From the IMG/VR virus record IMGVR_UViG_3300026123_000024, positions 1 to 27,020 of that record: a stretch of DNA of 27,020 nt. One strand, written 5' to 3'. The notes under the pieces are model-generated. The model was not told where the DNA came from. It ran no database searches and worked only from the letters and a program-made list of their open reading frames with translations. Source of the stretch: a virus (Duplodnaviria; Caudoviricetes). Every line of letters starts with the position of its first letter. Position 1 is the first letter of the stretch. A program made the translations under genes and the position numbers. This document shows positions 1 to 27,020 of the stretch, piece by piece.

Positions 1-31
1 ATAATGCATACATAGAAACTAGGAGATTGAT

Positions 32-214
32 ATGCAAGTTATTGAAGAAGTAGAGCACGAAGATGGTTCGGCTACCTACACAATTGATATGACTGAGGAA
101 GAGCGTAAGGCTGTAATGGAGCAAGGCCTATTATGGATGGTCGTTGCTGGTATTACTGAAGTTACCCCTACTGCAGTACTAGAAGCGTACATGCAGGAGA
201 AAGATAATGGATAA
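32..214 (+). CDS. Small acidic hypothetical phage protein (60 aa)
   Basis: AGGAGA RBS at ~21-26; 8-bp ATGGATAA overlap with the next gene. Confidence 0.75.
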   Translation: MQVIEEVEHEDGSATYTIDMTEEERKAVMEQGLLWMVVAGITEVTPTAVLEAYMQEKDNG

Positions 215-428
215 TAACCAAACTATAATTGACTGGAAAGCAATAGAGAGTACTGCTCCTGGCAGCGTTATTGAAATACCAGAATACTCAGAATGGGTTT
301 GTTACCTATTTGGAGGTAAACCGGATAACGGCATTATATGGCGACCACTAAAAGGAGAACATCCTAATTGGTTCTGGCGTAAGATGCAGTATTTTTGTTT
401 TGGTAATAAGTGGGTAAAAGATGAGTAA
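207..428 (+). CDS. Hypothetical Trp-rich phage protein (73 aa)
   Basis: CAGGAG RBS; 8-bp overlaps with both neighbours. Confidence 0.75.
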   Translation: MDNNQTIIDWKAIESTAPGSVIEIPEYSEWVCYLFGGKPDNGIIWRPLKGEHPNWFWRKMQYFCFGNKWVKDE

Positions 429-603
429 CTTAGTTAGATTTGTAAGAGTAGATGGTAATTTTAGAGATACTGTTTATATCAACCCTGATCGTGTTGCATA
501 CATAAAAGAGGGGAACTACCCCACCATATACCTGGATGCCGGTTACTTCATGAAGGTAGAAGGAAGTATAAAAGAAATAACAGATAAACTAGTAGGTAAC
601 TAA
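421..603 (+). CDS. Small protein resembling the FlbD/SwrD family (60 aa)
   Basis: Pattern VRFVRVDG..VYINPDRVAYIKE..TIYL..G..MKVEGSIKEITDKL resembles the FlbD-family consensus (IxLTRLNG..xLNPDxIExIE..TxIxL.NG..xVxESxEEV). Recognised by eye only. Confidence 0.5.
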   Translation: MSNLVRFVRVDGNFRDTVYINPDRVAYIKEGNYPTIYLDAGYFMKVEGSIKEITDKLVGN

Positions 604-604
604 G

Positions 605-991
605 ATGAGTGTATCGTACTCTACTAACTGGATGGGTCCTGTATCTATGCAATGGTACAAAGATCGTGGACTTACTGTTGGTATCTGCGAGAAACTAGGG
701 GAAGACAGAGTGTTCTTTCCGAAAGGTTACAAAGCAGGTGATTGGTGGGAATACGATCAGATTACTACTAATTACTGTGCTGGTCGTATTGACATCCGCG
801 ATAGTAGTAAAAACGGGTACGACGGATGGGATGAATACAGCCTAGCTCCTATGCATTGCGAAGATTGGAATGCGCTCAGGGACTTTCTCTGGGATTTGCA
901 TGGCGAGACTGTAATACCGTACGATTCTTTGATCATGTTGTTTGAGGCGTGGTACGGCAAGAAGATTAGATGGTGGATTGATGAAGAGTAA
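605..991 (+). CDS. Hypothetical phage protein, Trp/Asp-rich (128 aa)
   Basis: Starts 1 nt after the upstream stop; AGGT RBS; fits the tightly packed cluster. Confidence 0.75.
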   Translation: MSVSYSTNWMGPVSMQWYKDRGLTVGICEKLGEDRVFFPKGYKAGDWWEYDQITTNYCAGRIDIRDSSKNGYDGWDEYSLAPMHCEDWNALRDFLWDLHGETVIPYDSLIMLFEAWYGKKIRWWIDEE

Positions 992-1163
992 ACTATACTG
1001 GCAGCTCCGTAAGGCTATGACCTACAAGAGCATGAAGATGGGCTCTATTGTTACTAGCTTCCGTCCTCACAAGTATGCACCGATTAAAATGCGTACTTAC
1101 CCGTGTAACAAATGGGGGGCGGGGTACTGGAGAAACAAACCTAGGAGATCAGTACTTGACTAA
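981..1163 (+). CDS. Small, highly basic hypothetical protein (60 aa; start moved to ATG 981)
   Basis: GGTGG RBS-like sequence before ATG 981; overlaps the upstream stop; K/R-rich. Confidence 0.6.
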   Translation: MKSKLYWQLRKAMTYKSMKMGSIVTSFRPHKYAPIKMRTYPCNKWGAGYWRNKPRRSVLD

Positions 1164-1335
1164 GAGATATGAAGTTGCAGACGTCAGATTCAATAGTGGT
1201 ATGGGCGCTGTCTTATGTGATGTATGTGGCATTATCATTAAGACTGGGTTTGACCATGAAGACAAACAGCATGTGTGTCCAAGTTGCGCACTGGATGAGT
1301 TAGCAAGGCTGACACAGGAAATGGGATTAGAATGA
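1156..1335 (+). CDS. Small zinc-ribbon protein (59 aa; TTG start 1156)
   Basis: AGGAG at 1143-1147; TTGACTAA 8-bp overlap like its neighbours; CDVC...CPSC cysteine pairs. Confidence 0.7.
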   Translation: MTKRYEVADVRFNSGMGAVLCDVCGIIIKTGFDHEDKQHVCPSCALDELARLTQEMGLE

Positions 1336-1547
1336 TTGCACACTTACCCAGTCATTGGGTTGCCGGTATCTGTAAAGAGGAAGAGTGGGTTGGAGAGTTC
1401 TACGCAACTTCAGAAGAACTGCTAGTGTGGTGTGAGGATGAGCATCAAGACGAGCCAGTAGTGCAACTAGTGTTAGACTTATGCGAGTCACAACTAGTGT
1501 ACGAAGAATGGTGGAACAAAGTAAGGAGGAGACACAATGATGGCTAA
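1332..1547 (+). CDS. Small acidic hypothetical protein (71 aa)
   Basis: ATGA overlap with the upstream gene; E/D/W-rich. Confidence 0.65.
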   Translation: MIAHLPSHWVAGICKEEEWVGEFYATSEELLVWCEDEHQDEPVVQLVLDLCESQLVYEEWWNKVRRRHNDG

Positions 1548-2262
1548 TACGTTCTATACAATACACCCTTTGGCTAATATAGTAGCCATGGCAGGTGAAC
1601 GAGAGCAGGCAGCTCTTACACAAGACATTATGCAGAACGGGCAGACAGAGCCGGCTGTGTTGTGGAGAGGGCAGATTGTGGATGGGCGTTGCAGGCAGCT
1701 TGCGTGTGCTACGTTAGATATCCCCTTAGTTACCCGTACTCTTGAGGATAGTCTGACAGAAGATGAGGTAGCTGTTGTTGTTAAGAGCCTTAATACCCGC
1801 CGTAACTTGACAGATACCCAGAAGATAGCTAGTGCTTACCTAGACCAAAAGCGTACTGGCAAATGTAATAAACAGATTGCGCAAGAGTGGGCGGTTAGTG
1901 TGCGTACCTTGCAAAACTTTAAATACATTGCGCAGCACAGGGAAGAATTAGTAGAGCCGTTATTTAACGGAGACAGTGTTAAAGTTATTGATCCTGAACA
2001 AGGTTACGTGGTAACAACTAATAAGGTAAACACCTTAGCTAGGATTGTAAAACTAGGGGAAGAGAAAGGTAAGGTGGAGATTGTGAAGCCTACTGAGCTA
2101 GAGTCTGTTCAATATAATGTTGCTGGTGTAATTGCTACAGAAGCAGGTAGATCAGAGCACAGGGATCTTGTAAAAGCGTTTAAACACAGTAATAGCAAAG
2201 AACAAATGTTTAGTGCTGTGCTGGCTGAGCTCATGAATTACAAATATCAGGTAAAAGAATGA
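1537..2262 (+). CDS. ParB/Srx N-terminal-domain protein with a probable downstream HTH (241 aa)
   Basis: Strong AAGGAGG RBS; IHPLAN..L..DI..NGQ.EP..L..GQIVDGRCR..AC..L motif and SLNTRRNLTDTQK typical of phage ParB-like proteins; KQIAQEWAVSVRTL is HTH-like. Confidence 0.8.
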   Translation: MMANTFYTIHPLANIVAMAGEREQAALTQDIMQNGQTEPAVLWRGQIVDGRCRQLACATLDIPLVTRTLEDSLTEDEVAVVVKSLNTRRNLTDTQKIASAYLDQKRTGKCNKQIAQEWAVSVRTLQNFKYIAQHREELVEPLFNGDSVKVIDPEQGYVVTTNKVNTLARIVKLGEEKGKVEIVKPTELESVQYNVAGVIATEAGRSEHRDLVKAFKHSNSKEQMFSAVLAELMNYKYQVKE

Positions 2263-2474
2263 GAGATATAGACAATGCACGTGAAGCAATTATAAGTTGT
2301 AAAGATATATACCTGCAGTCCCCCAGTAAATTTGAAAGTGAGTATTCTTGGGGAATTTGTAATGGACTAGAACTGGCACTATCTTTGTTAGAAGACAGGC
2401 CAAGTTTTTTTGTAGACGAAAATAAAAAACATAGTCCTATTGATATAGAAAATTTTCCAGAGTATTTCCTTTAG
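2259..2474 (+). CDS. Hypothetical phage protein (71 aa)
   Basis: ATGA overlap; YSWGICNGLELALSLLEDR motif seen in small phage proteins. Confidence 0.7.
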   Translation: MRDIDNAREAIISCKDIYLQSPSKFESEYSWGICNGLELALSLLEDRPSFFVDENKKHSPIDIENFPEYFL

Positions 2475-2485
2475 TAATATCAGTA

Positions 2486-2494
2486 TGTTATACT
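2486..2494 (+). promoter_or_regulatory. Extended -10 element TGTTATACT
   Basis: TGn-TATACT in the first real intergenic gap; no good -35. Confidence 0.45.
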
Positions 2495-2529
2495 CGAAAG
2501 TGTTTTATTAACCTTTTGAGCCTAACGCA

Positions 2530-2676
2530 ATGGAAGAATTAGAAGAAAAACTGCGCAAACAACACAGCAATCTCACATATGAGGAGATTATGGATTTATT
2601 AGAGGAAGAATTGTACGATAGTTTTGATAGTCCGTACAAGCCTTTAAACTTCCACGATGAAGATGAAGATTTCTAA
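2530..2676 (+). CDS. Small, very acidic protein (48 aa; absent from the ORF track)
   Basis: Hand translation: MEELEEKLRKQHSNLTYEEIMDLLEEELYDSFDSPYKPLNFHDEDEDF*. It fills the gap after the putative promoter and overlaps the next gene; the RBS is weak. Confidence 0.6.
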   Translation: MEELEEKLRKQHSNLTYEEIMDLLEEELYDSFDSPYKPLNFHDEDEDF

Positions 2677-3058
2677 GGATGGTCTTAGTCTAGAAGAAGA
2701 TGTAGGTATACTATATATAGTTTATTTTGAACTAGAAGGTAAACAGCTAGTTAAAATAGGCGTTACTACTAGAGCCATAGAAGATCGAGTATCCGAAATA
2801 CTTGTTAGTATATTTAAGAAGTATAGGGAATTTCCATATTGCAGACCTAAAAGGTTTCGCAAGACGGGAAACGTGTATGAAAAAGAGGCGCAACTGCACC
2901 AGTATTTTAAGCAACATAACTATGAACTGAAAAATAAGTTTAGCGGTTCTACTGAGTTTTTTGATGTGCCATTAGAAGAAGTAGTTGAGGTATACGAACA
3001 ACTGCTGAAAGGAAAGGCAATAGATGAGAGTAGACAAGAGCAAGATTCGGACTCCTGA
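2657..3058 (+). CDS. T5orf172/MUG113-like (GIY-YIG superfamily) protein
   Basis: GILYIV...VKIGVT..IEDRV..., E.QLHQYF, and FSGSTEFF motifs characteristic of the family. Confidence 0.8.
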   Translation: MKMKISKDGLSLEEDVGILYIVYFELEGKQLVKIGVTTRAIEDRVSEILVSIFKKYREFPYCRPKRFRKTGNVYEKEAQLHQYFKQHNYELKNKFSGSTEFFDVPLEEVVEVYEQLLKGKAIDESRQEQDSDS

Positions 3059-3233
3059 TGAAGAGTATGAATACCTGTGGAATGAGTGGCAATCCGGTGG
3101 TGATTTCTTTGCTTGGGACGTACACCCCAATGTAGTGCGCGCTTTAGAGATAAAAAAGAAAAGAATTTGGAAAAAGATTAAAATACTGGTTGACTCAGCA
3201 GAGTTTCAGGAATATAATCCATGGTACAAATAG
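3024..3233 (+). CDS. Hypothetical protein (69 aa); its 3' end contains a promoter
   Basis: AAAGG RBS; overlaps the upstream gene. Confidence 0.65.
   Translation: MRVDKSKIRTPDEEYEYLWNEWQSGGDFFAWDVHPNVVRALEIKKKRIWKKIKILVDSAEFQEYNPWYK
3190..3218 (+). promoter_or_regulatory. sigma70-type promoter TTGACT-N17-TATAAT
   Basis: -35 at 3190-3195, -10 at 3213-3218, exact 17-bp spacer. Confidence 0.8.
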
Positions 3234-3346
3234 AGTTACTCCTTTGTTTGTTTGATAAGATAAAGTTCATTGTGTTGCTCCCTCCTCAATAATAATAACT
3301 ACTCTCTCCTTGTGTTACCGGCCCCTTGCTTAGGGGCCATTTTTTT
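3225..3346 (+). ncRNA. Candidate ~120-nt small RNA with three anti-Shine-Dalgarno motifs
   Basis: Bounded by a near-consensus promoter and an intrinsic terminator; contains CTCCTTT (3239-3245), CTCCCTCCTC (3278-3287) and CTCTCTCCTT (3302-3311); no credible + strand ORF. Confidence 0.6.
3320..3346 (+). terminator. Rho-independent terminator
   Basis: GGCCCCT-tgctt-AGGGGCC 7-bp stem followed by A and T7. Confidence 0.85.
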
Positions 3347-3354
3347 GGTATACT
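3326..3354 (+). promoter_or_regulatory. Promoter for the terminase genes, overlapping the terminator
   Basis: TTGCTT (3326-3331)-N17-TATACT (3349-3354) with the extended TG at 3346-3347. Confidence 0.6.
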
Positions 3355-3395
3355 CGCAAAATAACCTACATGACTTTACAGATAAAAGGTATACC

Positions 3396-4118
3396 ATGGG
3401 ACAATTGTTAACAATTGATGATGTAAAACAGGCAATGCCTAGAAAAAAGAACTACATCACTCAAGAAGCTGTTGATATTATCAACCAATCTATGAACGAT
3501 CCTGAATTTCAGGGTGAATCGTTAATACAAACTGCTGCAACCTACGAAGCAGTACTACGTGGCGCACGAGCATCGGTACCAGAATACCTAAATGCCATTA
3601 GATTTTGCGCATATATGACCACAAATGACTCAAATTACACAGAAGCTTACAAAAAAGTGTTTGCCGACCGTGATTTTGTCAAAGAACGTGTCAATTTACC
3701 GACAGATCACCCAAAATACGGCGAATTAACTAGTGCAGCGTCAAGATATCGACGCACAAAACTAGTAACAGACATTCTTACGGCCAGTCAAGTACCTCTT
3801 GACCTGATTTTTACAGGCCATAGGTACAAAGCTATCGGTGTTTTGGCGGATATTATGGAATCTGGTAAGTATGACCGTGATCGTATTAATGCTGCTAAAG
3901 AATTATTGGCTGCTACCAAAGGTCCAGATAATATGAAGATTGAATTGGACGTTGGTGTAAGCGAATCTAGCGCCGTACAGCAGCTTAACGATCAGTTGGC
4001 AGAGATAGCTGGGCGCTCTCTTAAACACCTTCAGGCAGGCGCTACGAGCCTTAACGAGCTTGGCGCGTTAAAGGTTAAAGACGATGATATCATTGAAGGA
4101 GAGTACACTAATGGCTAA
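3396..4118 (+). CDS. N4 gp69-like protein, probable terminase small subunit (240 aa; start moved to ATG 3396)
   Basis: AAAGGT RBS; directly upstream of and overlapping TerL; motifs (ITQEAVDIIN, EYLNAIRF..Y, EAYKKVF, KLVTDIL..SQVP, YKAI.VLADIM, RINAAKELL) match my recollection of N4-like gp69. Confidence 0.75.
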   Translation: MGQLLTIDDVKQAMPRKKNYITQEAVDIINQSMNDPEFQGESLIQTAATYEAVLRGARASVPEYLNAIRFCAYMTTNDSNYTEAYKKVFADRDFVKERVNLPTDHPKYGELTSAASRYRRTKLVTDILTASQVPLDLIFTGHRYKAIGVLADIMESGKYDRDRINAAKELLAATKGPDNMKIELDVGVSESSAVQQLNDQLAEIAGRSLKHLQAGATSLNELGALKVKDDDIIEGEYTNG

Positions 4119-5676
4119 TACTTATGTTCCTACCGAAGAAGCAGTAAAGTTTATTGCTTTTATTCGTGCAGCTAACGTAGAAGATAATGCTAACGCCGAG
4201 ATACATTATAGACTAGCAGACAAATACTTTGGTACAGATAAACAAGTATTAATAGAAGCTTTTCGTGGTAGCGCAAAATCTACTATGATGGAGTGGCTTG
4301 TATTATATATTGCAGCTATGGGCAAGCTACATAACTTTGGGAAAGTACAGTTTATAGCGTTTATCGGGGATAGTATGGAAAATGGTACAAAAAACTTTTT
4401 CCGTAACGTAGCTGGTAAGATTGATAGGTCAGATCTGCTTAAACAACTAATTACTATTAAACGTAAAACAGATTCTGAAATGGAACTAGTCAACGCAGAT
4501 GGTGTTGAATTAAACATGAAAGGGTATGGTGCAAGCACCAACATTCGTGGTGTTCGTTACAAAGGGTCTCGTCCTGATATTGTAATTCTTGATGATATTA
4601 CAACTAACGATGCTATTAACTCTGAAACTATACAGAATACTATCAATGACAACTTCTACAAATCCGTTATCCCTGCTTTACACCCCACTAGATATAAGAT
4701 CTTCTTTATTGGTACCCCAATTTCAGAACGAGATATTATTCATCAGCTTAGTGATAACCCTAAATGGGTAGTACATAAATTTCCTATTGCAGAAAAATTT
4801 CCTTGTGATGAGCAAGAATTTATAGGCAACTGGGTTGACCGTTTTCCGTATGAAGCAGTACAAGAAAAGTACGAGATGTACAAAGCTGCAGGTAAAGCTC
4901 AAGACTTTTTCCAAGAATTTATGTTGGAAATTACGGACTTAACTACACTTCTTGTAGAAGAAGAAGATATACAATGGTTTGATCCTTCTATTATTAGAAA
5001 AAATAAAGAAAATTATAACTTTTATATTTCTACAGACTTTGCTACTAGTACTAAAAAGTCTGCTGACTTTTCTACTATTGGTGTATGGGCAGTATCTAGC
5101 AATAACGATTGGCTGTTAGTAGATGGTCAATGTCTTCGTCAAACAATGCAGGAAAATATTGATGATTTATTCAGATATGTTAAGAAATGGGCACCTCTTA
5201 GTGTCGGTATCGAGAGTTCTGGGCAACAGGGCGGTTTTATTTCTATTATGCAAGAAATGATGATGAAACGTAATATGTGGTTTACGTTTGCAAAAAAACC
5301 AGGTAGTAAAGACGTAGGAATACGCCCAGTAAAAGATAAAGTCCACAGGTTTGTTACAGGTGTACAACCAAAATTTAAACAAAACAAAATATGGTTACCT
5401 AAACCAGAGTTAGCAGCGTTATCTTCCCCAAGACTTGTAACATTAGTAGAAGAAATGGTACATGAGCTTAGTAGATTTACCTTAGCAGGTGGTATTAAAT
5501 CTTTAGCCCACGATGATGCTATTGACTTACTTAACCAGCTATCAGAAATGGATATCTACACACCTTCTTCGTCGTCTGATCTAACAAGTAGCATCATAAC
5601 AGAAGATGGCCTAGTTTGGGAGTCTATATGGGACGGTGAGGAAGAAGATTACCATATAAATAGCACAGTGTTCTAA
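4111..5676 (+). CDS. terL: Terminase large subunit (N4 gp68-like; start ATG 4111)
   Basis: Walker A AFRGSAKST, Walker B IVILDD, FIGTP coupling motif, nuclease residues ISTDFAT and HDDAID; GAAGGAG RBS. Confidence 0.95.
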   Translation: MANTYVPTEEAVKFIAFIRAANVEDNANAEIHYRLADKYFGTDKQVLIEAFRGSAKSTMMEWLVLYIAAMGKLHNFGKVQFIAFIGDSMENGTKNFFRNVAGKIDRSDLLKQLITIKRKTDSEMELVNADGVELNMKGYGASTNIRGVRYKGSRPDIVILDDITTNDAINSETIQNTINDNFYKSVIPALHPTRYKIFFIGTPISERDIIHQLSDNPKWVVHKFPIAEKFPCDEQEFIGNWVDRFPYEAVQEKYEMYKAAGKAQDFFQEFMLEITDLTTLLVEEEDIQWFDPSIIRKNKENYNFYISTDFATSTKKSADFSTIGVWAVSSNNDWLLVDGQCLRQTMQENIDDLFRYVKKWAPLSVGIESSGQQGGFISIMQEMMMKRNMWFTFAKKPGSKDVGIRPVKDKVHRFVTGVQPKFKQNKIWLPKPELAALSSPRLVTLVEEMVHELSRFTLAGGIKSLAHDDAIDLLNQLSEMDIYTPSSSSDLTSSIITEDGLVWESIWDGEEEDYHINSTVF

Positions 5677-5683
5677 GTATTTA

Positions 5684-5692
5684 TGGTATAAT
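5684..5692 (+). promoter_or_regulatory. Extended -10 TGGTATAAT
   Basis: Perfect TGn-TATAAT just after the terL stop. Confidence 0.5.
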
Positions 5693-5729
5693 GGGTGCTG
5701 CCTAAAGTATTGAAATAAAGTAAACATTA

Positions 5730-5758
5730 TTGACTTTGGGCAGTAGGCATTATATAAT
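5730..5758 (+). promoter_or_regulatory. sigma70-type promoter TTGACT-N17-TATAAT for the adaptor/tail genes
   Basis: -35 at 5730-5735, -10 at 5753-5758; the same hexamers as the 3190 promoter. Confidence 0.75.
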
Positions 5759-5834
5759 TACGCCAATATACCTGCATTAAATAGTAGCACCTTTTGCCAG
5801 ACTACTAATCTTAGCTAACTTACAGGAACTAATA

Positions 5835-6452
5835 ATGAAAGTACAAGATGTGGTAGACGCTGCGCGTTACAGTGAGTTGGCATCTGTCGCTACCAAAGAT
5901 AATACTGATGCAATTTTATCATTCTTAAACTTAGGAATGTTAGAGTTATACAAACGTTTCCCTCTAAACACTCAAGAACATATTGTAGAACTTGTTGAAG
6001 GTACTACTTTATACGACTTACCTGAAAACTTTATGTACGCTTTAAGCGCATATGGAGAACCTTTAGAAGCTTCTATGGGTGAGGTAGTTGATGTACCTAT
6101 TAACGATGAAGACGAACCTTATAGTATATTTTTCCCTAACCATAAACAAGTGCAAATTCCTCTTGTAGCAAATGGGGCTTACATTTCTATAATTTACATT
6201 GCTAAACCCGCATCATACACAGCTGCAGATTTGCAAGAAGAACTTGATTTACCAGAAACTTTAATTGATTGTTTACTACACTACGTAGGGTATAAAGCAC
6301 ACCTAGGTATTAGAGGTGATGGGCAATCTGAAAATAATGCACATTTTGCACGTTTTGAGCGCAGTTGTCAAAAAGCTAGGGAGCTAGGTGTAGCACACCC
6401 AATCGACTCTTGGCGTATGATTGACAGACTAAATGACAGAGGATTTGCCTAA
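5835..6452 (+). CDS. N4 gp67-like virion head-tail adaptor protein (205 aa)
   Basis: Position after terL; ILSFLNLGMLELYKRFPL, VELVEGTTLYDL, QEELDLPETLIDCLLHYVGY and terminal RLNDRGFA match my recollection of gp67. Confidence 0.8.
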   Translation: MKVQDVVDAARYSELASVATKDNTDAILSFLNLGMLELYKRFPLNTQEHIVELVEGTTLYDLPENFMYALSAYGEPLEASMGEVVDVPINDEDEPYSIFFPNHKQVQIPLVANGAYISIIYIAKPASYTAADLQEELDLPETLIDCLLHYVGYKAHLGIRGDGQSENNAHFARFERSCQKARELGVAHPIDSWRMIDRLNDRGFA

Positions 6453-9400
6453 TGAGTCGTCGCGTAAGTAGTTTAGATAAATCTACGGTTGGCATACAAC
6501 GTGATATTGAAAGTCAATACGATAATGTAAAAACAGTAGCTATTAATATTGAAGACGTAGTAAGAGTTTCTACTAGCGTTGATAATATTAATAGAGTAGA
6601 AGAAAGCATTACAAATGTAGACAGAGTATTTTTATCTGTAGACAACGTAGATACTACTGCCGAGCATATTAATAACATTGATATTACTGCTGATAGCATT
6701 GTAAACGTAAATGCTGTAGCTGCAAATATTGCGGATATTAACATAGTAGCTGCAGATATTGATAAAGTTATTACTACTGCTAATGACTTAAATGAAGCTA
6801 TTTCTGAAATAGAAACTGTAGCCAATGATCTTAATGAAACTACTTCTGAAATTGAAACAGTAGCATTTTCTATTAATAACGTTGATGCAGTTGGTCAAAG
6901 TATTGTTGATGTAAACACAGTATCTGACAATATTTTAGATGTTAATAGAGTAGCAACGTCAGCTAATGAGCTTGATCGCGTATTTGTTTCTATTGACAAC
7001 CTTGATCGTGTATATACTTCAATAGATGAAGTAGATCGTCTTTATACTTCTATTCTTAAAATTGACAGAACATACGATAGTATTGACAACCTAGATCGTG
7101 TGTTTACTTCTATCGATAATATAGACAGAGTAGACTTATCTATTGATAACGTCGACAGAGTACACGCTAGTATTAGCAATGTCGATCGTGTATTTACTTC
7201 TATAGACAATCTTGACCGTGTGTACAGTTCAATCGGTAATATAGACCGTGTACATACAAGCATAGCAAACATTGATCGTGTTGAAGATAGTGCGGACAAT
7301 TTAGATCGAGTTTTTACATCGATTGACAACTTAGATCGTGTATTTACTAGTATTGGTAATGTAGATCGAGTAGATCAATCTATTTTAGAAGTAGATCGTG
7401 TATTCGCCTCTATTGATAATCTTGATAGAGTATTCACAAGTATTGATAACTTGGATCGAGTTGATACTAGTATCGATAATCTTGATCGTGTATTTACAAG
7501 TATTAGTGAACTAGATCGAGTTTACGCAAGCATTGAAAATGTAGATAGGCTAAATGTAGTAGATACTTTAGGCTCTACTGTATCAACTGCTGACTCTATT
7601 GATCGACTAAACACTGGTTTTACTGCAGATAACATTGATCGCCTTAATACTGGTGACACTGCAAACAATATTGACCGTGTTGAAGACAGCGCTGATAACA
7701 TTGACCGAGTACACACGTCTATTGCTCAAGTTGACCGAGTATACACTTCTATTGACAATGTAGACCGTGTTCATACCTCTATTAATAATGTGGATAGAGT
7801 ATTTACCTCAATTGACAATGTAGATCGCGTTGACCAGTCTATTGATAAACTAGATCGTGTTTATACTAGTATTGATGAGATTGACCGGGTATTTACGTCT
7901 ATCGATAACCTAGATATTGTTGATGCTAGTATTGTAAACGTAGATACTGTAGCTAGTAATATTCTTGATGTTAATCGTGTAGCAGATTCTGCTGACAACC
8001 TTGATAGAGTTCACGACTCAATCACTAATGTAGACCGAGTGTTTACATCTATTGATAACGTTGATCGAGTATCTACATCTGCTAATAAAGTCGATCGTGT
8101 ATATACCTCTATTCTAAAACTAGATAGGGTATACGATAGTGTAGATAACTTAGACAGAGTATTTACTTCTGTTGCAGAACTTGACCGTGTTTATGCGAGT
8201 ATTGATAACTTAGATAGAGTTCACACTAGCATAGGTAACCTGGACCGTGTAGATCAGTCTATCGACAATCTAGACAGGGTACATACAAGTATTGCTGAAG
8301 TAGATAGAGTATACACAAGTATTGCTAACGTCGACCGCTTAAATGTGGTAGACGCAGATGGGTCATTAGTAGCTACCGTAGATTCTATTGACCGTTTGAA
8401 TACAGGTCTAACAGCGGACAACATGGACCGCTTAAATACGGGCGCTACGGCTAATAATATTGACAGGGTATCAGCATCAGCAGATAAGCTTGATCGCGTT
8501 CACACGTCAATTCTGGAGCTTGACAGGGTATATACTTCGATAGACAACCTGGATAGGGTTGATACTTCTATTGATAACTTAGACCGAGTATACACATCTA
8601 TTGATAATATTGACCGAGTTGATCAGTCAATTGACAACATTGATAGATTGCATACATCAATTCTTAATCTAGATCGTATCCATACTTCTATTACAAACTT
8701 AGATAGAGTATACAGCTCTATTACTCAAGTAGACCGTGTATATGATAGTATCGCTAATGTAGATACAGTTAACCTGCATATTGCTAATGTAGATATTGTT
8801 GCAAATAACATTACTGATGTTAATACAGTAGCGGCTGATATTGCTAAGGTAATTAAAGTAGCAAATGATCTTAACGAAGCAATTTCTGAGGTAGAAGTTG
8901 TAGCTAATGACCTTAGCGAAACAACATCCGAAATTGAGACAGTAGCGAATAGTATTGTTAATGTTGATCTTGTTGGTACAGATATTACTAATGTTAATAC
9001 TGTTGCTACTAACATTGCTGACGTAAATCGTGTTGCATTATCTGCAGACAACATTGATAGAGTACACACCAGTATTACAAACGTAGATCGTTTGAATACA
9101 GGAGCTACTGCTGATAACATTGATAGAGTATCTACTTCAGCTAACAACTTAGACCGTGTATACACCTCTATTACAGAGTTGGATCGCGTTTATACATCTA
9201 TCGATAAACTAGATAGAGTGCATACTAGCATTGCTGAGTTGGATAGAGTTCATACTTCTATTGCAAAACTGGATAGAGTATACGACTCAATTGCCGCTGT
9301 TGATACAGTCAACACACACATTGTAGAACTAGATACCGTTGCAGCTGATATTACTAATGTAAACACGGTAGCTGCAAGTATTGCAAATGTAAACACCGCT

Positions 9401-11377
9401 GCTACTAACATTACCAATGTAAACGTAGTAGCTGGTATTAACACCGAGGTTACTACCCTTGCGGGCATTTCTGCGGAGTTAGAATCTTTATTTGCAGATA
9501 AGGCAACATTGGATAGTTTGTTTGCGGATAAAGCTACGCTAGACAGCTTATTTGCGGATAAGATTACCCTAGATTCTTTGTACGCAGATAAAGCCACGCT
9601 TGACTCAATTTTTGCAGACAAAGCAACACTTGATTCTATATTTGCAGATAAAGCTACATTAGATCGCCTACATACTTCTATCGCTAACATTGATAGAGTA
9701 TTTACATCGATTGCAAACCTAGATAGGGTTTACACCTCTATTAATAATCTTGATAGAGTGTTTACTAGTATTAGTAACCTGGACCGGGTATTTACCAGTA
9801 TTGCTAATGTCGATACAGTAGCCGGTATTGAAACTCAAGTAGTTACTGTTGCAGGTATTGAAACTGAAGTAGTATCGCTATATACCGATAAGGCTACTTT
9901 AGATAGCTTATACGCAGACAAGATCACACTGGATAGTCTGTATGCTGATAAAGTTACACTTGATTCTTTATATGCGGATAAGATTACTTTAGACTCTTTA
10001 TTTGCTGATAAAGTAACTTTAGACAGCCTTTACACTGACAAAGCTACCCTTGATAGTTTATACGCAGATAAAACAACACTAGACAGTTTATACGCAGACA
10101 AGATTACTCTTGACTCGCTTTATTCTGACAAAGTTACTCTTGATCGTTTGTACACTTCTATTGGTAACATCGATAGAGTACACACCTCAGTAACTAACCT
10201 AGACAGAGTCTACACGTCAATTGACAACCTAGATACTGTATACAGCTCTATTGCTAATGTTGATACTGTTGCGATTGACATTGCAAATGTTAATACGACT
10301 GCAGTAAACATCCTAAATATTAATACTGTTGCAGCTGATTTAAGTGCGACTGTTTCTGATATTAATACTGTTGCCGCCAATATTACAAATGTTAATACGG
10401 TTAGTACTGATATTGCTAATGTAAATATTGTAGCAAGTGGTATAGCTAATGTAGATATTGTAGCAACAGCAAGTACAAACGTTGCTACAGTTGCATCTGA
10501 CATAACTAACGTAAATACAACAGCATCTAATATAACAAGCGTTAATACTACCGCAAGTAACATTACAAGTGTTAACACTGTTGCTAGTAATATTGCTGAT
10601 ATTAGTACTGTAGTTAGTAACTTAGCAGAAATTTTAACTGCTGATGATAATGCTGTTGTTGCTACGGCAAAAGCTGCTGAAGCTTACGCCAGTGCCACAG
10701 CTGCTGCATCTTCTGAAACTAACGCAGCTACTAGTGAGTTAAACGCAGCTAATAGCGAAACTGCTGCTGCTAATTCAGCCGCAAGCGCTGAAACTAGTTT
10801 GCTTACCTTCCAAGGACAATACGTATCTCAAGCAACAGAACCTACTAACCCAGATGTTGGTGATTTATGGTTTGATACTACTACTGCTGTAATGAAAGTT
10901 TACGATATAGATGGGTGGAAATCGGCCTCTAGTTCTATAGAAGGAATTAAAACTGACTTCCAGTACGTAGCAGTTGAAGGACAAACAACATTTTCTGGTA
11001 GTGGTTTAGTTATTGACGTAGCGGAACTAGTCAACGTATACCTAAACGGTGTGCGTTTACCAAGTAGTGATTACATTGCTGATGCTACTACAAACACTAT
11101 TGTTCTTGCCGAGCCTGTAGTTGCGGGGGATGAATTAGAAGTAGAAGTATTTGGTAACTTTGCTGGTCAAAGTGGCGCTAATGTAGCTATTACCGGTGGT
11201 ATAATTACTGGACTAATTAACTTTAGTTCTGATATAATTACTTTTGGTGATTGGACAATTACTGAAAGCGGCAATTCAATTTATTTCGCAAACAATGGTA
11301 CTAACTTGATGAAACTTGCTGCAGATGGAACACTACAAGTAGCTGGTGACTTAGAAACAAACGCAACAATTATTTAA
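6452..11377 (+). CDS. Giant decad-repeat fibre/appendage protein (1641 aa)
   Basis: About 1400 aa of 10-residue repeats (DRVYTSIDNL, NVNTVAxNIx, DSLYADKxTL). The C-terminus has tail-fibre motifs (GDLWFDT, YVAVEGQTTF, VYLNGVRL, NVAITGG). It occupies the N4 gp66 appendage position. Confidence 0.8.
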   Translation: MSRRVSSLDKSTVGIQRDIESQYDNVKTVAINIEDVVRVSTSVDNINRVEESITNVDRVFLSVDNVDTTAEHINNIDITADSIVNVNAVAANIADINIVAADIDKVITTANDLNEAISEIETVANDLNETTSEIETVAFSINNVDAVGQSIVDVNTVSDNILDVNRVATSANELDRVFVSIDNLDRVYTSIDEVDRLYTSILKIDRTYDSIDNLDRVFTSIDNIDRVDLSIDNVDRVHASISNVDRVFTSIDNLDRVYSSIGNIDRVHTSIANIDRVEDSADNLDRVFTSIDNLDRVFTSIGNVDRVDQSILEVDRVFASIDNLDRVFTSIDNLDRVDTSIDNLDRVFTSISELDRVYASIENVDRLNVVDTLGSTVSTADSIDRLNTGFTADNIDRLNTGDTANNIDRVEDSADNIDRVHTSIAQVDRVYTSIDNVDRVHTSINNVDRVFTSIDNVDRVDQSIDKLDRVYTSIDEIDRVFTSIDNLDIVDASIVNVDTVASNILDVNRVADSADNLDRVHDSITNVDRVFTSIDNVDRVSTSANKVDRVYTSILKLDRVYDSVDNLDRVFTSVAELDRVYASIDNLDRVHTSIGNLDRVDQSIDNLDRVHTSIAEVDRVYTSIANVDRLNVVDADGSLVATVDSIDRLNTGLTADNMDRLNTGATANNIDRVSASADKLDRVHTSILELDRVYTSIDNLDRVDTSIDNLDRVYTSIDNIDRVDQSIDNIDRLHTSILNLDRIHTSITNLDRVYSSITQVDRVYDSIANVDTVNLHIANVDIVANNITDVNTVAADIAKVIKVANDLNEAISEVEVVANDLSETTSEIETVANSIVNVDLVGTDITNVNTVATNIADVNRVALSADNIDRVHTSITNVDRLNTGATADNIDRVSTSANNLDRVYTSITELDRVYTSIDKLDRVHTSIAELDRVHTSIAKLDRVYDSIAAVDTVNTHIVELDTVAADITNVNTVAASIANVNTAATNITNVNVVAGINTEVTTLAGISAELESLFADKATLDSLFADKATLDSLFADKITLDSLYADKATLDSIFADKATLDSIFADKATLDRLHTSIANIDRVFTSIANLDRVYTSINNLDRVFTSISNLDRVFTSIANVDTVAGIETQVVTVAGIETEVVSLYTDKATLDSLYADKITLDSLYADKVTLDSLYADKITLDSLFADKVTLDSLYTDKATLDSLYADKTTLDSLYADKITLDSLYSDKVTLDRLYTSIGNIDRVHTSVTNLDRVYTSIDNLDTVYSSIANVDTVAIDIANVNTTAVNILNINTVAADLSATVSDINTVAANITNVNTVSTDIANVNIVASGIANVDIVATASTNVATVASDITNVNTTASNITSVNTTASNITSVNTVASNIADISTVVSNLAEILTADDNAVVATAKAAEAYASATAAASSETNAATSELNAANSETAAANSAASAETSLLTFQGQYVSQATEPTNPDVGDLWFDTTTAVMKVYDIDGWKSASSSIEGIKTDFQYVAVEGQTTFSGSGLVIDVAELVNVYLNGVRLPSSDYIADATTNTIVLAEPVVAGDELEVEVFGNFAGQSGANVAITGGIITGLINFSSDIITFGDWTITESGNSIYFANNGTNLMKLAADGTLQVAGDLETNATII
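6500..10640 (+). repeat. Degenerate 30-bp-period coding tandem repeat
   Basis: Recurring GAY-MGN-GTN...ATT-GAY-AAY units with diversified synonymous codons. Confidence 0.9.
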
Positions 11378-11410
11378 TTACTGATTACTAGCTAATAGGA
11401 GCTTCCGAAG

Positions 11411-14400
11411 ATGGCTATTAAAGTTACAGGTATTACGGTTATTGATGATAACCGTAATGCTGATGTACAAAATTTAACCGCAACATCTGTACAACTGACC
11501 GGCGGTACAGGTGACCAAGGCACCATTACTTGGAACGTTGATGAGGAAACTCTGACTCTTGTTCAAGATGGTGTAAGCCTACCTGTAGGTCAAGCATTAG
11601 AAATTCATGCTCGTAATAATACTGGAAGTACTATTACCGCAGGCACAGTAGTAATGGCAACAGGCACTATTGGAGGTTCTGGTCGTATTACTATTGCACC
11701 GTTTGTAGCAGATGGAAATACTGATGTTAAATATATGCTTGGTGTTACTGCCGAAGATATTTCTAACGATGCTGACGGTAAAGTACTTTCTTTTGGTAAA
11801 ATTAAAAACATTGACACATCTGCATATAGCGAAGGTGATGTTCTTTACGTAAGTACCACTACTGCTGGGCAGTTTACTAATGTAGAGCCTGTAAGCCCTG
11901 CTATTAGCATCCCTATAGCAATTGTTATTAACAATGCTAGTAACGGTACTCTTTTTGTACGTGTTCACCCTGAAGATGAAAATGAAGTTACAAGAGTTGT
12001 AACTAGTTCTGCAGCTACTAAAGTAGATAAAATTAATATTACTGGTGCTACTGTTGGTTCTGCTTCAGAAGTTCCTGTAATTACTTTTAATGAACAAGGT
12101 CAAATTACTTCAGCTACTACTACTTCTGTGGCAGGGGTATCATCTTTTTCTTACGATGCTCCTACCGAGTTACTAACTATTAGTACAGCAGATGGCGGTT
12201 CTTTTACAGCTGATGTGTCAGCATTATGGACACAAGATAATACTAAAATCTCTAACTGGGATACAGCGTATTCTTGGGGCAACCATGCTAATGCTGGGTA
12301 TTTAAACAATACAAATGTATCTTATAACCAGTCTGGTAATCCTGAAAAAGGTTTGTTTATTAAATGGGATTCTGCCGCACAAGTATATATTGATTCTGAA
12401 TTAAGTATTACAGATAGTAGCGATGTTGTTTATGGTATTACAGCTCCAGCAGCTGGTGAGTCTTTAGTATATGCTGATGTTGATGGTAAAATGAAATGGA
12501 CAAATATTAATTTGTCTAACCAAATTATTAGTCAGATCACAGATTCAGCCCCTTCTACCCTAGATACTTTAAATGAACTGGCTGCAGCATTAGGTGATGA
12601 TCCTAACTTTGCTACGACAGTATCTACTCAGATTGGTACTAAGCTAGACGCAACGGCAAATGCTGTATCTGCTAGCAAACTCCAGACAGCTAGAACTATT
12701 GCATTGTCTGGTGACGTGTCAGGTTCTGTTTCTTTTGATGGTACATCAAACGTAACTATTACTACAGCTGTTGCTGATGATAGCCACAACCATGTGATTG
12801 CTAACATTGACGGATTGCAAGCTGCTCTTGATGGTAAGGTAGATGATAGTCAAGTACTAACTAACGTACCTGCAGGTGCTGTGTTTACTGATACTGTATA
12901 TACACACCCTAGCTACGCAGGGGATGACATCAACCTAGACACTGGTGCGTTGTCAGGTGCTACTGTAATTAGCGATTTAGACTTTAACGTAACTACTGAT
13001 ACTCAGGGTCACGTTACAGATGCTAACGCTACATATGCTACTCGTAATATTACTGCAGCAGACGTAGGTGCGGCACCAGCTAGTCATTCTCATAGTTATC
13101 TTCCGTTGTCTGGTGGTACTGTTACTGGAGAAATCAAGTTACAAGGCACTGCGCCACAGTTAAAATTTGAAGATGTTGACAATGATGACTATTGGATTCA
13201 TGTAAATAGTGGTAAGTTCTACATTCTTCCAGATAGAGATAGCAATGGAAGTTGGGAAACACCATATCCATTAGAGATTACTGCTGATACTAACTCGTTC
13301 TTAATATACGGTAACAATGCTTTCCACGATGGATACCACCCTAATGCAGACAAGTGGACTACCGCACGTACACTGTCGTTGACAGGTGCTGTTACTGGTT
13401 CTGCTTCTATTGATGGTTCAGGTAACGTGTCACTAGCTACTACAGCTACGTCTGACCCTACATTAACTCTGTCTGGTGATGCTTCTGGTAGTGCAACATT
13501 CACTAACTTAGGTAATGCCACGCTTAATGTTACTGTAGCAAATGATAGTCATACGCATGACACTAGGTATCCACAAATACAAGCGACTTTCCGTAGTGGC
13601 GCTCAAAACTTTGACAGCTTAAAGACCTCTGGTTTCCATAGTCTATACAACGCAAACGCATCAGGGCATACTAACGCACCTTTCCAGTACGGTGCTATGA
13701 TAACTGCAGGTAATACTAGTGATGGTGGCGGTATGGCTATGCAGCTCGCTCATGAGCGCACTGGTGCCGGTACTTACATTAGAGGTATGAATGATACGAA
13801 TGACACTTGGTATTCGTGGCAGCGTATTTTCATGGATAACTACCACCCTAATGCAGACAAGTGGACAACTGCTAGAACACTAAGCTTAACAGGAGATGTC
13901 TCTGGTAGCGTAAGCTGGGATGGTTCTGGCAACGTATCAATGACAACTACTGTTGCTGACGATAGTCATAGTCATAGTAATTATGAACCTTTAAACGGTA
14001 CGATCATACATCAAACAGGTGATATATCAAGTCAAGATTGGAACACGTATATTGATGGTACTGAAGCTTCTTGGGCTACAGTGTTAAATCATACAGGTTC
14101 TAATAGACCTTCATCTTCTTACACCTATGGTACTGCGTTAAACATTAGCAAATCTGGGCAAGCAGGTGTTCAGTTATACATTCCTGAAACTGCTTCAAAT
14201 GGCGGTGCGAATGGAGGTATCTGGTATAGATCAAAATGGAGTACAAACTATCGCCCATGGGCTAGAATATGGGATAGTTCTTACATGGGAGCAGGCTCAG
14301 GTCTAGATGCTGATTTACTTGATGGTCAACATGCAAGTGCGTTTGCTGCTGCATCACATACTCACAGTTACTTGCCGTTATCAGGTGGCACTATAACTGG

Positions 14401-15535
14401 GAATGTAACGTTTACTGGGGCTGATGCTGAAAGCGCTTTAACTCTTTCTGGTACTTCACCAACATTAGCGTTTACTGATACTGGTTCAGAAGATGATTTC
14501 TACATCCATGTAAATAGTAATAATTTCTATGTACTTAGAGATTCAGGTGGTGTGGGTAGTTACGGTGCTTGGGATAGCCCTCATCCGTTGCAATTAGAGG
14601 GTGACACTAACATCGGTTATTTATTTGGTAACCGTATATTCGCAGATAACTACCACCCTAATGCCGATAAGTGGACAACGGCGCGTACTAACACAGTTAC
14701 TTTAACTGGTGATGTAACAGGTTCAGGTAGTGCTACTGTAGATGGCTCTGGTAACTGGACAGTAAGTGTACCTGCTGCTGTAGCAGATAACAGTCACAAC
14801 CACACTAGTCTAACTGGAGTAACATCTATTAGCTTTGCTGCCCAATCTTCGGATGCAATGTCTATTAGTAGAACAATCAACGGTACAGGCACATACTTCG
14901 ACTTTAACCTAACAGATGATAATAATAACGACTGGTGGCGTTGGAGATTCACTCCAAGTGGTTCGACTGTATATGATGCAATGACGCTCAAGCCGGTATC
15001 AAACGGTAATGCAGATTTGACTGTATCAGGTTCGGTATTTGCAGATTCGTTTGATGCCACATCACAGGTTCGTATAGGCTCTGAAGTAGTCCTTCAAGAA
15101 TCCACTGACCGAGCTGATCTATTACAGATTACATCAAGCACATCTACTTGGGCAGGTCTGCAGATCCGTAACAGCTCTAACGAAGGTCGTTGGTCGTTCA
15201 TGACTGATGGTGAAGTAGCTGGTATCTACAACGATGAAGATGAAAGGTGGCATCTGTACTTCAACGAGCTGGGTGAAACTCAGATTCGCCACGGTGCTGA
15301 CGGTGTAACTAAACTCAAGACAACAAGTACTGGTGTTGATGTAACAGGACTTACTGTTAATGGATCTCCTTTAGAAGCTGGTGCTAAGCAAGGTTTGTTC
15401 TGGGAAAACGATCAGACAGTAACTAGCAACTACACTATTACAGCAGGAAAGAATGCTGGTACATTTGGTCCTGTAACAATTAACCCAGGTGTTACTGTAA
15501 CAGTACCGTCTGGATCAATATGGAGTATTGTCTAA
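11411..15535 (+). CDS. Mosaic long tail fibre protein 1 (1374 aa)
   Basis: LDTLNELAAALGDDPNF, ARTIALSGDVSGSVSFDG, 3x YHPNADKWTTAR, GLDADLLDG, knob-like inserts, and C-terminal FWENDQTVTSNYTIT..GPVTI..VTVPSGSIWSIV. Confidence 0.9.
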   Translation: MAIKVTGITVIDDNRNADVQNLTATSVQLTGGTGDQGTITWNVDEETLTLVQDGVSLPVGQALEIHARNNTGSTITAGTVVMATGTIGGSGRITIAPFVADGNTDVKYMLGVTAEDISNDADGKVLSFGKIKNIDTSAYSEGDVLYVSTTTAGQFTNVEPVSPAISIPIAIVINNASNGTLFVRVHPEDENEVTRVVTSSAATKVDKINITGATVGSASEVPVITFNEQGQITSATTTSVAGVSSFSYDAPTELLTISTADGGSFTADVSALWTQDNTKISNWDTAYSWGNHANAGYLNNTNVSYNQSGNPEKGLFIKWDSAAQVYIDSELSITDSSDVVYGITAPAAGESLVYADVDGKMKWTNINLSNQIISQITDSAPSTLDTLNELAAALGDDPNFATTVSTQIGTKLDATANAVSASKLQTARTIALSGDVSGSVSFDGTSNVTITTAVADDSHNHVIANIDGLQAALDGKVDDSQVLTNVPAGAVFTDTVYTHPSYAGDDINLDTGALSGATVISDLDFNVTTDTQGHVTDANATYATRNITAADVGAAPASHSHSYLPLSGGTVTGEIKLQGTAPQLKFEDVDNDDYWIHVNSGKFYILPDRDSNGSWETPYPLEITADTNSFLIYGNNAFHDGYHPNADKWTTARTLSLTGAVTGSASIDGSGNVSLATTATSDPTLTLSGDASGSATFTNLGNATLNVTVANDSHTHDTRYPQIQATFRSGAQNFDSLKTSGFHSLYNANASGHTNAPFQYGAMITAGNTSDGGGMAMQLAHERTGAGTYIRGMNDTNDTWYSWQRIFMDNYHPNADKWTTARTLSLTGDVSGSVSWDGSGNVSMTTTVADDSHSHSNYEPLNGTIIHQTGDISSQDWNTYIDGTEASWATVLNHTGSNRPSSSYTYGTALNISKSGQAGVQLYIPETASNGGANGGIWYRSKWSTNYRPWARIWDSSYMGAGSGLDADLLDGQHASAFAAASHTHSYLPLSGGTITGNVTFTGADAESALTLSGTSPTLAFTDTGSEDDFYIHVNSNNFYVLRDSGGVGSYGAWDSPHPLQLEGDTNIGYLFGNRIFADNYHPNADKWTTARTNTVTLTGDVTGSGSATVDGSGNWTVSVPAAVADNSHNHTSLTGVTSISFAAQSSDAMSISRTINGTGTYFDFNLTDDNNNDWWRWRFTPSGSTVYDAMTLKPVSNGNADLTVSGSVFADSFDATSQVRIGSEVVLQESTDRADLLQITSSTSTWAGLQIRNSSNEGRWSFMTDGEVAGIYNDEDERWHLYFNELGETQIRHGADGVTKLKTTSTGVDVTGLTVNGSPLEAGAKQGLFWENDQTVTSNYTITAGKNAGTFGPVTINPGVTVTVPSGSIWSIV

Positions 15536-15536
15536 T

Positions 15537-15899
15537 ATGAGTACGCTCAAGGTAGATAATCTACAAACATCAACTGGAGCTGGTCTATATCCTGCTCGTT
15601 GTTGGTGTACTTTAAATGGTTTAAGTACTTTGTACATAATGCAATCAGGTAATGTTTCTAGTGTAACAGATAGTGGAACAGGGACATATGAAATAAATTT
15701 TCTTACAGCAGCACCACATGCACAATACAGTATTGTTGCTACTGCAAAAGGATTTGATTCAACTGATAACTCTGGCGAAAACACTATTATTTCTAATAAT
15801 GTACCTCCTACTACTACTAAGTTTAGGATAGTAAACTCGTTTGCAGGTAACTCTGTATTATATGATTCAGGGCACATGAGTGTCGTTTGTTTTTGGTAA
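15537..15899 (+). CDS. Small tail-fibre-associated beta protein, paralog 1 (start ATG 15537)
   Basis: MSTLKVDNL N-terminus; ARCWC..GNVSSVTDSGTGTYEINF..APHAQY motif common in aquatic phages downstream of fibres. Confidence 0.7.
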   Translation: MSTLKVDNLQTSTGAGLYPARCWCTLNGLSTLYIMQSGNVSSVTDSGTGTYEINFLTAAPHAQYSIVATAKGFDSTDNSGENTIISNNVPPTTTKFRIVNSFAGNSVLYDSGHMSVVCFW

Positions 15900-15908
15900 G
15901 GAGGAAAT

Positions 15909-16283
15909 ATGTCTACATTAAACGTTGAAACAATTACAGACGGTACTAACTCCGTATCTACTTCTGTGGTCACTAAAGGCGTTGCTCGTGCTTGGGTAAC
16001 GTGGACTATGCAAGGAACTCAAACTATTTTTGAGTCTAATAATATAAGCAGTATTACTGATAACGGCGCTGGCTGTACTTTTATAAACTTTGCTCAAGCT
16101 GCTCCTCATGCTAATTATGCGTGTGCTACAAGTACTACACATACTGAAGCAATTAACTACAGTGCAGGCTTAGTGGTAGAAAGAGGAGTGAATGATACTA
16201 CTCAAAACAGAGCTTACGTAATGCACGTTTATCCCTCTGCACGATGGGATTCTGGTCGCTGTTCTTTTATTATGTTCTATTAA
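15909..16283 (+). CDS. Small tail-fibre-associated beta protein, paralog 2
   Basis: AGGAGG RBS; MSTLNVETI; ARAWV..NISSITDNGAG..INF..APHANY. Confidence 0.7.
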   Translation: MSTLNVETITDGTNSVSTSVVTKGVARAWVTWTMQGTQTIFESNNISSITDNGAGCTFINFAQAAPHANYACATSTTHTEAINYSAGLVVERGVNDTTQNRAYVMHVYPSARWDSGRCSFIMFY

Positions 16284-16295
16284 GGAAACTAAAAC

Positions 16296-16538
16296 ATGTC
16301 ACAGAAAATTATTTACAAAACACCAGAAGGCGGTGTCGCAGTTATTCATCCTTCAGCAGAAGCTCTAGCATCATACTCAATTAACCAGATTGCAGCTAAG
16401 GATGTACCTCCGGGCCTAGCGTATAAGATTGTAAATGCAGATGTTATTCCATCTGATCGTACATTCCGTGATGCGTGGGAAGTAGACGAAACTACTTTAA
16501 CTGATGGTGTTGGCAGTCCGTCAAACACTTTTAATTAA
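16296..16538 (+). CDS. Putative tail fibre assembly protein (80 aa)
   Basis: IIYK..GGVAVIHP..IAAKDVP.G..YKIV...IPSDRTFRDAW, a conserved fibre-adjacent family; AAGGA RBS. Confidence 0.65.
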   Translation: MSQKIIYKTPEGGVAVIHPSAEALASYSINQIAAKDVPPGLAYKIVNADVIPSDRTFRDAWEVDETTLTDGVGSPSNTFN

Positions 16539-16549
16539 GGAGGAGTATT

Positions 16550-16897
16550 ATGCCTTCTTATATTAGAGGTGATGATAACTTTGATACATCCGATGTTACA
16601 TCTGACGGAGTAGCATCGGCTTATATTAACGTTAATAGCGGCAATGATTCTATTGGAGCTAGCTATAATGTCTCATCTGTAACGGATTCAGGACAAAGTG
16701 CATATTACATTAACTTTATCACGCCTATGTCTTCAACAACCTATTCAACAGTAGGTGCTTGTTATCTACCATACAACGGGTCTAACGGAAGTTTCTTTAC
16801 TGTAATGGGGCAGGAAACTAACCGTGTACGGTTGGGGTTTGTAAGTGCTGGTGCCGCTTATTACTCTCCAATAGTTGGTTGTGCAATTTATCAATAA
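16550..16897 (+). CDS. Small tail-fibre-associated beta protein, paralog 3
   Basis: AAGGAGG RBS; ASAYIN..SYNVSSVTDSG..YYINF.TPM..TY. Confidence 0.7.
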   Translation: MPSYIRGDDNFDTSDVTSDGVASAYINVNSGNDSIGASYNVSSVTDSGQSAYYINFITPMSSTTYSTVGACYLPYNGSNGSFFTVMGQETNRVRLGFVSAGAAYYSPIVGCAIYQ

Positions 16898-16907
16898 GGG
16901 AATCAAA

Positions 16908-17144
16908 ATGATTAACGTAAACATTAACAAAGCTAAAGAAATTTCTCACAACGCACGTAGAATGAAACGTGCTGAAGAGTTTCAACCTTTAGATGTTAAA
17001 GCAACTATTCCATCTGAAGCAGCTCAAGCAGAGGCGGAACGTCAGGTTATTCGTGATAAGTATGCTGCTATTCAAGCAGAGATTGATACAGCGGCAGATG
17101 AAAACGAGTTAAAAAATATTTTAATTACTAACAAACTACTTTAA
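16908..17144 (+). CDS. Putative tail fibre assembly/chaperone protein (78 aa; start ATG 16908)
   Basis: INVNINKAKEI.H..RR..RAEEF.PLD...IRDKY...EID.A....LK helical family usually adjacent to the KDVP/DRTFR protein. Confidence 0.65.
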   Translation: MINVNINKAKEISHNARRMKRAEEFQPLDVKATIPSEAAQAEAERQVIRDKYAAIQAEIDTAADENELKNILITNKLL

Positions 17145-17167
17145 TAATTTAAAAGTAACTTGTTAGG

Positions 17168-17215
17168 GTAAGTAAATAGTTTTGTAAAAAGTAACTTATA
17201 AAACTATTAACTTAC
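17168..17215. repeat. 20-bp imperfect inverted repeat in an intergenic gap
   Basis: GTAAGTAAATAGTTTTGTAA / TTATAAAACTATTAACTTAC, 8-nt loop, one mismatch and one G-U pair. Confidence 0.7.
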
Positions 17216-17238
17216 TAATATTATTTTAACTACTCGTG

Positions 17239-17247
17239 TGGTATAAT
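17239..17247 (+). promoter_or_regulatory. Extended -10 TGGTATAAT upstream of the second fibre module
   Basis: TGTGGTATAAT in an AT-rich gap ~50 nt before the GTG start. Confidence 0.6.
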
Positions 17248-17298
17248 AGCTTGAACTACGCTACTACGTATACATTGTAAATTTAAAGGAACTTTACG

Positions 17299-17496
17299 GT
17301 GCCAAAATCAAAAACAAGACTTGTAGCGGATTTTCTCGGTAAAGTCCAAGCTAATACTACTACAGGTGAAGCAGAACAATCTGACCTAGTTGCTGTACAG
17401 GCATCTATAACAGGTGATCTTTATAACGCTGTAGAAATTGATGCTATGTTTGACGACGTAATTTCAGAACTAGAAACAATAGTTACAGCTAACTAA
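17299..17496 (+). CDS. Small hypothetical tail-associated protein (65 aa, GTG start)
   Basis: AAAGGA RBS; N-terminal SKTRLVADFL resembles fibre anchor motifs. Confidence 0.65.
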   Translation: MPKSKTRLVADFLGKVQANTTTGEAEQSDLVAVQASITGDLYNAVEIDAMFDDVISELETIVTAN

Positions 17497-17510
17497 GGGT
17501 AATACTGTAC

Positions 17511-20500
17511 ATGTCATTAAATAATTCTAGACGATTAAGGCTTCAAAATGCTATTGCTGCATGGAAGCAAAAAATTGCTGACGAACGAGCAGCAGCTGAA
17601 GCTGAAGCCGCACGGATAGCAGAACAAGAACGTTTAGCAGCTGAAGCAGCGGCAGCGATTGACGCAGAAACGTATACTAACCAAGCTATTGCAGCTTTAG
17701 CATCTACAGCACCAGAAGCCCTAGATACATTAGAAGAGTTAGCAGCAGCTTTGGGAGATGACCCTAATTTTGCTAGTTCTGTCACTACGTCCCTAGGTAC
17801 TAAAGTAGACAAAATAAACGTTACAGGAGGCTCTGTAGGCTCTTCTACGGGCATTCCTGTAATTACCTATAATAGTCAAGGGCAAATAACTTCAGCGTCT
17901 GAAACAGGCATTACAGTAGGTAACGGGTCAATGACCGTTAACACTGGATCAGGCCTGGTAGGCGGTGCGCAACTAGGTACGGCTAACCAACAAACAAATA
18001 CCTCTGTTACTATCAGCCATGCAGACACTAGTTCTGTAAGCAATGTTAATAATAGTGGAAATACTTTTATACAAGACCTTACTTTCGACAGTTTTGGTCA
18101 CGTAACTGGGGCTACTTCTGGAAGCGTAACAGTAGGCGATGGTGCAATGACTGTTACTGCAGGTAGCGGTTTGTCGGGCGGTGGTCAACTAGGTACTGCA
18201 AACCAATCTGGTGCATCCAGCATTACTTTAAACCACGCTGATACTAGTTCAGTATCTAACATTGATACTTCTGGTAAAACAGTAATTGACGCTCTTACAT
18301 TTGATACTTACGGTCACGTTACTGGCGCAACCTCACGTAATCTTGACTTTTACACTACAAGTGAAGCTGATGGTCGTTATGTAAATGTAACCGGCGATAC
18401 AATGACTGGAGCATTAACAGCTTCTGGTGGTATCAACGGGCTAACATTAGCTAATGGTATTACTGGTACAAACTACAACATTACTGGCGTTAACCAACTT
18501 GAGATAGCAGATCCAGGTGAAGGTATTGTCTGGAAATCCGGATCTAGTGGTGACATGCTTCTCGCCATAGTTGATGACACATCAGATAGTAGGTTAAACC
18601 TTTCTGGTACTGGTGCATCTATGAGCATCAATAACCAACGTGTATTTGCAGACGATTACCACCCTAATGCTGACAAATGGACTACTGCACGTACTCTAAG
18701 CCTTACTGGAGATGTATCGGGTAGCGTAAGCTGGGATGGTTCTGGCAACGCATCAATGACAACTACTGTTGCTAACGACAGTCATAGTCATAGTAATTAT
18801 TTGTTAAATACTACTGACTCTGAACAAACAGGTGATTTCGGAACTATATACTGGAATCAAGGTTCTGCTAGAGTAAATTCAGACCCTAGGACAAATGAAC
18901 CAGGCTATGATTCTGATTTAACTAATATTCACTGGTGGTCTACTACAGCAGCAGGGGCTAATTATGGTCGTGTAGGTCATGCTCTGTATAATGGTTCTGC
19001 ATATCAATACCTACATACTAAAGCTAATCAGAGCAACCTCTACATTAATAACAATGTAGTCTGGAATGCAGGTAATGACGGATCGGGTTCTGGGCTAGAC
19101 GCAGATCTACTTGACGGACAACACGCTAGTTCTTTTGCTGCTGCAAACCACTCACATAGTTATTTACCTTTATCAGGTGGTACTATTACAGGTAACGTAA
19201 CGCTTACTGGTGCAGATTCTGAAAACGCTTTAACGCTTACTGGTACTATGCCAACAATAGCGTTAATTGATAATGTTGATGATAACTTCTTCATTCATGT
19301 AAATAGCAACAATTTTTATATTTTGAATGATAGAGATGGAAACGGTTCTTACAATAGCTGGGAAGCACCTTATGCTTTACAGTTAGAAGCTGATACTAAT
19401 ATAGGTTATTTATTTGGCGATAGAATCTTTGACGAAGGTTACCACCCTAACGCTGATAAATGGACTACTGCGCGTAGCCTTACATTGACAGGTGATGTAA
19501 CAGGTAGTGTGTCCTGGGATGGTAGTGCTAACGCTTCTATCACAGCCACTGTTGTAAATGACAGCCACAACCACAACCATTCTGATGGCAATTTTACAGT
19601 CAATGGGGATTTGTACGGTAAGGCCGTAAATGGTGCCTACTCTAGCATTTATAGAATGGGCGGTATTTACTTTACATGGGATTCAGATAGCTACGGAACT
19701 AATATTAACCACTCTATCCGTTCTACTTACGGAGATACGTATGGTGATGATATTACTATAAACTCTTATGGTAATGTCCGTATCAACATTGATAGTAATA
19801 ATAATGGTGCTGATAGATTCGAAATAGGTCAAGGTACTACTGGTACTGGTAATGTCATCTTTACTACGGATGAAGCGGGTAATACTACTTCTACTGGTAG
19901 TTTACGTTCACCTATCTTCTATGACAGTGCTAATACAGCATACTACTGGAACCCTAACGACAGTTCTGCTCACAAGTTCCAGACGCCCAGTGGATATATC
20001 CACATTGGCCCGATGAATACGAGCCACTGTCATCTTCAGACTGACAGAAGCAACTTCTACTTCAACAAAGAGCTACGTGTTGATACGGGCGTAATTGGTT
20101 CATACAATGAGAACTTAATACTACGAAGAGCAGCTAACTCCGCTGACCAGATTACTGTAGCTTCAGGTTATTCAGTAGCTACAGGAAGTATGCGAGCACC
20201 ACTGTTCTACGATAGTAACAATACAGCTTATTACGCAAATCCAGCCAGTACATCTTACTTCAACGACTTCCGTTGTGACATCATGTATGACAAGGATAAT
20301 ACAGCTTACTATGTACGTCCCGGTTCTACGTCTATTCTAAACGATGCTCGTGCTAACATTTGGTACAGCCGCAGTAACACAGGGTATTACAGCGATCCTG
20401 AAAGTACATCACGGTTAAATGCAGTAGATTTTAATAGTGGTACTCTCAGAGGTCCGTTAGTAGTTCCTACTGGAAACCGTGATGACGGTGTATTTGGTAC

Positions 20501-21035
20501 ATACGACTCATATAAAACCCAGCATATCTGGTCAATGGGTACTTCTTATCGAAATGCTGCAGATGGCTCTACTTTTGGTAACTTGTACGGTTTAGCGTAC
20601 AAACACACCAACAATGCTACTGGCGGTAGTATGGGCGGAAGTCACCAAATGGTATGGTGTCAAAATGGCAGCGCTAAATGTTCTTTAGGCTCTAGTATAT
20701 GGACAAGCGGTAACGTAACTGCTTACTCAGATATACGAGTTAAAACTAATCTTGAAATCATTCCTGATGCGCTTGAAAAAGTTAAGCAGCTCAACGGTTA
20801 TACCTTTGATCGTACTGACGTTAAGTATGACGAGGATGGTGAGCCTTTAGTACCTATTCGTCAGACAGGCGTAGTCGCTCAGGAAGTCCTGAAAGTTCTC
20901 CCAGAAGCTGTTACCGGCGACGAAGAAAACCACTACTCCGTGGCATACGGAAACATGGTTGGTCTTTTAATCGAGGCGGTAAAAGAGCTGGACGCAAAAG
21001 TGAAAGACTTAGAGGCAAAACTCAATGGCAATTGA
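17511..21035 (+). CDS. Mosaic long tail fibre protein 2 with a C-terminal peptidase S74 intramolecular chaperone (1174 aa)
   Basis: YSDIRVKTNL..ALEKVKQLNGYTF..GVVAQEV..LPEAV..VAYGNMVGLLIEAVKEL S74 signature; modules shared with fibre 1; FYDSxNTAYY repeats. Confidence 0.92.
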   Translation: MSLNNSRRLRLQNAIAAWKQKIADERAAAEAEAARIAEQERLAAEAAAAIDAETYTNQAIAALASTAPEALDTLEELAAALGDDPNFASSVTTSLGTKVDKINVTGGSVGSSTGIPVITYNSQGQITSASETGITVGNGSMTVNTGSGLVGGAQLGTANQQTNTSVTISHADTSSVSNVNNSGNTFIQDLTFDSFGHVTGATSGSVTVGDGAMTVTAGSGLSGGGQLGTANQSGASSITLNHADTSSVSNIDTSGKTVIDALTFDTYGHVTGATSRNLDFYTTSEADGRYVNVTGDTMTGALTASGGINGLTLANGITGTNYNITGVNQLEIADPGEGIVWKSGSSGDMLLAIVDDTSDSRLNLSGTGASMSINNQRVFADDYHPNADKWTTARTLSLTGDVSGSVSWDGSGNASMTTTVANDSHSHSNYLLNTTDSEQTGDFGTIYWNQGSARVNSDPRTNEPGYDSDLTNIHWWSTTAAGANYGRVGHALYNGSAYQYLHTKANQSNLYINNNVVWNAGNDGSGSGLDADLLDGQHASSFAAANHSHSYLPLSGGTITGNVTLTGADSENALTLTGTMPTIALIDNVDDNFFIHVNSNNFYILNDRDGNGSYNSWEAPYALQLEADTNIGYLFGDRIFDEGYHPNADKWTTARSLTLTGDVTGSVSWDGSANASITATVVNDSHNHNHSDGNFTVNGDLYGKAVNGAYSSIYRMGGIYFTWDSDSYGTNINHSIRSTYGDTYGDDITINSYGNVRINIDSNNNGADRFEIGQGTTGTGNVIFTTDEAGNTTSTGSLRSPIFYDSANTAYYWNPNDSSAHKFQTPSGYIHIGPMNTSHCHLQTDRSNFYFNKELRVDTGVIGSYNENLILRRAANSADQITVASGYSVATGSMRAPLFYDSNNTAYYANPASTSYFNDFRCDIMYDKDNTAYYVRPGSTSILNDARANIWYSRSNTGYYSDPESTSRLNAVDFNSGTLRGPLVVPTGNRDDGVFGTYDSYKTQHIWSMGTSYRNAADGSTFGNLYGLAYKHTNNATGGSMGGSHQMVWCQNGSAKCSLGSSIWTSGNVTAYSDIRVKTNLEIIPDALEKVKQLNGYTFDRTDVKYDEDGEPLVPIRQTGVVAQEVLKVLPEAVTGDEENHYSVAYGNMVGLLIEAVKELDAKVKDLEAKLNGN

Positions 21036-21747
21036 ATATCGAGTGGTGTCAGTAGATCCAATCTACCGACGCGTTAACATCTGCTACAGCAAACCCGATA
21101 CGCACGATGTTTATCGAAGCGTAGAGATCGGTGAAATTACGGAAGAAGCAATCAAAGCAGCAGCTGAGTACAACGCTCAGTTTGCTGTGGAGTACTGGCG
21201 TACACTAGAGTCTGCACCAATTATCCAGATGGATGCGAGTTACGCTTTAGAGTCGAAGCCAAAGCTTCGTCTTCCGTCTCCTTCTATTGACGGTAATACA
21301 CATACTCTGCGTACTGCTGAAGTAGATAAGGGAGATTACATTGAAGTCTCTTACTATGCAGATCCATACACACCAGAGGAGATGGCTTTACAAGTAGAAG
21401 CTATGCGCCCAGATGTGTACCGCATGATTAAAGAGCAACGTGATTTTGAAAGCGAGTTACCCTGCAACAACTTCGATGTGAATGAGAAATCCCGAAATAG
21501 GATTTTATCAGTGATACAGAACTGGGATTCTCTGGGCTATGGCGATACTATTAACTGGATCATGGCAGATAATACGACACAGGCTGTTTCTAAACTTCAA
21601 TTGTCGGATGCTTTAGTTCAATACGCTGCAAGACTGACGCAGTTGTTTGAAATGTACTTGGCTCGTAAAGAGCAAGTTGCGGCAGCAACTACACTAGAAG
21701 AACTATACTCATATGCAGGTAGGTACATTAGTCATGCTGGTCAGTAG
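21025..21747 (+). CDS. Tail-associated protein with a C-terminal DUF4376-like domain (240 aa)
   Basis: IKEQRD..FDVNEKSRNRI..INWIMADNT..L...KEQVAAATTLEEL pattern. Confidence 0.65.
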   Translation: MAIEYRVVSVDPIYRRVNICYSKPDTHDVYRSVEIGEITEEAIKAAAEYNAQFAVEYWRTLESAPIIQMDASYALESKPKLRLPSPSIDGNTHTLRTAEVDKGDYIEVSYYADPYTPEEMALQVEAMRPDVYRMIKEQRDFESELPCNNFDVNEKSRNRILSVIQNWDSLGYGDTINWIMADNTTQAVSKLQLSDALVQYAARLTQLFEMYLARKEQVAAATTLEELYSYAGRYISHAGQ

Positions 21748-22519
21748 TGGAGCAATATCATTATCCGCAATAGCTGGAGAGTTCGGAGGCAGTAAGCCTC
21801 ATAGTATATCTGAGTTCCGTGGACTCCATCCTAATTTACCTGCGTCTGGTACAATCCGCCTCTCAAACTTTTATGGTACGTACAAAGCTGCAACTCCCCC
21901 TAAACTTATTTACTCTTACATAGGCTCTGCAGGCGGCACAAAAACAGCCACCATTAATACATCAGCACGTACAGACGTAGGCAACCCTCATGTAATTGTA
22001 GTGTGGCGGTATAGTGAGGCTGATAGACCAGAATATCCCGGCACACCAACGTTAAATGGCGTTGCCATGACGATAGATAGAATGTCTCCTCATTACTATA
22101 GTCAAGACGGAGGTAACCAGGCTATTTGGCGAGCTACAATAACACCGGATTCCACAACAGCTTTTAGTTTGTACACACCTGGTTCGCAATATGCAAACGG
22201 AGTAGAAATACGTGTGTATCTTGTAGAATTTGCGTACGGCAGAGGCGATATAGGAACCTACGGAAGTACGACTCCATCCACTACGGTATCGTGGTCTCCA
22301 ACAAACTATGTGAATAAACCACATTGCATATTTGGCGTGGCTAGTCAGGGCAAGTTTCCGAGTAGCTGGAGCGACAGTAAATTTAACTCGGATATATCAG
22401 GAACCTCTATTGCGGCAGATAAGTATATAACTGGGACAAGTACCAGTTATGCAATAAGTGGGCAGATCGTATGTCTGTACTCACTGACTTACAACGACAA
22501 TAACGTTTTAGCTGTATAA
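21734..22519 (+). CDS. Putative fibre-tip adhesin/receptor-binding protein (261 aa; start ATG 21734)
   Basis: N-terminal SSGAISLSAIAGEFGGSKPHSISEF..PASGTIRLSNFYG attachment motif typical of genes following S74 fibres; beta-rich variable C-terminus. Confidence 0.65.
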   Translation: MLVSSGAISLSAIAGEFGGSKPHSISEFRGLHPNLPASGTIRLSNFYGTYKAATPPKLIYSYIGSAGGTKTATINTSARTDVGNPHVIVVWRYSEADRPEYPGTPTLNGVAMTIDRMSPHYYSQDGGNQAIWRATITPDSTTAFSLYTPGSQYANGVEIRVYLVEFAYGRGDIGTYGSTTPSTTVSWSPTNYVNKPHCIFGVASQGKFPSSWSDSKFNSDISGTSIAADKYITGTSTSYAISGQIVCLYSLTYNDNNVLAV

Positions 22520-22540
22520 CTAATTATAGGATGTTAAACA

Positions 22541-22876
22541 ATGGCAATTACATATACTTGGAAAGTAACTGGTATTAAAACTAAACCAGATAGTGCAGCA
22601 CCTGATGCTATTTACCAGACTTACTGGGAAAAGATCGGTACTGATGAAAACGGTAACGTAGGTCGCTTTGCAGGCGCTACTCCGCTACAGTTTGAAGAAA
22701 ACGATGTGTTCATTCCGCTGGCTGAAGTAACTGAAGAAATGGTTATTGGTTGGATTCAAGAGCACGTTGTAGGTGATTACGAGCAACATGTGAATGACCG
22801 TATTGCTCAACAGATTGCTGAACAAGCCGTACCACTTACAGACTCTGCAATGCCTTGGGCACCTGTAGAAGAATAA
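22541..22876 (+). CDS. Conserved tail-region phage protein (111 aa)
   Basis: MAITYTWKV..FIP..EVTEEMVIGW..IAQQI..MPW family recurring next to fibres; AGGA RBS. Confidence 0.75.
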   Translation: MAITYTWKVTGIKTKPDSAAPDAIYQTYWEKIGTDENGNVGRFAGATPLQFEENDVFIPLAEVTEEMVIGWIQEHVVGDYEQHVNDRIAQQIAEQAVPLTDSAMPWAPVEE

Positions 22877-22920
22877 TTTGGTAAATATCTCTTTTAAAAC
22901 GTATTTAAATAAGATACTAT

Positions 22921-22958
22921 AGTTAGTACATATTACGTTTTTGTTTTATGTACTAACT
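22921..22958. repeat. Perfect 12-bp inverted repeat (possible terminator/processing hairpin)
   Basis: AGTTAGTACATA-N14-TATGTACTAACT followed by TTAATTT. Confidence 0.65.
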
Positions 22959-22985
22959 TTAATTTATTTATAAGGAACGATAACA

Positions 22986-23219
22986 ATGGCTAAAGACGAA
23001 AAGAAAACCATTACTATCAATGATAAAGAATACGACATGTCTACTTTTTCTCAGGAACAGGTAGCAATGTATAACCATATTCAAGACTTACGCCGTAAGC
23101 TAGATAATGCGTTGTTTAACGTAGATCAGCTACGAGTTGGTCAAGATGCGTTTATCCGTATGCTTGTAAACTCTTTGGAAACTCCTAAAGAAGATGTTGA
23201 AGAAAATACCGCTGGATAA
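22986..23219 (+). CDS. Small coiled-coil phage protein, DUF6447-like (77 aa)
   Basis: TITINDKEYD...L...QL...AF...L pattern; TAAGGA RBS. Confidence 0.65.
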   Translation: MAKDEKKTITINDKEYDMSTFSQEQVAMYNHIQDLRRKLDNALFNVDQLRVGQDAFIRMLVNSLETPKEDVEENTAG

Positions 23220-23436
23220 GCAGTTACATTTCTTTTCAGGCGGTATGTTAGCAGGAATGCTCATGCCGCTTGGCTTAGAAGTAACTTTGATTAGTGTACT
23301 ACTAGCTGGCGTAGCTAAAGAAGTATACGATGGGATAACAGGTCGTGGAACTCAAGAAGCACTAGATGCTTTTGCTACTTTTCTAGGCGGATCAGTAGTT
23401 GTTATAAGCACTATAGTACTGGAAGGAACCTGGTAA
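23194..23436 (+). CDS. Small membrane protein, DKxxHF..KExYD..D family (YfiM/DUF2279-like)
   Basis: DKQLHF, AGVAKEVYD, LDAFATFLGG motifs and hydrophobic segments. Confidence 0.65.
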   Translation: MLKKIPLDKQLHFFSGGMLAGMLMPLGLEVTLISVLLAGVAKEVYDGITGRGTQEALDAFATFLGGSVVVISTIVLEGTW

Positions 23437-23512
23437 TTAATATTAGTGTTTTTATAGTTTGCGTTTTTTGTTTGTTTAGTATAGATAACCAATTACTAAA
23501 ATAATCTATTTT

Positions 23513-23521
23513 TGGTATAAT
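23513..23521 (+). promoter_or_regulatory. Extended -10 TGGTATAAT upstream of the lysis cassette
   Basis: Perfect TGn-TATAAT in an AT-rich gap. Confidence 0.6.
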
Positions 23522-23557
23522 ACCTATAATTTTTAACCTACTTATAGAGATCTTATC

Positions 23558-23842
23558 GTGTCAGAAGAGCTAGATAGACGAATATCTCGTATTGAGCGTG
23601 AACAAGAACGCATGGAAGAAGTGCTACGAGAGTTAGTACTATCTACTACGCGTATTGGGGATTTGCTAGAACAACAACGAGCCGTTACTCCTAAAATAGA
23701 TAAATTATCTGGTCAAGTACAAGAACTCCAAATTTCTGTATCTAACGCCCAACTTGTCCAAAGAGGTGTAGTTTGGCTTGGGGGTATTATAGGCAGTAGT
23801 GCTGTTGTTATGGCTATGTCTTTTTTGTTTAAGGTAACTTAA
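23558..23842 (+). CDS. Coiled-coil protein with a C-terminal transmembrane helix (holin-associated/XhlA-like)
   Basis: Heptad N-terminus; VVWLGGIIGSSAVVMAMSFLF TM segment; first gene of the lysis cassette. Confidence 0.65.
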   Translation: MSEELDRRISRIEREQERMEEVLRELVLSTTRIGDLLEQQRAVTPKIDKLSGQVQELQISVSNAQLVQRGVVWLGGIIGSSAVVMAMSFLFKVT

Positions 23843-23843
23843 T

Positions 23844-24203
23844 ATGAGTATTCCTGATATCGGTAATTGGATAGTATTGTTTATATATGTAGTTATACTC
23901 TATAAATCTATACAAATATTTTTAAATATCCATAAAGCTAGTTTATACGGGGTTGTACAACCTTTAGTATATGCTTTTAGCGGTTTTTTAGCTTTACAGT
24001 CTGTAATTTTTATACTATTACAGATTGAATGGATTATAGAAGAAAATAATGATGCTATAACAGATATCGCTAGTTGGGGATGGATGTTTTATGATTATTT
24101 TAACGGGTTTTCTGTATTGTGTTTTGCTATGGCCCTAGATATCTATATTAACTGGCGTGTACCTGGGTCTAAACACAATAGAAGAAGAGAAGACAACATA
24201 TGA
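23844..24203 (+). CDS. Three-TM membrane protein, possible holin/antiholin
   Basis: Three hydrophobic segments and a charged C-tail KHNRRREDNI. Confidence 0.6.
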   Translation: MSIPDIGNWIVLFIYVVILYKSIQIFLNIHKASLYGVVQPLVYAFSGFLALQSVIFILLQIEWIIEENNDAITDIASWGWMFYDYFNGFSVLCFAMALDIYINWRVPGSKHNRRREDNI

Positions 24204-24382
24204 TGTGGGCCCTAGTTGCTATATTACTTTCAAATAAAGGTGTAGGTGTACAGCCTGTAAATTTACATGATTCAATGGAAGATTGTTTCATGGCAAGAGA
24301 AGTAATGATGACAGCTATGCCTAAACCAAAATTAAACTACGAACTTGTCTGTATACGTACAGATGTGTTTGAAGGAGCATAA
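24200..24382 (+). CDS. Small protein with a hydrophobic N-terminus and two Cys (60 aa)
   Basis: ATGA overlap; WALVAILL..SMEDC..LVC pattern. Confidence 0.65.
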   Translation: MMWALVAILLSNKGVGVQPVNLHDSMEDCFMAREVMMTAMPKPKLNYELVCIRTDVFEGA

Positions 24383-24384
24383 AT

Positions 24385-24756
24385 ATGTGGAGCGTACTAG
24401 CTAAAATATTTGGTAGTGGTGATGTTATCAGTAAAGGCATTGACCTTATTGATAATATGCATACAAGTACAGAAGAAGAGATACAAGCTAAGACTAAAGC
24501 TAAGACTGACATGCTTAACGCCTACGCTCCATTTAAACTTGCTCAGCGTGTTATAGCCTTTGCCTTTACCTTCGTATACCTAGCTTGCTTCTCCCTTGTG
24601 TTAGGCTTCACACTAGCTGAGAGAGCTACTGATGCTGCTATGGTTAAGCAAGTGTTAGAAGACTTTCAAATTGGATATGCAATGCTAATCATCTTAGCTT
24701 TCTACTTTGGTGGTGGAGCATTTGAGGGTGTTATTGCTAGCAAGGGAAAAAAGTAA
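24385..24756 (+). CDS. Holin, GTA_holin_3TM-like family
   Basis: IFGSG..DLID..HTS.EE.., QR.IA + TM + TM ending FYFGG; directly before the endolysin; GAAGGAG RBS. Confidence 0.75.
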   Translation: MWSVLAKIFGSGDVISKGIDLIDNMHTSTEEEIQAKTKAKTDMLNAYAPFKLAQRVIAFAFTFVYLACFSLVLGFTLAERATDAAMVKQVLEDFQIGYAMLIILAFYFGGGAFEGVIASKGKK

Positions 24757-25271
24757 TGCAATTTTATGATGCACTGGCCATTATCTTAAAACATGAAGGT
24801 GGTTATGTTAACCACCCTTTAGACCCAGGTGGAATTACTAACCTAGGGGTTACTAAGCGTGTTTATGAAGACTGGGTAGGTCATGAAGTTGATGATGCTA
24901 CTATGCGTGGTTTAGAACCTGCTGATGTTAGCCCTATTTACAAAAAGAACTACTGGGATAAAGTACGTTGCGGTGACTTGCCTAGTGGAGTAAATCTAGC
25001 AGTATTTGATAGTGCGGTTAATAGTGGTACTAGAAGAGCTGCAAAGTGGTTACAACGCTGTGTAGGGGCTGTAGAAGATGGTATTATTGGTCCTAAAACA
25101 CTAAAAGCAGTTAATGAAGAAGATCCAGCTCAGCTTATTAACAAGTACTTAGACACTAGATTAGAGTTTTTACAGAGTTTAGGTATATGGAGTACTTTTG
25201 GTAAGGGCTGGAGTAGACGTGTTGAAGAAACTAGGGAGCTAGCTCTTAAGGCTTACCACGAATCTTTGTAA
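24756..25271 (+). CDS. Endolysin, glycoside hydrolase family 108 with a PG_binding_3 domain
   Basis: HEGGYVNHPLDPGGITNLGVT catalytic motif, FDSAVNSG, DGIIGPKTL, FGKGWSRRV. Confidence 0.95.
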   Translation: MQFYDALAIILKHEGGYVNHPLDPGGITNLGVTKRVYEDWVGHEVDDATMRGLEPADVSPIYKKNYWDKVRCGDLPSGVNLAVFDSAVNSGTRRAAKWLQRCVGAVEDGIIGPKTLKAVNEEDPAQLINKYLDTRLEFLQSLGIWSTFGKGWSRRVEETRELALKAYHESL

Positions 25272-25273
25272 TA

Positions 25274-25302
25274 TTTACATTATCATGATTAAATGGTATA
25301 CT
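25274..25302 (+). promoter_or_regulatory. Promoter for the portal: TTTACA-N17-TATACT with extended TG
   Basis: -35 at 25274-25279; TGGTATACT at 25294-25302. Confidence 0.65.
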
Positions 25303-25351
25303 GGAAACCATTATCCAGTAACTGATATGATTAAGAGTACTGAAGGAACAT

Positions 25352-27020
25352 ATGAAAGTTAAAAAAGCTGAATTGCTCAGTGCCCTAAAAGCTGATTTGA
25401 AGGCGTCAGAGATTCTCAAGCGAGAGTATGATACCGCTATTTTCAAATGGAAAGCTGAGTATAACGGAGAACCTTATGGCAATGAGCAAAAAGGTAAATC
25501 CGCTATTGTCTCTAGGGACATTAAAAAGCAATCGGAATGGCAACATGCTACTATTGTAGATCCTTTTGTCAGTACTTCTGATATTATTAAATGTACTCCT
25601 ATTACTTTTGAAGATAAAGAAGCTGCTCGTCAAAACGAACTGCTGCTTAATACTCAGTTTTGCCGTAAGTTTGACCGCTACAACTTTATGTCTAAAGCAG
25701 TCAAAGTCCTTGACCAAGAAGGTACCCTAGTTATACAAACAGGTTGGGACTACGAAGACAAAGAAGTAACTACGATGGCCGAAACCATTATTATGGATGA
25801 CCAAGGTCGGGAGGTTATTGTTGAACAAGAAGTTACAGAGACAGTTGTTGTACGAAATCAGCCTACTGCTAAAGTATGTCGTAATCACGATATATATATC
25901 GACCCTACTTGCCAAGACAATTTAGATAACGCTCAGTTTGTTATTTATCGATATGAAACTGATTTATCTACGCTTAAAAAAGATGGTCGTTATAAAAATC
26001 TAGACAAGATTGGTTTTTCTAGTTCTGGTGACCACGATTACATGAATACTCCATCAGATCCTACTTACTTTAAGTTTTCTGATGAGCCTCGTAAAAAACA
26101 CATTGTTTACGAGTACTGGGGTAATTATGATGTAAATGGAGATGGTATTGCAGAGCCTATCGTGTGCTGCTGGATTAACGATACTATTATCCGTTTACAA
26201 TCTAACCCATACCCAGACGGTAAACCACCTTTTATTGTTGTACCATTTAATAGCATTCCATTTAAAATTCACGGTGAAGCTAACGCAGAGCTTATTGGCG
26301 ATAATCAGAAAGTTAAGACTGCTATTATCCGTGGTATTATCGATAATATGGCCCAGTCCAATAATGGGCAGGTAGCAGTACGCAAAGGCGCCCTAGATCA
26401 AGTTAACCGTAAGAAATTTATTAACGGCCAAAACTTTGAGTTTAACGGCACACCAAACGATTTCTGGCAAGGTAGTTATAATGCTATTCCTGGGTCAGCG
26501 TTTGATATGATTGGATTAATGAACAATGAAATTGAGTCTATCACAGGCACTAAATCATTTAGTGGTGGTATTAATGCTGGCAGCTTGGGGGCAACAGCTA
26601 CTGGTGCTAGGGGCGCTTTAGACGCTACTGCTACCAGACGTATGAATATCGTACGTAACATTGCAGAGAACCTAGTTAAGCCTCTTATGCGTAAGTGGAT
26701 GGCTTACAACTCTGAGTTTTTAGAAGACGAAGAGATTGTTCGTGTTACTAATGAAGAGTATGTTCCAATAAGACGTGACGATTTAGAAGGTCGTATTGAT
26801 ATTGATATCAGTATTTCTACTGCAGAAGATAACGCAGCTAAGTCACAAGAACTATCTTTCTTACTGCAAACCCTAGGCCCTAATGAAGACCCAGCTATTC
26901 GTCGTAATATTATGGCTGACATTATGGAACTAATGCGTATGCCTGAACAGGCTAAACGTATTCGTGAATACCAGCCACAGCCTGATCCTGTACAAGAACA
27001 GCTTAAACAGCTTGAACTGC
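25352..27020 (+). CDS. Portal protein, N4 gp59-like (3' end beyond the window; absent from the ORF track)
   Basis: GAAGGA RBS; reads MKVKKAELLSALKADL..IKKQSEWQH..DPF..TPITFED..ARQNELLLNTQF..IYIDPTCQ..EYWG..SITGTKSFSGG..QPDPVQEQLKQLEL, matching my recollection of N4-like portal motifs; both ends read in the same frame. Confidence 0.93.
   Translation, partial: MKVKKAELLSALKADLKASEILKREYDTAIFKWKAEYNGEPYGNEQKGKSAIVSRDIKKQSEWQHATIVDPFVSTSDIIKCTPITFEDKEAARQNELLLNTQFCRKFDRYNFMSKAVKVLDQEGTLVIQTGWDYEDKEVTTMAETIIMDDQGREVIVEQEVTETVVVRNQPTAKVCRNHDIYIDPTCQDNLDNAQFVIYRYETDLSTLKKDGRYKNLDKIGFSSSGDHDYMNTPSDPTYFKFSDEPRKKHIVYEYWGNYDVNGDGIAEPIVCCWINDTIIRLQSNPYPDGKPPFIVVPFNSIPFKIHGEANAELIGDNQKVKTAIIRGIIDNMAQSNNGQVAVRKGALDQVNRKKFINGQNFEFNGTPNDFWQGSYNAIPGSAFDMIGLMNNEIESITGTKSFSGGINAGSLGATATGARGALDATATRRMNIVRNIAENLVKPLMRKWMAYNSEFLEDEEIVRVTNEEYVPIRRDDLEGRIDIDISISTAEDNAAKSQELSFLLQTLGPNEDPAIRRNIMADIMELMRMPEQAKRIREYQPQPDPVQEQLKQLEL

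Follow-up and report, generated by a model that had tools for sequence, protein, structure and literature searches.

Genomic setting and architecture of the locus

The window (the whole 27,020-nucleotide stretch of DNA that was analyzed) is a 27-kb fragment of a phage akin to Alteromonas phage vB_AmaP_AD45-P1. The RNA unit described here is preceded, on the same strand, by a run of small open reading frames (ORFs), a ParB-like gene, a T5orf172-domain gene (2657-3058), and a 69-aa ORF (Table 1), and it is followed by a gene for an N4 gp69-like protein and then by TerL, a gp67-like gene, tail fibers, endolysin, and portal. It thus lies directly before the packaging genes, where a sequence-only reading of the same DNA had placed it. 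The gp69-like gene was proposed to encode a small terminase in the AD45 paper (PMC3821669, available text). Many relatives carry a 67- to 86-aa ORF between gp69 and TerL (L079:3071-3280; G001 20420-20632; L002:2840-3043; L008:4044-4301) that is missing from the window and from AD45-P1. The window also encodes a 1641-aa tail-fiber-like protein (6452-11377) that is made up mostly of short internal repeats and has 10 stretches matching phrog_22284.

Within the last codons of the 69-aa ORF lies a sigma70-type promoter with the hexamers and the 17-nt spacer reported by the sequence-only reading, matching the consensus at 11 of 12 positions. Promoter-like sites are not enriched as a class (21 in positions 1 to 8000 vs. 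26.8 in shuffles), so the promoter call in the window rests on conservation. A second TTGACT-17-TATAAT promoter occurs at 5730-5758, before the gp67-like gene, and those hexamers also precede the gp67-like gene in two related genomes, G001 (22263) and G002 (86775).

The RNA predicted to start at the first promoter has a pyrimidine-rich body (61% vs. 47% for the window) with CTCCT cores at 3239, 3282, and 3306, exactly where they had been reported. At least three such cores arose in 5 of 2,000 dinucleotide shuffles of the 95-nt body, and the triple cluster is unique in the window when both strands are scanned. The hairpin and T7 run that had been described after the body were likewise recovered; the fold z-score of -2.7 includes the terminator stem. 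Because no other plus-strand terminator was found between 1 and 3320, the RNA and the ParB-like gene likely belong to one operon with one 3' end, and the RNA region and the ParB-like gene are probably cotranscribed.

The earlier reading had overlooked a separate gp69 promoter that overlaps the terminator. It is found in an identical register in 13 of the 14 loci described below, with AD45-P1 deviating. Since gp69 has its own promoter with a -35 box in the terminator loop, the promoter at 3190 is not needed for the packaging genes. Directly 3' of the gp69 promoter is a tandem TAC-N7-TAC motif (3367-3379), which is present in 23 of 24 loci whose gp69 is at least 75% identical, 15 of 25 at 63-75%, and 10 of 35 below that; among shorter (35-nt) upstream windows of other genes the background is 7 of 416. 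It is possibly an operator or a packaging-related site.

Table 1. Positions of the predicted RNA unit, its predicted target, and neighboring genes in the window
Feature	Position	Strand	Details
Predicted target site	1523..1545	+	Shine-Dalgarno (SD) sequence and start codon of the ParB-like gene
ParB-like target gene	1537..2262	+	241 aa; ParB_N (GRxR motif) and HTH; PHROG 4715/1033
69-aa ORF	3024..3233	+	Function unassigned; phrog_23425; hosts the RNA promoter
Sigma70-type promoter of the small RNA	3190..3218	+	-35 TTGACT at 3190-3195, -10 TATAAT at 3213-3218; last codons of the ORF at 3024-3233
Predicted small RNA	3225..3346	+	About 122 nt; putative start 7 nt past the -10 box
Predicted 5' hairpin	3226..3251	+	First CUCCU (3239-3243) partly within the loop; seed 1 at about 3234-3255
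Seed 2	3264..3286	+	Anti-SD plus anti-AUG; pairs most strongly with the ParB-like start, at -23.1 kcal/mol
Four AAN repeats	3288..3299	+	Possible Hfq distal-face site
Seed 3	3300..3317	+	Terminator-adjacent CUCCU; best fit to the L077/L079 ParB allele
Intrinsic terminator	3320..3346	+	7-bp hairpin 3320-3338, then A, then T7 up to 3346; likely common to the small RNA and the upstream operon
Separate gp69 promoter	3326..3354	+	TTGCTT-17-TATACT, extended TG; -35 at 3326 in the terminator loop, -10 at 3349
N4 gp69-like gene	3396..4118	+	Proposed small terminase; 81% identity to the AD45-P1 "N4 gp69-like" protein

Conservation of the RNA unit

Searches with gp69 yielded 83 distinct loci with sufficient upstream DNA, and a hairpin followed by a T run was present in 25. 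A spacing rule placed a promoter upstream in 13 of these 25, with L082 slightly below the cut. The end of the host ORF could be aligned for 22 of the 24 loci submitted. L093 and L042 were excluded because the ORF end was not found, L080 and L032 because the contig lacks the promoter region, L078 because it is the window's own contig, and L090 because it is nearly identical to L104. A pattern scan returned seven loci, of which five were already in the set and two, on unrelated phage contigs (L142 and L143), were dropped. GTDB genomes supplied one further locus, and a homolog search with the ORF at 3024 supplied no additional contig.

Aligning the region upstream of gp69 homologs, a check proposed by the sequence-only reading, recovered the promoter and terminator in 14 of 22 loci, with the promoter at one codon register and a 17-nt spacer. 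The TTG of the -35 box and A2 and T6 of the -10 box are invariant in these 14 loci, and the residues encoded across the promoter vary (V/L/I/F then D/A; Y/H then N/G/S/R/T). In all 14 promoter-positive loci the terminator is at least as strong as -8.5 kcal/mol, and the eight loci that lack the promoter at this register have either no terminator (five) or a weak hairpin of -8.3 to -8.9 (three), counts that are to be read with a cut-off chosen after the values were seen and with loci that are mutually related. In the close relatives L033 and L083, both promoter and terminator are lost. Across loci, 90.8% of terminator stem cells are paired, and six cells have changed on both sides in a compensatory manner. 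Judged by these alignments, promoter, CU-rich body, and terminator are a unit that is kept or lost together.

The RNA bodies of the relatives are 65-164 nt long and can hardly be aligned. As had been anticipated for a functional motif, CUCCU is kept in relatives, with 19 copies in 12 of the 14 bodies (mean 2.6 and maximum 7 in 300 shuffles), and the copy nearest the terminator precedes the stem by 2-15 nt in 12 of 14 loci. CUCCU is missing from L082 and AD45-P1. A 5' hairpin folds in all six relatives tried, each time from a different sequence. At the level of sequence, this is the conservation pattern of an RNA gene selected for an exposed anti-SD. We conclude that the locus very probably holds a real, conserved phage small-RNA gene, and the part of the earlier reading that proposed a discrete small-RNA gene with anti-SD seeds is supported.

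An opposite view of the same motifs is that CUCCU marks where ribosomes bind on small minus-strand genes or on what is left of them; another is that the unit as a whole arose by chance alongside an intergenic terminator. An SD followed by ATG can indeed be read on the minus strand in 8 of 14 loci with a loose pattern, and the window has a 30-aa ORF there (3270-3178); an anti-start-site seed read backwards, however, looks like an SD plus ATG. The minus-strand ORFs, which the sequence-only reading had named as a way for its proposal to fail, are absent or 2-36 aa long (0-36 aa overall) and share no sequence, the nearest relatives stop after two or three codons, the 30-aa ORF has no PHROG match, and the plus strand is the one that bears the conserved promoter and T tail. 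We regard minus-strand genes or a chance origin as very improbable. A cis-antisense RNA or type I toxin-antitoxin system was rejected on the same finding, that no conserved opposite-strand ORF lies under the RNA.

Predicted pairing with the ParB-like start region

The ParB-like gene, 1.7 kb upstream of the RNA on the same strand, was proposed as the target from the window alone, by its match to seed 2, before the start sites of relatives were examined. Each phage's RNA was then scored against every start region called on the contig it came from, using the hybrid energy of 26-nt windows plus the RNA opening energy; the energy model was home-made and took no account of target accessibility, and gene starts came from a crude caller. 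The method was changed after a first look, because unconstrained duplex folding was noisy (ParB-like start ranked 2/39, 1/108, and 2/155, and outside the best eight for AD45-P1) and was replaced by the 26-nt-window scoring. The genomes scored were G001 (68% complete), G002 (92% complete), and AD45-P1 (bases 1-100,000 of 103,910). L082, L085, L086, L089, and L131 were excluded from the ranking since their ParB-like start lies outside the contig.

With its own RNA, the ParB-like start was top-ranked in six of eight testable phages: 1/38 in the window, 1/108 in G001, 1/154 in G002, 1/153 in AD45-P1, and, on the shorter contigs, 1/22 in L006 and 1/9 in L079, with 3/14 in L002 and 11/13 in L008. 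The letters that pair differ from phage to phage, and the targets scored span two ParB-like subfamilies that are only ~20-28% identical to each other. AD45-P1 has lost CUCCU, yet its RNA still ranks its own ParB-like start first, through a G-U-rich duplex; the start scored there, a caller-chosen GTG, lies upstream of the annotated ATG and by eye is in register with the start of L010. On the basis of its SD and its register with homologs, the ParB-like gene AD45P1_00140 (L001:3155; KF005317.1, 33919) probably starts at this GTG, which precedes the annotated ATG by 72 nt.

Among 29 gene families found in at least three phages, the ParB-like family stood out with a combined z of -5.7, against -2.2 for the runner-up. 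Within the window, seeds 1, 2, and 3 ranked the ParB-like start 1, 1, and 4 of 39, so that the multiple seeds of the earlier proposal are present but converge on one site rather than on many. Seed 1, which is not found in L077/L079, scored -19.3 with the window's ParB allele vs. about -12.5 with the L077/L079 allele, and seed 3 scored -20.4 with the L077/L079 allele vs. -17.2 with that of the window. Two or three seeds are predicted to be redundant for the ParB-like site in the window.

Specificity of the predicted target

A plain 16S anti-SD ranked the ParB-like start 1/39 in the window, 41/108 in G001, 12/155 in G002, 4/153 in AD45-P1, and 2/22 in L006, the first of these because the ParB-like gene has the strongest SD of the window. 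SD strength thus explains the rank in the window and much of that in AD45-P1 and L006, but not those in G001 or G002. When only starts with an SD at least as strong were compared, the phage's own RNA ranked the ParB-like start 1/43, 1/12, 1/4, 1/2, and 1/4. Exchanging RNAs between phages gave a mixed picture: 3 of 13 foreign RNAs also put the ParB-like start at the top in the window, and as many did so in G001 and in AD45-P1; in G002 and L006 the phage's own RNA alone did so, the 13 others giving ranks of 7-110 and 2-15, respectively. The own-phage diagonal of the resulting 5 × 5 z matrix was the lowest among 120 permutations. Shuffles with the anti-SD core held fixed reached the observed energy in 12, 40, 21, 82, 14, 25, 18, and 96 of 200 cases in the eight phages; no phage was significant singly, and Fisher's combined p was 0.016 for all eight and 0.036 without the window. 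Taken as sequence statistics, these values suggest a modest pairing specificity beyond the SD core.

There are three exceptions. L082 lacks CUCCU. L084 has the RNA, and its ParB-like start lacks an SD and ranks 11/13. L104 has the unit on a contig without a ParB-like gene. The top match of the L084 RNA is a DUF559-type 190-aa gene (L008:851-1423) inserted directly before the ParB-like gene, which may represent a target switch.

These exceptions bear on a second reading, in which the RNA is real but represses phage and/or host mRNAs broadly through its anti-SD, and the ParB-like gene is one of its many targets, with a strong SD. Such a repressor would fit the CUCCU core as the sole conserved letter string, the frequency with which foreign RNAs rank the ParB-like start first, the other top matches in L084 and L104 (in L104 including opposite-strand genes), and the fit of L077/L079 seed 2 to opposite-strand small genes of G001. 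It would not predict that AD45-P1 without CUCCU still ranks its own ParB-like start first or that seed 1 tracks the window's ParB allele, and no second conserved phage target emerged from the 29 families. We therefore consider broad repression unlikely; the pairing data speak for a single main target more than for general silencing of early or host mRNAs. Silencing of early phage mRNAs across the board, as the sequence-only reading had it, is not supported: the ParB-like gene is the sole consistent target among the 29 families, and it belongs to the operon of the RNA itself rather than to the arm on the opposite strand.

Because RNA and target share a strand and likely also an mRNA, with no plus-strand terminator found in 1-3320 and the terminator directly before the packaging genes, the element might instead work in cis, as a 3' untranslated region of the operon mRNA that folds back on the ParB-like start or as an attenuated gp69 leader. 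The lambda pR'/6S arrangement is a precedent for an attenuated leader. A cis element would leave unexplained why a dedicated promoter is co-retained with the terminator, gp69 has a promoter of its own past the terminator, and the gp69 start is unpaired (z -1.5 to +1.6 in 14 loci); we find this reading distinctly improbable. Sequestration of the gp69 start by the RNA was ruled out on the same unpaired starts. The gene after gp69 was inconsistent as a second target (z -2.4 to +0.9 in 12 loci), and captured exact antisense copies of other genes were rejected, the longest matches elsewhere being 10-12 nt and none at start sites.

On this evidence we consider a specific ParB-like target for the RNA probable. 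Our preferred reading, to which we assign a probability of roughly 0.6, is that the locus is a small-RNA gene whose product would pair with the start codon and ribosome-binding site of the ParB-like gene, a member of the same operon, and would repress translation of that gene.

Comparison with known RNAs

Rfam covariance models gave no match at the gathering threshold in the window or in 13 related loci, so the Rfam check suggested earlier assigns no family; below the threshold there were seven weak matches only (E 0.88-6.2). A literature search, with subscription papers mostly outside its reach, found no publication on a phage RNA of this locus. In the main text of the AD45 paper (PMC3821669), the words "ParB" and "terminator" are absent.

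The closest parallels in gene organization are DapZ, MicX, and MicL, which, as far as the available text of PMC9438474 describes them, have a conserved promoter shortly before the stop codon of an upstream gene, a terminator common with the mRNA, and pairing in trans, the last being a prediction for the RNA here. The present RNA agrees with DapZ in its ORF-embedded promoter, conserved in 14 loci, and its terminator common with the mRNA. Those RNAs are chromosomal and act on other operons, whereas the RNA here is in a lytic phage with a predicted own-operon target, and Rfam shows no sequence similarity between them. OppZ and CarZ of Vibrio cholerae are likewise operon 3'-end RNAs that pair with their own transcript to block translation; in the accessible part of PMC7398697, however, they are cut from the mRNA by RNase E, giving feedback. 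The RNA here has its own promoter and so could switch the operon off independently of operon output; this own, conserved promoter means that it is not a member of the OppZ type.

In its overall layout the RNA presumably resembles ChiX, a class II Hfq small RNA. ChiX likewise has four AAN motifs and the U tail of an intrinsic terminator, and Hfq prefers (AAN)n (PMC7987339, in excerpt). There is no sequence match to ChiX, and the AAN tract is weakly conserved here, with at least three triplets in 6 of 14 loci; Hfq binding is putative. ChiX competes for Hfq through its four AAN motifs (PMC7987339), and VpdS is also an Hfq competitor (PMC12197685, both in the text available); the four repeats and U tail of the window could likewise make the RNA mainly an Hfq competitor, or else a sponge, acting on proteins or host RNAs. 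Having at least three AAN triplets in so few loci, and leaving the phage-specific match to ParB-like starts unexplained, this is the explanation we would hold least probable of all.

C4 of phages P1 and P7 is an antisense RNA that acts by pairing. As predicted for the RNA here, C4 is encoded together with the regulatory gene that it represses, in one operon and on one strand. Unlike the RNA here, C4 is located upstream, within the immunity operon of a temperate phage, and its conserved fold has an Rfam model (PMC8198154, available portion), to which nothing here matches. The target of C4 is icd/ant, whereas the predicted target here is a ParB-fold gene. Since Rfam gives no match, the RNA is not C4. 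Other phage-encoded base-pairing regulators include RalA, from a temperate phage or prophage, and sar and OOP are antisense RNAs of opposite-strand origin. VpdS, PreS, DicF, 24B_1, sar, and OOP share with the RNA here the role of phage-encoded base-pairing regulators of phage or host mRNAs and differ in coming from temperate phages or prophages, and the accessible text of PMC12197685 names no phage small RNA with a ParB-like target. Candidate noncoding RNAs of virulent phages are being catalogued, and their functions largely await study (PMC10914365 and PMC12197685, text available in part).

The ParB-like protein and the proposed role of the RNA

In the alignment of ParB-like proteins, G, D, G, R, and R are invariant in 29 of 29 rows, as is the GRxR patch, and the window's protein scores 0.97 to ParB_N clusters in the atlas. 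A Pfam search with the protein found nothing at the cut-off. Its structure model has a pLDDT of 85, and the top Foldseek matches are Noc, Spo0J, and KorB (E 4e-4). By this modeled fold, the protein may be a CTP-dependent DNA clamp or repressor. The two ParB-like subfamilies fill one slot in different phages of the AD45-P1-related family.

We propose that host RNA polymerase makes a primary RNA of ~120 nt, as for DapZ, and that Hfq may help through the U tail and the AAN tract. The RNA would pair over the SD and AUG of the ParB-like gene, block 30S entry, and so repress translation, and pairing may be polar on coupled downstream genes, including the T5orf172-type nuclease gene. Because its promoter shares hexamers with that of the gp67-like gene, the RNA may rise with structural transcription and might then, speculatively, lower the level of a KorB/Noc-like DNA clamp at the onset of packaging; as a caveat on timing, a consensus sigma70 promoter could equally fire early. 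A bolder version, which we hold to be improbable, is a developmental switch in which a structural-phase small RNA shuts off a KorB/Noc-like CTP clamp that silences host-polymerase promoters of the packaging and structural arm, replacing the missing N4 single-stranded DNA-binding protein (SSB) activator; the RNA would gain seeds that track target alleles, and its reach would thus extend to the sister alleles of relatives that co-infect or recombine.

Phages of the AD45 type are reported to have no N4-type SSB and no RNAPII (PMC3821669, available text), and strong sigma70 promoters precede their structural genes. A ParB-fold regulator controlled by a small RNA would be a concrete candidate for timing these promoters and an entry point to what orphan phage ParB proteins do. 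The comparative sequences point to a named phage gene as the target, with matched changes in seed and target. Since one member of this family of marine phages, AD45-P1, is in culture with its host, Alteromonas macleodii, the model can be tested directly.

The promoter of the ParB operon is visible at L016:6610 and L005:4829, and the window starts inside its -10 box. A TTGCGCAA palindrome was seen at this promoter (L016:6600-6625) and near another promoter in G001 and G002, where it lies at 16314 and 64506 and at 62812 and 90954, respectively. There is no intergenic copy in the window and no exact copy in the spacers of AD45-P1. Near-matches to TTGCGCAA are intergenic in 7 of 17 cases in G001 and 7 of 15 in G002, though ~90% of the DNA is coding, and the palindrome is, as a lead only, a candidate site for the ParB-like protein.
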